A stretch of 64,000 nucleotides of DNA from Bdellovibrionales bacterium (GCA_965203095.1 OZ241877.1:288001-352000), one strand, 5' to 3'; shown: positions 1 through 64,000, numbered from the stretch's first letter. Notes: generated from the sequence alone by a model not told the origin. A program made the numbers and translations.

Positions 1-971
1 AATAAAGTGGATGTTTTGTATTGTCCGTCTTCAAAACCTAAAACTTCAGCTACTTGAGCCACTTTTCGAGAACCATCGGGATAGCGGGAAACCTGTAAAA
101 TCAGATCAATGGCTGAGGAAATCTGGTGTTGTAAAGCCTTTTCACTCAATTTAGAATCGGCTCCTTGGGCCAAAGCTTCAAGACGAACAATAGCATCTTG
201 ACAACTGTTGGCATGAATAGTCCCCAGGCAACCTTTATGACCTGTATTCATAGCATTGATTAACTCTAAAGCCTCCCCCCCGCGAACTTCCCCCACAATA
301 ATTCGGTCCGGCCTTAGCCTTAAACTGCTTTTCAGCAAATCCCTTATGGTCACCTCTCCCTCTCCTTGGGCGTTGGCCATTTTGGTCTCAAAAAACACAA
401 TGTGCTCATACTTTATTCTCAACTCGCTGGCATCTTCTATTACAATAATCCTTTGCCCTTTAGGAATATAGGAGCACATGGCCCCAAGTAAAGTGGTTTT
501 CCCTGAGCCGGTCCCCCCGCTGATCAGTATATTTTTACCTAACTGGCTGGCAATTTTTAAAAATTGAGCCAGAGTCCCTGTGATAGTCCCAAAACGAATG
601 TAATCCTGAAAAGTGAATTGATCGGTAGAGAATTTTCTAATGGCTACAGTCACGCCTTTTCTGGAGCAAGGAGGTATCACAGCGTGAATACGATAACCAT
701 TGGGCAATCGGGCATCTAAACGAGGGTTTTGCTCGTTAATTCTCCGATTCACACTTTGGGCAATATTTGTGACAGCGGCCAAAAGGGCGTCTTGGTCTGA
801 AAACTGAGCCTCTGTTTTTTGGATCTTGCCAGCAATTTCAACCCAAATCTCATCATAACTGTTGATCATCACCTCAGATACTTTTTCATCTTTTAAAAGA
901 GACCATATAGGCTGTAAAAAACCTTTAATGGCCGATTCAAAAATGCTGGCATTTTTTTGATCCTCACTCAT
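1..971 (-). CDS. cpaF: CpaF/TadA family pilus assembly ATPase (3' end runs off the window)
   Basis: Manual translation from ATG at 971: MSEDQKNASIFESAIKGFLQPIWSLLKDEKVSEVMINSYDEIWVE...LDARLPNGYRIHAVIPP...ISGGTGSGKTT (Walker A)...SLRLRPDRIIVGEVRG; not in the ORF track because it is truncated. Confidence 0.92.
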   Translation of the reverse strand, partial: MSEDQKNASIFESAIKGFLQPIWSLLKDEKVSEVMINSYDEIWVEIAGKIQKTEAQFSDQDALLAAVTNIAQSVNRRINEQNPRLDARLPNGYRIHAVIPPCSRKGVTVAIRKFSTDQFTFQDYIRFGTITGTLAQFLKIASQLGKNILISGGTGSGKTTLLGAMCSYIPKGQRIIVIEDASELRIKYEHIVFFETKMANAQGEGEVTIRDLLKSSLRLRPDRIIVGEVRGGEALELINAMNTGHKGCLGTIHANSCQDAIVRLEALAQGADSKLSEKALQHQISSAIDLILQVSRYPDGSRKVAQVAEVLGFEDGQYKTSTL

Positions 972-1002
972 ATCTGCCTTATCGGACAAATAGGACAAAA
1001 AA

Positions 1003-1656
1003 TCAAATTTTTAAAAAAAGAGTATATTTTATAGGGACATTTTTTTGAAAAAACAAAAGCTCAAACTGACTTAAGCCCTCCTTAAAGCCTTTTTCTCGTT
1101 TTTGGTTTTTGTAAAGATTCAAGGAATATTTATGAACTTTATATCCCGCCTCTTTAAAAAGATGAACGGCTTGGTGAAAATAATCCTCTGCATCGGTTTT
1201 CAACTCCAAAAAAGAACCCAACCTTTGTAATTGGAAAATGCTTTGGCAAAACTCTTTTTGAATGAGTTGATGCTTTTTTTGCTTTCTTTTTTTAAGCCAA
1301 GGGTCCGGGAAATGGATATAAACATTGTTCAATTCCTGCTTTTTAAAAAACAGGCTTATTTTACTGGCGTCACAGCGGATTACCTTTCCGTTGAGGCTAT
1401 TGTTTTTTCTAAGCCTTCTTATAGTTTGTATCAATGGCTTGTATTTTCTTTCCATAGACAAAAAGCACTCTTCAGGCTGGCTAAGGCACAGTTTGGCAAA
1501 GTGCTTGCCATTTCCGGGGCCAATTTCTAAATGCAAAGGGCGGGATGGTTTTTTTGCAAAAAGCTCCCTCCATCGTCCTGGAAATTGAAGGGCTTGAGAA
1601 GAGTCTAAGGCCCAATCTCCGCCCTCAGTATGAAAAGCTTGAATATAAGGGTTGAT
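1003..1656 (-). CDS. trmB: tRNA (guanine-N7)-methyltransferase TrmB; start uncertain
   Basis: Motifs LEIGPGNG, IHFPDPW and KTD. The frame stays open 50 codons upstream of the track's TTG start (NPY...GRWRELF), up to a stop at 1687-1689. Confidence 0.88.
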   Translation of the reverse strand: MNPYIQAFHTEGGDWALDSSQALQFPGRWRELFAKKPSRPLHLEIGPGNGKHFAKLCLSQPEECFLSMERKYKPLIQTIRRLRKNNSLNGKVIRCDASKISLFFKKQELNNVYIHFPDPWLKKRKQKKHQLIQKEFCQSIFQLQRLGSFLELKTDAEDYFHQAVHLFKEAGYKVHKYSLNLYKNQKREKGFKEGLSQFELLFFQKNVPIKYTLFLKI

Positions 1657-1978
1657 AAAATAGCCCCTCTCTCCCGAACCGGGTTTTTAAGCAGACTCTT
1701 TATGAAAATCACAGGCGGGAAAGCCTTGCTCTTTCCTTTTAGTGGGAAGGCTAAAAAAAAAATCAAAGTGCTTATCCTCCTTATAGAAAAGACACCAAGG
1801 GCTTTTGTCGTAAATTGGCATGTTCATACTTGACCTCATTTTTTAGTTCTCAAAATTCAATATGAGTCCAAAAATGAGCTTGGTCAAGCCCATCCATTTT
1901 AAAAGAGCTTGTTTTTCCTATAAAAAAATAAAGACGGGAAAGCTTGTTTTTTTAAAAAACTTATTATAAATAAGCAGA

Positions 1979-2887
1979 ATGGCCCAAGCTCTCTCACAAC
2001 AAAAAAAACCCTCATGGCTTAAAACCAAAATACCAGGGGGAGAGCGATATCATGCCATCAAAAAACTGCTTAAGGGCTTAAAGCTCTCCACAGTTTGCGA
2101 AGAGGCCCTTTGCCCCAATATTGGGGAATGCTGGTCTGGGGGAACAGCAACCCTTATGCTTATGGGTGATCTTTGTTCCAGGGGCTGTCGTTTTTGTCAT
2201 GTTAAAACAGGGAATCCCAAAGGCTGGTTAGACCCTAAAGAACCGGAAAAAGCGGCTTTTGCCCTCTCTCAACTGGATCTGGATTATGTGGTTCTTACCA
2301 GTGTGAATCGGGACGATCTGCCTGATGAGGGGGCAGGTCATTTTGCGAAAACCATAAGCCTAATTAAAAAAAGCCGTCCCGAACTCCTAATAGAGGCCCT
2401 TACCCCCGATTTTAAAGGCCAAGAAAAGTTTATTCAAAAAATTATTGAATCCTCCCCCGATGTTTTTGCCCACAATATAGAGACTATAGAAAGGCTGAGT
2501 CGCAGGGTCAGGGATCCTCGTGCCGGCTACCGGCAATCTTTAAAAGTTTTAGAATTTGTAAAAAAACAAAAAGCCTCAATTTATACTAAATCCTCCATTA
2601 TGTTGGGGCTTGGGGAAAGCCAGGAAGAAATCAACCAGACATTAAAAGATCTTCGATCAGTTGGTTGTGATGCCCTCACCTTAGGGCAATATCTTCGCCC
2701 CAGCCAAAGGCATCTTCCAGTGGAAAGATATATCCCTCCTGAAGAGTTTGAGGAATGGCGAGAGCTTTCTGAAAACATGGGTTTTGCTTATTGTGCCTCT
2801 GGCCCATTGGTTAGAAGCTCCTATAAAGCGGGGGAATTTTTTATGTCGGCCTTAATTAAAAAGCAGAGGGCAAAGTATGGGCATTAA
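1979..2887 (+). CDS. lipA: lipoyl synthase
   Basis: CEEALCPNIGEC auxiliary cluster motif, CSRGCRFC radical SAM motif, C-terminal RSSY. Confidence 0.97.
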   Translation: MAQALSQQKKPSWLKTKIPGGERYHAIKKLLKGLKLSTVCEEALCPNIGECWSGGTATLMLMGDLCSRGCRFCHVKTGNPKGWLDPKEPEKAAFALSQLDLDYVVLTSVNRDDLPDEGAGHFAKTISLIKKSRPELLIEALTPDFKGQEKFIQKIIESSPDVFAHNIETIERLSRRVRDPRAGYRQSLKVLEFVKKQKASIYTKSSIMLGLGESQEEINQTLKDLRSVGCDALTLGQYLRPSQRHLPVERYIPPEEFEEWRELSENMGFAYCASGPLVRSSYKAGEFFMSALIKKQRAKYGH

Positions 2888-4097
2888 AAAAATCAAACTT
2901 CCCGATTTAGGCGAAGGGGTCACAGAGGGGGAAATTATAAAAATTAAGGTCTCTCAAGGAGAGAAGATCTCTATGGATCAGCCCCTTTTAGAGGTGATGA
3001 CAGATAAAGCCTCTATGGAAGTCCCCTCCTCTATAGAGGGGCTGATTCAAAAAGTGTCAGCTAAGGAGGGCGATATAGTCCCTGTAGGGGCTGATCTCTT
3101 TACAGTTCAAACTGAGGGAGAAGAAGAGGAGACAGCTCCACTTTCAAAAAATCCACCAAAACAAGAAAATTTAAAAACAAAACAAGCTCCTTCAATCTCC
3201 TCTTTTTCAGAAACTAAAATTTTAGCCATTCCTTCCACAAAAAAATTGGCAGAAGAGTTGAATATTCCTCTAACAAATATTCCTAACTCTAAGGGGGAAA
3301 TCAAAAGGGAGGATCTTTTAAACTATATCCGCTCTCGCTTATCCTCCTCAACTTCAAGGGCTAAGGAGCAAAAAACAGATCTACCAGCTCCCGATGAGGT
3401 GGAAAAAAGAGAACCTGTCCGCGGAGTAAAAAGGCTAATGTTTGAAAGCATGACTTTATCTAAAGCCACAATCCCTCACTTTACAGTGGGAGAGAGGGCG
3501 AGGGCAGATCTCCTGATTACTCTCAAAAAAGAGTTCTCTTCCCGTTTGCAAAAACAAAACTTAAAAACAGGCTTTCTGCCTTTTTTCATAAAAGCCCTTT
3601 TGCCTACTCTTAAAGAATATCCTATTTTTAACAGCTTTTACTCAGCTCAAAGTAAAGAGATTGTTTTTAGGAAAAACCCCAACATTGGCTTTGCTGTAGA
3701 TAGCCCACAGGGCCTAATGGTTCCTGTTTTAAAACAGGCACAAAACAAAAGCTTTTTAGCAATCATTAAAGAAGTTCAAAAACTAGCGGAATCTGCTCGT
3801 AAAGGCACTATCCCAAGGGAACATTTAACAGGAGCTACCATCAGCATTACTAACTTAGGAAGTTTGGGAGGGATTTACGGGACACCCATTATCCCTCCTT
3901 CAGAAATGGCTATACTTGGGGTTTATAGGATTTTTCCGCAGACTGTTCGCAATGCTTTGGGAAATTTTGAAGAGCGATCTTTTATCAACTTTTCCCTCAC
4001 CTGTGATCATCGATTTATTGACGGTGCGACTGCTGTTCGCTTTTTAAAAAGCTTTGTTCAAAGAATTGAAGACCCCAGCCTTCTCCTCTTAGATTAA
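2877..4097 (+). CDS. 2-oxo acid dehydrogenase E2 subunit (dihydrolipoamide acyltransferase)
   Basis: Lipoyl domain (EVMTDKA), linker, catalytic DHRFIDG. Confidence 0.95.
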   Translation: MGIKKIKLPDLGEGVTEGEIIKIKVSQGEKISMDQPLLEVMTDKASMEVPSSIEGLIQKVSAKEGDIVPVGADLFTVQTEGEEEETAPLSKNPPKQENLKTKQAPSISSFSETKILAIPSTKKLAEELNIPLTNIPNSKGEIKREDLLNYIRSRLSSSTSRAKEQKTDLPAPDEVEKREPVRGVKRLMFESMTLSKATIPHFTVGERARADLLITLKKEFSSRLQKQNLKTGFLPFFIKALLPTLKEYPIFNSFYSAQSKEIVFRKNPNIGFAVDSPQGLMVPVLKQAQNKSFLAIIKEVQKLAESARKGTIPREHLTGATISITNLGSLGGIYGTPIIPPSEMAILGVYRIFPQTVRNALGNFEERSFINFSLTCDHRFIDGATAVRFLKSFVQRIEDPSLLLLD

Positions 4098-4118
4098 AAA
4101 AAGCCCCCTTAAATACCC

Positions 4119-5333
4119 ATGAACCCAATGCAAAATAAAATGGTTAAAAAATTTGGTGGAAGTTCCGTTGCTGATATAAAAAAAATAGAGGCAGTGGCCC
4201 AGCGACTGAAAGAGGATCACTTAAAAGGGGAGAGGCCCATAGTGGTCATTTCTGCCATGTCGGGATGGACTAACTCTTTAGTGGAGATGGCTCACAAAGT
4301 TTATTCTGATCCCCAAGGGCCAGCTTATGATATGCTCCTCTCCTCAGGAGAGCAGGTCAGCATAGCTCTGCTCAGTCTGGCACTCAAAAAAAGAGGGATT
4401 AAAAACAGCCCTCTATTAGGCTATCAAGCTGGTATTCAAACAGATTCTTTTTTTTCTAAAGCCTGCATCCAGTCCATAAATACCAATAAAATTAAAAAAA
4501 TTCTAAAGGAAGGTGCAATGCCCTTAGTGGCTGGGTTCCAAGGGATGACAAAAGATCATCAGATCACTACTTTAGGCCGTGGAGGGAGCGATCTGACTGC
4601 TGTAGCCCTCTCAGTGGCCTTAAAAATCAATGTGTGTGAGATTTACACTGATGTTCCTGGGGTCTTTACTGCTGACCCCAAGCTGATTCCTCAAGCTAAA
4701 AAACAAAAAGTGTTGGATTTTTCTGAAATGATGGAAATGTCCCGCCTGGGATCTAAAATTCTTCAGATTCGCTCAGTGGAAATGGCCAAAAAGTATGGTA
4801 TAAAAATTCATGTTCGTCATGCTTTCAAAAAAGATGTGGGGACATGGATCACAAAAAAAAAGGAGAAGGATATGGAATCCCCTGTAGTTTCAGCCATAGC
4901 TCATGATTTAAACACTTTAGTTATCAAACTGACAAGCCTGCCCCAAGGGATTGGCTTCATCTCCCGTTTGTTTTCTGAATTGGGGAAAAACTCTGTTTTT
5001 GTAGACATTATCTCCCATAGTGCCATTTCCGGACCTTCCCGACTGTCTTTTTCTATTCCCAAAACAGATTTAAAATCCTGCCAAAATGCACTCAAAGCTT
5101 TGGTGAAAAAGCAAGATATTTCTGTAATCGATAATGTGGCTAAAATTTCAGTTGTGGGGGTGGGTATGGCCAGTCATTCTGGAGTGGCGGGGAGGTTTTT
5201 CTCCGCATTAAAGAAAACAAAAACCCAGCTGTATCTCGTGACAACTTCAGAAATAAAAATCAGTGCTATTATTGACAAAAAAGATTTAAAAGCAACAGCC
5301 CAAGTCCTCCATAAGGAATTTGGCCTTTCTTAA
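4119..5333 (+). CDS. lysC: aspartate kinase
   Basis: KFGGSSV, TLGRGGSD, YTDVPG, C-terminal ACT region with TSEIKIS. Confidence 0.95.
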   Translation: MNPMQNKMVKKFGGSSVADIKKIEAVAQRLKEDHLKGERPIVVISAMSGWTNSLVEMAHKVYSDPQGPAYDMLLSSGEQVSIALLSLALKKRGIKNSPLLGYQAGIQTDSFFSKACIQSINTNKIKKILKEGAMPLVAGFQGMTKDHQITTLGRGGSDLTAVALSVALKINVCEIYTDVPGVFTADPKLIPQAKKQKVLDFSEMMEMSRLGSKILQIRSVEMAKKYGIKIHVRHAFKKDVGTWITKKKEKDMESPVVSAIAHDLNTLVIKLTSLPQGIGFISRLFSELGKNSVFVDIISHSAISGPSRLSFSIPKTDLKSCQNALKALVKKQDISVIDNVAKISVVGVGMASHSGVAGRFFSALKKTKTQLYLVTTSEIKISAIIDKKDLKATAQVLHKEFGLS

Positions 5334-5358
5334 CTTGTCCTAATGAGGGAAGCTTTCT

Positions 5359-6579
5359 TTGTTTTGTTATAAAAAAAATATTTTAAGCTTACAACAGGGA
5401 GAGTTTTCTATCCCTGTGCCGGACATTGCTAAAACTATTAGTGGGCCTTTTTACCTCTATGACATTCAAGGTTTAAGGCAATGGTATCAATTTTTTAAAA
5501 AGGAGATGGGAGATCCATTTAAAATTTTTTTCGCTATGAAATCCAACTCCCACAAGGCAGTTTTAAAGGCTCTGTTAGAAGAAGGGGCCGGCTTAGATGT
5601 GGTTTCTATAGGAGAGGCCCACCGGGCAGAGGCAGTAGGCTTTCCAGCTCAAAAAATGATTTTCTCTGGCATAGGGAAAAGCACTTTGGAGCTAAAAGCA
5701 GGATTGGAAAAAGGCTTTTTGCAAATCAATGTGGAAAGCTTGGAAGAATTGAAAAGACTAATGAAAATCAGCAAAAAAATTAAAAAACCAGCTCCTGTGG
5801 GCTTGAGAATCAACCCCAATGTGGACTTTTCATCCCATCCTCATATCAAAACCGGTTTAAGAGGTCATAAATTTGGCCTGGATGAGGAAGATCTGCCATC
5901 CATTTTACAATTCATCCAGCATGAAGAAGAGCATATCCATTTTCAAGCTTTAAGCATGCACTTAGGTTCTCAAATTTTTGATCTGAATCCCCTTTTTCAA
6001 GCCATAGAGTGCTTAAAAAAACTTTATGAAAAACTAAAAAAATCATTCCCCAAGTTGAGATTTATGGATGTGGGAGGGGGGCTGGCTGTCAATTACCAAA
6101 AAGCCGGTTTTGAGGAGGAAAAACTCCGAATCCAAAGCTTTGGTCAGGGCTTAAAAAAAATTTTTAAAAATTTTGACGGTGCTGTTATAGCAGAGCCAGG
6201 GCGAATCCTCAGTGCCCGCATGGGGATTTTATGTGCCCAAGTGGAATACATAAAAAAAAGCCGGAACAAGCAGTTTGTAATATTAAACAGTGGGATGAAT
6301 CACTTTTTACGACCCGCTCTCTATGGCGAAAAACATAGGATTCTCCCTCTAAAAATACGAAAAGGCCCTTATCAAATCTATGATGTTGTGGGGCCTATAT
6401 GTGAGACAGGGGACACTTTTGTTAAAAACCAGCCCCTCCCCCCATTAAAATCAGGGGATGGGCTGGCTATTGCAGACACAGGGGCTTATGGCTTTGTAAT
6501 GGCCAGCCAATATAACTTACAAATGCCTGTTCAGGAACTGGCATGGGACAAAGGACAGAGGTTTTTCACGGACGACTAA
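5359..6579 (+). CDS. lysA: diaminopimelate decarboxylase
   Basis: FAMKSN PLP-lysine motif, HLGSQ, EPGR, GPICETGD, GAYG. Confidence 0.93.
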   Translation: MFCYKKNILSLQQGEFSIPVPDIAKTISGPFYLYDIQGLRQWYQFFKKEMGDPFKIFFAMKSNSHKAVLKALLEEGAGLDVVSIGEAHRAEAVGFPAQKMIFSGIGKSTLELKAGLEKGFLQINVESLEELKRLMKISKKIKKPAPVGLRINPNVDFSSHPHIKTGLRGHKFGLDEEDLPSILQFIQHEEEHIHFQALSMHLGSQIFDLNPLFQAIECLKKLYEKLKKSFPKLRFMDVGGGLAVNYQKAGFEEEKLRIQSFGQGLKKIFKNFDGAVIAEPGRILSARMGILCAQVEYIKKSRNKQFVILNSGMNHFLRPALYGEKHRILPLKIRKGPYQIYDVVGPICETGDTFVKNQPLPPLKSGDGLAIADTGAYGFVMASQYNLQMPVQELAWDKGQRFFTDD

Positions 6580-6587
6580 ATTATTCG

Positions 6588-6767
6588 CCCGTGAAAAACC
6601 TCTATAATTCACAGGGGATTCTTCAGTTTCTTTGCCTAAAGGTCCGTCCCATTTCGGGACGGCAATACCTTGGACCCTTATGGGACGGCCTTTAGGCAAA
6701 AGTGATTGAAAAGTCTGCCCCTGTAAAAGCAGAGAATGAGAAGGACTAACTGAGGCTTTTTCACGGG
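6588..6767. repeat. MITE/REP-like element with CCCGTGAAAAA terminal inverted repeats and an internal hairpin
   Basis: cccgtgaaaaacctc (6588) versus gaggctttttcacggg (ends 6767); internal stem 6631-6700; related copies near 24886, 56258, 58103 and 58493. Confidence 0.75.
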
Positions 6768-6920
6768 AGACTAAATTATAAAGGTTTTTCATAGACAATT
6801 TCTTAAATGGACTTAAAAATCGGAAAAATTTTCAAAATATAATATTTTTTCTTGATTTTTCTCTCTAAGCCTAATATTACAAGGGCAGGATTAACAAAAC
6901 GAAAAGAAAAGGAGAAAAAT

Positions 6921-7439
6921 ATGAAACAAATTTTAATTGCGATATGCACTCTGTCGGCTTTCCCCTTGTTGGCCTTCGCTAACAAGCCCAGACCTCCCAT
7001 ACCCTTATCTACAAAACAAATGACAAGGCAAATGAATGGGGAAACTGCGGGAAGAGCTTTTAGAGAAGTCCCTGTTCGCCCTGTAGGGAATTGCACTGGC
7101 CCATGTGTGGAAGTGGCCTCTTCAGAACTGAGCCTTGAGGCCAAAAGAGCACTCAATCTCAGCACTGTCTTAGCTCAAGGTAGGGATGCCATAGTGATTG
7201 GCGATGTTGTGAGTTCCCTTCCTCGAATGAATTTCACACTGCAAAGTCAAGGGGTTGCACCTAAGACTGCCGAAGAAATTACAAATGCCATTCTCGCGGC
7301 GGCTGTTCAATCTAAAACATGGCGGGACCCAATAGCTCAAAGTAAGGTGGTGAAACTGGCAAACGACATTGAAGAAAAAGGTCTGGTTCCGAATAATACA
7401 AAACAAGTGAATCAAGTAGTAGAAAACTGCAAATTATAG
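6921..7439 (+). CDS. hypothetical secreted protein
   Basis: GGAG SD before ATG at 6921, signal peptide MKQILIAICTLSAFPLLAFA, terminator downstream. Confidence 0.75.
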   Translation: MKQILIAICTLSAFPLLAFANKPRPPIPLSTKQMTRQMNGETAGRAFREVPVRPVGNCTGPCVEVASSELSLEAKRALNLSTVLAQGRDAIVIGDVVSSLPRMNFTLQSQGVAPKTAEEITNAILAAAVQSKTWRDPIAQSKVVKLANDIEEKGLVPNNTKQVNQVVENCKL

Positions 7440-7466
7440 ACTATTAGTTTTAGAAAGCTAAAAATC

Positions 7467-7498
7467 AAAAGAGACTCCTCTACCGGAGTCTCTTTTTT
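7467..7498 (+). terminator. intrinsic terminator
   Basis: aaaa-gagactcc-(tctacc)-ggagtctc-tttttt. Confidence 0.85.
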
Positions 7499-7614
7499 AT
7501 TATAAAATAGAACCATTATCTCCTCAAAAAAAACCACTTTTAAATATATACTCAAGAAAAGTGCTCAATAAAAATATGGATTTTTAAATCAGAGAGGTAT
7601 AAAATACAAAAGTC

Positions 7615-8847
7615 ATGCATTTGATTACCAGTTTATTGATTTTGCTGGCGGCCTCCAGAGTTTTAGGCCGTCTATTTGAGGCCATAGGCTATTTTGCCAT
7701 TATAGGGGAGATCCTTGCGGGTTTTCTTTTAGGGCCAGCCATTTTTGGCTTCATAGATCCGGAAATCGATGGTCTCAATGGAATTGTTGATTTGGGGATT
7801 TTCCTGCTGATTTTTTCTGCTGGCTTAGAAGTGGATTTAAAAGATTTTACCCGTGCCTTAAAAAGCAAAGCTCTGGTTTGCGGTTTGATCAGCTTTATTG
7901 GTCCTTTTTCTGCGGGTTTAGGCTTTGGAGCTTGGTTAAACCTCTCCTTTCACAGCTCTATTGTGGTGGGCCTTTGCTTTGCCATTACAGCTATTCCTGT
8001 AGCTATAAAATTCATCCGTAATGCCCATTTATTAAATACATCGGTGGGCCATTCCATTATGGGCACTGCTGTCCTGATTGAGATTTTGGCTCTCTTAGTC
8101 CTGGGCATTTCCTCTGAGGTGGAAAATTACAAACTCTGGGAATATATAAAAATGATTTTCATTAAAGGGGGAGGGATGCTGTTGTTCTTCCTTGTTGTGA
8201 TGATGGTTAATAAAATTTTTCGATCAGAACTTCGCCATATACAAAGAACACAAAAATTTTTTAGCAGGCTGATTCAAACCTTAGGGGAAGAGGCTGTTTT
8301 TGGTTTGGGAGTCTTATTTGTTTTGATTTTTAGTGCTATCTCTGAATCTTTAGGCTTTCACTTTATTATTGGAGCTTTTTTTGGAGGCTTACTTTTAAAT
8401 AAAGACATTATTGGAACCAACTTTTTTGACTCCCTTTCCCTCACTCTTCGATCCATCACCCAACATTTTTTAACACCTATCTTTTTTGCCTATTTGGGCT
8501 TAATCATAAAAACAGATATTTTTGATGATGTTTTTTTCATCTTGACCCTTATGGGAGTAGGTTATGGGACAAAAGTCGCCAGCTCTTGGATAGGAGCTAA
8601 AGTCTCTGGCTTTTCAAAAAATGAGTCCTTAAAAATAGGGCTGATACTTAACTCCAGAGGGACTTTTGATCTTATTGTAGCCAATTTGGCCTTAGCCAAA
8701 GGTTATATTGATTCTAAAATTTTTTCCGTTTTGATTTTGTTTGGAGTTTTCTCCATTGTGCTCAATCCTGTTATTTACAGACGCTTTTATAAAACCAGCT
8801 CTTCGGAAAAAGGATCCACCAGTTCCCTCAAAAAATCCCCTGATTGA
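7615..8847 (+). CDS. cation:proton antiporter (CPA2 / Na+/H+ exchanger family)
   Basis: About 12 hydrophobic segments; IIGEILAGFLLGP, FSAGLEVD, IIGAFFGG and NSRG motifs. Confidence 0.88.
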   Translation: MHLITSLLILLAASRVLGRLFEAIGYFAIIGEILAGFLLGPAIFGFIDPEIDGLNGIVDLGIFLLIFSAGLEVDLKDFTRALKSKALVCGLISFIGPFSAGLGFGAWLNLSFHSSIVVGLCFAITAIPVAIKFIRNAHLLNTSVGHSIMGTAVLIEILALLVLGISSEVENYKLWEYIKMIFIKGGGMLLFFLVVMMVNKIFRSELRHIQRTQKFFSRLIQTLGEEAVFGLGVLFVLIFSAISESLGFHFIIGAFFGGLLLNKDIIGTNFFDSLSLTLRSITQHFLTPIFFAYLGLIIKTDIFDDVFFILTLMGVGYGTKVASSWIGAKVSGFSKNESLKIGLILNSRGTFDLIVANLALAKGYIDSKIFSVLILFGVFSIVLNPVIYRRFYKTSSSEKGSTSSLKKSPD

Positions 8848-9018
8848 TCGGGCCAATATAAGAGACTTTTTTGCCACTGGAGCTTTTATGTGGATTGAAT
8901 AAGCCCGCCTTAATTGCGAATTGCGGGAGAGGAGCTTAAAACCATACATTCCCTTTCGCAGTAAAAAAGCCAAAGAACATAATGCCTTAGCTTTTTTGAG
9001 CGGAAAATTTGATTTTTG

Positions 9019-10242
9019 TTAAAACTTGCTTTTAATAGCGTCTAAAATTTTGGAAGAATTGGCCCGGCTATCACAAGAGGGAACAAACTCAAAATCATAT
9101 TGGCCTTCTAAAACAGAAAAGGATTGAGAGACATTACTCAAACGATTGTTTAAAGCAATAATACTCACATTACTGTGTTTTTTAAAAAACTTATCCCATT
9201 CTTTAGAAGAATAGTAGGCATGATTCCCTAAAAGCAGGACTACTGTTTTGGCTCCAGGCCTTCTAAATGTCTCTAACTCGCCAGGCATTTGAAGTGGTCG
9301 CCCACTCAAAAGCACATCTAAACCAGCTAAAGGATTCCTTGAGGTTCGCTGAGCTTTATCAGGAGTCAAGTCTGAGAGAGTTTTGCGATGATTATTACTG
9401 AGATCAGGGTGATCATTAAATGTGATTCGTGAGGATGCCTTTAAGGTCTCACTAAAAAACCTGTCTCTCATTTCAGCTTCATATTCCCCCTTAGAGAGCA
9501 AATAATCTGGTTTTGTTGATTGAAAAAAACCTCCTGTATGATAAGCCTCTCCGTTATGATACTCTAAAGGAATCAACTGGGCCGGGCCATCGGAGTAAAA
9601 AGCAAAACTCATTTGCCAGTCAAAAGGATCCAAATAAGCCAAAAAAGCATTTTCTGAGCTATAATCACTTAAACTCTGAACACAAATATCACTTCTATCT
9701 TCCATATAAAATAAAATATCTAATTTTTTACTACCTGATTGAGCAGATCCTCTTCTGCCTAATCTGCTGGGAGAAGTGGCCACCGGTATATCTTGAATAG
9801 TCCCCACCCGAATATCCACCTCAACAGCCTCTGCATTTGAAAAATCCTCTTCAATAGAAATAGTGGTAGCAGTATTTTCTGTCTGAACTGGACTGGAAGT
9901 ATCCACTTCAACTGCATCTCCACCTCTGCCAAAATCTTTCCCTCCAACGGTATCCTCTACACTGATTGCCTTTCTTTTTTTACCACTGACTTTAACTTCA
10001 ATCTGTGTTCTCACAGTGGTTCGCAGTTGTCGAGTATGAGGATTGTTGGATCTGTCCGCTCTTTTCGCTCGAGGCTTTGCCCTCGCTTGAGCAGAATCCT
10101 CATCTGGAGCAATGGCCTGACCGCCCGATCGGGAAGCTTGAATAAACCTTTCTGCCCCGTCAGACACAATGCCAAATTCTTGCTGACTTTCACAGGCACT
10201 AAAAATAAAAGCCAAAGTTAAAAGAAATAATAGATATCTCAT
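9019..10242 (-). CDS. hypothetical lipoprotein
   Basis: GGAGG SD, lipobox-like FSAC after a hydrophobic N-terminus, 407-aa ORF. Confidence 0.7.
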   Translation of the reverse strand: MRYLLFLLTLAFIFSACESQQEFGIVSDGAERFIQASRSGGQAIAPDEDSAQARAKPRAKRADRSNNPHTRQLRTTVRTQIEVKVSGKKRKAISVEDTVGGKDFGRGGDAVEVDTSSPVQTENTATTISIEEDFSNAEAVEVDIRVGTIQDIPVATSPSRLGRRGSAQSGSKKLDILFYMEDRSDICVQSLSDYSSENAFLAYLDPFDWQMSFAFYSDGPAQLIPLEYHNGEAYHTGGFFQSTKPDYLLSKGEYEAEMRDRFFSETLKASSRITFNDHPDLSNNHRKTLSDLTPDKAQRTSRNPLAGLDVLLSGRPLQMPGELETFRRPGAKTVVLLLGNHAYYSSKEWDKFFKKHSNVSIIALNNRLSNVSQSFSVLEGQYDFEFVPSCDSRANSSKILDAIKSKF

Positions 10243-10461
10243 GTTTTCCTCCTTAAAGTTATCCTGCTGAAAGACCTATCGGATTTTTATCAAGTGAATT
10301 TAAAAAAATCTTATAAAAACTGGCCTTATGACCTGTTTTGTCCGTTTTTAAGGCTTTTTTTGATAAGATCGAGAGGAAAATCTGGGTTTTTAAGGCTTTG
10401 CGAAAAAATCCTTTAAAATCTTGATTCTTTTATTATTTTATAGCAAAAAATAGTTGTGGGG

Positions 10462-10524
10462 GGCGATGTAGTGACAAGGATGTCAATCAAAGCGGAGGAT
10501 TTGCTTCTGCATCGCCTTTTTTTT
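10462..10524 (+). ncRNA. putative small structured RNA with two AGGA-loop hairpins (CsrA/RsmA-binding-like)
   Basis: Outer stem GGCGAUGUAG/CUGCAUCGCC encloses UGACA-AGGA-UGUCA and AAGCGG-AGGAU-UUGCUU, followed by a U8 tract. Confidence 0.55.
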
Positions 10525-10534
10525 AATTAAACTC

Positions 10535-10563
10535 TTGAACAGGTCTTTTTTTCCCTATATATA
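10535..10563 (+). promoter_or_regulatory. sigma70-like promoter of rpsN
   Basis: TTGAAC-17 nt-TATATA about 20 nt upstream of the rpsN ATG. Confidence 0.45.
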
Positions 10564-10583
10564 AAGTCACAAGGGGTTTTGGC

Positions 10584-10889
10584 ATGGCAAAAAAAAGCTC
10601 TATCGCAAAAAATGAAAAGAGAAAGCTCTTAGCTGAGAAGTTTGAGCCGATACGAAAACAGTTGCGAAAACAACAGTCGGATCAAAAACTCCCTATAGAG
10701 GAGCGATTATTGGCTAATGTTAAGCTTCAAAAACTTCCTAAATATGGAAGTCGTTGCTCTGTAGTGAACCGGTGTGGGATTACTGGACGTTCCAGGGGCC
10801 ACTTGAGAAAGTTTGGCCTATCTCGCCTCATGTTCAGGAAAATGGCTCACGAGGGCCTTATTCCCGGTGTAATTAAATCCTCTTGGTAA
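10584..10889 (+). CDS. rpsN: 30S ribosomal protein S14 (long, 101-aa type)
   Basis: MAKKS...[11 protein letters not shown]...[21 protein letters not shown]. Confidence 0.97.
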
Positions 10890-10948
10890 TACAGTGGCCC
10901 TTCCAGGGGGAGGCTACTTATCTCCCGGTGGCTTAAAAATTTTCTATA

Positions 10949-11497
10949 GTGAAACTCATCATCACAGCTACAAATCGAAAAAACTCGCTCAGCTCCTCTG
11001 TCTCAAAAATAGTGCAAAATATTTACCATAGTTTAGGCGAAAAGCCGGAAATTATGGATCTCCGGCAAGTCTCGCTTAAAAATATTGTGGAAGAGCCTTT
11101 TCCTGACAAAGCTCCCACTATATTACAACCCCACCTGAATAAAATAGCGAGAGCAGAGGGCTTAATATTGGTTTGCCCGGAATATAATGGAGGTATTCCC
11201 GGACTGATAAAGCATTTTATTGATCATTGGATTTATCCAGATTCTTTTGTTTATAAACCTATATGTTTTATCGGTTTGGGTGGGAAGTTTGCCGCCTTTC
11301 ACCCCATAAGCCATCTCCAGGGCATTTTTATTTATCGCCATAGCTTTGTGTTTCCCATCAGGGTTTTTATTCAAAATATTTCACAGGTTTTAAAAGAAGG
11401 GCAAATTACCGATAAAAACACCTATCAGCTCCTTATAAAACAGGCCAGAAATTTTACAAAATTCATCACAGCCCTTAAAACACAAACCTTTGACTAA
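10949..11497 (+). CDS. NAD(P)H-dependent FMN reductase (flavodoxin-like)
   Basis: TNRKNSLS and CPEYNGGIPGLIKHFID motifs. Confidence 0.88.
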   Translation: MKLIITATNRKNSLSSSVSKIVQNIYHSLGEKPEIMDLRQVSLKNIVEEPFPDKAPTILQPHLNKIARAEGLILVCPEYNGGIPGLIKHFIDHWIYPDSFVYKPICFIGLGGKFAAFHPISHLQGIFIYRHSFVFPIRVFIQNISQVLKEGQITDKNTYQLLIKQARNFTKFITALKTQTFD

Positions 11498-13047
11498 ACA
11501 ACCTGAAGTTTAAGAATGCGATCAATTCGAAAGGAGCGATCAGCCCTCGCTGTCTGACAAAAAGCCTTTAAACCCTGATATGGCTTTCCCTGATAATCCA
11601 TATCACCAACAAACAGAGGCTCAACTGTTCTTTGAGATTCTTCATTGTTGGCTTTAAGATAAGTGATTTTTAAACTCTTCTTTTCATCAATGGCTTCTTG
11701 AATCATTTTGATTTTACTTGCTCCCGACATTTCCTTTTCCGCCTTTTTATATTTATGCTGGGTTAAAAAATCAAAAATGCGGTAATCCGTTCGAATATAC
11801 TGTTTTTTAAAAGCCGATTTCAAAATCAAACCCTCAAAAGAGGAGCAACGGCTAAGAGCCACATAAGCCTGCCCACTAACAAACATTCCCTGGCTCAAAT
11901 CCAAAATGACCCGATCATAAGTTTTTCCCTGACTTTTATGAATAGTAATAGCCCAAGCCAAACGGAAAGGGAACTGGACAAAAGCTCCCACTGGTTCTGA
12001 AATAATAGATTTCTTTTTTTGGGAAAAAGAAAATTTATAAATCTCCCATCGGTAAGGATAAACAGAGACCAACTTATTTTCAGGATAAAGACAAACAGAG
12101 AGTCGCTCTTTATTTGAGTCAAAAGCCTCAATAATCCCAATACTCCCATTCACCCATCGTTTTTTTGAATCATTGTTGAGAAGCATAATTTGAGAACCCA
12201 ATTTGAATCGCAACTCCAATTGAGTGGGCCAGCTATCTTTTCCTAAATCCCCTTCAATAAAAGCGGTAGAGCTGTAGACTCGCCCTTTAAGGCCCTTTAG
12301 TTTTTCCTGATTGATGCGATCAGCTATCATATTGCGGGAGCTTAAAGTGATATAAAACTCCCCTTTTTTAGCTTTAAAATCAGGTTTATAACGACGGTTA
12401 AGGGCTGTAATGTCCTGGGGCCGGGTGCTGTTATTCCGAATGCGGTTTAATAGATGGATAAATTTTTGATCTTTTTGCCTATAGATCTTTTCCAGCTCAA
12501 TAATTTCTATATTAAAATTATCAAAAGCCTTACAACTGAAAAAAAATGGGCTTTCATAATGAGCTGAAAAAAACTCTTGCTCCTTAGACGAAACCACAGG
12601 AGGCAGTTGATAGAGATCACCAATAAAGATCATTTGAACACCGCCAAAAGGAAAACCCTGCTTAGGGCCAAATTTTTGAAGAAAAGCCTGCACGCAGTCC
12701 AAAAGATCGGCCCGAACCATTGAAATTTCATCAATAATCAAAACTTTAAGCTTTTTATAAAGTTCAGCCTGCTTGGGCTTTTTCATTTTTTTGACCGAAT
12801 CCAATGTCACATCAATATAAAACTTGAAAAAACTGTGGATAGTTTGCCCTTTAACATTTAAAGCCGCGGCCCCAGTGGGGGCTAAAACCACCGCCTTTCT
12901 TTTGGAATGAGCATAAAAATATTCCAACAGAGTGGACTTTCCCGTTCCCGCCCTTCCTGTAATAAACAGATTTTTTTTGCCCTCTTCCATCAGCTTAAGG
13001 GCATATTGAAATTGAGGATTGAGATCTAATTTTTCCGGCTGTGGCAT
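11494..13047 (-). CDS. PIF1/RecD-like SF1B helicase with C-terminal WYL domain
   Basis: GRAGTGKS, IIDEISM, GDLYQLPP, LAWAITIHKSQG, YVALSR; C-terminus ITY...RTVEP...LKAFC...RSFRIDRI is WYL-like. Confidence 0.88.
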   Translation of the reverse strand: MPQPEKLDLNPQFQYALKLMEEGKKNLFITGRAGTGKSTLLEYFYAHSKRKAVVLAPTGAAALNVKGQTIHSFFKFYIDVTLDSVKKMKKPKQAELYKKLKVLIIDEISMVRADLLDCVQAFLQKFGPKQGFPFGGVQMIFIGDLYQLPPVVSSKEQEFFSAHYESPFFFSCKAFDNFNIEIIELEKIYRQKDQKFIHLLNRIRNNSTRPQDITALNRRYKPDFKAKKGEFYITLSSRNMIADRINQEKLKGLKGRVYSSTAFIEGDLGKDSWPTQLELRFKLGSQIMLLNNDSKKRWVNGSIGIIEAFDSNKERLSVCLYPENKLVSVYPYRWEIYKFSFSQKKKSIISEPVGAFVQFPFRLAWAITIHKSQGKTYDRVILDLSQGMFVSGQAYVALSRCSSFEGLILKSAFKKQYIRTDYRIFDFLTQHKYKKAEKEMSGASKIKMIQEAIDEKKSLKITYLKANNEESQRTVEPLFVGDMDYQGKPYQGLKAFCQTARADRSFRIDRILKLQVV

Positions 13048-13132
13048 CTAATTTTACCCTCTATTGCTTGGCACCAGGGATAACCTTCCTCTAAGTTTTT
13101 AACAGAACTTAACTTTAAATGATTTTGTTGGC

Positions 13133-13360
13133 CTACCTATAACGATAAATAATTAAACCCGTGCTGAGATCTTGAGGCGAAAAACCCACAGTGACCCGGT
13201 CCCCTAAAACCACTTGAATATTGTATCTTCTCATCTTCCCGCAGAGTTTAGCGGAGATCTCCGCACTGTTTTTTTCCAGCTTGACCTTGTAAAGGCCACC
13301 TGCCCCAATATCCGTCACTAAACCGTCAAATTGAGCCAAATCACTTTTTGCCATGTCCAT
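13133..13360 (-). CDS. infA: translation initiation factor IF-1
   Basis: AKLCGKMRRYNIQVVLGDRVTVGFSPQDLSTGLIIYRYR. Confidence 0.93.
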   Translation of the reverse strand: MDMAKSDLAQFDGLVTDIGAGGLYKVKLEKNSAEISAKLCGKMRRYNIQVVLGDRVTVGFSPQDLSTGLIIYRYR

Positions 13361-13382
13361 TTAACCTCACTGTAAGGATTTC

Positions 13383-14249
13383 TCAAACCTGAAAGTTGGA
13401 AATAAGAATTTTAGTCCCACCCTCAAACAAAACTTCTAACCTGTTGTTTTTCTGAGAGAGGATAAAACCTCTTCTAAAAACCTTGTGATCAATCACAAAC
13501 ACAGATTCAAAAGATTTTTTCATATCGTAAGGCCGAGCCTTTTGCCCTTTGTGTTTTTCCTTAAGTCTTTGCCATTTCTGAATCTCTTCCGATGATGGCT
13601 GAGTGCTTTCCACAGGTTTTTTGCCTTTTACAAGGCTTTTTTTGACAACTGTTTTTTCAACTTTTTTAGCCGGCGGAGCTAAGGGGGGTTTTTCCTTTAA
13701 AACAGATTCAGCACTAACCTTCTTGTGAGACTTTTTCACTAATTTTGAAGAAGCACCGGCCGAAGGCTTTTTACCTAAAACAGATTCAGCACTAACCTTC
13801 TTGCGAGACTTTTTCACCACTTCCGAAGAAGCACCGGCCGAAGAAGACTTTTTACCTAAAACAGATTCAGCACTAACCTTCTTGCGAGACTTTTTCACCA
13901 CTCCTGAAGAAGCACCGGCCGAAGACTTTTTACCTGAAACAGATGAAACACTGGCTTTTTTACGAGACTTTTTCACCACTTCCGAAGAAGCACCGGCTGA
14001 AGGCTTTTTACCTGAAACAGATGAAACACTAACCTTCTTGCGAGACTTTTTCACCACTTCCGAAGAAGCACCGGCCGAAGAAGACTTTTTACCTAAAACA
14101 GATTTAGCACTAACCTTCTTATGAGGCTTTTTCACTAATTTTGAAGAAGCACTGGCCGAAGACTTTTTCTTTTGACCAGCAGGAGCTTTCCCTTTTTTTT
14201 TAACTGATCGAGAGGCTTTTTTCTTTTTTTCTGCCATTATGTTCACCAA
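13383..14249 (-). CDS. Lys/Ser-rich tandem-repeat (histone H1-like) protein with a globular C-terminal domain
   Basis: Repeats of KKSRKKVSAESVLGKK(S/P)SAGASSEVV; C-terminal domain YDMKKSF...IDHKVF..GFI....NNRLEVLF. Confidence 0.7.
   Translation of the reverse strand: MVNIMAEKKKKASRSVKKKGKAPAGQKKKSSASASSKLVKKPHKKVSAKSVLGKKSSSAGASSEVVKKSRKKVSVSSVSGKKPSAGASSEVVKKSRKKASVSSVSGKKSSAGASSGVVKKSRKKVSAESVLGKKSSSAGASSEVVKKSRKKVSAESVLGKKPSAGASSKLVKKSHKKVSAESVLKEKPPLAPPAKKVEKTVVKKSLVKGKKPVESTQPSSEEIQKWQRLKEKHKGQKARPYDMKKSFESVFVIDHKVFRRGFILSQKNNRLEVLFEGGTKILISNFQV
13690..14165 (-). repeat. coding tandem repeat, about 8 units of roughly 57-63 nt
   Basis: Recurrent gaagaagcaccggccgaag and gcgagactttttcaccact blocks. 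Confidence 0.9.
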
Positions 14250-14436
14250 TATATATTATTCTTAACTTCTTTTGTCCAATAATCCTATAAAACGCTTGAA
14301 GTGTAGGAAAAAAAAACCTTTCCGGCAAGGTTTTTTTAGCTTTTTTTAAAAAATGAGAGACAAAGCAAAATAAAGAGGGATCAAAAATTTTTCTTATAAT
14401 GACAAAAACACAATATCGGAGTAAAATTCCATCATA

Positions 14437-15531
14437 ATGAAGTCAGCCCTTATCCTGTGTGGCGGGAAAGCCACAAGATTAAGACCTTACAGCCACATTC
14501 TACCTAAGGCCTGTATACCTTTTTTAAATTTGCCCTTGCTCTCCTTAAATTGGTTCTACTTAGAGTATTTAAATGTCTCTCGTTTTTTATTAAACAGCCA
14601 TCTTTTTCCTGAAAAATTAAAAAACTGTGTGAGTTTTTTATCCCAACCTGAGCAAGAAAGACATATTTTTTTTGAGGCAGAACCTCTTGGCAGTGCTGGA
14701 ACTTTGCACCGCCTGAAAAAGGAACTCCAAAAAACAAAACAGTTTTTTTATATCAATGGAGATAGCCTGTTTTTCCCCAAAAAAATGAGTTCACTTCTCT
14801 CTTTTGAGAAACATTTTAGCCAAGTAAGGGCCGATGGCTTGCTGTTTTCTGCCCCTGTCCAAAAAATCAATCCCTTGGGCAAATTCTTATGGAGCGATAA
14901 AGATCTCAACTTAAAATTTGTTGGAAGCCAAAAAAATTTGCCTAAAGGCCAAGCTCACAAACTCTTGCCTTTTTACTTCAGTGGCTTGGCTTTATTTAAT
15001 AGCACTTTGTTGGATCATATTTCACCAAAAGCCTTTGATTTGTTTTTGGATTTTATAATGCCTTTGCTCCCTCAAAAAAGCTTTAAAATTTTTGCCGATA
15101 AAGGGGCTTTTATCTTAGAGGCAGGAGACAAGCTCTCTTATATTGAATCCTCCCGATTCTGCATGAATATTTTATTTGATAATGAGAAAACTCAAAACAA
15201 CAATACAGGAAAAAACCAAAAACAAGCCCAAAGCAGGGAGTTTAAAAAAATTCTGGAAATGCTCTTTTCCCGCTTTGACCCCAAAGATCAGCTTGTCGGC
15301 TTAAAGGCGGGAAAGCAAGGTCGTCAAAAATCAGCTCATCCCTTGTTAGCCCCTAACAGTGTTCGCCATCTTAAAAATTTAGAGCTTAAAGGCTTTGCCA
15401 TTTTGGGTCCCGGGACTCATCTGTTCGGGAAAAGCCCTATTAAAGACTCTATTTTAGGCCCTAAAACCCCATGGATCGGAGAATTAACTGAAGATATTAT
15501 AATCCTCCATGAAGCCTGTTTTTTTGTTTGA
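14437..15531 (+). CDS. NDP-sugar pyrophosphorylase / nucleotidyltransferase family protein
   Basis: LILCGGKATRLRP...LPK, EAEPLGSAG and INGD motifs. Confidence 0.85.
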   Translation: MKSALILCGGKATRLRPYSHILPKACIPFLNLPLLSLNWFYLEYLNVSRFLLNSHLFPEKLKNCVSFLSQPEQERHIFFEAEPLGSAGTLHRLKKELQKTKQFFYINGDSLFFPKKMSSLLSFEKHFSQVRADGLLFSAPVQKINPLGKFLWSDKDLNLKFVGSQKNLPKGQAHKLLPFYFSGLALFNSTLLDHISPKAFDLFLDFIMPLLPQKSFKIFADKGAFILEAGDKLSYIESSRFCMNILFDNEKTQNNNTGKNQKQAQSREFKKILEMLFSRFDPKDQLVGLKAGKQGRQKSAHPLLAPNSVRHLKNLELKGFAILGPGTHLFGKSPIKDSILGPKTPWIGELTEDIIILHEACFFV

Positions 15532-15591
15532 CAATTTTCCTGTTTTTTGATTATCCTTTGCCCAAGGTGGGCATTCTCCTACTTAAAAGTT

Positions 15592-16725
15592 ATGAATATA
15601 GCCATTTTTATTCTTATCACTACCTTTTTGAGTCAGGCCCAAAGTATCCCTATACCCGCTCAAAAACCTGTATTTAGCAATGAGGGCTTAATAGAAAGTT
15701 ATCAAGCAAATCAAACCACAACAGCCCTTGAGGAGGACTGTAACCCCTCTACCACTGCAGAAAGCCTGACACAAATTGGGGAAACTTTAGAAAAGGCCGG
15801 TGAAGCATCTTATCAACTGGATTTTATATGCGAAGTCAAAATCCTCATTGATAAGGAAAATAATAAAATGCAAGAGAGTCGGGCATTTATGTTGAGTTAT
15901 ATCGATAAAAAACCCGAAGATCGCTCACCAGAGGACCACCAAAGGATGACAGAGTTGATGATAAAACACCGTATGCTAAAGGACGAGTCCGGTGTGTCGA
16001 GTAAGCCTAACAGGCTGGGTATAGACTACTTCGTCCCCGCCACACGCTACATCCCACCGGAAGTGACCCAAAGGCAAATTAGGGAGCTAGCAAAAAAACA
16101 TATTGAAAGCGATGGTCCTCCAGATAAATGTCTTTTTTATGTAGGAAAGCAAATTCACACAAAAGACATAAAAAGTGAAGACTGCCGAAATGAGATTATG
16201 AGTAAAGTTCAACCCATTCCTGCCCCTCTCATACTCAGCCAATGTGCTTTAGAGTCGGGATGGGGGGAAAATCAAGAACATGACAATATTATTGGACTTC
16301 AAGTCCAATTTAAAGACCCCAGCACCATGACTCCTTCGGTATATCCTAACTGCCGAAGGGCAAAAAAAGATCCTCACCGTTGTATGTTAAAATTTAATGG
16401 TTATGAAGGTTCCATAGATGAGTATTTTTCAAGGTTTAATGCCGCCCATCTTGCAGGATATCAAAGATATAGAGTGAATCGTCTCAAATTATATGAGAAT
16501 AACCAGGGGAACTCTGATGCATGTGAGATGGCTAAAAAACTTCTCCCTTCTGTCAAAGGCTACGCTGAAGATGAAAAATATCTTCCTCATATTAAGGGAA
16601 TGTTAGATAACAAAATATGCAATATGATGGAAAAATGCGAAAATCAAAGTGCCAAACAAAAAACCAATATCAAAAATTATCAGCCGGACAAAAAACCAAG
16701 GCTGTCAGCCAAAGCCCTCAAATAA
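15592..16725 (+). CDS. secreted glucosaminidase-domain protein (GH73/Bax-like)
   Basis: Signal peptide; PIPAPLILSQCALESGWG, NIIGLQ, SIDEYF..N and YAEDEKY motifs. Confidence 0.7.
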   Translation: MNIAIFILITTFLSQAQSIPIPAQKPVFSNEGLIESYQANQTTTALEEDCNPSTTAESLTQIGETLEKAGEASYQLDFICEVKILIDKENNKMQESRAFMLSYIDKKPEDRSPEDHQRMTELMIKHRMLKDESGVSSKPNRLGIDYFVPATRYIPPEVTQRQIRELAKKHIESDGPPDKCLFYVGKQIHTKDIKSEDCRNEIMSKVQPIPAPLILSQCALESGWGENQEHDNIIGLQVQFKDPSTMTPSVYPNCRRAKKDPHRCMLKFNGYEGSIDEYFSRFNAAHLAGYQRYRVNRLKLYENNQGNSDACEMAKKLLPSVKGYAEDEKYLPHIKGMLDNKICNMMEKCENQSAKQKTNIKNYQPDKKPRLSAKALK

Positions 16726-16733
16726 AAAAAGCT

Positions 16734-17843
16734 ATGATTTCAATTTTTAAAAAGCCTGCCTTAAGTTTTCCGAAAGTCTTTTCCCTAACTATAATAAAAA
16801 CCCTCATTCTGTCCGGATCTGTTTTTTTTAAAAAAACCGCTGAAGCCCAAAATTGTTCCCCAAGGAGCCACTCAGCAGTTATTGTCATGTATCATCGCTT
16901 TGACGGCAAACATCCCTCTACAAGTGTGACAAAGGCCCTGCTCAGGGGCCATCTTCAGTTTTTCCGCTCTAATGGCTTATCAATAGTCCCCCTAAACCGC
17001 ATTGTTCAAGCTTTAAAAAGAGGGGGGCCTCTTCCTAAAAAAACTTTAGCCATCACTATAGATGACGCTTACCGATCCTTGTATGAAATAGCTCATCCTC
17101 TATTTGTAAAACAAAGGATTCCTTATACTGTTTTTGTCAATACCCAAGCCATTGATCAGTCTTTAAAAGACTATATGACATGGGGCCAGTTAAAGGAAAT
17201 CTCCCGCTCAGGCTTAGCCCACTTAGAAGCCCATGGCCATAGCCACAGCTACATGATAAGGAGTATGAACCCTCAGCAAAGGGAAAGGGATATTAGAACC
17301 TCCGTCCTCCGCCTTTATGAAAATACCGGCCGATGGCCTCAATACTTTGCCTACCCTTATGGAGAAACCTCCCAACAATTTATAAAAGAGTTAAAAAACT
17401 ACCGCTGGAATTTGCAAGGGAGGCCTTTTAAATTTTCCGCTGGCTTTAGCACACAGTCCGGCCCTGCGGGATGTTCTTCTAACTTATTTGCTTTGCCCCG
17501 ATTTGCCTTAAATATGAGATATGGGAAAATTAACGATCTGTTCCGCCACAAAATGATGAGTCGGCATTTGCCTCTTCAAAATTTTTCCCCAAAGGAGCTT
17601 GCCTTGTGCAAAAGCCGGCCCAGAAGGCACTTTTCCCTCACAGCTCAAAAACTCTCTTTAAGAGGCTTAAACTGTTTCGCGTCCAATAGTGGCCTTAAAC
17701 TCCAAGCCAACAAAAATCAGGCAAAAATTATTTTAAATTCCCCCTGGACAAAAGGTTTGAGGCAAAGGCTCAACTGCACCTTGCCGGATGGCCAAGGACG
17801 AGTTTTTTGGTTAGGAAAAGAGTTCACTCTATTGGACTGTTAA
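16734..17843 (+). CDS. polysaccharide deacetylase (CE4/NodB family)
   Basis: MYHRF, ITIDDAY, HGHSH and FAYPYG motifs. Confidence 0.9.
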   Translation: MISIFKKPALSFPKVFSLTIIKTLILSGSVFFKKTAEAQNCSPRSHSAVIVMYHRFDGKHPSTSVTKALLRGHLQFFRSNGLSIVPLNRIVQALKRGGPLPKKTLAITIDDAYRSLYEIAHPLFVKQRIPYTVFVNTQAIDQSLKDYMTWGQLKEISRSGLAHLEAHGHSHSYMIRSMNPQQRERDIRTSVLRLYENTGRWPQYFAYPYGETSQQFIKELKNYRWNLQGRPFKFSAGFSTQSGPAGCSSNLFALPRFALNMRYGKINDLFRHKMMSRHLPLQNFSPKELALCKSRPRRHFSLTAQKLSLRGLNCFASNSGLKLQANKNQAKIILNSPWTKGLRQRLNCTLPDGQGRVFWLGKEFTLLDC

Positions 17844-17951
17844 AAAATCTATAGAATCTGACTGGCGGGCCGGACAGCCCCACTATTAAAAAAATCATGA
17901 AATTTTTAGAATGTCTTGATTTTTTATTTTTATCTGATACACTTGCTTTTT

Positions 17952-19946
17952 ATGAAAATGAAAAAACCAAAAGTCCAAAAACGGCAAAAAGTCTTCATTT
18001 TTTGGGCGAGTTTCGCACTTATTGGGCTTTTTTTCTACCATTTTTACGAGCAAGTCCAAAAAACTCAAGCTAAAGACTTTAACTATCCCAAGTTTCTTCA
18101 AGCTGTAGAACAGGATATGGTTGTCAAAAACAGTGTGATCTTCAACACCACTTCTAAGGAGATAATAGGCCAACTCACCCCTGCGGGCAAAAAAAAGTTT
18201 GGGGGTAAAAATTTTCTTATTGAAGGGAATGTGGACGACAAAGGTTTTGAAATTTTGAGGAATAATGGGATCACCCCCTCCTATAACAATAAGGACAATA
18301 AATTTTGGGCCACTCTTCTTTTGAGCTGGATTCCTATTCTTCTCCTGTTAGGGGTTTTTGTGTTTTTTATTCGCCAACTGCAAATAGGAAGCGGAAGAGC
18401 TTTTTCCTTTGGAAAGAGCCGGGCCCGGCTGATTTTAAACAAAGGAAAAATCACTTTTAAAGATGTGGCCGGCATTAAAGAGGCCAAAGAAGAGCTGAAA
18501 GAGATTGTGGAGTTTTTAAAAAGTCCCAAAAAATTCACTAAGCTTGGGGGTGAGATACCTAAAGGGGTCTTGCTTATTGGCCCTCCGGGAACAGGGAAAA
18601 CTTTACTCGCTCGTGCAGTGGCTGGGGAGGCCAAAGTGCCTTTTTTTACTATCTCTGGTTCCGATTTTGTGGAGGTTTTTGTAGGGGTTGGAGCCTCAAG
18701 GGTGAGAGATCTTTTTACTCAGGGGAAAAAAAATGCCCCCTGCCTGATTTTTATTGATGAGATTGATGCCGTAGGCCGGCACCGGGGAGCCGGTATGGGT
18801 GGAGGCCATGACGAAAGGGAGCAAACCCTCAATCAGCTTTTAGTGGAAATGGACGGTTTTGAAAGCCAACAAGGGGTGATTCTCATAGCGGCCACCAATC
18901 GCCCTGATGTTTTGGATCCTGCCCTTTTAAGGCCTGGCCGGTTTGACAGGAAAGTGATAGTCAGTCTCCCCGATCTTAAGGAAAGGGAGCAAATTTTAAA
19001 GGTGCATATTAAAAAAATCCCTTTGTCCTCTCAAGTGAGTCTCAATAAAATTGCCAGAGGCACACCGGGTTTTTCCGGAGCGGATCTCAAAAATCTAATT
19101 AACGAAGCCAGTTTGATGGCCGCCTTCCACAACAAACTCAAAGTGGAGATGGAGGATTTAGAAAATGCCAGGGACAAGGTGATGATGGGCTCTGAGCGAA
19201 AATCCTTTATAATGAGCGAAGAGGATAAAAAAATCACTGCTTATCACGAGGCCGGACATGCCATTGTGGGGAAAAGCCTTCCACTTTTAGATCCTATTCA
19301 CAAAGTGACTATTGTTCCGAGGGGAATGGCCCTTGGTGTCACACAAACACTTCCTAAAGAGGACCTACTCAATATGAGTAAGCAAAAAGCCAAAAACTTT
19401 TTATCTTTCCTGTTTGGGGGCCGAGTGGCGGAAGAGGAGATTTTTAAGGACTTTACCAGTGGGGCCAGCAATGACATTCAAAAAGCTACAGACTTGGCTC
19501 GCCGGATGACTTGCGAATGGGGAATGAGTGATAAAATTGGCCCTTTGTTTCTCGATCAGGGAAATTCTTCCATTTTTGTTGGAAAAAACTATAACCTCTC
19601 CACAACATATTCTGAAGAGAGTGCCAAAAATGTTGACAGCGAAATCAGCTCATTCATCCAAAACGCCTATAAAAAAGCCCAATCTATAATTAAGGAAAAG
19701 TTGAGCCAACTCCACATAATGGCCTCAGCTCTTTTAAAATTTGAAACTATTGACTCTGAAGAGGTGGATATGATTATGAAAGGCAAAAACCTCTCTGATT
19801 TGAGCCTTTACAGGAAGAAAATGTCAGACAAATTAGATGAGGAAAGGCAGGCCAGCAAAACTGAAGATAAAATCAAAAACAAGAAAAAGAAAAAGAAGAA
19901 AACACCGAACCCCTTAAGTGGCCCTGCACTTCCCAGCCCTGTATAA
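17952..19946 (+). CDS. ftsH: ATP-dependent zinc metalloprotease FtsH
   Basis: Two TM segments, [25 protein letters not shown]. Confidence 0.98.
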
Positions 19947-19979
19947 ATAATTATTTGTGAAAAAAAATTATAGTATGTT

Positions 19980-21347
19980 ATGAGTTTTTCCAAAAAAGAA
20001 AAAAAGCTTTTTGGCACTGATGGGATCCGTGGGAGGGCCGGCACCTTCCCCATCACACCGGACATTGCCTTAAGGGTAGGGCAGGCCTTAGGTGCTCTTT
20101 TAAAAAAGAAATATTCAGAGGAAAAGCAACACACTGTTTTAATTGGGAAAGACACCCGCCTTTCCGGCTATATGTTAGAACAGGCACTGGCCAGTGGCCT
20201 CAACTCTATGGGGATTTCTGTTCAACTGACAGGCCCTCTGCCCACTCCGGGAATTGGTTTTTTGGCTCAAAATATGAGAGTTTCTGCCGGCCTGGTGATC
20301 TCTGCTTCTCACAATCCCTATTACGACAATGGCATAAAAATCTTTCTTGCAGACGGATTTAAAATCTCAAACCAAGAGGAGAGGGAAATAGAGGAGATGG
20401 TTTTTGCCAACAATTTTAAAACAGCAGGGCAAGAGCCGGGCAGAACTCGAAGGATCGTAGACTCCGCCGGCCGATACATTGTTTTTGCTAAAAACAGTTT
20501 TCCTAAAAATCAAAACTTAAAAAATATGAAAATTGTTTTAGATTGTGCTAACGGTTCTGCCTATAAAGTGGCACCGGCCATATTTAATGAGTTGGGGGCT
20601 GAACTGATAGGCTTAAGTCAAGAGCCTAATGGATACAATATCAATAAAAACTCTGGGGCCTTGTATCCAGAAAAAATAGCTCAAGCTGTTTTAAAACATA
20701 AGGCCGATGTGGGCTTGAGTTTGGATGGGGACGGCGACCGCCTGATCATGGCGGATGAAAAAGGCCGTATTTTAAATGGTGATCATATTTTAGGGATTTG
20801 CTCTATTTATCTTAAAAGCCAAAACCGCCTTCCTCAAGAGCGAGTGGTGCTGACACAAATTTCCAACAGTGGCTTAGAAGAGAGCTTAAGCCTTTATGGA
20901 ATCTCCGTTATCCGAACCGATGTGGGGGATCGAAATGTAGTGGAGGCTATGAGGAAAAACAAAATTTATCTTGGAGGAGAGCCTTCCGGCCATATTATTT
21001 TTCTTGACCACAGCAAAACAGGGGACGGCTGTATTGCAGGTTTAAATGTTTTGGCAGTGATGAGGGAGAATCATCAAAAGCTATCCTGCTTAAGAGATCA
21101 AATTAAAGAAAAACCTCAGGTTTTTTTAAAAATTCGAACAAGGCAAAAAATAGATCTGGAATCTCTTCCCGGCTACAAAGATCTGTTGGATTCGATCCAA
21201 AAGGAGCTGAAGGCAGAGGGGAGAATTTTAATTCGTTTTTCCGGCACAGAACCACTGATAAGAATATTTGTGGAGGGCCCTTCGCTCTCTCTTATTCAAG
21301 ATTTGGCAAAAAGAATCCAATCTTTTTTAGAGCGGAATTTGCCTTAA
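19980..21347 (+). CDS. glmM: phosphoglucosamine mutase
   Basis: FGTDGIRG, SASHNP, DGDGDR, GGEPSGH, RFSGTEP. Confidence 0.96.
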   Translation: MSFSKKEKKLFGTDGIRGRAGTFPITPDIALRVGQALGALLKKKYSEEKQHTVLIGKDTRLSGYMLEQALASGLNSMGISVQLTGPLPTPGIGFLAQNMRVSAGLVISASHNPYYDNGIKIFLADGFKISNQEEREIEEMVFANNFKTAGQEPGRTRRIVDSAGRYIVFAKNSFPKNQNLKNMKIVLDCANGSAYKVAPAIFNELGAELIGLSQEPNGYNINKNSGALYPEKIAQAVLKHKADVGLSLDGDGDRLIMADEKGRILNGDHILGICSIYLKSQNRLPQERVVLTQISNSGLEESLSLYGISVIRTDVGDRNVVEAMRKNKIYLGGEPSGHIIFLDHSKTGDGCIAGLNVLAVMRENHQKLSCLRDQIKEKPQVFLKIRTRQKIDLESLPGYKDLLDSIQKELKAEGRILIRFSGTEPLIRIFVEGPSLSLIQDLAKRIQSFLERNLP

Positions 21348-21443
21348 TCCTTCCCCTTAGCCTGTCTTTCCTAATTGGTGGTTCTATTGCTTTGTGCTAC
21401 TGATTGGAACTTTTTAGTTAAAGAGTCACTCTATTTTCATAGG

Positions 21444-21659
21444 CTATTGTCTTGCTAAGAGCTTATCCAGCTTTCTATTAAGCTCTTTTTGTCCAGCCTC
21501 AAGCTTTCCTATCCTCTTCTCAAGCTTAGCTATATCCTGTTTCATTGGGTCTATTTGTATTTTTAGTTTTGACTCTAAAATAGAGTTAAAAACAGCCAAA
21601 AGAAAACCTAAAACAGCCATAACTGCTATAACTGTAGAAACTGCAATCATGATCATCAT
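21444..21659 (-). CDS. small membrane-anchored coiled-coil protein
   Basis: AGGAG SD, N-terminal TM helix, heptad-rich C-terminus. Confidence 0.6.
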   Translation of the reverse strand: MMIMIAVSTVIAVMAVLGFLLAVFNSILESKLKIQIDPMKQDIAKLEKRIGKLEAGQKELNRKLDKLLARQ

Positions 21660-21849
21660 AATAGCTCCTTATGGTTTGAGTTTATATATCTATTATCGGT
21701 CCATTGCCCTGGTCTTTTGCGTGAAAATTTTGATTCATAACAATTAAATTACCTTAAGCTTATTTTTTCCTTGTCTTCAGGTTTTAAAAAGGATATATCG
21801 CTTAAAGCATGAAAATTTATCCATTTTTTATTAACTGAAAGACTTTTTT

Positions 21850-22200
21850 ATGAAAACTAAAATGGCCATTGTTTTTTTTATAACAACAGGGCTGGTTTTT
21901 CAATCCGGTTGTGACTATTTAAGAGATTCTCTTTTTTCTTCTGGATCCCATCAAAAATCTATTAGCCCTGTGCCATACACTGGCCAGGGAGCTGTTTATG
22001 TCCAAAAAAATTGTTGCCCTTGCCAAAGCGGAGGAGAGATTATCCCTTTGGCCCCAGCTCAAGCAAAAAACTATGAGAGCCAACTCCTCTCTTCTTGCCC
22101 TCAAATCCAATGCCCTCATTTGTATAATTGCGAAGATTGGAAACAAAAATGCCAAAATGCAACTTGCTCTGCTAATGTCCAAAAACAAATTCATCGGTGA
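21850..22200 (+). CDS. small cysteine-rich lipoprotein
   Basis: Lipobox-like QSGC; CCPC...CPQIQC....NC. Confidence 0.55.
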   Translation: MKTKMAIVFFITTGLVFQSGCDYLRDSLFSSGSHQKSISPVPYTGQGAVYVQKNCCPCQSGGEIIPLAPAQAKNYESQLLSSCPQIQCPHLYNCEDWKQKCQNATCSANVQKQIHR

Positions 22201-22233
22201 GTTGATTTTCAAGATGAACCACTCTTAAATATA

Positions 22234-23382
22234 ATGAAATTTTTATCCTTAAAAATTCAATTCATTTTTAATATCATTTTGGTATGTTTTTTTTATACTG
22301 TTTCAGCCAGCACATTTCCAAAAAATGAAACAGAACCAGTCCCTCAGCCAAGTATCATTTTATTCGATATAGCTCATGAAAGTTCTTCTCAAAAGGAAGA
22401 AAAACATCAAAACATCCCTAAAAGCCCCAACACCTTAAAAGATTCAGAAAAAGAGGAGGCTTGCCAATACTTTTTAAAAACAGAGCTTGAAAATGATATG
22501 TCAAAAAGTGATATGGGCTATACTCATGGCCATCTGACAAGCCTAACTCGTAAGTGCCCTGATGGGGAGGATTGGACTTTATCTTTCAACTCTCGTTTTT
22601 TTACAGAGGATTACTATTCGATTTTTAGCTACAATCCTGACGACCGTTCTGAGACTTATATCGATGTCCTTAAGTTTCAAGAGGAAAACGAGTTGTCTTT
22701 GGAATACACAAATTGGAGAGCTTTTAAAGAAATATACTATGCAGGGGGTTTAAGTATAGGAATTATATCTGATGACAAAAGGTATATTTCTGGAAAAGAA
22801 CATGAGATTTTTCATGATCATTTTAAAGGGACTAATAAGGTGATCGAAACCCGCCACTGTCCGGGGGAATATAATCCAGCTCATATCCGACTTTGCAGGG
22901 TAGATGGAAGATCTTATCAGGATGCCAGAGTGGGCGATTATGAATACCACAATGGGACAGAGGGGAATCAATTGTTCGGCTCAGGGCACATTGCTTTAGG
23001 AAAAAGCTTTTCTTTAAACTCTACCGATTCTATAAACGGTGGGGGTAGCCTCAATTTTTTTCGTATAGAATTAGGGGCGGAAATTCACTCTATGGATCAT
23101 GCCTCCAGTGCTTTTTTAGAATCGGAGTTTGCTCATCTTCTGCTGACAAAACATTTAAAAGATCATGTTTACCTCATTGCCAATGTGAGAGGCAAAAAAG
23201 GTGAAGGATCAAGGAATTGGGCCAACTCCAGCTCATTAGGATTACATGTTAAAATCTTGCCGGGCCTAAAAATTCATTACACTGTGAAAAAAAGAGATTT
23301 GCCAGAAAAACCTGCCCCCATTTACTTAGACAGTGATGATGATGATATTTTACACAGTATAGGAATAGAAATTCAATTATAA
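22234..23382 (+). CDS. exported protein, possible outer-membrane beta-barrel (LpxR-like)
   Basis: Signal peptide, ENDxxxxDxxYTHG motif, alternating beta-strand pattern, C-terminal SIGIEIQL. Confidence 0.5.
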   Translation: MKFLSLKIQFIFNIILVCFFYTVSASTFPKNETEPVPQPSIILFDIAHESSSQKEEKHQNIPKSPNTLKDSEKEEACQYFLKTELENDMSKSDMGYTHGHLTSLTRKCPDGEDWTLSFNSRFFTEDYYSIFSYNPDDRSETYIDVLKFQEENELSLEYTNWRAFKEIYYAGGLSIGIISDDKRYISGKEHEIFHDHFKGTNKVIETRHCPGEYNPAHIRLCRVDGRSYQDARVGDYEYHNGTEGNQLFGSGHIALGKSFSLNSTDSINGGGSLNFFRIELGAEIHSMDHASSAFLESEFAHLLLTKHLKDHVYLIANVRGKKGEGSRNWANSSSLGLHVKILPGLKIHYTVKKRDLPEKPAPIYLDSDDDDILHSIGIEIQL

Positions 23383-23548
23383 AAAACTCACAAACTACCC
23401 CTAACTCCCCTTCTCTGGCTCAAAATATCTTTTCTGTGCCCTGTTTTTAACCCTCATAATAACTATAAAGCATCCCTTTGTTGAAAAAAACCAAAATTAA
23501 AGACAAAGTTTCGTGCAGTTTTCAAGCAATATCGGTATAACTTGAGGC

Positions 23549-24850
23549 ATGCCTGATTTTAGAAAGTTTAAAATTTGTGATCCCCTTTACAGTTATATTC
23601 ACCTCAGCGAAGGGGAAAAAACCTTGATAAATCATCCTGCATTCCAAAGGTTGAGATCTGTCCGGCAGTTGGGCTTTTCAGAACAGGCCTTTCCCTCCGG
23701 AACACATAATCGCTTTAGCCATTCCTTAGGTGTTTGCCATTTAGCGAGTGAGGCTTTTGACAGCATTTTTAGCAAAAACAAATCTCTTTTAAGCGAATCC
23801 AAAAAACAAAGTTTTAAAACCACTATTCGCATATCAGCCCTTCTGCATGACATAGGCCATGGGCCACTGAGCCACTCCAGCGAAGCCCTTTTGCCTCCAC
23901 TAAAAACAATGGGCTTAAACAGTTTTTTAAATAGCTCTTCAAAAAGACTCGCCCGGCATGAAGACTATAGCCTAAAAATTATTATGGATAAAGAAGAGGG
24001 CTTGAATAAAGTCTTACAAATGAGTGGGGTGGATCCTTTGGCCGTGGCACAGCTTTTGCATCCTGATTTTTCTCTTGGCAAAGGTATTTTTGTGGAAAAG
24101 GGTTTGGATTTTTTACCTCTTTTAAGACAAATTATCAGCTCTGATTTTGATGTGGATCGGATGGATTATCTTTATAGGGATTCCTTATTTTGCGGTGTGA
24201 AATATGGTTGGATTGATTTTATGTGGCTGATTTCCCATTTTGATTGCCATATTGAGGGGGAGCGGGTTTTTCTCTCTGTGGGTAAAGAGGGGCTTTACAC
24301 TTTAGAAAGTTTGCTTTTGGGTCGCCAACACATGAGGTTGATTGTTTACTTTCACCACAAACCGGCCATTTACAATCAGATGCTAAAAAAATACATTGAG
24401 GATTGCCAGTGGAGACTTCCCGTAAGTCTTTCCGATTACCTTTCATGGACGGATGAAAAGCTTTTCCAGAAGTTAAAATCCGACAGCTCCAATATATGGG
24501 CCAGACGAATTATAACACAAAAAGCCTATTTGAGGCTTTATGAGGAGGTTCGCTCCAAATATTCTGGGGAACAGGTAAAAAACATTGAATTTTTAAAAGA
24601 AAGGCTAAAAACCATGGAGATAGATTTTATTGATATCAACTCAGAAGAGCACTCTATTAAACCCAAAAAGCCAGTGGCTGGGCAGGATATTTTCCTAAAA
24701 AATAAAGCTCTCCGCCATGCGATTCCCTTTCGAGAGGCCCCAGGGCTTTTAACTTTCCCCCCTCGCAAAATACAAAGGCTTTATGTGGATCCGGAAAAAT
24801 TTGCTAAAGCTCAGTCTTTACTTAAAAAACTCCCCCCGTCATTTTTGTGA
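23549..24850 (+). CDS. HD-domain phosphohydrolase (dNTPase/SAMHD1-like)
   Basis: FQRLR.VRQLG, RFSHSLG, LHDIGHGP.SH, DVDRMDYL.RD. Confidence 0.9.
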   Translation: MPDFRKFKICDPLYSYIHLSEGEKTLINHPAFQRLRSVRQLGFSEQAFPSGTHNRFSHSLGVCHLASEAFDSIFSKNKSLLSESKKQSFKTTIRISALLHDIGHGPLSHSSEALLPPLKTMGLNSFLNSSSKRLARHEDYSLKIIMDKEEGLNKVLQMSGVDPLAVAQLLHPDFSLGKGIFVEKGLDFLPLLRQIISSDFDVDRMDYLYRDSLFCGVKYGWIDFMWLISHFDCHIEGERVFLSVGKEGLYTLESLLLGRQHMRLIVYFHHKPAIYNQMLKKYIEDCQWRLPVSLSDYLSWTDEKLFQKLKSDSSNIWARRIITQKAYLRLYEEVRSKYSGEQVKNIEFLKERLKTMEIDFIDINSEEHSIKPKKPVAGQDIFLKNKALRHAIPFREAPGLLTFPPRKIQRLYVDPEKFAKAQSLLKKLPPSFL

Positions 24851-25088
24851 AAGTAGGAATCCAGAAAAGTCTGTTCTTAAGTTTCTTTGCCCAAAGGCCA
24901 GCCCCTTTCGGGACGGCAATACCTTGGACCCTTCATGGGCTGGCTTTGGGCAAAAGTCATTAAAAAGCTTGCCTCTGTCAGCGAAATACTGAACATTTAC
25001 AGGAATAACTGAGTCGACGGGATTGAGGCTTGCCGGGGGCAAGCTGAAAGATTTTTCTTGTGCGAACCATTAAATATAGACTTTTTCA
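24838..25088. repeat. composite REP/dRS3-like repeat element
   Basis: Contains a degenerate GTCATT..GGAATCCAG, the conserved-loop hairpin 24886-24954, and blocks shared with 58350-58398 (inverted) and 58569-58590. Confidence 0.75.
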
Positions 25089-25124
25089 AAGAGAGCTATT
25101 AAAAGTCAGAAGTAAGAGGTTTAT

Positions 25125-25904
25125 ATGCAATACGAGACTTTAAAATACCAACAAAAGGGGGCCTTAGCCTATTTGACTGTGAATCGGCCCAAAGCCTTAA
25201 ACGCTTTAAACTCAAAAGTTTTGGAAGAACTTTGTCACTGTCTCCGCCATTTGGATACAAAAAGTTTAAGGACAATGATCATTCAAGGGGCTGGTGAAAA
25301 ATCTTTTGTTGCGGGGGCAGATATAAAGGAGATGTCGGCTCTCAACGCTAAAGAGGCAAAGGCTTTTGCTCAAAAGGGCCAACAGGCTTTTTCCCTGTTG
25401 GAGTCTCTCCCTTTTCCAGTAATAGCTCTAATTCAAGGTTTTGCTTTGGGCGGAGGCTTAGAGCTGGCCCTGGCCTGTGATTTTTTGATTATGGATGAAG
25501 AGGCAAAAATTGGCTTTCCCGAAGTGACCTTGGGCCTGTTCCCTACTTTTGGAGGGACACAAAGGCTCACAAGGGCTATAGGTTTTTTTAAAGCTAAGGA
25601 AATGATTTTCTCTGGTGGCTTTTGGACAGCTAAGTCAGCCTACGATTTGGGCCTGATCTATGCAGTGGTGGCTAAAAACCAACTTTTGAGCCGGGCAGAA
25701 AAGCTGGCCCATGTCTTCCAAAAAAGAGGGCCTTTGGCCATAGCAGAGGCCAAGCGTCTGATTCAATCTGCAAGATCTCTCTCGCTAAAGGAAGGTTTAA
25801 AACAAGAGGCAGAAAGTTTTAGCCTTTTATTTGAGACAGAGGACTGCCGGGAGGGCATGAAAGCTTTTATCGAAAAGCGAGCACCGGAATTTAAAGGTTC
25901 TTAA
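25125..25904 (+). CDS. enoyl-CoA hydratase/crotonase family protein
   Basis: NRPKALNALN, FVAGADI, GGGLELALACD, FPEVTLG. Confidence 0.93.
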   Translation: MQYETLKYQQKGALAYLTVNRPKALNALNSKVLEELCHCLRHLDTKSLRTMIIQGAGEKSFVAGADIKEMSALNAKEAKAFAQKGQQAFSLLESLPFPVIALIQGFALGGGLELALACDFLIMDEEAKIGFPEVTLGLFPTFGGTQRLTRAIGFFKAKEMIFSGGFWTAKSAYDLGLIYAVVAKNQLLSRAEKLAHVFQKRGPLAIAEAKRLIQSARSLSLKEGLKQEAESFSLLFETEDCREGMKAFIEKRAPEFKGS

Positions 25905-26057
25905 AAAGGCTGTTTTACAAAAAAATAGCACAGTCAATAGCTTTCCGGTATCTTTCTTAAAAAAAGTGGGAGCAAACTTCTTTGGCCTTCTGGTATTTTT
26001 ATAAAAAAATTGTTTTTAGATTGGCATTTTAAACTGAATTGATATAGCCTCAACTTT

Positions 26058-26378
26058 ATGATGACAGCTAAAGAGCAGGTTGTAAAACTCATTTCCGATC
26101 ATCCCGTCATGCTTTTTATGAAGGGTTCTCCGGAACAACCTCAATGTGGCTTTTCCGCCCGAGTCACACAAATTTTAGATTTTTTAAAAGTCAAATACCA
26201 TTTTTTTGATGTTTTAACTGACGAGTCCATTCGTCAAGCTGTCAAAGAGCATGGTAAGTGGCCCACCATACCTCAACTCTATGTCAAAAAAAGTCTGTTA
26301 GGGGGGTGCGACATTATTGAGGAGCAATTTCAATCCGGCGATCTGGAAAAAAGCCTATCCGACTTCCTTCAAAAATAA
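26058..26378 (+). CDS. grxD: monothiol glutaredoxin (Grx4)
   Basis: LFMKG, CGFS, WPTIPQLY, GGCD. Confidence 0.96.
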   Translation: MMTAKEQVVKLISDHPVMLFMKGSPEQPQCGFSARVTQILDFLKVKYHFFDVLTDESIRQAVKEHGKWPTIPQLYVKKSLLGGCDIIEEQFQSGDLEKSLSDFLQK

Positions 26379-26612
26379 ATTTCAATAAAAAATGATCAGC
26401 TTTTTTGAAAAAAAATAAAGCTAAAGCCTTGCATTTTTCCAAAAATAACCTCAAAATTATATACATGGCTATAAAATTAATTTTTTTATAAAAGAAATGG
26501 AATTATAAGTAAAAGAAGAAAAAGTTAAAACTATGATTTTTTCAGGGAATTTTATTGAAAAAGATGCGAAGATCTGTGAAAATGATACTGTGCAAATGCT
26601 GGAGGCTAAACT

Positions 26613-27083
26613 ATGAAAAATAATCAAGCAATGTTTTCATTTAAGATCGATGGGAAAGATTTTGAATTGCCTAAAGAAAAGGTGACTGCGAAACAAATTA
26701 TAGAACTTGCTAAAGAAAAAGGATTGCCAGAGGCAAATCTTCCTATTGAAGATCTGACATTAAAAAGCGGAAAAGATCTTTATTCAGGGAACGAAAATGT
26801 GGATTTATCAAAGGAAAATGTTTTCTCTCTGGAGCCAAAAAAGATATATAAATTTAAAGTCAACGGGCAAGAGATGGAATCCAAGGTTAAGAATCTGACT
26901 GCGAAACAAATTATAGAACTTGCTAAAGAAAAAGGAGCTACCCTCCCCGGTGACGAACAAAGCAATCTACTTGTAGAATCTGTGGGAAAACATCAGCGTC
27001 AATTTCAGCTGGAGGAAGAAGTTAATCTCAGCCAGTTTTGTGATTTTTTACTCATTTTGAATGAGCCAACTCCTGTTGCTTGA
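26613..27083 (+). CDS. ubiquitin-like protein with two multi-ubiquitin-type beta-grasp repeats
   Basis: Two repeats F.F.(I/V)(D/N)G....TAKQIIELAKEKG....V(D/N)LS...F; GGAGG SD; first gene of an E2/E1 operon; ends NEPTPVA. Confidence 0.75.
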   Translation: MKNNQAMFSFKIDGKDFELPKEKVTAKQIIELAKEKGLPEANLPIEDLTLKSGKDLYSGNENVDLSKENVFSLEPKKIYKFKVNGQEMESKVKNLTAKQIIELAKEKGATLPGDEQSNLLVESVGKHQRQFQLEEEVNLSQFCDFLLILNEPTPVA

Positions 27084-27120
27084 AAACAGGAAATTTTAAT
27101 CATATTGAGTCTGTATAAAA

Positions 27121-27507
27121 ATGTCTGCTTTGGAAAAAATAAAATGTGAATTAGAGGGCTTGAGCTATAGTCCCTTTTATATTGACACACCACAAGGTAA
27201 AACAGTGGTTATTAACTACCATGTATTGGTCGGCAAATATAAGGGAAAACAAATTCTCCTCGGATTTTCACTTCAGGAGGAAGGATATCCAGAATATCCT
27301 CCGCATTGGATCCATATCAGCCCACCTTATAATGATCAAAAGGGGGGAACCACACAAACTTACACCCATCCAGACAATAGGGGAGAAAACCAAGAATGGT
27401 TGGCCCTGAGTCGCCCTCCTCAAGATTTTTGGGATCAATTACCTACAAAACATATCAAACATTATTTGGATCTTCATATATCTCGTTTTTGTAAAGAATT
27501 AAAATGA
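27121..27507 (+). CDS. prokaryotic E2 (UBC-fold) protein with a predicted catalytic Ser
   Basis: YPEYPPHW motif, WLALSRPP..FW, C-terminal helix; ATGA overlap with the downstream E1. Confidence 0.7.
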   Translation: MSALEKIKCELEGLSYSPFYIDTPQGKTVVINYHVLVGKYKGKQILLGFSLQEEGYPEYPPHWIHISPPYNDQKGGTTQTYTHPDNRGENQEWLALSRPPQDFWDQLPTKHIKHYLDLHISRFCKELK

Positions 27508-29003
27508 GATATGAAGTTGCTTTTTGTGAAGAAGCCGAAAAACAGGCTCGTCAACATCTTTTATGGCATTTTCACAACGGCAATTTGCAAGAGGATCTTT
27601 GCTTTGCATTGTGGAGACCTGGCAAAGGGAAATCTCGCTATACAGGAATAATCTATAAAATAATTCTCCCAGAAAGAGACGATCGGACGCTCCATGGCAA
27701 TGTGGAGTTTGTTCCTCAATTCCTTTCCAGGGCAATCCATCAAGCTATAAGGGAAAAAGCAGGTTTGGCTTTTATGCACAGCCATCCAACAGATGGCTGG
27801 CAAGATATGAGCAAACCGGATGTGATTGCAGAAAGAGATGTGTTGTTCCCGCCCTCTATGGCCACCGGATTACCTCTATTGGGACTAACTATCGGAACAG
27901 ACGGTTGGTGGAGTGCTCGTTTTTGGAATAGAAAGAGAGGTAAAGCAAACCATCGTTGGTGTCAAAAAACAAGGGTTATTGGAAAAAATTTTTACAAAAT
28001 ATATTATAATGATCATATTCTATTGCCTCCCAAACGAAAAGTTTTTTTAAAAAGAACTTTTGACACTTGGGGAAAAAAGCATCAAAACAATATTGCACGA
28101 CTCAAAATAGGCATCGTGGGTCTGGGAAGTGTTGGCTCTATTGTTGCTGAAACTCTTGCCAGATTAGGAGTAAATAATATCGTTCTAATAGATCCAGATA
28201 AAATAAAAACTCACAATTTGGATCGCCTACTCTATGGCACAAAAAAACATATTGGCTGTTATAAGGTGGATGTGGCTAATCAGTTAATTAAAGAGCATTC
28301 AGTCGCTCATAAACTCAATATTGAGGCTCTTCCGTATTCTATACACCACGAAAAGGCATATTTTGCATCTTTAGACTGTGATTTTCTTTTCAGTTGTGTT
28401 GATCGACCTGTAGCGAGAGATGTTTTAAATTTCATCTCTTTTGCTCATTTAATCCCTGTTATTGACGGTGGGGTAAAAGTGACTTTAGACAAAAATGGGA
28501 ATTTTTACAGTTCTCACTGGCGGTCTCATCTTGTCACACCCTATCATCAATGTTTGCGTTGCAACAAACAATACACAACCAGTGGTGTCACGATGGAACT
28601 GGATGGCACATTGAATAATCCATCCTATATTCAAAATCTTCCCAAACCACTGAGATCTGAAAACCAAAATGTTTTCCCTTTCAGCTTGAGCGTTGCGGCA
28701 ATGGAGGTCAATCAAATGATTCGCTATATAATTTCCAGTGACTGGTGGCCAGAAGTCCAACAACAAGACTACCAATTTTTAACTGGATCAATTAAAATCA
28801 ATAATCAAAAATGCAGAAAGCATTGTGTTTTTCAGGAAGAAAGAATCGCAATGGGGGACAGATACAAGCCACATTATATTGTATCTACAAAAGGAGAAGG
28901 TTCAAAAGAAAAGAAATCTAAAATATTCAAGTTTATACCCTCTATAAACTGGATGATAAGCTTAATCACCAAACTTTTCGGTAAGGGATTTCGGAACAAG
29001 TAA
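27504..29003 (+). CDS. JAB/JAMM peptidase-ThiF (E1) fusion
   Basis: N-terminal E...HSHP.......S..D JAMM motif; GLGSVG, DPD, NLDR, CVD, CLRC...CRKHC. Confidence 0.88.
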   Translation: MRYEVAFCEEAEKQARQHLLWHFHNGNLQEDLCFALWRPGKGKSRYTGIIYKIILPERDDRTLHGNVEFVPQFLSRAIHQAIREKAGLAFMHSHPTDGWQDMSKPDVIAERDVLFPPSMATGLPLLGLTIGTDGWWSARFWNRKRGKANHRWCQKTRVIGKNFYKIYYNDHILLPPKRKVFLKRTFDTWGKKHQNNIARLKIGIVGLGSVGSIVAETLARLGVNNIVLIDPDKIKTHNLDRLLYGTKKHIGCYKVDVANQLIKEHSVAHKLNIEALPYSIHHEKAYFASLDCDFLFSCVDRPVARDVLNFISFAHLIPVIDGGVKVTLDKNGNFYSSHWRSHLVTPYHQCLRCNKQYTTSGVTMELDGTLNNPSYIQNLPKPLRSENQNVFPFSLSVAAMEVNQMIRYIISSDWWPEVQQQDYQFLTGSIKINNQKCRKHCVFQEERIAMGDRYKPHYIVSTKGEGSKEKKSKIFKFIPSINWMISLITKLFGKGFRNK

Positions 29004-29970
29004 ATTGAGGACCAATATATCCCGATTGCTTAGCAAGGTTTTTTAGATATTTGCGTAAACGACTGCTGTTCATAACTCTGGGTCCTATAGTAATTTTACT
29101 GCCACTTGTAAGGATCTTTTTAGAACTTAGTTGTTCATCAAAAATATATCTTCTTAAATAAGGAGGAGTATTCTTAAAGTCTTCTTTTATCTCCTCTGAA
29201 TCTGAAGAAGTTTTTATAAACCGATATTCTTTTTCATATTCATATCCTTTATGCTTATAAAGAAATTTTATTTTATCAAATGCTTTCCAAAATCGTAATG
29301 CAAAATATTTTTTATCTGTATCTGAGGAAAACTGAGAATGCAATAAACCTCCTAATTCAAAATAATCTTTAAAGTAAGCTATTAGATGCTCAAAATCATC
29401 TTCGTATAATACAGGATCCAGTTTTTCAAGCAAATCAGTCTTTTGAGAAAGTTGAAGGGAACAGCCCAAACCATCCTTTCCATAAGACTGCCAGTATGTG
29501 ATTTTATCTCCAATATTAGAATCCTCTCCGGAAACAAAGGAGCAGACAAAAGCGTCAGTATCTTGTCCAGAATCTTTCAACCAAGGATAATTTTTAATCA
29601 AATTATCTTTTAAATAATTTCCTTCACTGGGATCATTTGAGTAAGATGCATCAGACAATCTAAGGCCACTCATCTGTTGTTCAATTTGAGGTTTTAGTAT
29701 AGAATAAATGGTTTCCATACTTGTATAGTGAGCTAAATAAATTTCAGAGGTCATTTTATCTGATACATTTTTACTTATACTTTTTTTATAATAATTCTTT
29801 ACTTCTGATTTTAGAATTATTGATAAAATGTCTATAAATTCTTTAAATTTTTCATGCTCAGCATATTTAAGCATTTCATTTAATTTATTTGTTTGTTCCC
29901 TTGATTCCTTTTGAGAACATTGCTTAATTATTTTTTGTATTAACTTATTTATTTTTGATTGAGTATCCAT
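28966..29970 (-). CDS. DUF2971-like protein
   Basis: HYTS, SNDPSEG, FVCSF, WQSYG..G.G, K...YEYEKEYR. Confidence 0.75.
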   Translation of the reverse strand: MDTQSKINKLIQKIIKQCSQKESREQTNKLNEMLKYAEHEKFKEFIDILSIILKSEVKNYYKKSISKNVSDKMTSEIYLAHYTSMETIYSILKPQIEQQMSGLRLSDASYSNDPSEGNYLKDNLIKNYPWLKDSGQDTDAFVCSFVSGEDSNIGDKITYWQSYGKDGLGCSLQLSQKTDLLEKLDPVLYEDDFEHLIAYFKDYFELGGLLHSQFSSDTDKKYFALRFWKAFDKIKFLYKHKGYEYEKEYRFIKTSSDSEEIKEDFKNTPPYLRRYIFDEQLSSKKILTSGSKITIGPRVMNSSRLRKYLKNLAKQSGYIGPQFTCSEIPYRKVW

Positions 29971-30076
29971 TAATTGATCTCCTTTTTTTCAGACTCTTTA
30001 ATGCTTTATCCAAAAATTTATAACTCCCATCTGAGGATTGAGCATATATGGTTTTTGTATCCTGTTTCATTTTTCT

Positions 30077-31123
30077 TTAAATAAACAATCTATTTTGGTA
30101 GTTTTTTAAATCATGGATTGTCTCTTCAGCAATTTCCGGTGCGATTTCATACCCCAGGCTGTTTCTTTGTAAATCCACAGCCGCCTTAACAGTGGTTCCA
30201 CTACCTAAGAAAGGATCCAAAACAACCTCGCTTATATAGGAAAAAGCTTTAATAATTCTATAGGGCAACTCATAGGGAAAAGGGGCAACATGAGAGCGAC
30301 GGTCCCCGCTTCCTTCTGGTTTCATCTTCCATACATCCGTATTCTTGACACTTAGCCAAAATTCCTTATCTAATTTGGAATCTTCTTTTTGTTGTTTTGT
30401 CAAATGGCTGTATTTATTAAATCCATTTTTTTCCGGTTTGTTAAATTCCAAAATGAACTCGTGCATATTGTTGATTAAAATTCCTCCCGGATAGGGATAA
30501 GTCCCAAAGTGGGCTTTCACTCCATTTGTTTTATGCCAAACAATATCTCTTTTAAAAACAAAGCCAATTTTCTCCATAATCTCTATTGTCTGTCCGGTTA
30601 AATTTAAAGTTTTAAATCCTTTACCTTCCCTTACCGGTAAATTCATTATATTTATAAAAGCCTTTCTCCCAGGTTGGAGAACTCTAAAAACCTCTTTCCA
30701 AACCTCTCCAATTTTTTCAAACCATTGATCGAGGTTATGAATATTGCCCAAATCGCCCCGGACAGGTTCTTTTGTATACATTTTGGCATTAAAATAGGGC
30801 GGGGAAGTGATCATCAAATGAACAGAGTTGTCTTTAAGATCCTTCATGCAGGTAGCGTCTTTTATATAAATTTTATGTAAAGAATTATTAAGTTTCAACA
30901 AGTTTTCTTTTTCAATCCTTTGCTTTTTTTCTTTCTTGATTTTAGGTCGATTTCTTTCATACTCTTTTAAGTCTTTCAGTTTAAATCTTTTCTGCCCGCT
31001 GGTGGAAAGCATGCTTTTAATTTGACTCTTTTTTACTAAGTTGTGCAGAGTTCTGACAGTAATTCCCAAATACTTTGCCGTCTCTATAGAAGACAAATAT
31101 TTTCTATCTTTATAATCGTTCAT
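30077..31123 (-). CDS. DNA amino-methyltransferase (probably m4C, beta order) with N-terminal excisionase/MerR-like HTH
   Basis: LSSIETAKYLGITVRTL...GQKRF HTH; TSPPY precedes VLDPFLGSGTT. Confidence 0.9.
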   Translation of the reverse strand: MNDYKDRKYLSSIETAKYLGITVRTLHNLVKKSQIKSMLSTSGQKRFKLKDLKEYERNRPKIKKEKKQRIEKENLLKLNNSLHKIYIKDATCMKDLKDNSVHLMITSPPYFNAKMYTKEPVRGDLGNIHNLDQWFEKIGEVWKEVFRVLQPGRKAFINIMNLPVREGKGFKTLNLTGQTIEIMEKIGFVFKRDIVWHKTNGVKAHFGTYPYPGGILINNMHEFILEFNKPEKNGFNKYSHLTKQQKEDSKLDKEFWLSVKNTDVWKMKPEGSGDRRSHVAPFPYELPYRIIKAFSYISEVVLDPFLGSGTTVKAAVDLQRNSLGYEIAPEIAEETIHDLKNYQNRLFI

Positions 31124-31173
31124 AGTTGTTCCTTTCCCACCTTTATAACCTCCCGTTTAACAAGAGCATTCAT

Positions 31174-31866
31174 CTAATTTGTCTTTTCATGGGCTGAGAT
31201 AGAAAGCTGTATTTTTTTTAATTCCTGAACCATGTTTTGGGATCTTATCAAACTTCGCCCCATGACCAAAGCGGAGCTTTTTTCTTGAAAAGCCTGCTTG
31301 GGAGTCATAAATCTTTTTTGATCGTCAGGGCTATCGCCCTTAAGACGGATTCCGGGAGTCACTAAAAACATATCCGGGTATTTTTGTCTTAATATGCTGG
31401 CCTCCCAAGGAGAGCATATCAAACCTCTTAAGCCCCTTTGATAAACTTGATGGGCTAAATTTAAAGTTTGTTTCCGGCTCTCTTCAAAATCCTCATTACT
31501 GGAGAGAGCAGTCACAAAAAGGATTTGAAAAAATCTTTCCTGCTGAATGTCTTTTTCCAATGAAGATAAAAGATCCAAAGTTTTTTCCCCCACCTGGGCA
31601 TGCACTGTTACAAAATCCGCACCTGTTTGAAAGCTGGATCGAACGGCCTCCACAGTGGAAGAGGGAATGTCATAAAACTTAAAATCCAAAAAAACTTGTG
31701 CTCCGGAAACATTTTTGATCTCCTGAATCAACTCCGGCCCATAAGGCAAAAAAAGCCGGGGGCCTATTTTATAACCTTGCACATAATCTTTTGTTTTTTG
31801 CACCCAATCTAAAGCCTCTGTTTTGCTCTTCAAATCCAAAGCAATAAATAAAGGAATCTTTTTCAT
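31174..31866 (-). CDS. pyrF: orotidine-5'-phosphate decarboxylase
   Basis: IALD, FLDFKFYDIPST, VTPGIR, DDQKR. Confidence 0.95.
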   Translation of the reverse strand: MKKIPLFIALDLKSKTEALDWVQKTKDYVQGYKIGPRLFLPYGPELIQEIKNVSGAQVFLDFKFYDIPSSTVEAVRSSFQTGADFVTVHAQVGEKTLDLLSSLEKDIQQERFFQILFVTALSSNEDFEESRKQTLNLAHQVYQRGLRGLICSPWEASILRQKYPDMFLVTPGIRLKGDSPDDQKRFMTPKQAFQEKSSALVMGRSLIRSQNMVQELKKIQLSISAHEKTN

Positions 31867-31952
31867 AATAAATATTGTTTCCTAAAAAATAAACAGTTTA
31901 AGTAAGCTTATCAGGCATTGCTTTAAAATTCCCAAATAAAAAGTTTATAAAG

Positions 31953-32921
31953 TTAAGCCTTTTCCCATTCCACTTTTACCGGCTCTTTAATATGAATATC
32001 CCTCTGGCTAAAGGGGATCTGTATACCCTCTTTTTGAAATAAATTGTTAATCTCAAACCTTAAGTCACTGGCCACCCTTTTAATATCCATGGGGCTTTCC
32101 ACAATAAGCCAATAGTTTAACTCAAACAAAAGACCACTATCGCCAAAATCACCAAAAAACACAATAGGGCTTTGAGCTTTGTTATAGGTTAAAACACTTT
32201 TGTGATCTTGAGCTGATTTTAAAAGAAGATCCCTTACCTTTTCCACAGGAGAACCATAGCTTACACTCAATCTAATAGTGGATCGAATCACTTTGTCAGA
32301 CAAAGTCCAATTTAAAATGCTGTGCTCTAAAATGACGCTGTTAGGGATGAGGATATGGGTGTTGTCTAAAGATCGAATAGCTGTGGCACGAAAACCTATG
32401 CTTTCCACAATACCTCTAAGATCGTTGACTTCAATTAAATCTCCGGCCCGGATAGGGTGCTCCGTCACTATCACAATACCACATATCAGGTTGTTCATAA
32501 TATTTCTTGCCCCAAAACCAATACCTAAGGCCAAAGCTCCACCCACAACAGTAAATACAGTTAAAGGGACTTGCACAAAATACAGAGTGAACAAAAATAA
32601 AATGGAGATTAAAAAATAAAACAGGAAAACTTTTATGGTATAACGATGGGAAACATCAATATCAAAACGAGAGAGGATTCTTTTTTCAAATTGAGAAACA
32701 AAAATGCGGATGCCAATATAACCACCGATGACAAATATGATCCCAAAAATAATATTCCCCACTGTGATAGGGGTTTTATCCACATGAAAAAGAGCATAGT
32801 TCCAAAAAGTGGGAAACTGCTCAGAGAGAGTATCAAAAAACACTCGTGCTTTTTTAAAAAATTCCTCCCGATTCCAGGACAAATTTCCAACAAACAAAAA
32901 GTTAAAATTTTGTGGAATCAT
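31953..32921 (-). CDS. small-conductance mechanosensitive channel (MscS family)
   Basis: GALALGIGFG, PIRAGDLIEV, IPNS, NWT, IPFSQRDIH. Confidence 0.92.
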   Translation of the reverse strand: MIPQNFNFLFVGNLSWNREEFFKKARVFFDTLSEQFPTFWNYALFHVDKTPITVGNIIFGIIFVIGGYIGIRIFVSQFEKRILSRFDIDVSHRYTIKVFLFYFLISILFLFTLYFVQVPLTVFTVVGGALALGIGFGARNIMNNLICGIVIVTEHPIRAGDLIEVNDLRGIVESIGFRATAIRSLDNTHILIPNSVILEHSILNWTLSDKVIRSTIRLSVSYGSPVEKVRDLLLKSAQDHKSVLTYNKAQSPIVFFGDFGDSGLLFELNYWLIVESPMDIKRVASDLRFEINNLFQKEGIQIPFSQRDIHIKEPVKVEWEKA

Positions 32922-33063
32922 CTTGTCACCACCTCATCTATTTTGAACAAGAAAAAAATATGCTGGTCTAACATAGTCTAAAAAGCCCCCCAGTTTAGCC
33001 CTGAGATAAGAAAAATTATGCCGATAGCCCTAAGCCTTGTCAAGCCCCCTCAAAAACACAAGC

Positions 33064-35217
33064 TTAATCAGAAGTTTTTTTGAGTAAACTGTCCGGGAAC
33101 CAAGGGCCCTCCTCCTCCCCTGCCTTTAAAATATTGTGATAAAAAACATAGTTTCGGATAAGGAGACGGGCATAAGTTCGTGTCTCCTCATAAGGCATGC
33201 TCTCTATAAACTCTAAAGGGGGCAGGGCTTTCATTTCCTCTTTCCACTTATTGAGGGGAATATTCCCTGCATTGTAGGCAGAGACCGCCATTAAAAAACT
33301 GCCCTCATATTGCCTCAGCAAGCGTTTTAAATAAGCCGTCCCTAAGAGAATGTTTTTTGAGGGCTTGTAAAGCTCTCTGAAATTTTTGTAGGGAATTTTA
33401 TGCCTTCTGGCTGTTTGTCGGCCTGTGGAAGGGATAATTTGCATAAGGCCAAAGGCGTCTGCTGGACTTCTGGCCCTGACATTAAAAGCCGATTCCTGAC
33501 GAATGATAGCAAAAATCAAGGGTTTAGGAACTTTCCATTTTTTTGAGGCTATTTCCACTTCTTCTAAAAAATCCAAAGGAAATAAAAGTTGAATGTGATT
33601 TTTTAAGAAAGAAGATCTGACTCTATGGCTCATCTGCTCTAAAGACTGGAATATTTGCAAATGCCTTTTTGCTTTTTTCCAAAGCCAAATCATTTTTAAC
33701 CATTCTTTTTCTGTTTTTCTTTTTTGACTCAAAAAATAGTAATTTTTTTGATCTAAAAATTGAGACAGTAAGCTGGATTCATTAAACAAAAATAACCAAT
33801 GGATGAGAATATCGTCCTTAGAACCTAAAAAAGAGAATTTTTTGGAGTCCCACTTTGTTTCTTGAAAAACCAGCCTCTCATTTAAAGCACGGCGGGCTAA
33901 CAATCCATAAAAGCCAAAAAAATCCTCCTTAATTAGAGAGCGAAAACTCCTTTTGGCTCGCGAACTTAAGCCCAAATCCTGAAGAGTTTTTCCCTCCCAA
34001 AACAGAGCTTTGTATTTTGTGTAAGGATTTTCCGTCTTTTTTTTCAAAAGGCTTAAATTGACTAAAGACTTTTTGTAATCCTTCTGCCTTCTGAAAAGCC
34101 AAGCCTTTTTCCATAAAATTTTATCTAAAAGCTCTGAAGAAGATCTTTTTCTTGAAAGCAAACTCAAAGCCTTATCCCAATCCTTTAAACAAAGCTCCCA
34201 CTCCCCTTCCTGCTCCTGAATAAGCCCTCTCAAAAACAGGGCTGAAGGCGAGGGTGGCACATCCGCCTTTAAAAGATCATTTATGATCTGAATGGCTTTT
34301 TGGTTTTTGTCTCGATTCCATTCCTGCCGGGCCAAATTTAAACGGCTTTCCTGATATTGTTTTAAACTTTGCTCCGTCCCTTCTTTAATGAGCCACTCGG
34401 ACCACTGGCGGGAATTGCTGATCCTTTTTTTATAATCTCTTTTGGCCTTATAGATACGATCTAAACCTTTAAACGAAAGATTTTTCTCTTCAAAAGGGGT
34501 TTGAGGCGAATTGAGCACACGAGTATAAAAATAAAGGGCTTTTTTAAAATTTCTTTTCTCCCTAAAATCCTCTGCTACAGAGACATAGTCCTCAACACCG
34601 GGGCGAGGCTTTAAACTGGGTGATTCTTTATACAAAAACAACCTTAGTTTTTGCACTTCGGACCCTTCCTTGTCTTGCTCTTTAGCCAAAGCTATGGCGT
34701 GCTTTAAATAAGAAACTCTCAACTCCTTATAGGGGCTTTTTTGAGATAGGTAGGTAAGGGCTTTTAAAGTCAGCTGTGGTTGTTCAAAATGTTTTCTTCT
34801 TTTATAAAGGGCAGAGGCCAAGCTCAACCTCAACCATTCCGGAAAAAGATGCGGTTCAAAACTCAATTCAAAGGGAAAAGGGCAGAGCTTATAACTCTGA
34901 ATTTTTGCCAAATCCTTTAAAGGGAAGGCGGGGCTTTCGCTAAGCTCTTGCATGATCTTGCAAAAAGAATCCTTATCCTTATTTTTGAGCAATAAAGCCT
35001 TATGGTATTTGAGCCTCCACAAGTTGGCCGTTTTTTCCTGATTTTGCTTTTCCAGTGAAGAAAAAACCAAGTGAATTTGTTTTGCCGTTCTTTTACTGAG
35101 TTGAGGCGGGATGGCTATTTCTTCAGGAACAAAGGAGGAGTTTAAGTTGATGGAGGGAGGGGTTTCAGCCCAGCAAAAAAATTGGAAAAATCCGACAAAG
35201 GCCCATACCAATAGCAT
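33064..35217 (-). CDS. slt: soluble lytic transglycosylase with TPR region
   Basis: IRQESAF, GLMQIIP, AYNAG, PYEETR.Y. Confidence 0.9.
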   Translation of the reverse strand: MLLVWAFVGFFQFFCWAETPPSINLNSSFVPEEIAIPPQLSKRTAKQIHLVFSSLEKQNQEKTANLWRLKYHKALLLKNKDKDSFCKIMQELSESPAFPLKDLAKIQSYKLCPFPFELSFEPHLFPEWLRLSLASALYKRRKHFEQPQLTLKALTYLSQKSPYKELRVSYLKHAIALAKEQDKEGSEVQKLRLFLYKESPSLKPRPGVEDYVSVAEDFREKRNFKKALYFYTRVLNSPQTPFEEKNLSFKGLDRIYKAKRDYKKRISNSRQWSEWLIKEGTEQSLKQYQESRLNLARQEWNRDKNQKAIQIINDLLKADVPPSPSALFLRGLIQEQEGEWELCLKDWDKALSLLSRKRSSSELLDKILWKKAWLFRRQKDYKKSLVNLSLLKKKTENPYTKYKALFWEGKTLQDLGLSSRAKRSFRSLIKEDFFGFYGLLARRALNERLVFQETKWDSKKFSFLGSKDDILIHWLFLFNESSLLSQFLDQKNYYFLSQKRKTEKEWLKMIWLWKKAKRHLQIFQSLEQMSHRVRSSFLKNHIQLLFPLDFLEEVEIASKKWKVPKPLIFAIIRQESAFNVRARSPADAFGLMQIIPSTGRQTARRHKIPYKNFRELYKPSKNILLGTAYLKRLLRQYEGSFLMAVSAYNAGNIPLNKWKEEMKALPPLEFIESMPYEETRTYARLLIRNYVFYHNILKAGEEEGPWFPDSLLKKTSD

Positions 35218-35422
35218 AAAAAAACTTTATAGGTAATTTTTAGCAGAATCAAGCGGGATTAGGGCTTTCCTTTCTCTAACTGGATTCCTGCTTTTGTAGG
35301 GGCAGGCAGAGTGGGAACTAAAAAACCTGGGGAGGATTTATGAAACAAAGCGTCTAAAACATCTCATTAATATTCATCTTATTTGAAAATCCATGTTTTT
35401 ATGTGTAAAAGCAGAGGGCATT

Positions 35423-35869
35423 ATGAATAGAAAAAACATTTTAAAGCTGTTGGCTTGGGATTTTGGCCCTCGTTGGGAGCAAATTCTTTTAGATGCTTCT
35501 TATTTATTTGTTAGGGTGGCTGTGGCTCTTATTATGTTATTTGCCCATGGCTATGGGAAGTTGGTCAATTTTTCCAACATAGCTGGCCAATTCCCTGATC
35601 CTTTAGGCTTAGGTTCTCACCTCAGCTTAGCTCTCACTACAGGGGCTGAGTTTTTTGGAGCTATTTTTCTGGCTTTGGGCTTATTCAGCCGTTATGTCGC
35701 TTTTAGCCTTTTATTCACTATGCTGGTTGCGGCTTTTATTGTCCATTGGCCGGACCCCTTCAAAGGTAAGGAGCTGGCTATTTTATACGCTCTGCCTTTT
35801 TTGCTGTTCACTTTGGCAGGTGGCGGGAAATACAGCTTAGATAACCTCCTCAAATCAAAATTATTATAA
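35423..35869 (+). CDS. DoxX family membrane protein
   Basis: HGYGKL, FPDPLG.G, AEFFG, GGGKYSLD. Confidence 0.9.
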   Translation: MNRKNILKLLAWDFGPRWEQILLDASYLFVRVAVALIMLFAHGYGKLVNFSNIAGQFPDPLGLGSHLSLALTTGAEFFGAIFLALGLFSRYVAFSLLFTMLVAAFIVHWPDPFKGKELAILYALPFLLFTLAGGGKYSLDNLLKSKLL

Positions 35870-35911
35870 AAAAATTGCTTTTTTCAAAAAACTTTGTATT
35901 ATCTTTAAATA

Positions 35912-36262
35912 GGGGGTGTATTGGCTTCGACGCGGGTCAGTCACCTTTTAGGAGCATATAGAGGGAGCTTGAGGTCCTCTTAAAAAAACAAGCAAAATGT
36001 AAATGGCGACAATTCTGTTGCTTTTGCCGCTTAATTTAAAGTGGCAACATGGAACCTCTTGCGGTGGCGAAAGAGGGAAAGTGTCGATTTTAGCCACCTC
36101 GGCTTTTCATTCCCTCCTGTGAATGAAAAACTCAAATCCAACAGGAACCATCAAAGAAGATTTGCTCTTGAAGACTCTTTGATTATTAAACAAGAGCTAA
36201 ATATGTAGAGCCTAAAAGAGGAAGTCTTGCGGACACGGGTTCAATTCCCGTCACCTCCACCA
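35912..36262 (+). ncRNA. ssrA: tmRNA; tag peptide (A)GDNSVAFAA at 36005-36034
   Basis: 5' GGGGGTGTATTGGCTTCGAC, 3' GGTTCAATTCCCGTCACCTCCACCA, internal ORF ending in FAA-stop. Confidence 0.95.
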
Positions 36263-36267
36263 TTTGC

Positions 36268-36888
36268 TCATTTTTTAAAAAATAATTTTTTTGCAATTTT
36301 TCCAGAAGTTTTACAGAAAAAAAAATCAAAAGTTCCTCCAATCACTCCAGACACAATAGGAATCCACTTGACCAAATTTACGACGCCTTTTTCTCCAAAC
36401 TTTGTTATCAACCGGAAACCAACAAACTGGTTTATTTTTGTCAAAATTTGTCCACTTATTGAGGCAATTGCTTGACGAGTTAGTTTTTCGATCAGTTTTA
36501 CTCCTACTTCTTTCACAAGCTCTTTATAGGAATCAAAAGCCAAACAACAATATACAAGTGTTTTTACTTGGTCAGACCTTGGATCATATCCTGATATAGT
36601 GGCTATTCCGGCAATCATACGCATTTGAATATAGAAAGAAGCTGTTAAGCCTACAGGAACAGTTATAGGTAAAGTGATTATTCCTCCTACAGAAGAAACA
36701 AATCCACTTGTCGCACTTTTTGCTTTTGCATAGTTAATCAAAGAATCAATTGCTTTTTCTTTATTATCATTTTTTTTAACATAATTTTCTGCTAACTCTT
36801 CTATTGATGGAGTTCCGGGGAGCCCCTCCAACACATTGTCATATATAGTATCAAGGATCTTAATTATAGTCTTTTTATTAAACTTCAT
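36268..36888 (-). CDS. EcsC family protein
   Basis: SGFVSSVGGIITLP, QMRMIAGIA..GYD, GFRLITKFGEKG, IP.VSGVIGG.FD. Confidence 0.85.
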   Translation of the reverse strand: MKFNKKTIIKILDTIYDNVLEGLPGTPSIEELAENYVKKNDNKEKAIDSLINYAKAKSATSGFVSSVGGIITLPITVPVGLTASFYIQMRMIAGIATISGYDPRSDQVKTLVYCCLAFDSYKELVKEVGVKLIEKLTRQAIASISGQILTKINQFVGFRLITKFGEKGVVNLVKWIPIVSGVIGGTFDFFFCKTSGKIAKKLFFKK

Positions 36889-37061
36889 TTTATCTTATAT
36901 TATTCCATTATCAGACCATGAATCAGGAATGTCAAGCTTTTTTGAAAGTGCTCTAATATCAACATGGATAAGCTCCATTTGTTGTAAAAACAGCTTGTAT
37001 TTTTATTTAAACTGCTTTAAGCTTGTGAGACTTTTAAAAACAAACGACAAGGATTCTTTAT

Positions 37062-38066
37062 ATGAAAAAGCATAAATCTCAAATAAAAAGCAAGAAACCA
37101 AAACTCAGTCACGATAACTTCTTTAAACTCTTTTACTCTGATATAGAGCTTGCGAAAGATCTGCTAAAACTTATTTTTTCAAAAAAAGAACTTAGAGCTT
37201 ATAATTTAAACCAGTTGAAAATAGAAAAAGACACTTTTGAGGCAAAAAGAGCCGATCTTATCTTCTCCCTCCCTTTTAAAAATTATCCAAAAAACAGGTT
37301 AAAAATCTTCATTCTTTTAGAGCACAAAAGCCATTATGATAAAAACCTGTTTAGCCAGATGTTAGACTACCAAGTATTGGGTAGAAAGCACAGTATCCAA
37401 CAAAAGGGCTATCCTCAGCCTATAATCTCTGTGCTGTTTTATCACGGGGAACAGCCTCTTAAATGGAAAAAATCCCTACAAGAAGAGGATTTTGGTTCTT
37501 TTTTCCAAAAAATTCCTGTTGAATCTAAAAAAGATATGTTAAACTATGGCTTGAGGATAATAGATACGCAAGACCCGAAAATTCGTAAAGCCCTTAAGGG
37601 CGGGGAGTTTAAGGGTTATAGTGTAATAAAACTATTGTCTGAGGTATGGAGTTTAAAGAAGAAAATAACTCCATTAAAGGTAAGGGATGTTTATGCTGAG
37701 TTTGAGGAGATATTGAGTGGTTTAAAGGGAAAGGAGAGGAAGACTGTAGAGTTAAGGATATTGGAGTATTTAAGGGATAATACGGGTTTGGATTTAAAAG
37801 TTTGGGAAAAGGCGGAAAAACTGCTTTTATCCGAAGGGATATTAAAACAAGGAGGGCTTATGCAAGATGTTTGGGAAATTATCAAAGAAAAAGGCCGTTG
37901 GGAAGGACGGCAAGAAGGACGGCAAGAAGGACGGCAGGAAGGACAACAGGAAGAACGGCAACAAGTTGTCCAAAATATGCTAAGAGAAAAACTGGATTTA
38001 ACTGTCATTGCCAAGGTGACAGGGCTTTCTAAAAAAGAAATAAAAAAGCTGAAAAACCATACATAA
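37062..38066 (+). CDS. Rpn/YhgA-like PD-(D/E)XK nuclease
   Basis: HDNFFK, RADLIF, LLEHKS, VLFYHG, C-terminal EGRQ repeats and IAKVTGLS HTH. Confidence 0.9.
   Translation: MKKHKSQIKSKKPKLSHDNFFKLFYSDIELAKDLLKLIFSKKELRAYNLNQLKIEKDTFEAKRADLIFSLPFKNYPKNRLKIFILLEHKSHYDKNLFSQMLDYQVLGRKHSIQQKGYPQPIISVLFYHGEQPLKWKKSLQEEDFGSFFQKIPVESKKDMLNYGLRIIDTQDPKIRKALKGGEFKGYSVIKLLSEVWSLKKKITPLKVRDVYAEFEEILSGLKGKERKTVELRILEYLRDNTGLDLKVWEKAEKLLLSEGILKQGGLMQDVWEIIKEKGRWEGRQEGRQEGRQEGQQEERQQVVQNMLREKLDLTVIAKVTGLSKKEIKKLKNHT
37860..38066 (+). CDS. putative internally initiated small Rpn C-terminal protein (RpnS-like antitoxin)
   Basis: GGAGG at 37851-37855 before an in-frame ATG at 37860 (MQDVWEIIKEKG...). Confidence 0.55.
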   Translation: MQDVWEIIKEKGRWEGRQEGRQEGRQEGQQEERQQVVQNMLREKLDLTVIAKVTGLSKKEIKKLKNHT

Positions 38067-38574
38067 TACCTCCTGATTGGTAAAAAAACTCAAAAACAGG
38101 CTTTGTCCATCAGGAGCATACGGGAAATTATGGGAAAAGGCGGAAAAACATGGTTTTTTAAGCTGTTAATTTTATTAAATTTTTCCAATTTTTAGCCCTT
38201 TCCGGCCTCTTTTTTCTATCAGCCCCTCACCTCCACCATTTTTCTTTTAACTTCTTGCAAATCATCCCACAAATGGGACACTTTTTTTCAGAAAAAAGGT
38301 TTAAAAACTGGAATCTTCCCAAAAACAAAATGAATCTTAAATGCCTCTGAATAGAGTTATTTCAGTTGGTTTTTCTAAGCTGAGCAAATATTCTTGTGTC
38401 AATATTTTTTTCACAAGCTCGTTTTAAGCAGGTTTTGACCTTGAAAAACATGGCTTAGTTGCAGTTTTATTTAACTTTCAGCACCAATGCACTGTTCAAC
38501 CGGTTGTATCCGGAAAATCAAAAGTATGAGATAAACAAATTCAAGGTGTGTAGGCAAATTGGAGGTCATGAACA

Positions 38575-38928
38575 TTAACTGGTCTTGAACCTTTTTAAAG
38601 ATTTCTCTAATCTTTGCAATTCCTCTAAAAATTTATTCCACTTAGAACTCCACTCTTCATCCAGTGATTCGCTTGGCTGAGATAAAGATAAAGATATTTC
38701 CACTATAGAGTTATAAGATAAATATATGTTATTAATTTCTGGATTCATATCTTCTTCTTTTATTTCTTCTAATCGATCAGGTTTAGGAAGACCTAAAAGC
38801 TGAGAAATATCTTGTAATAACTTAATTGTTTGTCTGAATATTTTAACTCTTAAAGCATAAGCTAAATTTGGTTCCATAGTTATAGTTCTTAAACTTTTTA
38901 TATCATTAATTATATTTTTTTTATCCAT
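38575..38928 (-). CDS. hypothetical helical protein, third gene of the Hailong-like operon
   Basis: ATG at 38928 overlaps the stop of the NTase gene; about 117 aa, predicted all-alpha. Confidence 0.65.
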   Translation of the reverse strand: MDKKNIINDIKSLRTITMEPNLAYALRVKIFRQTIKLLQDISQLLGLPKPDRLEEIKEEDMNPEINNIYLSYNSIVEISLSLSQPSESLDEEWSSKWNKFLEELQRLEKSLKRFKTS

Positions 38929-39595
38929 TAATAATGCCCTCAACCCCATTTATGATTATTTCTGAATTTTCAATCCACTTTTTCGGTGAAATTCTTATTC
39001 TCTGAATTGCAGTTTTATCGATTCTTTTTTCTACATAAAGTTTATACTTATATAAATCAGAGTATTCTCTGACATTTAAATTTTTCATATTTAACTCCTT
39101 TACTATATGGTTCACAGGTTCAATTCTTTTGAAACAAGGTCTTCCTAAAAACCAACAACCAAGGATTGAACAGTGTCTTATTACTGTAGCTAAGATTGAA
39201 AGATCAAAAATTAACATATCATTTGATATAAGAGATTGTTTTGTTTCTTCAATAACTCTTGAAAAAGATTTTAAATCATTGTTAGCTTTCTTATATTTCC
39301 CTAACTTGGAAAATAAATATGGCAAAGTATTTTTTGCGTGTCTTCCTTCATATATACATTTTCCCTCAAGTTTCAAATGATGCAAGAATAAAGAACCATA
39401 TTTTGCCATATTTTTGATTTCTTTCCAAGAATAAAAATTTAAATCAGATATTTTTAATCCTTTAGGTATTAATTTTTGAATATATTTGAAATTTTGTATA
39501 GACTCTCCAATAACTAAAATGTCAACATCACTTAACAGATCACTGTCACCTCGTGCGTTAGAACCATATAGCCATATAGAGATATCTTCTTTCAT
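38921..39595 (-). CDS. Pol-beta-like nucleotidyltransferase, HalB-like
   Basis: YGSNARGD...SDVDILV; GSLFLHHLKLEG; helical C-terminal domain; ATGA coupling to the upstream gene. Confidence 0.75.
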   Translation of the reverse strand: MKEDISIWLYGSNARGDSDLLSDVDILVIGESIQNFKYIQKLIPKGLKISDLNFYSWKEIKNMAKYGSLFLHHLKLEGKCIYEGRHAKNTLPYLFSKLGKYKKANNDLKSFSRVIEETKQSLISNDMLIFDLSILATVIRHCSILGCWFLGRPCFKRIEPVNHIVKELNMKNLNVREYSDLYKYKLYVEKRIDKTAIQRIRISPKKWIENSEIIINGVEGIING

Positions 39596-40470
39596 TTTTT
39601 TAACACCCTCCTCATAAAAAGTGATACAAAAAGTGCTATAAATAAAATGGAGATTATTTTTTGAACCAAAATAAAGAATAATAAAGAGGATTCATCTGGT
39701 TTAATAATATTTGTTCCATTAACAGAAAATATTACTTGAAAAGAAAGGTAGATAGCTTTATAGAAAGTGTAATTATAGAAGAACCAAAAAATAACAGAAA
39801 AAAGAACAATATTTACCAATAAAAAACTAATAATTAAATTTAACAATTTTTCTCCATATCCCCAGATTAAACCCTCCATTTTACTATATAAAAATTTTAA
39901 ACCTGATATATAAGATTCTGATTTGTTAAAATTCTTTTTATACCAATCTTCCTTTCTTAAAAAAGCAGATTTTAGATGATTTTCATTTATATGTATTCTT
40001 TTATATTTATACTTAAGATACTCGTCGTATGATCCTGACTTATATGATTCATCTTCTAAATTTTGGATTATTTCTTTAGAAATGTTAGGTTCTTCTGGAA
40101 GGCATTTTAACATGAATTCATATTTTAAGTAACAATTTTTAAAAGAGGAATAAGCAAAAATATTTTTTGTATTTTCTAAAGCATGTTGGGTTTTTCTGAA
40201 ATTACAATCAATAAACTTACATCCCGTAAACTCACAATTTGAAAATATAGTTTCTTTAAAATAACAATCAAAAAATCTACAATTTATAAAAATAAGGTTT
40301 TGTAATATTGAATTTTTAAAACTTATATTACTGAAATAACAATGGGAGAATTCTTTGTTTTCAATAGTCTTTTTATCAAAAAATTGTGAAGCAATAATTT
40401 TATTTTTAACTTCTGAATCTTTACAGGTGATTAAATTTAAACTTATTTTACCTATATCATACATTATCAA
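39592..40470 (-). CDS. pentapeptide-repeat protein with a two-TM ion-channel-like C-terminus, HalA-like
   Basis: FSHCY-FSNIS-FKNSI...FINCR-FFDCY-FKETI-FSNCE-FTGCK repeats; WGYGE then TM1, pore-like helix and TM2. Confidence 0.75.
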   Translation of the reverse strand: MIMYDIGKISLNLITCKDSEVKNKIIASQFFDKKTIENKEFSHCYFSNISFKNSILQNLIFINCRFFDCYFKETIFSNCEFTGCKFIDCNFRKTQHALENTKNIFAYSSFKNCYLKYEFMLKCLPEEPNISKEIIQNLEDESYKSGSYDEYLKYKYKRIHINENHLKSAFLRKEDWYKKNFNKSESYISGLKFLYSKMEGLIWGYGEKLLNLIISFLLVNIVLFSVIFWFFYNYTFYKAIYLSFQVIFSVNGTNIIKPDESSLLFFILVQKIISILFIALFVSLFMRRVLKK

Positions 40471-40518
40471 TACCTTTATTTTCAGTGAAAACTTATATCC
40501 TATAATATCTAATTTTTA

Positions 40519-43182
40519 TTATTTTATTTCAAAAATTTTGTTTAGGGTATTTTGCCATTCGTTTTGTAAAATGAGATCAAAGGTCATTTTTTGGTCTTGA
40601 ATTTCAATGGTTCCGGCGTCTATGGATTTTTTAGAGTATTCTGTCCAAAGCGAAAAGAGCTTTCTCTTGTATTCTGTATCAAAGTTTCCCATAAGATGTT
40701 GCCCCTTTGTTTCTAAAATGGAAAAAGAGGCATTGCCCTTTTTAGACGACTGAACACAAACCAAAAAGTCAGGATAGATTTTGTTTTTTTGCCAGCCCTG
40801 TAAGTGCCAATCCTGTTTCTCTATAATCCTGTGCCACCACTTAATAGCAACATCTTCATCCAAATACCAAGCTACTTTTTTTTCCAAATCGTTAAATTTA
40901 AACTTCTCTGTCCAAATATTCTCAAAAAGGGACAGTTGTAGATCTCCGTCACTTTCTCTTCTCAATAATTTATCTCCGCTCGCCACTGAGAGATTCAAGG
41001 TTTTTGCCATTTCCCAATTCAAATCGGGATCTCCTGCACTTACAAGTTTAAATATAATCTCATGTTTTTTTAATTTTTCCCTAAAAATCTTTTCTGTTTT
41101 TTGGCTTATTTGACTTTGAAGATTATTTCTTAAACAATCCAGAATATGAAACCGATTAGAATAAACCTTTTCCTTTCCGTATTTCCTCTTTAAAGAAGAG
41201 AGAGCTTTATCCACTATTACACTTGCAGACCAAAGATTAGGAATAATATCAGAAAGTCTGGCACATAAAAAGCCAAAATCCACATTAAAATTTTCAGGGG
41301 TCTCTTCTTTTTCTCTTCCATGAAAAGAAGAAATCAGCTGTAGCTGTTTTTTTATATCCACCTGTGTATGAGATATATCCGGGACTCTGTCATCTAAATA
41401 CGGATCTTGATTTAATTTTAATTTTGACCAGTCGATGCGAAAAAGCAAATCCCTTTCATAGCTTAACTCTTTTAATAAATTCTCTTTATCTCTATGCAAA
41501 ACTTTCGGCAAAAAGATTTTTAAGCCTCTAAATGGCTTTCTTCTTTGGATGGTAATTTTCCGAGAGGGAGGCTTATCGGCACCCGAATCTTTTATGTCTC
41601 CGGCCAAGCCATCCATTCCCTCATTCTCCAGCCCCTTTCGGATCCCCTCTACGGCTCCAGCTGTATCCTGATCCATACAAACTATGTAGGACTGATTTAA
41701 AGATTCTATGCCGGTCCTTTGTGTGTCAGGTTGCCTTAAAACTCTTCCTATCATTTGCTCTATGGCCACAGGGGCTTTTGTTTTAGATAAAATCGTCAAA
41801 ATATAGGCAAAAGGGCAGTCCCAACCTTCCTTTAATGCTTCCTTGGTTATGATATATCGGACTCTGGAATATTCAGAAAGCAGGTCTTCATTTTTCAGCT
41901 CGTCCTGGACAGCAGATTTGACTTTGATTTCTGCAAGATCCACATTAAAGTTTTGTATAAGATATTCCCGAACATCCTCTGCATGAATAAACTTTTTCTC
42001 TCTTTGATCTTTTCCGGTTCTTTCAACTCTTATCAGTTGTATAGGGCGGATATAACGTTTTTCTTTTTTTTGAAGATTTTGTGTGCTTTTTGACAAACCA
42101 TGCAAAATCTCATGACCTTTGGCTAAAGCTTTTTTCCAGTCTTTGCTTTTTAAATTATAAATGTTAATAGGGAGCTTTATCATTTCCTCTTTTTTCAACA
42201 AATCTCCTGAGACAGAGACCAAAACATTACTGTGATGCTCTTTTTTATTGGGAGTAGCGGAAAGCTCCAAAATAAATCGAGGGTTAAAATCCATTAAAGC
42301 TGTTTTTGCTTTTTCTGAATAAGCCCTGTGGCCTTCATCAATCACAACCAAAGGCTGAATGAGTTTTAAGACATTTCCCAAACTGTGTTTTATGGATATT
42401 TTCTTTAAACCTCCTCCTCCGGAAAGGCCGGAGTCTATGAAGTTATGAGTGTCAAGGTTGGGGCAGATTCCAATCAGTTTTTGATTGGAATGGTAGTCAT
42501 CCATTTCCGGAAAAAAATATGGGAATTTTCCGGAATCTCTGAATATTCTCAAAGTTTCTTTTGACTGTCTTCCGGCGGATTGAAGCATCAATAACATGAC
42601 ACATAAAAAATTTTCTGTATCTTGAGGATGAAAACTGTCGGTTTTTTGCAGAATTTTAACTTTTCCGGCGGAGGCACGATCCAAAGTCTGCCTGTAAAAG
42701 CTTTCTCTGTCAGAAAGAGCTTTCAAAGTTTGTTGATAAATAGAGTCACTGGGAACCACCCATAAAACAAAACCGTTATTTCTTTCAAAAAAATCCGTGT
42801 TGATTCTCTCAACTCCACAGGCACCCAAAAGGGTTTTTCCTCCCCCTGTAGGAACTTTAATGCATATATTGGGAACAGGGCGACCCATGCCACTGAGCCG
42901 ATTTTTATGAGAGGCCGGGACCAATTCCTTTCCTTTAGGAATAAATAAAGCCTCCTCTTTAGGTATGATTTTTCTAAAAATAAGTGGTAAAAAATTTTTT
43001 TCATTCAGTTCCTCCCAGGCTCTTTTGCAAAAGTTAAAATCACCGGAAGTCCATGGAGCGGGCGACTTTCTTTTTTTCCGGATTTCCACCAAATCTAAAG
43101 CATCCTGCTTTTTTTCCTTGAGAGTTTTAAGGTAAACAGACAGCTTATCAAGGACGGCTTGTTGATAATCTTTTAATTCCAC
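40519..43182 (-). CDS. res: type III restriction enzyme Res subunit (SF2 helicase plus PD-(D/E)XK nuclease)
   Basis: PTGGGKT, DEGH, SATP, LKEGWD, QMIGR.LR, YPDF...ETKG. Confidence 0.9.
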   Translation of the reverse strand: MELKDYQQAVLDKLSVYLKTLKEKKQDALDLVEIRKKRKSPAPWTSGDFNFCKRAWEELNEKNFLPLIFRKIIPKEEALFIPKGKELVPASHKNRLSGMGRPVPNICIKVPTGGGKTLLGACGVERINTDFFERNNGFVLWVVPSDSIYQQTLKALSDRESFYRQTLDRASAGKVKILQKTDSFHPQDTENFLCVMLLMLQSAGRQSKETLRIFRDSGKFPYFFPEMDDYHSNQKLIGICPNLDTHNFIDSGLSGGGGLKKISIKHSLGNVLKLIQPLVVIDEGHRAYSEKAKTALMDFNPRFILELSATPNKKEHHSNVLVSVSGDLLKKEEMIKLPINIYNLKSKDWKKALAKGHEILHGLSKSTQNLQKKEKRYIRPIQLIRVERTGKDQREKKFIHAEDVREYLIQNFNVDLAEIKVKSAVQDELKNEDLLSEYSRVRYIITKEALKEGWDCPFAYILTILSKTKAPVAIEQMIGRVLRQPDTQRTGIESLNQSYIVCMDQDTAGAVEGIRKGLENEGMDGLAGDIKDSGADKPPSRKITIQRRKPFRGLKIFLPKVLHRDKENLLKELSYERDLLFRIDWSKLKLNQDPYLDDRVPDISHTQVDIKKQLQLISSFHGREKEETPENFNVDFGFLCARLSDIIPNLWSASVIVDKALSSLKRKYGKEKVYSNRFHILDCLRNNLQSQISQKTEKIFREKLKKHEIIFKLVSAGDPDLNWEMAKTLNLSVASGDKLLRRESDGDLQLSLFENIWTEKFKFNDLEKKVAWYLDEDVAIKWWHRIIEKQDWHLQGWQKNKIYPDFLVCVQSSKKGNASFSILETKGQHLMGNFDTEYKRKLFSLWTEYSKKSIDAGTIEIQDQKMTFDLILQNEWQNTLNKIFEIK

Positions 43183-43242
43183 TTAAAATCCTTTTGACTT
43201 TTTGTCTTGAGAAGAAAAGGGCAATTTTGTTTCAGTCAATAT

Positions 43243-44958
43243 CTAATCTCCTATAATTTTATGAATAGCTGTCGGGAGCCGGCAAAACTGAACATTATAA
43301 TCCTTGGACAGCTCTTTTTGCGTAATATAACTTGCCGGAGCATAAACCAAACTGATTTTTTTTGATTTTTTGTTGAATTTTTGGACTGCCTCTGCGAGAT
43401 CCAAATGCAAGGCACTTTCTTTGCTTCTTAAAAAATCCATGTCAGGTTTATACACAAGATGAAAACTGTAGTTTTCCGTCTCACCGATAAACCAAGACGG
43501 GCTGATTTTAGGGACAACATTCAAACTTTTTCCCGTTGCCGTGTAAAAAACATATTCCGCCAGCTGTTCATAGTCCGGGAGGTCTTTTCCTCTTAGCATA
43601 TTTTCAATATTGATTTCCTCTCCTAAAGAGCAATAAGTGAAGGAACCACCTAAGCCTTTCTTTAGTTTTTCATTTTTGGCTTTTGGAACACCTTTAATCA
43701 CACGACGAACCCGCTCCGCTGTGATTTTATCTGCATAATCCTCACACTCAACCAGAATAAATTTGCGATGGCCCCCATCCTCTTTGTTCAGATCAAGAAC
43801 CGCATGAGCTGTTGTGCCGGAACCGGCAAAAGAATCTAAGATAATGGAGTCTTTATCTGACACAAGCTTAATACATTTTTTTATTAGTTCTGGTGATTTT
43901 GGATAGTCAAAAATATTTTTTTGAAATAAAGAGGACAGTATTTCTTTTCCCACCTCATGGTTTATATTTTTATCTAACCAAATTGATCGTTCTTTTGTAG
44001 TGGCTTGTCCATTTTCTGGTAGATAATCTTTTCTATAAACACGCCAGGCACCTGTTTTCTTTTTTTCCCCGAAAAGCATTGAGGGATTTTCTTTTATTTT
44101 GTTTTTGCTCCAAGTCCAACATCCTTCCTCTTTAGAGGATGAAACAGGAAAAACCTCTATACTACAATCTTTTGAGCGAGACAAAGATGCTTGTCCATTT
44201 TTAGGATTGATATAAATAGGAAAAAACAAGTTGGGCCTTGTTTTTCGATTGAAAAACTGTATCGCTCCGTTCATTAGTCTCATAAGGCGATAAACTCCTT
44301 TTTTGTCTTTTTTCTTGTATTCTAAAAGGGTTTCTTTCTTTTTTGGAATCTCTTTAAGCTTAGCTTTCTCAATGTTTTTAGAAAAACTAAGGATATATTC
44401 ATGAACACGGGCCATATCTTGCCTTAAGGAGCGACCGCGGGGATTTGTTTGAGCTGTTATTTGAGCTATATAGTTTTCCTCTCCAAAAATTTCCTCCATA
44501 ATTGCCATAAGCCGAAAACACTCATTGTCATCAATGCTGACAAAAATCACTCCGTCATCGGCAAGCAATTCTTTTAATAACTGCAACCTCGGCCACATCA
44601 TGCAGAGCCATTTGTCATGTCTTTCTAAATCATCGGTTCCGATGCCGTTTTGTTTCAGCCATTCCTTTATTACGGGGCTGTTGACTCTGTCGTTGTATTT
44701 CCAACCTTCGTTTCCGGTGTTATAGGGAGGATCAATATAAATACATTTGATTTTACCGGAATACCTGGGTAAAAGGGCTTTTAGGGCGTGAAGATTATCT
44801 CCATGGATGACTAAATTATCATTTAGACTTGGTATTGATCTTCCCGTTTTTTTGGTAGGCGAGAGAGATTTTTTTGCATCAACTTTAAGCGTTCGAAAAG
44901 GAACTCCAAGATGATGGGAATAGATAACAGACTTCCCCTTAAAATCTAAAAAAGGCAT
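43243..44958 (-). CDS. mod: type III R-M adenine methyltransferase Mod
   Basis: IHGDNL, IYIDPPYNTG, SIDDNE, ILDSFAGSGTT; directly upstream of res. Confidence 0.93.
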   Translation of the reverse strand: MPFLDFKGKSVIYSHHLGVPFRTLKVDAKKSLSPTKKTGRSIPSLNDNLVIHGDNLHALKALLPRYSGKIKCIYIDPPYNTGNEGWKYNDRVNSPVIKEWLKQNGIGTDDLERHDKWLCMMWPRLQLLKELLADDGVIFVSIDDNECFRLMAIMEEIFGEENYIAQITAQTNPRGRSLRQDMARVHEYILSFSKNIEKAKLKEIPKKKETLLEYKKKDKKGVYRLMRLMNGAIQFFNRKTRPNLFFPIYINPKNGQASLSRSKDCSIEVFPVSSSKEEGCWTWSKNKIKENPSMLFGEKKKTGAWRVYRKDYLPENGQATTKERSIWLDKNINHEVGKEILSSLFQKNIFDYPKSPELIKKCIKLVSDKDSIILDSFAGSGTTAHAVLDLNKEDGGHRKFILVECEDYADKITAERVRRVIKGVPKAKNEKLKKGLGGSFTYCSLGEEINIENMLRGKDLPDYEQLAEYVFYTATGKSLNVVPKISPSWFIGETENYSFHLVYKPDMDFLRSKESALHLDLAEAVQKFNKKSKKISLVYAPASYITQKELSKDYNVQFCRLPTAIHKIIGD

Positions 44959-44973
44959 TATTTCTCCTTAAAA

Positions 44974-45141
44974 TTATATTTCACTAAAATCACTGAGTTT
45001 TATAGGATAAGCTAAAGAAAAATCTGTGTTTTGAGAACCTCCACTGACAACCAAGCCCTCTTGGTTAATGCAAAATCCAAAATCAATTAAACATTTTCTG
45101 TTAGGGATCGGACTATATAGGGCTACAACTTTGTTCGTCAT
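44974..45141 (-). CDS. small hypothetical ORF (55 aa) upstream of mod
   Basis: MTNKVVALYSPIP...DFSEI with GGAG upstream; below the ORF-track cutoff; may be a remnant. Confidence 0.25.
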   Translation of the reverse strand: MTNKVVALYSPIPNRKCLIDFGFCINQEGLVVSGGSQNTDFSLAYPIKLSDFSEI

Positions 45142-45375
45142 TTATTATAACTCCATTTCCTAAACAATAGCATAATTAAGAGGCAAAGGCAAACAGCTAC
45201 ACTATCTCTGCTTACAGCTCCTTAGAAAATAATACAATGCATCAATTGGCTTGCTGTGCCCAATCTTTTGGAGGCAGTTAATCAAGGCTATAGACCTGTT
45301 GCTTTGCTGAGTAAGGCTGTTTTCAACTACAAGAGAAAATAGACTCGCTTTTTAGCAAGGTTTTTTCACAGAAAA

Positions 45376-46227
45376 CTACTTATTTTGAGTCTCAACCTGA
45401 AACATGGGTATAGCTCCTCCGGTCACATTAGGAAGTTTTCCGTCCCACTTTTCCATTCTTTTAAACTCAATTAAAAGAGGGTTTTCTCTTAAAGCTCTCG
45501 CCTCTCTGCGGATAGCCTCAGCAGTAGCAATGCTTTCAATCCTTATTTTTTCAGCAACAGCTTCTGCATCGGTAATTTTCTTTATTTTCTCATTCTTAGC
45601 TTGTAATGCTCTTTGCTCAGCCTTTACCTTCATTTCAATCGACTTATTAAACTCTTCTGAAAAAGAGAAATCGGTAATAGCTACATTGCTTATTCGTATA
45701 GAAAGATCTTTTAGTCCTTTTTCTGTTAAAGTTGTTTTTAAAAAATCTTTAGTTTCTTCTTCAATTTTAAGTTTTGCTTCTGCCCGCATAGTGATTAACT
45801 CTTCTGCTGTATATTTTGCTGTAATGGCTTTTACACTTTCCTGCACCGCAGGTTTAAGTATAACAAAAATGATTTGATCTTCATCCCCTACTTGTTGAAA
45901 AAGATGAGAAACTTCAAAAAGAGAAAACTGAATTGTCACAAGAGTTTTTACATCTTGTAAGTCTTTAGAACTGGCTCTTGCCTCTTGATCAAATTTTAGC
46001 AGTTTGACATTTATGTTTTGTATTGTTGTTCTTATAGGGACGACAAAATTCAAGCCTTCTCCTAAAACTTTTTTATGGCTCACTTTCCCCCAATGCTTTA
46101 TAACCCCTTCATGTCCTACAGGAACGCATTTTATTGACAACGAAATCATAAAAAGAGTTAAAAGAAAAAGCCCTACAAATCTTAAGGAAAGCATTAAATT
46201 TTTTATGTGTTCTTTTTCCATATTCAT
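45376..46227 (-). CDS. SPFH/prohibitin family membrane protein
   Basis: N-terminal TM, EGLNF, SKDLQDV, AKYTAEELI, SIEMK, KWDGKLP. Confidence 0.9.
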   Translation of the reverse strand: MNMEKEHIKNLMLSLRFVGLFLLTLFMISLSIKCVPVGHEGVIKHWGKVSHKKVLGEGLNFVVPIRTTIQNINVKLLKFDQEARASSKDLQDVKTLVTIQFSLFEVSHLFQQVGDEDQIIFVILKPAVQESVKAITAKYTAEELITMRAEAKLKIEEETKDFLKTTLTEKGLKDLSIRISNVAITDFSFSEEFNKSIEMKVKAEQRALQAKNEKIKKITDAEAVAEKIRIESIATAEAIRREARALRENPLLIEFKRMEKWDGKLPNVTGGAIPMFQVETQNK

Positions 46228-46464
46228 TCCTTATTTTAAATTGTTTATGAACAAGCTTTCATCATAATTCTATTGTCCCTATTCCTAAAGCTCCATCAAG
46301 TTGTTTTCTTAAATAAAATCAGCTAAACCCTGTATATAACCTCTGGATTTTTAATTTTGTTCATTTTGCACTTCCTATGGCAATAATAATTTCATATTAT
46401 AGAATGATGGCCCGGAAAAGTAAAGCCTTTACAACACAATGCAATAAATGCGTGATTACATGTA

Positions 46465-46532
46465 TGTTGTTTTATCATGAGGAACAGCCCCTCAAGTGGA
46501 AAAAAACTACAAGAGGAAGATTTTAGTTCTTT
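46465..46532 (+). pseudogene. short remnant of an rpn-like gene
   Basis: tgttttatcatgaggaacagcccctcaagtggaaaaaa..ctacaagaggaagattttagttcttt aligns to rpn 37431-37502. Confidence 0.65.
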
Positions 46533-46559
46533 CGAGTATATCCGAGTATATCAGCAGTT

Positions 46560-46630
46560 TGTAGCAAAAATGTCGTAAACATGTCCTGAAGTTTGTCATC
46601 AATTTGTAGCAAAAATGTCGCAAGTTTGTC
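46560..46630. repeat. helically phased TGT(C/A) array
   Basis: TGT(C/A) at 46560, 46571, 46582, 46594, 46605, 46616 and 46627; includes an 18-nt direct repeat tttgtagcaaaaatgtcg. Confidence 0.7.
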
Positions 46631-46991
46631 ACAAGTTTAAGCCTTTTTTTGAAAGACGATAAAATTGTCGGTTGGTCTTTCCTTCCGTCTCAATGATTTT
46701 TTTATCAAGCATATCTTTTAAATCCCTTTGCAAGGTTCTCTTAGTGATTGTGGATATTGTTTTTCGATCAGCTGTTTTACCCGTCTTTTGTATTTTCTTT
46801 TTCAACTCTTCAAAATCTTTAGGGATAAGTTTCCCTTTTTCCAAAATATGTTCAATAATTAAACCCTGTCTTTGTGACAAGTTATGATTTTTTATCAAAG
46901 CATCTTTAAAAATAACTTTTTTGCCAATATCCATAACTTCATTCATCTGAAATAAAAAACCTTGAACAAAATACTCCAGCCAACTGGTCAT
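46629..46991 (-). pseudogene. C-terminal fragment of a Fic-family protein with winged HTH
   Basis: T.WLEYF..G...QM, L..RQ..I, RTLQRDL..M....I...G; no Fic catalytic HPFxxGNGR motif in the ORF. Confidence 0.65.
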
Positions 46992-47429
46992 ATAAGTAAA
47001 TATGGAGTGATTTTAAATTTTGGTAAAAATTTTGTTTTCATTTTATTTCCTTTACAGTTTTTGTTTTAGGAATCTAAAATTTTTAAAGAACTGGTAAGTT
47101 TTTGCCTTTCTAACTTTTGAAGTAGTTATTCGGAATTTCCTAATAACTGAATTTTTCTGTAATTCACCAGATTTAAAAATAAAAAACTTCACCATACTAC
47201 TATTTGATTATGACTCATGTATTTTGGCCCCACAGAATGAAGTATCTTGAGCTGTCCCCAGATTGTCCCATATATTTAAACTGACAGGTATTCCTTATAA
47301 AACAATAAGACTATAGTCTATTATAATCGCCCGTGAAAAAGCTGAGTAAGGTTTGCCAAAAAAGGCCCTTAAACACCCATGAACCTACTATAAGCTTAAC
47401 CTCACTCTTTTTTGTGGAGTTAAACTTTC

Positions 47430-47518
47430 TGTGGATAAAGCCAATTCTGTCGCTGGATGGAGCTGTCCCTGCCTTCCTGCGTCATTTATTGGAAAATTTA
47501 ACTTAAAAATGTGGATAA
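47430..47518. promoter_or_regulatory. two perfect DnaA boxes
   Basis: TGTGGATAA at 47430-47438 and 47510-47518 in an intergenic region. Confidence 0.4.
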
Positions 47519-47708
47519 AAAGACCCCTTGGACAGATTTTGTTTCAAAAGTCCTGCTTTCTCTACCCGTTTTAACCAGAAAAATCCACTACCAACCATAT
47601 AAAAGGTCACAAACCAGGATAAACCTACTTTTTTAAGAGCTGATTTTCCAAAAAATGTTGACTGAAACCGGCTGGAAGAGGAATATATCTCTATAAAGAA
47701 AACAAATT

Positions 47709-48146
47709 ATGAATAGGTTTTTCATGCAAATAGCTAAAGGGGCTTTCATTATAGTCAGTTTATTTTCTTTGGTTTTTTGCGACCTATTTAAACGACGACG
47801 AACTAAACCTCCTATAGAAAACACGATAAATACTGATGAAACAAAACCAGTATATTCTGAAAGACCTTTTCCACCCGACCCCGGAAGTGCTAATGGACAG
47901 GAAGAGGAATCTCCTTTTTCTCCTGAAACTTCACCAGATTTATTAGATGTTCCTGAGGCAATGGCTGGCGAAATTACTGTCCAGTGTAAATGCAAAGATA
48001 AGTTTTTCCATGGTAAAATGGACAGGTCCCATATAGTGGAAGGGACTGGCCCCGATCATTCCAGTGCAGTTGAAAATGCCCGCAAAGCCTGCCAGGAGTC
48101 GAGAGATCATAGTTTTTACTCTCTCACATATTGCAGGAAAAAATAG
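47709..48146 (+). CDS. hypothetical exported protein/lipoprotein with a small Cys-containing domain
   Basis: Hydrophobic N-terminus ending in C, Pro/acidic linker, CKC...C...C. Confidence 0.55.
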   Translation: MNRFFMQIAKGAFIIVSLFSLVFCDLFKRRRTKPPIENTINTDETKPVYSERPFPPDPGSANGQEEESPFSPETSPDLLDVPEAMAGEITVQCKCKDKFFHGKMDRSHIVEGTGPDHSSAVENARKACQESRDHSFYSLTYCRKK

Positions 48147-48223
48147 GCCCGCACAAAAGTTTAACATCAAGAGAAAAAATCAAATAATAAAAACAGTGTA
48201 AAATCCTTACTTAAGGATAAAAA

Positions 48224-48300
48224 TGGCGTTCCCTACGGGATTCGAACCCGTGTTTTCACCGTGAAAGGGTGGTGTCCTAGGCCAACTAGACGAAGGGAAC
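48224..48300 (-). tRNA. tRNA-Glu(TTC)
   Basis: GTTCCCTTCGTCTAGTTGGCCTAGGACA...CTTTCAC...GGTTCGAATCCCGTAGGGAACGCCA. Confidence 0.95.
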
Positions 48301-48301
48301 T

Positions 48302-48377
48302 TGGTGACCTGCCTAGGACTCGAACCTAGGACCCTCTCCTTAAAAGGGAGATGCTCTGCCAACTGAGCTAGCAGGTC
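48302..48377 (-). tRNA. tRNA-Lys(TTT)
   Basis: GACCTGCTAGCTCAGTTGGCAGAGCA-TCTCC-CTTTTAA-GGAGA...GGTTCGAGTCC...CACCA. Confidence 0.95.
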
Positions 48378-48458
48378 TGCCTCTCTTTTTTACTCATTAC
48401 TTCTCTTTTGTCAAATTTTAGTATGATTTTAAAATAATCCATAGAAAGAGAGTGCTTT

Positions 48459-50144
48459 TTATCGATCCAACTCGCCAGCAATAATGTTCATGCTCCCTAA
48501 AAGAGCAATGGCATCTGCTGTCAGCCCCCCACGAATGCAATGAGGAAAAGACTGATAAATGGCAAAACAAGGCGGACGCACCTTCAGGCGATAAGGCTTA
48601 GGCCCTCCGTCACTCACAAGATAAAAACCTAACTCACCATTGGCGGCCTCTGTAGCAGAGTAAATCTCCCCCTTTGGTGGCCTCAAGCCATGAATCACTA
48701 ACATAAAATGATTCATCAAGCCCTCAATATTACCATAGACATCCTTTTTCTCAGGTAAAACAATGTCTTTATCCCGAATGGTATAATCCCCAGGAGGAAC
48801 ATTTTTACAAACCTGCTCAATTATCCGAACCGATTGCCTCATCTCTTCCACACGAACAAGGTAGCGATCATAAGCATCCCCTGTTGTTCCTACAGGAACT
48901 TCAAAATCCAAAGTTTCATAAGCATAGTAAGGCTCCACCTTTCGTAAATCCAAATTCAAACCAGTAGAGCGAAGGCAAGGGCCGGTGTAGCCCCAGGAGA
49001 TGGCCTGCTCTGTATCCATACTCCCCACTTTTTGATTCCGATCCATCCAGATCCGATTATTAGTCAAAAGAATATCAATTTCCTCAATCCCTTTTTTCAT
49101 CTCTTTGCAAAATTGAAGAATATCCTCAAACCATCCAGAAGGTGGCTCATTGGCCATCCCTCCAATACGAGTCATAGAGACAGTCAGCCGTGCCCCGCAA
49201 AGCTTTTCAAACAAGGTGTAAACCTTTTCCCTATAAGTAAAAGCGTGAAAAAATCCTGTGAGTGCTCCTAAGTCAAAAGCCGCGGCCCCAATGCAAACAA
49301 TATGATCGATAATCCGAGAAAGCTCACAAAGAATCACCCTCATGGCCTGAGCTTTTTGAGGTATTTCCACCCCCAACAGATCTTCCACTGCCTTACAATA
49401 ACCTACATTGTTCATAGGAGAAGAGCAATAATTGAGCCGATCAGTATAGGGAATAACTTGATTGTAAGGATGAGTTTCGGCCATCTTTTCAAAACAACGA
49501 TGCAAATAACCTATCTCCACATTGGCACGATGAATTTTCTCCCCATCCATTAGGGCCATAATCCTCAATGTCCCGTGAGTGGCTGGGTGAGAAGGGCCAA
49601 TATTGAGGGGAATAAGCTCTTTGCCCTCTTCTTTTAGAGGAGAACCATCCGGCTCATTATCCATACAAAACTCCAAAGGCTCAGACAGGTGTTGCCCCTG
49701 ATCCGCCGGATAATCTTTTCGCAAAGGGTGCCCCTCAAACTGATGGTGAGTGAGTATCCTCTTCATATTGGGATGGTTTTTAAATTTTAAGCCAAACATG
49801 TCGTAAATTTCCCTCTCAAACCAATCGGCTGTGGGATAAATAAACTGGGCTGTGGGGACCTGCTCCTCTTCGTTGAGAAAAACTTTGAGCCTCAACCGGC
49901 GAATAATTTTAGAGGAAAAAAGCTCATAACAGATCTCAAACTTTCTATCTCTTTCAGGATAATGCAGGCCAGAGACACACATTAAGAAGTCAAACCGATG
50001 ATTCTCTTTTAAGTATTGCAAAACAGGGACCACTTGCTCCGGCTCCAGAACAAGAATAGACTGCTCTAAAAATTTTTTAAAAGTGAATTTTTGACTTGGA
50101 AATTTTTGCTGAAAATCTTGTTTCAGATCTTCAATAAAACTCAT
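48459..50144 (-). CDS. nuoCD: NADH-quinone oxidoreductase fused subunit C/D
   Basis: WFEREIYDMFG and GHPLRKDYP (NuoC); NIGPSHPATHGTLR, GYLHR and C-terminal GELDR (NuoD). Confidence 0.96.
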   Translation of the reverse strand: MSFIEDLKQDFQQKFPSQKFTFKKFLEQSILVLEPEQVVPVLQYLKENHRFDFLMCVSGLHYPERDRKFEICYELFSSKIIRRLRLKVFLNEEEQVPTAQFIYPTADWFEREIYDMFGLKFKNHPNMKRILTHHQFEGHPLRKDYPADQGQHLSEPLEFCMDNEPDGSPLKEEGKELIPLNIGPSHPATHGTLRIMALMDGEKIHRANVEIGYLHRCFEKMAETHPYNQVIPYTDRLNYCSSPMNNVGYCKAVEDLLGVEIPQKAQAMRVILCELSRIIDHIVCIGAAAFDLGALTGFFHAFTYREKVYTLFEKLCGARLTVSMTRIGGMANEPPSGWFEDILQFCKEMKKGIEEIDILLTNNRIWMDRNQKVGSMDTEQAISWGYTGPCLRSTGLNLDLRKVEPYYAYETLDFEVPVGTTGDAYDRYLVRVEEMRQSVRIIEQVCKNVPPGDYTIRDKDIVLPEKKDVYGNIEGLMNHFMLVIHGLRPPKGEIYSATEAANGELGFYLVSDGGPKPYRLKVRPPCFAIYQSFPHCIRGGLTADAIALLGSMNIIAGELDR

Positions 50145-50182
50145 TTTTCTCTCCCACTGAAGTTTGGTGTTGTTTCAGAGTT

Positions 50183-50707
50183 TTAACGATAAGTTCCCGG
50201 TTGCCATTTTTCCTTATAAGGGCGAGGGCGATTTTCCGTTATCATTTTTTGAACCAGCATAACCGCGTCAATCACTGCTTCCGGAGTGGGAGGGCAACCC
50301 GGAATATAGACATCCACAGGAATCACCTTATCCACCCCCTGCAATACATGATAAGCACGATAAAAACCTCCAGAACTGGCACAAGCCCCCATAGCTATTA
50401 CATACTTTGGCTCCAGCATCTGTTCATAAACCCGGCGAATCACTGGGGCCATCTTTTCGGTAATGGTGCCGGCTACAATCATCAGATCGGACTGGCGGGG
50501 AGAAAACCTCACCACCTCAGCCCCAAAACGAGCCAGATCATAGCGTGGGCCTAAAACAGACATAATCTCAATCCCGCAACAAGCCGTCCCATAAGTCATA
50601 GGCCAAAGTGAGTTTCTCCGGCTCCATGCCACAATACGGTTCAGCCTGGATGTGAAAAAAGACTGATTTTCCGGCCCCGGTAAAGGCTGATTTTTTTGAA
50701 TAGCCAT
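50183..50707 (-). CDS. nuoB: NADH-quinone oxidoreductase subunit B
   Basis: TACCGIE, SPRQSD, MGACA, PGCPP. Confidence 0.96.
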
Positions 50708-50875
50708 AATCCTGCTCCTATATCAAAAACTTTCAATCAAATCAAAAAGGCATTCAGCTCACAAAACTTTAAAGCCACAGGCCAGTCAAAAAGAGCTAAA
50801 AGCTTTTGATCTCACCCATAAAAAGCTCTGAACTGTGCTTATTATACTACTTCTCTCTTAAGTTTTTCAAGCTTT

Positions 50876-51045
50876 TTATGTAAAAAAGTCCAGCAATTCC
50901 TGCCTTGAGCAGGAATCCAGGAAAGCCGGACATTGTGGAAATAGGAGTTCTTCCCGCAATATAAGGTATCCGGATTCCCGTTTGCACGAGCACTAAAAAA
51001 GCCGAGGGCTTTTTTAACAAGCTTTTTCACGGACAACTAAATTAT
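50876..51045. repeat. degenerate member of the REP/MITE-like family
   Basis: attcct-gccttgagc-aggaatccag at 50896 and a terminal ctttttcacggacaactaaattata like the ends at 6562-6584 and 6756-6780. Confidence 0.55.
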
Positions 51046-51090
51046 AAGGATAAAATGGGGCTTGAACTTTAAAGCCGAACTGGTATAAAA

Positions 51091-51837
51091 ATGGGGAATA
51101 TGACTCTCAACTCAGAACAAATCAGCACTAAAAACTTTAAAAAAGCAATTCAGTTTGCCAAGCAAAAACAAGGGGCCAGCCTCTTTGTTTTTGATATGGA
51201 CTCCACCTTATTTTGCATGAAATATAGGACACAGGCCATTATCAGAGATTGCCTTAAAGATCCCCTTTTTTGCAAAAACTTCCCTAAGCATTTAGAACTC
51301 ATCCGGCAAATAGAGGTTCATTCCTGGGATTGGTCTGTTCAAGAAATTTTAGCCCGCTATGGTTTTACGGAAGAAGAACCTTTGGTGCTTTCTATAGAAA
51401 AAATATGGAGAAAAAACTTTTTCACAAATGATTACCTCCACTTAGATCAGCCTTATAAAGGTTCTGTTCAATTTGTCCAACATATTGTTCAATTAGGGGC
51501 TAAGGTTTGTTATTTGACGGCCCGAAACCGCAAAAACATGTTTGAAGGCACTTTGCAATCTCTAAAACAATGGAGCTTTCCCATGGAAGAGGAAGAACAG
51601 CTCATTATAAAAGAAGACCCCCACCTAAAAGACTCGGAATACAAAGCCATGCACTTAAAAAAAATGGCTCAAGTTTTTGACTCGGTTTTGTTTTTTGAAA
51701 ATGAACCTGTAATTTTAAATGAAACCGCTCGATCCGTGCCACAAGTTCATCTGTTTTGGATGAACAGCACTCATTCTCGTCAAGAAGAACCTCCCCCCTC
51801 CGCTCATCTTCTCACAACAAGCTATGCCTATACTTAA
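51091..51837 (+). CDS. HAD superfamily hydrolase
   Basis: VFDMDSTL motif I, YLTAR motif II, FFENEP. Confidence 0.8.
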   Translation: MGNMTLNSEQISTKNFKKAIQFAKQKQGASLFVFDMDSTLFCMKYRTQAIIRDCLKDPLFCKNFPKHLELIRQIEVHSWDWSVQEILARYGFTEEEPLVLSIEKIWRKNFFTNDYLHLDQPYKGSVQFVQHIVQLGAKVCYLTARNRKNMFEGTLQSLKQWSFPMEEEEQLIIKEDPHLKDSEYKAMHLKKMAQVFDSVLFFENEPVILNETARSVPQVHLFWMNSTHSRQEEPPPSAHLLTTSYAYT

Positions 51838-51873
51838 AAAAGTCAGCTAAAATCACTATGAACCAAGGATGGT

Positions 51874-52893
51874 TTAGTTTATCGAGGGGGCAAGTGCCCC
51901 CGCCTCACAAGTCATAAGATGAGTTTTAAAACCTTCCAATTGCAACATATCTATCAAATTGCCTGGGCCTACAAAATGTCTTGCCCCAGCAACTACAAAA
52001 ATAGATGGAATCTCTGTATTTTGATAAATGGCATTAATTTTTTCCAGCCATATTTGATTTCTATTTCGTGTTACGGTTTCTTCTTCTGTAATGTCAAAAT
52101 AGACTATCCCTTTTTTATAGAGATCTACAGCTTCCAAAATAGACTTTTTAGTATTCACCACTAAAATACTATAAAATTTATCAATGAGAACCTCTATATC
52201 CTCACGGTTTGTTAAATAAACGGCTCTATTTGACTCTTTGTGAGAAGGAACCAATTCACTCAACTGATTATCTAAAGCTCGAAGAGGAATTTTAAAAGAG
52301 AGAACCATCTTTTTTATTTCACTATCCAAAGAGGGAAAAGAAAAGATAGCCTCATAATAAGCTAATGCAAAAAGATCATACCAATAATCAGCATAATTTC
52401 CCTCTGTATCTACCCCATGGGCTATTAAAAATTTTTGAGCTTTTTGGCTCAGGTCTTCGAAAGATTCAGGACCTCTATACAGCACTTGGCCTATCTCTTG
52501 TTTCAGCTCTCGGCTAATCATCCGGTGCACCTGTGGTTTAATTATCAGCTCTTTAAAACTCTTTATTCTATCAAAAAACATATCTCTATCTTTTGGTGAA
52601 AGTCGATTTAAAATTTTATCCCTCTCAACTTGAGGAGCTGTCAAAATTATCCTTTGCTCTTCAGGGTTTAATTGGGTTTCGCCCACAATTTCTAAAAAAA
52701 CCATCTGGCTTTGCCTCAGCTTTTCTGTGATTTTAGAAGAACATGGCAATTCCTCTAAGGAAATTCCGGCATGAATCGTTCCCAAAATATAACTTGTCTT
52801 CCTCTCTTTTTCTATAGACCAAAAAAAGATAGGCTCTGCCAAAGAGGGATGAATCAGTAATAGAGAAAAAAATCCAAAAAACTGTTTTTTCAT
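51874..52893 (-). CDS. TraB/GumN family protein
   Basis: Signal peptide, SYILGTIH, RNQIW, FVVAGARH..G...LI..L...GF. Confidence 0.85.
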   Translation of the reverse strand: MKKQFFGFFSLLLIHPSLAEPIFFWSIEKERKTSYILGTIHAGISLEELPCSSKITEKLRQSQMVFLEIVGETQLNPEEQRIILTAPQVERDKILNRLSPKDRDMFFDRIKSFKELIIKPQVHRMISRELKQEIGQVLYRGPESFEDLSQKAQKFLIAHGVDTEGNYADYWYDLFALAYYEAIFSFPSLDSEIKKMVLSFKIPLRALDNQLSELVPSHKESNRAVYLTNREDIEVLIDKFYSILVVNTKKSILEAVDLYKKGIVYFDITEEETVTRNRNQIWLEKINAIYQNTEIPSIFVVAGARHFVGPGNLIDMLQLEGFKTHLMTCEAGALAPSIN

Positions 52894-53152
52894 AAAGCCT
52901 TTATTTTATTTATAAAAGAAATCAGGTGAAAAATCTACATTTTACCGATAAACATACTCCTTGAGATAAAAGGTTTGACATATCCTTGAAAAAACTGTTT
53001 AAAGAATACACATATTCAAAATGGATGGGGATGAACAAAACCAAAAAAGCAGGAAAACTTTGGCCTCTATTACATACAACTTTTAGAGGAAAAAGCCTGT
53101 CCAGCACCCCCTTTTTTAGGAGGCCGTCAGGATTAAAAATGGTTTGAATAAA

Positions 53153-55267
53153 ATGCATAACTCTTCAAATAAAAAAGGTTTAACTCTTACAACCCCCTTG
53201 CAGTATGTTCGAGGAGTAGGGCCAGCTCTATCTCAGGTTTTAGCCAAAAAGTCCCTTTTGACTGTTAAAGATTTTATTCACCGATTCCCAAGGGGCTATC
53301 AGGACAATAGAAGGCTTTCCTGCCTCCGTGATATTGTCCCTGGGCAAGCCCTTATTGTGAATGCCGATGTGATTCAAAAAAAAATTATCCCTTTACACAG
53401 CAGGAATAAAAGAATGTATGAAGTGATCTTAGGCGATGGCTCTGCGATAGTCTCTTGTAAATTTTTTAAAATGCCTTATAAAAACTGGTTTAACTCTTTA
53501 CGGGTGGGCGAGCGGGTGGAGTTGAGGGGAAAGGCTGTGCCTTACCAGCGGAGATTAGAGTTTCACCATCCTCAGCTTTTCCCCGCTAAAGCGGAACAGG
53601 AAGACGAAAGCCCTACCCCTCTAATTCAAGCCCTTTATTCAGAGATAGAATCCGTTTCTCAAAACAAAATAAGAAACATTATGCAGGAAATTTTTGAACA
53701 AATCAAAATCTCTGAAGAAGAATTAGAATGGCTCCCCACTTGGCTGAAAGAGAAATACAAACTGCCCTCTCTTTACAATGCTTTAAAAGGGGTTCACTTT
53801 CCGGATCGCCATCGGATAGATGAGTATTTGAATTTTCAAACAGAGTTTCAAAAAAGGCTGATTTTTGATGAATTTTTTGAACTGCAAATGTATTTTGCTT
53901 TAAAAAATCAAGGCTGGAAATTAGGCCAATCTAAAAAAATCCCTACAAATCCTTCCACTTTATCAGAGATGGAGAGTCGCTTGCCCTTTGCCTTGACTTC
54001 AGCTCAAAAAAGAGTCTTAGGGGAGGTTCTCTCTGACCTCAACTCCCCTCACCCCATGCACCGCCTGATACAAGGAGATGTAGGTTGTGGCAAAACTGTC
54101 GTGGCTTTGCTCTCTGCTTTGGCTTGTGCAAGAGCAGGTTTTCAAACAGCCATTATGGCACCAACTGAAATTTTAGCCCATCAGCACTATCAAAATGCCT
54201 ATCGCTTTTTGGAACCTTTTGGGATAAAGGTTGAAAAACTAACAGGGCGAATGAAAGCTAAGGAAAAACGAACTATTCAGGCTGTTTTACAGTCCGGTTT
54301 TTGCCATGTTTGTATAGGCACTCATGCTTTAATACAAGAGAAAGTCCAATTCCGTAATCTGGCCTTTGTTGTTGTGGATGAGCAACATCGCTTTGGAGCA
54401 CACCAAAGGGCATTGCTCAAATCCAAGGGAGGAGAACCGCATTTTTTAGTGATGACAGCCACACCTATCCCTCGCACACTTTCAATGGCGATTTATGGTG
54501 ATTTGGATGTCTCTGTGATTGATGAAATGCCGGCAGGGCGAATCCCTGTCACCACAAAAAGGGCTTTCCCAGCAAAAAGGAAGGCTGTTTTTGATTTTGT
54601 CCAGGGGCAAGTTCAAAAGGGACAGCAAGCTTATGTGGTTTATCCTTTAGTAGAGGAGAGTGAAAAGTTAGATTTAAAAAATGCTGTGAACCAATATGAA
54701 AAATTAAAATCCTATTACAAGGATCTGCACTGGGGCCTTTTGACGGGACGAATGAGTCCAGAGGAAAAACAAGAAGTTATGGATCAGTTTTTATCTCGAA
54801 AAATTCAAGTGTTAGTCTCCACTACAGTGATTGAAGTGGGGGTGGATGTGCCCAATGCCAGTGTTATGGTGATTGAAAATGCTGAACGGTTTGGGCTTTC
54901 TCAAATGCATCAGCTGAGAGGGCGAGTGGGAAGAGGTGCTCATAAAAGCTGGTGCATTGTGGTTTTAGGTGAGCGTTTTTCAAAAGAGGCAGGAGATCGA
55001 GCTTATATTATGCAAACTATTTCTGACGGCTTTCAGATTGCAGAAAAAGATTTGGAGATCCGAGGGCCAGGAGAATTTTTAGGAGGACGACAGTCCGGAC
55101 TTCCTGGATTTAAACTGGCAAATATTATCCGTGACGCAAAGGTTTTAGCTTTAGCAAAAAAAGTGGCTTTTGATTTGGTATCCAAAGATCCTATGTTAAA
55201 ACAAGCTCAACATGAAAAGATAAAACACAAGTTTAAGGAGCTTTCTCTGTCTGTCCGTCCCGGATAA
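53153..55267 (+). CDS. recG: ATP-dependent DNA helicase RecG
   Basis: GDVGCGKT, DEQHRFG, MTATPIPR, HQLRGRVGR, DLEIRGPG. Confidence 0.97.
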   Translation: MHNSSNKKGLTLTTPLQYVRGVGPALSQVLAKKSLLTVKDFIHRFPRGYQDNRRLSCLRDIVPGQALIVNADVIQKKIIPLHSRNKRMYEVILGDGSAIVSCKFFKMPYKNWFNSLRVGERVELRGKAVPYQRRLEFHHPQLFPAKAEQEDESPTPLIQALYSEIESVSQNKIRNIMQEIFEQIKISEEELEWLPTWLKEKYKLPSLYNALKGVHFPDRHRIDEYLNFQTEFQKRLIFDEFFELQMYFALKNQGWKLGQSKKIPTNPSTLSEMESRLPFALTSAQKRVLGEVLSDLNSPHPMHRLIQGDVGCGKTVVALLSALACARAGFQTAIMAPTEILAHQHYQNAYRFLEPFGIKVEKLTGRMKAKEKRTIQAVLQSGFCHVCIGTHALIQEKVQFRNLAFVVVDEQHRFGAHQRALLKSKGGEPHFLVMTATPIPRTLSMAIYGDLDVSVIDEMPAGRIPVTTKRAFPAKRKAVFDFVQGQVQKGQQAYVVYPLVEESEKLDLKNAVNQYEKLKSYYKDLHWGLLTGRMSPEEKQEVMDQFLSRKIQVLVSTTVIEVGVDVPNASVMVIENAERFGLSQMHQLRGRVGRGAHKSWCIVVLGERFSKEAGDRAYIMQTISDGFQIAEKDLEIRGPGEFLGGRQSGLPGFKLANIIRDAKVLALAKKVAFDLVSKDPMLKQAQHEKIKHKFKELSLSVRPG

Positions 55268-55464
55268 AATATTATTTTTCAAAATGAGGCCAACTTTAGC
55301 AAAAAACTTGTCTTTTTATTTTTATTTCAATATAATGCTCACTATGCCACTTCTTTTTATATTGATTACATTTGAGATTTCCGATCAAAACAGAGTAGAG
55401 AAAACAGGAATTTTTAAACAAAATCAGCATAGTTGCCTCACTTTTTATATCCCTTGTAAAAAAT

Positions 55465-56268
55465 ATGCCTAATCCTTTTGAAAAACAATCTCCTATTCCT
55501 AATGTCCAGCACATTGTGGCTGTAGGTTGTGGTAAAGGAGGGGTGGGCAAAAGCACGGTGGCTTTAAACTTATCCATGGCCCTTTCAAAATTAGGTTTGA
55601 AAACGGGAGTTTTAGACGGCGATGTTTATGGCCCTTCTCTCCCCCGGCTGACAGGCACAGTCCATTCACAACCAGAGATAGATAAAAGTCAAAATAAAAT
55701 CCTGCCTCTCCGTCGCTATGGGTTAAAACTGATAAGTATGGGGCATTTAGTAGAGGAGGAATCCCCTTTAGTTTGGAGAGGGCCTATGCTGTTTAAAGCT
55801 ATTGAACAGTTTTTTAGGGATGTTTTTTGGGGGGACTTAGATGTTTTAATTATTGACTTGCCTCCAGGGACTGGAGATGTGGCTCTCACTGTGGCACAAA
55901 AAGCCCCTATTTCCGGGGGGATTGTGGTGAGCACACCGCAAAATATGGCCCTTGCGGATGCTCGTAAGGCTTTAAATATGTTTCGACAAATTTCTATTCC
56001 CATTATTGGTTTGGTGGAAAATATGTCTTACTATCTGACAAAAGAGGGTGAAAAAACAGATCTGTTCCCAAGAGGGCCAATTGACCTTTACCTAAAAGAA
56101 AACAAAATAGATAAGCTGGCGGAAATCCCCTTTCATCCTCATGTGGGGTTAAGTTGCGAGGCCGGAGTCCCTCTTTTAGAAAGCTATCCTGATTCTAAAG
56201 AGGGCCAAGCCATTTTCCAGTTGGGGGAAAAAGTCAAAAACTATTTGTCAAAAATCTCCACAGCTTGA
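55465..56268 (+). CDS. mrp: Mrp/ApbC (NBP35 family) Fe-S cluster carrier ATPase
   Basis: GKGGVGKST, DVYGPS, WRGPM, DLPPGTGD, VENMS. Confidence 0.93.
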   Translation: MPNPFEKQSPIPNVQHIVAVGCGKGGVGKSTVALNLSMALSKLGLKTGVLDGDVYGPSLPRLTGTVHSQPEIDKSQNKILPLRRYGLKLISMGHLVEEESPLVWRGPMLFKAIEQFFRDVFWGDLDVLIIDLPPGTGDVALTVAQKAPISGGIVVSTPQNMALADARKALNMFRQISIPIIGLVENMSYYLTKEGEKTDLFPRGPIDLYLKENKIDKLAEIPFHPHVGLSCEAGVPLLESYPDSKEGQAIFQLGEKVKNYLSKISTA

Positions 56269-56400
56269 GGGTCCAAGGTGTTTTCCCCACAAAATGCTGT
56301 GGCCTTTGAACAACGAAACTAAAGATAGTGCTTTTTAGCAAACTCATGGGTGGGCAAACCTGTTTTTACAAGATCCCACTTTTGGAAAAAGCTCCGTAAG

Positions 56401-57951
56401 TTAAGGATTCTTTCTCACCTTAGTAAGGGATAAAAAATCCCCATTGGTTCTCAATTTATACCCCTCAATATTTTTTCCTACAATAGAAATATCCATATCA
56501 TGCCACAAAGGGATCAAGGCCAAATCTTGAGAGACAAGAGATTGAACTTGATCATAAATGAGCTTTCTTTTCTCTCTATTAGGCTCTCTAAGGCCCTGAT
56601 CCAAAAGCCGATCCAATGTGGGATTTTTATAAAAACTTCGGTTTCGCCCACGAGGAGGTATATTCTCACTGTGAAGGGATAGGCGATAAATATCGGGGTC
56701 AAGAACACCTATCCACTTCATTAAAGCCAACTCATAAGCCCCTTGCCCTACATCTTTATAAAAAGCTCCCCACTCATGGGTCAGAAGTGAAATCTTTAAA
56801 CCGGTTTGACTCAGCTGGCTGGCCAAAACTCTGGCTTGGTTTACTGTTTCCTGATTATTAGAACAACTGAGTTGAAGACGAGTCTCTTCCTGCAAAAACA
56901 AACGGCTGACAATAGCTTTTGCCTTTTGGAGATCAAAAACAAGAGGGGCCATATCCTTATTAAAAAAATAACTTCCCGGAGGAATTAAGGAGCGGGCCGG
57001 CTCAGCATAACTTTTAAGTTTATATTTTATAATCTCCTTCCGATTAAGAGATAGCGAAAGGGCCTCACGAAGCTCCCGATTTTTAAGAAGATCATGTTTT
57101 AAGTTAATGAGCAAATAAGTTGTGGAAAAACTGGGTTTTGAAAAAACACGAAACAGCTCCTTTTGCCTTTGAAATTTATAGATTTTTTGTAAGGGAATTA
57201 CAGAAGGGGCTATATCCACCGCTTGGGAAAGCATAAGTTGAGTTCGGGTCAGACTGTCCCTTATGATTTGAAAAGAAATATGTTTTGGAAAAAATGGTGG
57301 GGCCGGGCGAACTCTCTCTAAAAGAATTTCCCGAAAATCATTTTTAATAGCTTTAAAATCTCCAGTTCCCCAAGGTGTTTTTTGAAATTTTTCTGGAGAT
57401 TTTAAAATTTCTTGTTTAGGCAAAATTTTTAAAACAGGCAAATCGGCAGAAACAAAAGGAGCTTGAAAACTTTTTAAAAAGATTTTAACAACAAAATGTT
57501 TTTGGCTTTTTATGTTAGCAGAAGAGCTTGTGTTATCTTCATTTTTAAAGTCCTGCTCCTTAACTTCCACAAGCTGGATGTTTTTAAAAGCAGAGTGAAA
57601 AGGAGAGCTTTTTTTTTGAAACTCCTTAAAACTGAAGAGTATGTCCTCTTTGCTAACAAGACGACCATTAGAAAATCGCAAATTGGGTTTTAGATAAAAA
57701 AATCCCTCTTGGCCCTTAAACTCCCAGCGATAAGCCAGATCCGGCTCGGCCTTCCCTGGCTCCCCTACCCGAACCAAGCCATTAAATATCAAAGATAAAA
57801 TACGTTGGCCATTGGCCTCCGTCCCCTTTCGTGGATCCAAAGTGGGAGGACGGGCATTTATAGCCACCCGCAAAATGTCTTTTTCTGGCTCTTTTGGTGC
57901 ACAGGAAGACAAAAAAATAAAAATGGCCAAAGCACTGTGTTTAAGTATCAT
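56401..57951 (-). CDS. ABC transporter substrate-binding lipoprotein, family 5 (peptide/nickel)
   Basis: Lipobox LSSC, TLDP, IFNGLV, PDLA..W, GRNR.FY.N. Confidence 0.88.
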   Translation of the reverse strand: MILKHSALAIFIFLSSCAPKEPEKDILRVAINARPPTLDPRKGTEANGQRILSLIFNGLVRVGEPGKAEPDLAYRWEFKGQEGFFYLKPNLRFSNGRLVSKEDILFSFKEFQKKSSPFHSAFKNIQLVEVKEQDFKNEDNTSSSANIKSQKHFVVKIFLKSFQAPFVSADLPVLKILPKQEILKSPEKFQKTPWGTGDFKAIKNDFREILLERVRPAPPFFPKHISFQIIRDSLTRTQLMLSQAVDIAPSVIPLQKIYKFQRQKELFRVFSKPSFSTTYLLINLKHDLLKNRELREALSLSLNRKEIIKYKLKSYAEPARSLIPPGSYFFNKDMAPLVFDLQKAKAIVSRLFLQEETRLQLSCSNNQETVNQARVLASQLSQTGLKISLLTHEWGAFYKDVGQGAYELALMKWIGVLDPDIYRLSLHSENIPPRGRNRSFYKNPTLDRLLDQGLREPNREKRKLIYDQVQSLVSQDLALIPLWHDMDISIVGKNIEGYKLRTNGDFLSLTKVRKNP

Positions 57952-58077
57952 TATGATTTTGCAGAGTTGGTTTATACTCTTATCAAATTATCTTATAAAA
58001 ATCAAGAGAATAATTAATCCTCTATGAAAAAGCCTACATCAACCATTTTCACTTTCTGTTTTTTCAGAGGCCATCTT

Positions 58078-58593
58078 GTGGAAAACTATCTTTTTAACTG
58101 CTTTTATCTAAAGGCCACAGCATGAGGGGCCAAGGTGTTGCCGTCCCGAAATGCTGGGGCCTTTAGATAAAGAAATTGAAGAATAATGCTTTTTAACAAG
58201 GTTTTTCAAAGGAGAATAATCCAGTGGCCTGTGAAAAAGTTGGGCCAAAAGCCCACTGGGTTTTTCAGCTGGACCTTGTTAAGCTTTCGGCTGGACCTTG
58301 CTAAGCTTTCGGCTGGACCTTACTAAGCTTTCAGCTGGACCTTGTTAAGCTTTCGGCTTGCCCCCAGCAAGCCTCAATCCCGTCGACTCAGTCATTCCCG
58401 TGAAAACGGGAATCCAGAAAAGCCTTGACTTAAAGACTAAAAAGGGACACAAATAAACTAAGCTTGTGTCCCGTGAAAAAGCTCTGTCCTTTATCGCATA
58501 AGCAAAAGCCAGCGGTGAGGGTCCAAGGTGTTTTTCCCGCGAACAAGATGGACTTTTGCTTATGCGATCCATTAAATGTAGACTTTTTCACAA
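58078..58593. repeat. cluster of REP/MITE-like elements
   Basis: Hairpins 58103-58171 and 58493-58568, ATTCCC-N8-GGGAAT at 58394-58413, GTGAAAAAG/CTTTTTCAC ends. Confidence 0.75.
58268..58355 (+). repeat. 22-bp tandem repeat, 4 copies
   Basis: gctggacctt(g/a)(t/c)taagctttc(g/a) four times with no spacers. Confidence 0.92.
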
Positions 58594-58628
58594 GCTACTA
58601 AGATTTTTTAAAAAGGATTTTGGCTATA

Positions 58629-60029
58629 ATGCTTAAAAAATTTTTGTTTTTTATATTTCTCAGTGCTAATGGCTTTTCAACTTATGCTGAATTGGATTTG
58701 GCCAAACAAGTAGAAAAAAAAATCAAAACTCAATCTTTTAAAAAAAACTCACTCACTTTAATTATTTCTAAAATACAAACTGACAACAAAATTATTCCCA
58801 TCTACAGCCTTAACGAAAAAAACCTTTTCGCCCCTGCCTCTCTTGTAAAAATTGCTGTTTTGTCCGCCTTATATCACTATTACCCTTTAGATTACACTTT
58901 TAAAACTTCCTTTCTCTCCTCAGCCATTATAAAAGAGGGAACACTTCAAGGAGATCTGGTTTTAAAAGGAGGAGGGGATCCCGGCTTCACTTCAGAGAGT
59001 TTATGGAATTTAGTTAATGTTTTGACTCGATCCCATATTAAAAAAATCAAAGGGGATCTGCTTGTGGATGCAAGCCTCTATACTAAAAAGCTCAACCGGC
59101 CCCCTTCTGAAAGAAGTTATAATGCTCCAGTTAGTGCCAGCAGTTTTAACTGGAATTCCACAGCTTTTTACATTCGCCCAGCAAAAACTTTAAAAGCCCC
59201 TGCCACTGTATTTGCAGATCCGGAAAACTCTTATATCCAAATAATAAATAACAGCCGAACGGGGAAGAAAAATACCATTACTGTTAAAAGGCGGGCCATT
59301 TCTTCCACAAAAGAAGTTTTTGAAATCAAAGGGGAAATTGACATTCAAAAAAAGGAAATTATCAAATACCGAAATATCACTCAACCGGCTTTTTGGATGG
59401 GGCAAAATGCTCTATCTTTTTTAAAACAAAGGGGGATTATTGTGTCCGGAGAGGTCAAAACTGGGGCTTGTTCCGGCACTTGCAAAACTTTGGCAGAATG
59501 GGAGAGTTGGCCTTTTGCCTTTCACTCTTACAACTTGATGAAATACTCCAGCAACTTTATAGCTAAAATGCTGGTCAGCCATCTTCCCTTGTTAGATGGG
59601 AAGTCTAAAGGCGATCTCAAAGAGGGGATGAAAAAATTGCGAAACTATCTCCAACAGGTTGAGGGGATCCAAAACTTTCGTCTCGAAGAACCTTCTGGCC
59701 TCAGTCGGAAAAATCGCATGGCCTCAAAAGATCTGTTAAAACTTCTTATCCGTTCTCGTAAAGCTTTTTATGGTCCGGAAATGTTATTTTCCTATCCTCT
59801 ATCTAAAGGGAAAGGCACTTTAAACAAAAGATTTAAAGATCTCTCTCCTTCCTCTTTTGTGAGGGCAAAAACAGGTTCTTTAAGTGGTGTTTTGGGTTTG
59901 GCAGGCTATGCTGGTTCTTTAAAATCAAAAGAAGTCTATGTTTTTGTTTTTATCTTTAACGGCAAAACCTCAAAAGCCCAACAAGCGGAAAAGCTTTTTG
60001 ATGAAATAGCCGGCACCCTCTCTCAATAA
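58629..60029 (+). CDS. dacB: D-Ala-D-Ala carboxypeptidase/endopeptidase PBP4
   Basis: PASLVK (SxxK), GGGDP, SSN, SGLSR, KTG. Confidence 0.92.
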   Translation: MLKKFLFFIFLSANGFSTYAELDLAKQVEKKIKTQSFKKNSLTLIISKIQTDNKIIPIYSLNEKNLFAPASLVKIAVLSALYHYYPLDYTFKTSFLSSAIIKEGTLQGDLVLKGGGDPGFTSESLWNLVNVLTRSHIKKIKGDLLVDASLYTKKLNRPPSERSYNAPVSASSFNWNSTAFYIRPAKTLKAPATVFADPENSYIQIINNSRTGKKNTITVKRRAISSTKEVFEIKGEIDIQKKEIIKYRNITQPAFWMGQNALSFLKQRGIIVSGEVKTGACSGTCKTLAEWESWPFAFHSYNLMKYSSNFIAKMLVSHLPLLDGKSKGDLKEGMKKLRNYLQQVEGIQNFRLEEPSGLSRKNRMASKDLLKLLIRSRKAFYGPEMLFSYPLSKGKGTLNKRFKDLSPSSFVRAKTGSLSGVLGLAGYAGSLKSKEVYVFVFIFNGKTSKAQQAEKLFDEIAGTLSQ

Positions 60030-60085
60030 ATCTCTTCCCACTTAAAACTACCCTAAACCACCATAGAATCTAAATTAAAATAGGA

Positions 60086-62830
60086 TTATTTTCCTAAAAT
60101 CTCTTCAATAATTTTATGGACTTGTCCCCCAGTAGAATCTTGAGAGATTTTGAAATGCCAATTTTGCTTTAGATCTTCGGATACCGCTTTGGTCCAGTTT
60201 TTCATAAAATCCCACTTTTGAATATCCTGTTTTTTCTTTTTTCCCTTGACTTCCAAAATCAAATGATCCCCGTTGGAAAGACGCACAATAAAATCGGGAG
60301 TGTATTTTCGCACCTTCCCCTTTTTGTCAATATACTCAATCACAAAGCCAAGATGATCATTTTTAACCCAGGCCCGGACTTCCTTATTTTTGTCCAGCTC
60401 TCTTGCATGACTATATTCCCAAGAGCTGTCCGTCACACATTGATTGGTATGGGTTTTTTTAAAAATTGCCGTTTTCTTTTTTGTCCACCATTCACCAATC
60501 TTTTTTGTTGAGGAAAACTTGGAATCTTTATCATATATAACAGATAGCTCCTCCACAGAATCCTTTTGTATTAAGCTGAAAACTTTATGGACAATCTCAT
60601 TCATTTTCATCATAACAACCAAGTCTTTTCTCTCCTCTTCATATCTTGGCTTGATCCGAAACTTTGAGGAATTGATAAATTGTTCTGTTAGTTGGAAAAT
60701 CATTCTGATAGCATGGTGTTTCAAAATTCCTTTTTTCCATTCCAGATGAAGTTTGTCATAAATCTGGCTTGTCACTCTTAAAATTAAAGTTTGCATGCGA
60801 TCCGGCTCATACTCTTTTTCAAAAAATTCTTGAAGACTTGTTAGTTCTATATTCTCATATCTTGGCTTTCCGTCAATAACAGGGGCCAGCTCTGCCAACC
60901 TTGGAATGCTGGAAACATCTACTGTGTAGGGAGGCATGCCGGAAAAATCAATTTTCAGCTCTGGCCTTAATTGATAATCCACTCTTTCTACATTGGGCCA
61001 GATGATTTCATATTGAGATCTTTCCGGTTCAGAAAAAATACAGCTTCTTGGATCCTCCTCCGGTCTCCCTGTATCACTTCCCTCTTGAGGAAGATAAGCA
61101 AAAGGAACTCCCAGAACATTTACATACTCCGGATCAAACATCCCATTTTCATTTAATTCATAAGACATTCTCCTTAAGCCTCGGCCTATTGTCTGCTCAC
61201 ACAACAACTGACTTGAAAAAGCCCTCAAACCCATAATATGAGTGACAGTCCGGCAGTTCCAGCCTTCAGAAAGCATTTGAACGGCAATCACATGATGAAT
61301 AAACTGTCCGCTGGATCCAATTTTTCCCACAGCAGAAAGCCTGCCCCGCATATCTTCATCATCTTCCATTCCAGAATAAACTTTAAGCATTTTCTCTGTT
61401 CCTTTAAAAAGGTTGGCTATGGGAATATCATTTTCTTTTAATCCCTTTTCCACTCTGTCCGCTGTTTCCTTTCTGTTCACAATAGAAATCATCACAGGTG
61501 GCACAAACTTTTTTTGATTTTTATAATGCTTTTTCCATATTTCATATTTTTTGCTCCAACTGTGGGACAGGTGCGTATAAGCCAATTTCACTATATCCGG
61601 GAAAGATTCTGTTCTTTCAGCTTTTCTGTTTAAATCCGGCTGAACCTTCTCATTTTCGTAAATATGATAAAGTTTTGGTTTTAGCCTTTTGGTGTCAGTT
61701 GAGGCATCGTCCCCAACAGCAAACTTTGGAGTTTTAACAATGCCGGCTTCAATAGCATCTGTTAGTCCAAAGTCACTCACGATCCACTCAAAAAGATTCC
61801 TCTCATCGGCAGTTTTCCCTGTGGGTGCGTAAGGGGTAGCCGAAAAATCAAACACTTGCCGAATGCCAACTGTCCGGTTCAGGCGATCCAAACCTTCAAT
61901 CCATTTTGTGGCCATTTCCAGATCGTCTTTTGTAATATCATCTGTCTTTTTTATTTTCAATTCTGCCCTTTTTCGCCAAGCATGATGAGCCTCATCATTT
62001 AAAACAATTATATTTTTTGATTTGGCAATATCCTCTAAGACTTCCCTTGCATAAGCTGTATTGCTTTTCTCTCCTCTTTTATCTGGCCCTTTTCTCTTAC
62101 GAATTTGCTCTGCTGTCTCCCACTGGAGCTGTTGCCAATTTTTTACAATTACTTTCCCTTGCCTCAGCTTGTCCTTCCATTCATTGGGAACAATTTTATA
62201 CTCCTGATAATAGTTGTTATCTCCCGAAAGCTTTAGAACACGGAGTCTGTCTCTCACTGTTAAATTGGGAGTCACAACAAAAACATTTTTTGAAAACCTT
62301 GGGTCTTTTGGGTAAGTGACTTTGTTAAGAATCTGCCAAGCAATGCTCATAGCCATTACTACTGTTTTGCCTGCACCTGTGGCCATTTTACAGCAAAGTC
62401 TATTCAGTGCCTCATCCTGCGGGATATTAAGCCCTGTTGTCATATCCTGTCGGCCTTCTATCAAAAAAATAAGGGTTTCAATAGCTTCTAACTGACAAAA
62501 AAAGAAGTCATATTTTCGGCCAGAAGTCTCTTTATTTTCATTCCAAAATTCCAAAAGTCTGCGAGTGACACCGGTCACACCGGAATAATTTTTCTTTTTC
62601 CATTCCTGCATTCTTCGCCTAATGTCATTGACAAGAGGAATTTCTTTTACCAAACCAAACTCATCGTAAGATTTGGCTTTCCCTCCGGAAATGATATAGC
62701 TTGCGGGCCTTCGGCCCTGTTTAAGCTCAAACTCTTTAATTGTTTTGTTGAATTTCCAATGCTTATCCGGTTCTTTAAAAGGCGAATTGATAATCAGCTT
62801 TTTGATTGGCTTTGGCATATTATCCTTCAA
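60086..62830 (-). CDS. res: second type III restriction enzyme Res subunit
   Basis: IINSPF.EP..HW, MATGAGKT, NDEAHH, FSATP, MLSEGW, EQTIGRGLRR, YTPDF...LEVKG. Confidence 0.9.
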   Translation of the reverse strand: MKDNMPKPIKKLIINSPFKEPDKHWKFNKTIKEFELKQGRRPASYIISGGKAKSYDEFGLVKEIPLVNDIRRRMQEWKKKNYSGVTGVTRRLLEFWNENKETSGRKYDFFFCQLEAIETLIFLIEGRQDMTTGLNIPQDEALNRLCCKMATGAGKTVVMAMSIAWQILNKVTYPKDPRFSKNVFVVTPNLTVRDRLRVLKLSGDNNYYQEYKIVPNEWKDKLRQGKVIVKNWQQLQWETAEQIRKRKGPDKRGEKSNTAYAREVLEDIAKSKNIIVLNDEAHHAWRKRAELKIKKTDDITKDDLEMATKWIEGLDRLNRTVGIRQVFDFSATPYAPTGKTADERNLFEWIVSDFGLTDAIEAGIVKTPKFAVGDDASTDTKRLKPKLYHIYENEKVQPDLNRKAERTESFPDIVKLAYTHLSHSWSKKYEIWKKHYKNQKKFVPPVMISIVNRKETADRVEKGLKENDIPIANLFKGTEKMLKVYSGMEDDEDMRGRLSAVGKIGSSGQFIHHVIAVQMLSEGWNCRTVTHIMGLRAFSSQLLCEQTIGRGLRRMSYELNENGMFDPEYVNVLGVPFAYLPQEGSDTGRPEEDPRSCIFSEPERSQYEIIWPNVERVDYQLRPELKIDFSGMPPYTVDVSSIPRLAELAPVIDGKPRYENIELTSLQEFFEKEYEPDRMQTLILRVTSQIYDKLHLEWKKGILKHHAIRMIFQLTEQFINSSKFRIKPRYEEERKDLVVMMKMNEIVHKVFSLIQKDSVEELSVIYDKDSKFSSTKKIGEWWTKKKTAIFKKTHTNQCVTDSSWEYSHARELDKNKEVRAWVKNDHLGFVIEYIDKKGKVRKYTPDFIVRLSNGDHLILEVKGKKKKQDIQKWDFMKNWTKAVSEDLKQNWHFKISQDSTGGQVHKIIEEILGK

Positions 62831-62837
62831 AAATTTT

Positions 62838-63254
62838 TTACGGGCAAGTATCCTTAGTCAGAAGATGCTGATGCTTTGTATTCTGATAAACACTTCCAGC
62901 CAAAATATGTTTAAAATCATAATGTAAATCTTTGTCTTTTGTGCATAAAACTTTTACTCGATTGGCCTTTGCCAAACCCAATATGTGAATATCATTTGAT
63001 TTGAATGTATTATTTTCCTTTAAGTCAGTTATTATTTGCTCAACTTGTTTTTTAGGAACAAGGCGTGCTTTCCCTGATTGATAATATTTTTCCAAAACTG
63101 TTCTTTGATTTTGAGTCAGCTCCTTTTGAAACAACTCATGATTGGAATAAACCAGTTTTCCATTCTTCTTTTCCAGCCATTTATGAACTGGTTGCATGGC
63201 AATTGTTTTGTTAAAAAAGTCTGGCCACATATTGATGTCCAATATCATACACAT
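62838..63254 (-). CDS. PIN-like domain protein
   Basis: MILDIN, E, SNDIHILGLA, LCTKDKDL..DFK acidic pattern typical of PIN folds. Confidence 0.65.
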   Translation of the reverse strand: MCMILDINMWPDFFNKTIAMQPVHKWLEKKNGKLVYSNHELFQKELTQNQRTVLEKYYQSGKARLVPKKQVEQIITDLKENNTFKSNDIHILGLAKANRVKVLCTKDKDLHYDFKHILAGSVYQNTKHQHLLTKDTCP

Positions 63255-63257
63255 GAC

Positions 63258-64000
63258 TTAGTCCTCAAATCCTAACAAGCGATCAGTTTCTTTGATAAAA
63301 AAATTCCTGTATCCTATGGGTGCACCAATTAAATTGCCCTGTTCGTCAATAGATATATTGCACGATTTTACTCCTCCTTTTACAGGTTCCAAATATATTA
63401 TGGAGACCTGATCAGGGGCAATTTCTCCTTTGCGAATTTCAATTCTTGTTCTGTCCAAAATATAATCACTATGAGTCTCAATTAAAAAGGAATTATTTAT
63501 TTTTGCACTTTTAACAAACAATGAAGCAAGCTCTGCTTGAGCCTCTGGATGCAAATGAACTTCTGGCTGTTGCAACAAAAACCGAGTTCCTTTTTTTCTT
63601 AATTGAATATTAGAAGTAAAAAGACGAACCAAAAGTGGAAGAATTTGACTCAAGCCATAACCGGTGTCTATGATATTGGATTCCATCCCCCTCACCTTAA
63701 ACTGCAACTGAAAGGGATCTCCTTTTGTCTTTCCAAGATTCCTGACTTTAATATCAGAAAACAAGCCGGAAACTTTTCCAAAATCAATTAAATTTTTATG
63801 GATATTTTTCCAATCCTTTATTTTTTCTTGTTTCAAATTAGAGAGAAGAACAGGGATTTCATTGCCTTCTGGGCTGGAGGATTCTTTTACCGGATTGTAT
63901 GTTCTTTGTGGTTTGGAGCGAATAGGAGCCAAGCTGAATATACTCTCTGCAAATAATTGTTTTGTCCGAGTGCGTAAATGTTTTAATTCTTCATCAAAAG
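63258..64000 (-). CDS. ABC/AAA ATPase with DUF3696-like C-terminus (5' end outside the window)
   Basis: DTGYGLSQILP signature, LLQQPEVHLHP, IETHSD; frame open to the window edge. Confidence 0.85.
   Translation of the reverse strand, partial: FDEELKHLRTRTKQLFAESIFSLAPIRSKPQRTYNPVKESSSPEGNEIPVLLSNLKQEKIKDWKNIHKNLIDFGKVSGLFSDIKVRNLGKTKGDPFQLQFKVRGMESNIIDTGYGLSQILPLLVRLFTSNIQLRKKGTRFLLQQPEVHLHPEAQAELASLFVKSAKINNSFLIETHSDYILDRTRIEIRKGEIAPDQVSIIYLEPVKGGVKSCNISIDEQGNLIGAPIGYRNFFIKETDRLLGFED

Follow-up and report, generated by a model that had tools for sequence, protein, structure and literature searches.

C-terminal glycine is regarded as a requirement for activating ubiquitin-fold modifiers. An operon of a Bdellovibrionales bacterium raises the question of how a Ubl that ends in alanine can be used by the E1-like enzyme encoded beside it. 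The operon lies in a stretch of 64,000 nucleotides (GCA_965203095.1 OZ241877.1:288001-352000), here called the window, and a first-pass annotation had described it as a unit of Ubl, E2 and JAB-E1 genes in an island between grxD and pyrF. The three coupled plus-strand open reading frames are there as described, although a fourth conserved gene had been left outside the unit. The features are as follows.

26613..27083, plus strand: Ubl gene, BubA-like, two beta-grasp repeats, 156 amino acids (Multi_ubiq E 1.5e-9, 2 stretches)
27066..27083, plus strand: conserved end of the Ubl, P-T-P-V-A, with its TGA stop; activation is predicted at Ala156 (homologue alignment)
27121..27507, plus strand: E2-like gene, BubB-like, 128 amino acids (best fold match Citrobacter BubB)
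27504..29003, plus strand: JAB peptidase-E1 fusion gene, BubCD-like, 499 amino acids (ThiF 3e-31; BubCD 2e-16)
28131..28133, plus strand: Val210 in the P-loop of the E1 (GLGS-V-G), a candidate gatekeeper of the Ubl end (covariation, complex model)
28626..28628, plus strand: Tyr375, crossover-loop tyrosine, putative counterpart of BubCD Y370 (motif only)
28966..29970, minus strand: DUF2971-like gene, 334 amino acids, predicted ADP-ribosyltransferase (ART) fold (similarity, motifs, model)

The start of the JAB-E1 gene overlaps the end of the E2 gene by ATGA, and the DUF2971-like gene is convergent with the E1 gene and overlaps its 3' end. A contig of sequencing run X1, which may be the source sample, spans 26907-27301 with 0 differences. 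A terminator-like hairpin (27071-27091, plus strand; a consensus match only) covers the stop codon of the Ubl gene, 5' of the E2 gene, and could bias expression towards the Ubl. Promoter-like sites did not exceed chance (14 found, 17 expected). In other loci a single JAB-E1 gene is preceded by additional Ubl-E2 pairs in tandem, or by additional Ubl genes (L010, L015, L054 and L018, L020, L024).

The island between grxD and pyrF has to be redrawn. Clean insertion of the operon between the two genes is unsupported, as they are about 72, 379 and 557 kb apart in the three same-genus genomes that hold both on one contig. What stands is the patchy distribution: the operon is found in 3 of 9 same-genus genomes, at sites apart from pyrF, and in none of the 21 relatives that are less close. 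Related operons at 79 genome loci, all metagenome-assembled records, span many phyla, and the operon therefore moves horizontally; none was found in the phage collection or in viral contigs. No NCBIfam or PADLOC model for the system of the operon scored above cut-off. DNA methylases, TIR, HNH and AAA proteins are among the neighbours of the genome loci, and HigA/RelE, ImmA/IrrE and Abi genes among those of the plasmid loci. Such a neighbourhood fits a defence role.

The alanine end of the Ubl

The window Ubl ends LILNEPTPVA-TGA and its last glycine is residue 125 of 156, in agreement with the first-pass annotation. A Ubl profile built minus the last eight residues was run on 91 sources, namely 79 genome loci (from the best 80 of 254 matches), 11 metagenome loci and the window; several of the loci are near-duplicates and many are close kin. 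It recovered 97 Ubl open reading frames in 90 of the 91 sources, including the window, the gene of L089 being truncated. At the mature position alanine is present in 90, serine in three, valine in three and glycine in none, and one frame is shifted. The annotation had reckoned with the outcome that all close homologues end in glycine, and what was found is the reverse; with 90 of 97 ends alanine and 0 glycine, the alanine end of the window copy is neither chance nor error.

Seventy-seven of the alanine Ubls stop at this residue, 12 carry unrelated tails of 2-9 residues, and the Ubl of L012 continues into the E2. The tails and the E2 fusion diverge after the alanine, as expected if the JAB domain trims there. 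T76, V78 and A79 (alignment columns) are found in at least 90% of 78 Ubl rows, and the logo of homologue C-termini that had been proposed as a check gives T-[PQ]-V-Ala. At the level of sequence, it is supported that T-[PQ]-V-Ala is the tail of the family and that alanine is the mature end. The annotation had allowed for activation of alanine or of a trimmed valine or proline. Alanine is retained, because the logo, the extensions and the fusions all break after it, and the trimmed ends are not. Glycine directly follows the alanine in three open reading frames (L001, L061, L090).

A library-wide search of 1.84 billion representatives with a Ubl profile returned 227 matches, of which 150 were listed and 134 of those were scorable. 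Their end residues were alanine in 118, serine in nine, glycine in two and other residues in five, a count biased towards alanine because the search profile included the tail. Two further Ubl-E2 fusions, joined after alanine or serine, are among the matches listed. P0313 and P0305 are Ala-clade Ubls with a terminal glycine, which their sequences suggest are possible reversions. Judged by eye, the last residue stands ten positions past the final-strand phenylalanine in Gly-type, actinobacterial and haloarchaeal Ubls and eleven in the clade of the window. A sequence search of the Ubl against the PDB gave nothing useful, and profile comparison with the Ubl of a Gly-type operon was weak (probability 0.9).

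The activating enzyme and the E2-like protein

The JAB-E1 fusion possesses a JAMM site (E30/H92/H94/D106), an ATP site, the crossover Tyr375 and a C-terminal amphipathic tail. E30, H92 and H94 are found in 90 of 91 JAB-E1 proteins, the remaining one being split, and D106, G206, G208, D230, R241, K254, D300, Y375 and N389 in 91 of 91, with cysteine in the crossover loop of 0 of 91. Among solved proteins, Citrobacter BubCD is the closest relative by sequence (E 2e-16), and matches of the PADLOC E1-E2 model are limited to the ThiF core.

Within the P-loop, G-x-G-[SG]-X-G, residue 210 tracks the last residue of the Ubl. The combinations of Ubl end and E1 residue 210 (n=109) are Ala/Val in 84, Ser/Val in nine, Gly/Thr in nine, Val/Gly in five and Ile/Gly in one; the one unassigned pair, L135, has Gly210 and a tail of ambiguous register. 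This count leaves out L062, L066, L081, L083, L084, L087 and L088 (identical E1s), L030 (frameshifted Ubl) and L089 (truncated), and its plasmid-locus labels were assigned by eye. The change from valine to glycine at 210 is found in two separate clades, once in L037/L040/L045, which nest in the Ala clade with support 100, and once in a group of haloarchaea with support 85. Kin are not independent, and the covariation amounts to approximately three independent events. Among 12 loci read after the rule had been fixed, 11 fit it (Gly/Thr seven, Ala/Val three, Ser/Val one). The remaining one, L159 (3-1130, turned to the operon strand), encodes a Ubl ending in M-P-V-Glu together with an ordinary Val210 E1; either it breaks the rule or the copy is damaged. 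It seems that the activating enzyme has been reshaped to fit the alanine end.

Co-folding of the Ubl with the E1, as the annotation had proposed, places the tail in the interface. The model contains an E1 dimer, ATP (its placement unscored) and the second Ubl repeat. It reached a complex score of 0.77 against 0.01 for the best control, on a mark that 116 of 157 solved pairs and 2 of 215 mismatched pairs reach; at least 87% of the contacts recur between runs and the partner pLDDT is at least 84. The pass may reflect memorisation by the model of the BubCD-BubA structure, which is already solved. The modelled interface would bring E1 residues 206, 208-211, 297-300, 322-330 and 387-389 against the last six residues of the Ubl, and Tyr375 is absent from the confident contacts.

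The C-terminus of the E1 (28880-29003, plus strand) consists of a variable linker followed by an amphipathic basic segment. Of the 91 close homologues 76 have a tail of at least 25 amino acids, as do all 5 actinobacterial proteins, but none of the 9 Gly-type BubCD proteins does; the tail may substitute for the hydrophobic extension of BubE.

The E2-like protein has no Pfam match, and a sequence search against the PDB gave nothing useful. Among 48,161 chains its model (pLDDT 88) best matches Citrobacter BubB (9eav_D; Z 8.9, rmsd 3.9, 114 aligned), with eukaryotic E2s ranking after BubB; Foldseek found no match at E 0.001, with BubB second at E 0.038. S97 (codon 27409-27411), H62 and W104 are invariant in 99 of 99 E2s, and no column holds a conserved cysteine. 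The serine is part of a motif S97-R-P99, the proline of which is found in 97 of 99. Compared with Gly-type BubB, His335 is replaced by proline and His62 occupies the BubB Asp position, in a weak alignment (hhalign probability 2.6).

Relation to known systems and the fourth gene

According to the accessible parts of Ye et al. (PMC11601596), type I Bub comprises BubAB (or BubA and BubB), BubCD and BubE (PDB 9EA4, 9EAV, 9EAE), with cleavage after a conserved glycine and Tyr/Ser oxyester chemistry. As far as the accessible text of PMC13373217 goes, phage protection by Bub operons has not been demonstrated so far. The window operon shares with type I Bub the gene order Ubl-E2-JAB/E1, a Multi_ubiq Ubl, a JAB domain N-terminal to a ThiF-like E1 in one fusion, a crossover tyrosine (equivalent by motif only), an E2 serine in a BubB fold and the lack of a catalytic cysteine. 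The differences are as consistent. The Ubl of the window lineage ends in Ala, Ser, Val or Ile rather than Gly; the lineage lacks BubE and has the C-terminal amphipathic E1 tail; its E1 has a P-loop Val or Gly where Bub has Thr, and QNV in place of PAV; the window E2 has S-R-P and His62 where Bub has S-x-H and Asp, on the weak alignment; and an ART-like fourth gene stands beside window-type operons.

The lack of BubE extends beyond the window. PF20137 (BubE) has no match in the genome of the window, which is 90% complete. The BubE profile recovered every one of the 19 control loci, the nine Gly operons among them; the window gave no match, and neither did L001-L096, L100, L111, L115, L117 or L118. 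For 50 of the 79 genome loci the whole genome was searched as well, 49 genomes in all; 10 of these have a DUF6527 match, in no case within the operon loci. In the 12 held-out loci BubE stands beside 6 of 7 Gly loci and 0 of 5 others.

Plasmid records widen the range of ends: six actinobacterial operons end in Val-Ala; among haloarchaeal operons two end in Ser, two in Val, one in Ile and one, judged by register, in Ala; and a further nine operons have Gly at the equivalent register. Rhodococcus sp. WAY2 and Pseudarthrobacter plasmids are sources of such actinobacterial operons. Haloarchaeal plasmid Ubl-E2-JAB/E1 operons are annotated as hypothetical in L095, L096, L111, L115, L118, L135 and L136, and in some of them the Ubl carries a long N-terminal extension, acidic and helical. 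The E1 tree, a quick IQ-TREE run on 62 of the 109 proteins, midpoint-drawn and with long-branch warnings, separates the Gly/BubE operons from the non-Gly operons by a branch with SH-aLRT 99. Because the working appears to be Bub-like and the terminal glycine, BubE and S-x-H are lacking, we file the lineage as a sister branch of Bub.

A terminal alanine has a precedent. In the accessible portion of Jenson et al. (PMC10097602), the E1-like Cap2 of CBASS conjugates CD-NTases ending in Gly or Ala, so that E1-type activation of a terminal alanine is already known for CD-NTases. In the CBASS system of E. coli, conjugation was lost when the Gly was changed to Ser or Val and was weakened when it was changed to Ala (PMC10097602), and non-Gly ends are therefore costly elsewhere, at least in that system. 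Type II CBASS Cap2/Cap3 resembles the window system in its E1-like enzyme, possible Ala end and JAB peptidase; unlike the window system, its CD-NTase substrate is not a beta-grasp protein, its E2 and E1 are fused and it uses Cys thioesters. Membership was rejected: the E2 of the window is separate, no CD-NTase is among the five proteins scanned, and the PADLOC matches cover the ThiF core only. Bil type II (BilABCD) likewise has Ubl, E2, JAB and E1, and short tails trimmed by JAB. In the accessible text of Chambers et al. (10.1101/2023.09.26.559546), the glycine of BilA is universally conserved, and Bil type II further differs from the window system by its multidomain E1 (IAD-AAD-CYS), thioesters and stand-alone JAB. 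Membership of Bil type I or II was rejected as well, since the window E1 is a single adenylation domain fused to JAB with no loop cysteine. The annotation had proposed a new, divergent conjugation system. An alanine-ended Bub-type operon it is, but not a wholly new system, being a sister branch of Bub with an alanine precedent in Cap2. The cysteine-free Tyr/Ser chemistry and the lack of BubE had gone unremarked in the annotation.

The fourth gene accompanies much of the lineage. A DUF2971-like orthologue directly follows the E1 gene in 62 of 79 genome loci, convergent in 51 and on the same strand in 11; in L058 the gene lies just outside the distance rule for adjacency. On the E1 tree the gene has switched direction four times or more, with adjacency kept. 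The subfamily occurs in 3 of 401 sampled genomes of one class, each time beside a JAB-E1 gene, all three already being among the loci; in the fetched sequence of the actinobacterial, haloarchaeal and Val-ended loci it did not turn up. In L028, L031, L034, L036 and L072 the ART gene is on the E1 strand and is followed closely by another copy of the E2 gene in inverted orientation, a layout that suggests inversion or duplication. In the window an HTH_17-fused N6/N4 DNA methyltransferase gene (30077-31123, minus strand) adjoins the DUF2971-like gene, and methylases are also found 3' of the E1 gene in L040, L055, L059, L060 and L062.

PF11185 scores the window protein at 20.2 bits against a curated cut-off of 22, with several orthologues above the cut-off, and the nearest Atlas clusters are DUF2971 at 0.96. 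Conserved motifs are H81-Y82-T83, S144-F and E246-x-E248-x-R250. For the model (pLDDT 92), Tpt1 reaches Z 8.8 and four entries for DarT lie at Z 7.1-7.7; these scores are moderate, and helical-bundle proteins are interspersed among the matches. Foldseek found no match at E 0.001 for the model, and its top row (E 0.28, far from significant) is an ART effector solved with ubiquitin. DUF2971 is described as an ART family in the accessible text of PMC12522546, and in that of PMC11381338 Aristaios, a DUF2971 member, is a single-gene anti-phage system. The fourth gene is like Aristaios and DarT in DUF2971 similarity, ExE motif and ART-like fold, and unlike Aristaios in that the latter is a single-gene system. 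It is probable that the fourth gene encodes an ADP-ribosylating defence enzyme that usually accompanies the operon. Action of the ART-like protein on the Ubl, as the top Foldseek row might suggest, would be a weak lead. No link between a DUF2971/Aristaios ART and Ubl operons was found in the accessible published literature.

How the system may work

We consider it likely that the operon belongs to a sister branch of type I Bub which lacks BubE and uses a C-terminal alanine to conjugate its Ubl. Gene content, conservation, folds and covariation are observed, and the chemical steps are drawn from Bub and from conservation. The JAB domain would cut after the alanine where the Ubl carries a tail or an E2 fusion; the window copy would need no trimming. 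The E1 would adenylate the alanine carboxylate, with valine in the P-loop pocket instead of the threonine of Gly-type BubCD. By analogy with Bub, the Ubl would then pass to Tyr375 of the E1 and to Ser97 of the E2 as oxyesters, and finally would be transferred to lysines of target proteins. The system most likely serves defence against phage or stress, together with an Aristaios/DarT-like ADP-ribosyltransferase in the sub-clade of the window.

Other readings of the same genes must be weighed. The alanine end could be activated and then given to a lipid, a nucleic acid or a small molecule, or be consumed in the manner of ThiF/MccB, with no protein being tagged. We regard this as unlikely, although the conserved amphipathic E1 tail (76/91 against 0/9 in the Gly type) hints at membranes, no BubE deconjugase is present and the partner residues of the E2 are unlike those of BubB. 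The E2 fold and its serine are strictly kept, lysine conjugates are made by Bub, Bil and Cap2 alike in the accessible parts of their literature, and the Pfam matches of 79 downstream genes contain no sulfur-relay family. A Ubl that merely binds the E1 as inhibitor, scaffold or sensor, its alanine blocking adenylation, finds a parallel in the accessible text on unprocessed BilA of E. aridi, where the terminal Ala98 after Gly97 blocks the ATP site (10.1101/2023.09.26.559546). That alanine is one residue past the glycine position; here it is at the glycine position with no preceding glycine, the ATP-site, Tyr, Ser and JAB residues are conserved, and changes of the end go with changes of the pocket residue. 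Binding of this kind is accordingly improbable in our judgement.

Trimming by JAB further back, which would expose valine, proline, threonine or an upstream glycine, has little to recommend it. One sub-clade often has a glycine five residues before the end and some haloarchaeal tails have one two to four residues before it, but such a glycine is missing from the window Ubl and most of its clade, 77 of 97 open reading frames stop exactly after the alanine, and the extensions diverge there. No support was found for a degenerate or mis-sequenced copy of a Gly-type Bub; with 0 of 97 homologue ends glycine, the library-wide ends and the run X1 contig, it is ruled out to near certainty.

From conjugation through a terminal alanine a wider proposal can be made, which we put forward tentatively and with more doubt than confidence. 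A lineage across many bacterial phyla and the haloarchaea would be free of the terminal-glycine rule, with residue 210 as a size gatekeeper for Ala/Ser or Val/Ile ends. The resulting orthogonal codes would escape Gly-specific proteases, and in the clade of the window the Ubl would switch a DarT/Aristaios-like ART on or off within a four-gene defence module.

The operon type itself was listed as 6e by Iyer et al. 2006 (PMC1779556, as far as its accessible text goes). No non-Gly branch is found in the accessible portions of Gong et al. or of Makarova and Koonin (PMC2948915). Table S1 of Ye et al. (PMC11601596), in its accessible part, holds only DUF6527-containing operons, 31 rows of which have separate Ubl and E2 genes, and the non-Gly branch was consequently excluded from the published Bub catalogue by construction. 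We found no publication on an alanine-ended beta-grasp modifier in a search that covered literature outside subscription and a small part of that table.

The natural series of Ubl and E1 pairs, with Gly, Ala, Ser, Val and Ile ends and a single-residue change in the E1, makes the glycine rule testable with few point mutants. The same series could be a source of orthogonal tagging tools, and the linked ART is a candidate effector in a family with an as yet unproven biological role.

Follow-up and report, generated by a model that had tools for sequence, protein, structure and literature searches.

The closest described relatives of the locus considered in this article are the Bub operons. Type I Bub (6E.1/DUF6527) is represented by BubAB-BubCD-BubE of Citrobacter sp. 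RHBSTW-00271 (PDB entries 9EA4, 9EAE and 9EAV), described by Ye, Gong, Chambers and Corbett (Ye et al. 2024, 10.1101/2024.11.21.623953). The oxyester chemistry of Bub, which proceeds on a tyrosine and a serine, was published in that report, in line with the statement in a first-pass annotation of our DNA that Bub intermediates were reported to be oxyesters. Conjugation is abolished by Y370F and by S333A/H335A in the Citrobacter system, and by Y342F and S106A in the E. coli type II system; the roles of the tyrosine and the serine were deduced from mutation and structure rather than from a trapped E1-Tyr ester (Ye et al. 2024). The same report states that "All Bub operons possess bubE", and its catalogue (Table S1) comprises DUF6527-containing operons only, so that systems without BubE are excluded by construction. 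Type II Bub (6E.2), as in BubA-BubBD-BubE of E. coli ZDHYS365, has the kind of Tyr/Ser relay that we propose below, but its E2 is fused to the E1, it usually has no JAB domain and it includes BubE, whereas in our locus the E2 is separate, the JAB domain is joined to the E1 and BubE is missing.

Several other systems share part of this composition. Sulfur-carrier activation by ThiF and MoeB relies on a single-domain adenylase and on ThiS or MoaD proteins that end in Gly-Gly. It involves no E2 (PMC10557695), unlike the present locus, where a JAB fusion, an E2 and an alanine-ended Multi_ubiq Ubl are found. The Bil operons (BilABCD) resemble our locus in combining a Ubl, an E2, a JAB peptidase and an E1, but the Bil E1 consists of IAD, AAD and CYS domains with a catalytic cysteine, and in type II BilA a glycine is universally conserved (Chambers et al., PMC10557695), while here there is no crossover cysteine and no glycine near the end of the Ubl. 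In type II CBASS, Cap2 and Cap3 likewise involve E1 chemistry on a C-terminal alanine, but Cap2/Cap3 work through a thioester E2-E1 fusion and on a CD-NTase rather than a Ubl (Jenson et al., PMC10097602).

Here we analyse a 64,000-nucleotide stretch of DNA from a Bdellovibrionales bacterium (the window), in which three adjacent genes encode what we consider to be a Bub-related Ubl system, and probably one whose alanine-ended tag is relayed as oxygen esters through Tyr375 of the E1 and Ser97 of the E2. The Ser/Tyr chemistry itself has already been reported, and the new part is an alanine-ended, BubE-less branch. Such a branch would amount to an oxyester cascade reduced to three proteins, with an alanine-ended tag that can be used as made, and it makes three questions accessible to experiment, namely 1) acceptance of a non-glycine terminus by the E1, 2) activation of the E2 serine without a His/Asp pair and 3) removal of the tag without BubE. 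Its spread over phyla, its patchy presence and its steady link with a DUF2971 gene provide a lead on the biological role of Bub systems.

Organization of the operon and its relation to Bub

The operon lies on the plus strand in the order Ubl, E2 and JAB-E1 fusion. The Ubl gene (26613..27083) encodes 156 amino acids with two Multi_ubiq beta-grasp repeats, the E2 gene (27121..27507) a stand-alone protein of 128 amino acids with a BubB-like UBC fold, and the third gene (27504..29003) a BubCD-like protein of 499 amino acids. The first-pass annotation had treated the last of these simply as an E1, in an entry that ends at 28860; an E1 domain is indeed present, but the protein is a fusion with a JAB peptidase and extends to 29003. 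A gene for a protein of 334 amino acids, predicted to be a DUF2971 ADP-ribosyltransferase-like protein, is located on the minus strand (28966..29970), convergent with the operon, and overlaps the 3' end of the E1 gene by 38 bases. A hairpin of seven pairs, identified as a consensus match only, spans the Ubl stop codon between the Ubl and E2 genes (27071-27091, plus strand), by which the Ubl could be made in excess over the enzymes. Scanning for promoters gave 14 matches compared to 17.2 expected. The window sequence is reproduced in sequencing run X1, which may be the source sample.

The operon resembles type I Bub in 1) the fusion of a JAB domain with an intact E/HxH/D site to the E1, 2) an E1 crossover that has no cysteine and contains an invariant tyrosine and 3) a UBC-fold E2 with an invariant serine at the catalytic position, together with a Multi_ubiq Ubl. 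It differs in that 1) BubE, the usual tag-removing enzyme of Bub, is absent, 2) the Ubl ends in Val-Ala, where type I Bub has a conserved C-terminal glycine (G229), 3) the E2 has Pro99 and His62 at the positions of the invariant His335 and Asp299, 4) the E1, unlike canonical BubCD, has a predicted amphipathic C-terminal helix and 5) the operon is usually found beside a DUF2971 gene. The locus is not type I Bub as defined, since it lacks BubE, the glycine end and the His/Asp pair; it is a Bub-related side branch with an alanine-ended tag. The first-pass reading as a Bub pathway holds for the tyrosine and serine residues, but it overlooked the non-standard operon, including the missing BubE, the alanine end, the altered environment of the E2 serine and the DUF2971 gene.

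A search for BubE (DUF6527) with PF20137 gave no match in the operon's own genome, which is 90.4% complete, and none in 40 of the 50 related genomes searched out of 73. The other ten have PF20137 matches that lie outside the operon loci, and nine of the 11 matches checked adjoin a separate canonical type I or type II Bub E1. Eight genomes (G018, G023, G035, G036, G038, G039, G048 and G049) carry an alanine-type operon alongside a distinct canonical Bub operon that includes BubE.

An E1-domain tree was built from 28 chosen rows, which included L074-L076, L083 and L099. Alanine-type E1s account for 13 of the 28 rows and form one branch (support 99/97), positioned on the side of type I; the haloarchaeal E1 joins this branch on a long branch of its own (98/98), and the type II Bub E1s form a distant branch (100/100). 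The haloarchaeal relative is located on a Haloplanus plasmid (L077:2107-4632) and has no annotated BubE. Its Ubl ends in GSGRS, its E1 keeps the tyrosine, has an alanine at the position of C298 and carries an amphipathic tail, and its flanks encode a tyrosyl-DNA phosphodiesterase and a helicase.

PADLOC has no model for the Ubl or the E2 and returned only generic E1-E2 matches for the E1. A literature search that covered the preprint of Ye et al. and passages of Gong et al. (10.1101/2024.11.21.623966) gave no description of the alanine-ended branch; a journal version of the former may discuss non-glycine ends. The separation of Ubl and E2 was considered as a novelty and discarded, as unfused Ubl and E2 already occur in Table S1 of Ye et al. 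2024.

Conserved residues of the E2 and the E1

The E2 has exactly two cysteines, C9 and C124, both near the termini, and the motif WLALSRPP at residues 93-100, as the first-pass annotation had observed. Neither cysteine is conserved: among the best 120 of 179 close matches C124 is kept in 54, and 26 of these proteins contain no cysteine at all. The distant set was assembled from 110 matches, from which four long repetitive proteins were dropped, giving 107 rows with the window's own E2, of which 88 cover position 97; no column of this alignment has more than six cysteines. In contrast, Ser97 (codon 27409..27411, plus strand) is present in all of the best 120 of 179 close matches and in all 88 distant rows covering the site, where it is the only invariant internal column. 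His62, within YPEYPPHW (codon 27304..27306, plus strand), is kept in 120/120 of the same close E2s and in 72 of 94 distant rows, and Pro99 in 116/120 of the close E2s.

The E2 has no Pfam match, and neither its single sequence nor a profile retrieved a relevant PDB entry. Its relation to BubB is remote, at 16-21% identity, and only 18 of 115 family members match Prok-E2_E, all weakly (best E 3e-4). The AlphaFold2 model (pLDDT 93.9) has as its best structural match BubB (9eae_C, Z 8.5, rmsd 4.1, 116 residues aligned), followed by Atg10, Ubc12, UbcH5c and Ube2N at Z 5.0-5.3; Foldseek found nothing at E<=0.001 with this model and placed BubB at rank 3 (E 0.1, probability 0.87). Profile-profile alignment puts Ser97 on BubB Ser333 (probability 96.6), and the same alignment puts His62 on Asp299 and Pro99 on His335. 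Ser97 is thus the predicted Ubl carrier, and His62, at the BubB Asp299 position, is a candidate general base. In type II the E2 serine is accompanied by an invariant lysine and histidine. Alignment of the family to a type II E2 profile is non-significant (probability 1.1), with His62 lining up with the type II histidine. At the position two residues after the serine, E. coli type II has K108, which is dispensable (Ye et al. 2024), and the proline found there in our E2 therefore need not kill activity.

The E1 contains ten cysteines. The first-pass annotation stated that none lies between CLRC (350-353) and CRKHC (437-441) and that NPSY (372-375) occupies the segment between them, which the sequence confirms; correct for the crossover, it left unmentioned the conserved cysteines C33, C153, C292 and C298 elsewhere in the protein, which occur in 119-120 of 119-120 close E1s (best of 4317). 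The probability of a cysteine-free segment of 83 residues is about 0.19-0.37 at cysteine contents of 2.0-1.2%, so that the segment is not improbable by itself and the weight falls on conservation and on the alignment to Bub. Among the best homologues of 4317, the close E1 alignment has no cysteine at positions 354-393, and further on a cysteine is found in nine of 119, at 394, 414 or 423. Each cysteine of the flanking CxxC (350/353) and CxxxC (437/441) is present in 120/120 close E1s (best 120 of 4317), a pattern which suggests that they are zinc ligands.

The E1 carries a ThiF domain according to Pfam, and its best PDB match by sequence is Citrobacter BubCD (E 2e-16 with the single sequence and 2e-28 with a profile of 118 rows). 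Its predicted structure (pLDDT 87.8) also matches BubCD best in Foldseek (E 9e-32, TM 0.71-0.72 over both domains), followed by ThiF at 1e-13. For the two enzymes the best-matching folds are those of BubB and BubCD, and the lack of conservation of the serine and tyrosine that the first-pass annotation named as a refutation is not seen.

For residue mapping we relied on a plasmid operon of E. coli (L081), whose proteins align with the PDB chains free of gaps; G229, D299, S333, H335, K358, E28, H91, H93, D104, R227 and Y370 all stand at the numbers published for Citrobacter (11/11). Alignment by hhalign to a type I profile of seven rows places Tyr375 on BubCD Tyr370 and Arg241 on Arg227 (probability 100), and a separate MAFFT alignment agrees that Tyr375 corresponds to Tyr370. 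Tyr375 (codon 28626..28628, plus strand) is conserved in 120/120 close homologues (best 120 of 4317, identity at least 55%), in 70/70 full-length E1s of related loci and in 16/16 distant E1s, the last set comprising actinobacterial proteins, one haloarchaeal protein and members of canonical type I operons. Tyr357 was considered as the carrier and rejected: it is invariant in close relatives, yet kept in only six of the 16 distant rows. The JAB residues E30, H92, H94 and D106 align with E28, H91, H93 and D104 of BubCD, and together with R241 are kept in all 16 distant rows; 69-70 of 70 related loci have kept the adenylation and JAB residues. Ser97 and Tyr375, aligned with Ser333 and Tyr370, thus correspond in position to residues shown to be essential in Ye et al. 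2024, which supports, at the level of alignment, the suggestion of the first-pass annotation that the serine in LSR and the tyrosine in PSY act as carriers.

The predicted amphipathic helix at the C-terminus of the E1 covers residues 480-492 (28941..28979, plus strand), and the coding sequence of the tail partly overlaps the DUF2971 gene. The hydrophobic moment of the tail exceeds 0.6 in 106/120 E1 homologues, compared with 217 of 600 random windows and none of seven canonical BubCDs. In the model the helix has a low pLDDT, with values of 43-59 along the tail; it is possible that it acts as a membrane anchor, and perhaps it stands in for the hydrophobic extension of BubE.

The alanine end of the Ubl and the proposed relay

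The Ubl matches PF14452 in two stretches (E 1.5e-9), and comparison with the PDB by sequence gave no relevant match. It ends in EPTPVA directly before the stop codon, and its last glycine, G125, lies 31 residues before the end. We counted the ends of 77 Ubl ORFs from 73 of 74 loci (73 fetched and the window). The Ubl domain ends in alanine in 74 and in serine in two, with one undecided, and none of the 76 resolved Ubls has a glycine among its last three residues. Directly after this end there is a stop codon in 61 ORFs, a tail of 1-9 residues in 14 and an E2 fusion in one. As the profile used was seeded with 43 ORFs picked for a Val-Ala ending, the tailed cases are subject to bias, but the seeding cannot account for 61 stop codons directly after the Ubl end. 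Three actinobacterial plasmid operons, with no DUF6527 among their annotated neighbours, have a Ubl that also ends in VA. Most related loci have a single Ubl domain, and the closest five have two.

Some individual loci deserve mention. A natural Ubl-E2 fusion is found at L008:4650-5360, with the junction TPVA|TIPE, and the fusion junctions of a distant E2 subfamily read PTPVS, PTTVS, TPVA and, in one case, PTTVT. A contig from run X4 lacks 213 bases between the Ubl repeats (26682-26896; 41 letters fit on either side) with the frame preserved, leaving a one-domain Ubl; this is a genuine strain variant or else a collapse during assembly.

The type I reference Ubls that we fetched end in glycine or in glycine and a short tail, and those of type II end in serine in 8/8 cases. 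The Ubl described here is thus similar to type II in having a non-glycine end, with alanine in place of serine. E. coli type II BubA, which ends in serine, forms conjugates in vitro (Ye et al. 2024), which disposes of any claim to a first non-glycine Ubl, and CBASS cGAS is conjugated via glycine or alanine (PMC10097602). The conjugation of serine-ended BubA, and of cGAS through glycine or alanine, indicates that non-glycine ends can serve in this kind of chemistry.

Homology supports the oxyester reading, and its steps can be predicted as follows. The E1 domain would adenylate the carboxylate of the C-terminal Ala156 of the Ubl at the Arg241 site, and the crossover Tyr375 would attack the adenylate. 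The Ubl would then pass to Ser97 of the E2, probably activated by His62, and the E2 would hand it over, without an E3, to a target, probably a lysine. The Ubl of the window would need no trimming; in relatives with tailed or fused Ubls the JAB domain would trim them. With BubE missing, the JAB domain is also the only candidate for removal of the tag.

A shorter route, which we consider unlikely, would involve a single ester, with Tyr375 positioning or activating without being acylated and Ser97 attacking the Ubl-adenylate directly. The conservation of Tyr375 cannot tell a nucleophile from a helper, and the Citrobacter data reported by Ye et al. 2024 leave room for such a role, since no E1~Tyr ester belonging to the pathway was isolated and a BubA-BubCD species of high mass, called off-pathway, still formed with Y370F. 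However, the crystal structures in that report place Y370 beside S333 of the E2, its AlphaFold model puts Y370 at 3.7 Å from the phosphate of AMP, both as required for a shuttle, and Y370F removes only the hydroxyl and yet abolishes the product.

The position of the last glycine, so far from the Ubl end, and the loss of the type I His/Asp pair from the E2 could also mean that the alanine end cannot be adenylated and that the module is inactive or non-conjugating, either a non-covalent scaffold or in decay. A precedent is provided by E. aridi BilA, where a terminal alanine after the glycine blocks ATP binding until it is trimmed (PMC10557695). We regard this as quite improbable given the strong constraint on the terminal residue (Ala 74 and Ser two of 77, the stop following at once in 61), the intact adenylation and JAB residues in 69-70/70 loci and the conjugation of serine-ended BubA and alanine-ended cGAS (Ye et al. 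2024; PMC10097602).

Thioester chemistry through a cysteine outside the crossover (C298, C292, C33 or C153 of the E1, or C124 of the E2) scarcely merits belief despite the near-invariance of the four E1 cysteines in close E1s, the presence of C298 in 15 of 16 distant rows and the retention of C124 in nearly half of the close E2s, as C33 and C153 belong to the JAB domain and are kept in only 3/16 and 1/16 distant rows, C292 is kept in 10/16, C298 is replaced by alanine in 3/70 loci, Citrobacter BubCD has the C298 equivalent and still loses activity with Y370F (Ye et al. 2024), and the 26 cysteine-free E2s would have nothing to offer.

The DUF2971 neighbour and the distribution of the operon

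Returning to the Tyr/Ser relay as the preferred reading, we consider what accompanies it. The operon has a DUF2971 gene on its E1 side in 62 of the 74 loci; among 61 loci with an E1 match this gene is convergent with the E1 in 48 and co-oriented in 13, and the usual overlap is about 34 bases. The protein in the window matches PF11185 with E 0.0016, under the cut-off, and the DUF2971 clusters of the Atlas with a score of 0.96. The 59 copies of at least 250 amino acids, at a median identity of 28% to that of the window, retain H81 in 56/59, Y163 in 59/59 and both E246 and E248 in 58/59. H, Y and ExE motifs define the HYE clade of the DUF2971 family, whose members are predicted to be ADP-ribosyltransferases similar to DarT (PMC12522546). 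The neighbour protein has the motifs of this clade and is predicted from its sequence to be ADP-ribosyltransferase-like. A single weak PADLOC match to TnsB was judged spurious.

The family includes the lactococcal antiphage protein Aristaios, listed as a single-gene system (PMC11381338), whereas here the DUF2971 gene adjoins a Ubl operon; the passages on DUF2971 examined in two papers (PMC11381338, PMC12522546) contain no link between the two. Pairwise identities of E1 and DUF2971 proteins correlate across 57 loci (rho 0.78, exceeded in 0/999 permutations), and in only 19 of these loci do the two proteins share their nearest neighbour; the correlation indicates co-inheritance as a block and not function. 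No DUF2971 gene is present in the three actinobacterial loci, the haloarchaeal locus or any canonical locus fetched, some of which have flanks of only 1.2-3.5 kb, so that DUF2971 is not needed by the alanine branch as a whole. That the DUF2971 protein is a functional fourth component, either an effector or a tagged substrate, and not a hitch-hiker, is a tentative proposal that we hold to be somewhat doubtful. A four-gene system, in which DUF2971 would ADP-ribosylate a target of phage or host origin, to whose ADP-ribose hydroxyl the Tyr/Ser relay would join the alanine-ended Ubl as an ester, is a highly speculative extension with little probability; if it were true, the resulting Ubl-ADP-ribose ester would be a bacterial counterpart of the ADP-ribose-ubiquitin ester mark made by PARP and DELTEX (PMC12000418).

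The E2 is present in three of nine genomes of the same genus and in none of 51 other relatives searched. Viral contigs contained no relative, and a plasmid search with P0337 gave no match. The 73 related loci come from many phyla, and several genome titles contain sponge-associated names, from which we infer that most of the loci belong to sponge symbionts. In L031, L047, L052 and L062 the Ubl and E1 are on the strand opposite to the matched E2, and L032, L039, L040, L051, L054 and L061 have two E2 or two Ubl matches each, which suggests duplicated or rearranged modules.

The neighbours at other loci include pairs of HTH and ImmA/IrrE-like proteins, which form clusters in 11 and 8 loci respectively (the labels are ours, and are annotated in some of the loci); such pairs are found near 31% of Bub operons (Ye et al. 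2024). The gene neighbourhood suggests a possible role of the operon in defence or stress. An ADP-ribosylglycohydrolase gene (Rhodococcus, L074:1-630) and a RES NAD+ phosphorylase gene (Mesorhizobium, L078:898-1599) are each found near a Bub-like operon. Near the operons of L004, L005, L021 and L022, at about 7900-9200, there is a protein which we take to be FRG-like on account of a motif. In the window itself, the DUF2971 gene is adjoined on the same strand by a fusion of HTH_17 with an N6/N4 DNA methylase (30077-31123, minus strand). A gene further downstream (37062-38066, plus strand) encodes what is presumably an Rpn/YhgA-like protein with GRQE repeats, and the stretch 38001-42000 is low in GC, at 28-33%.
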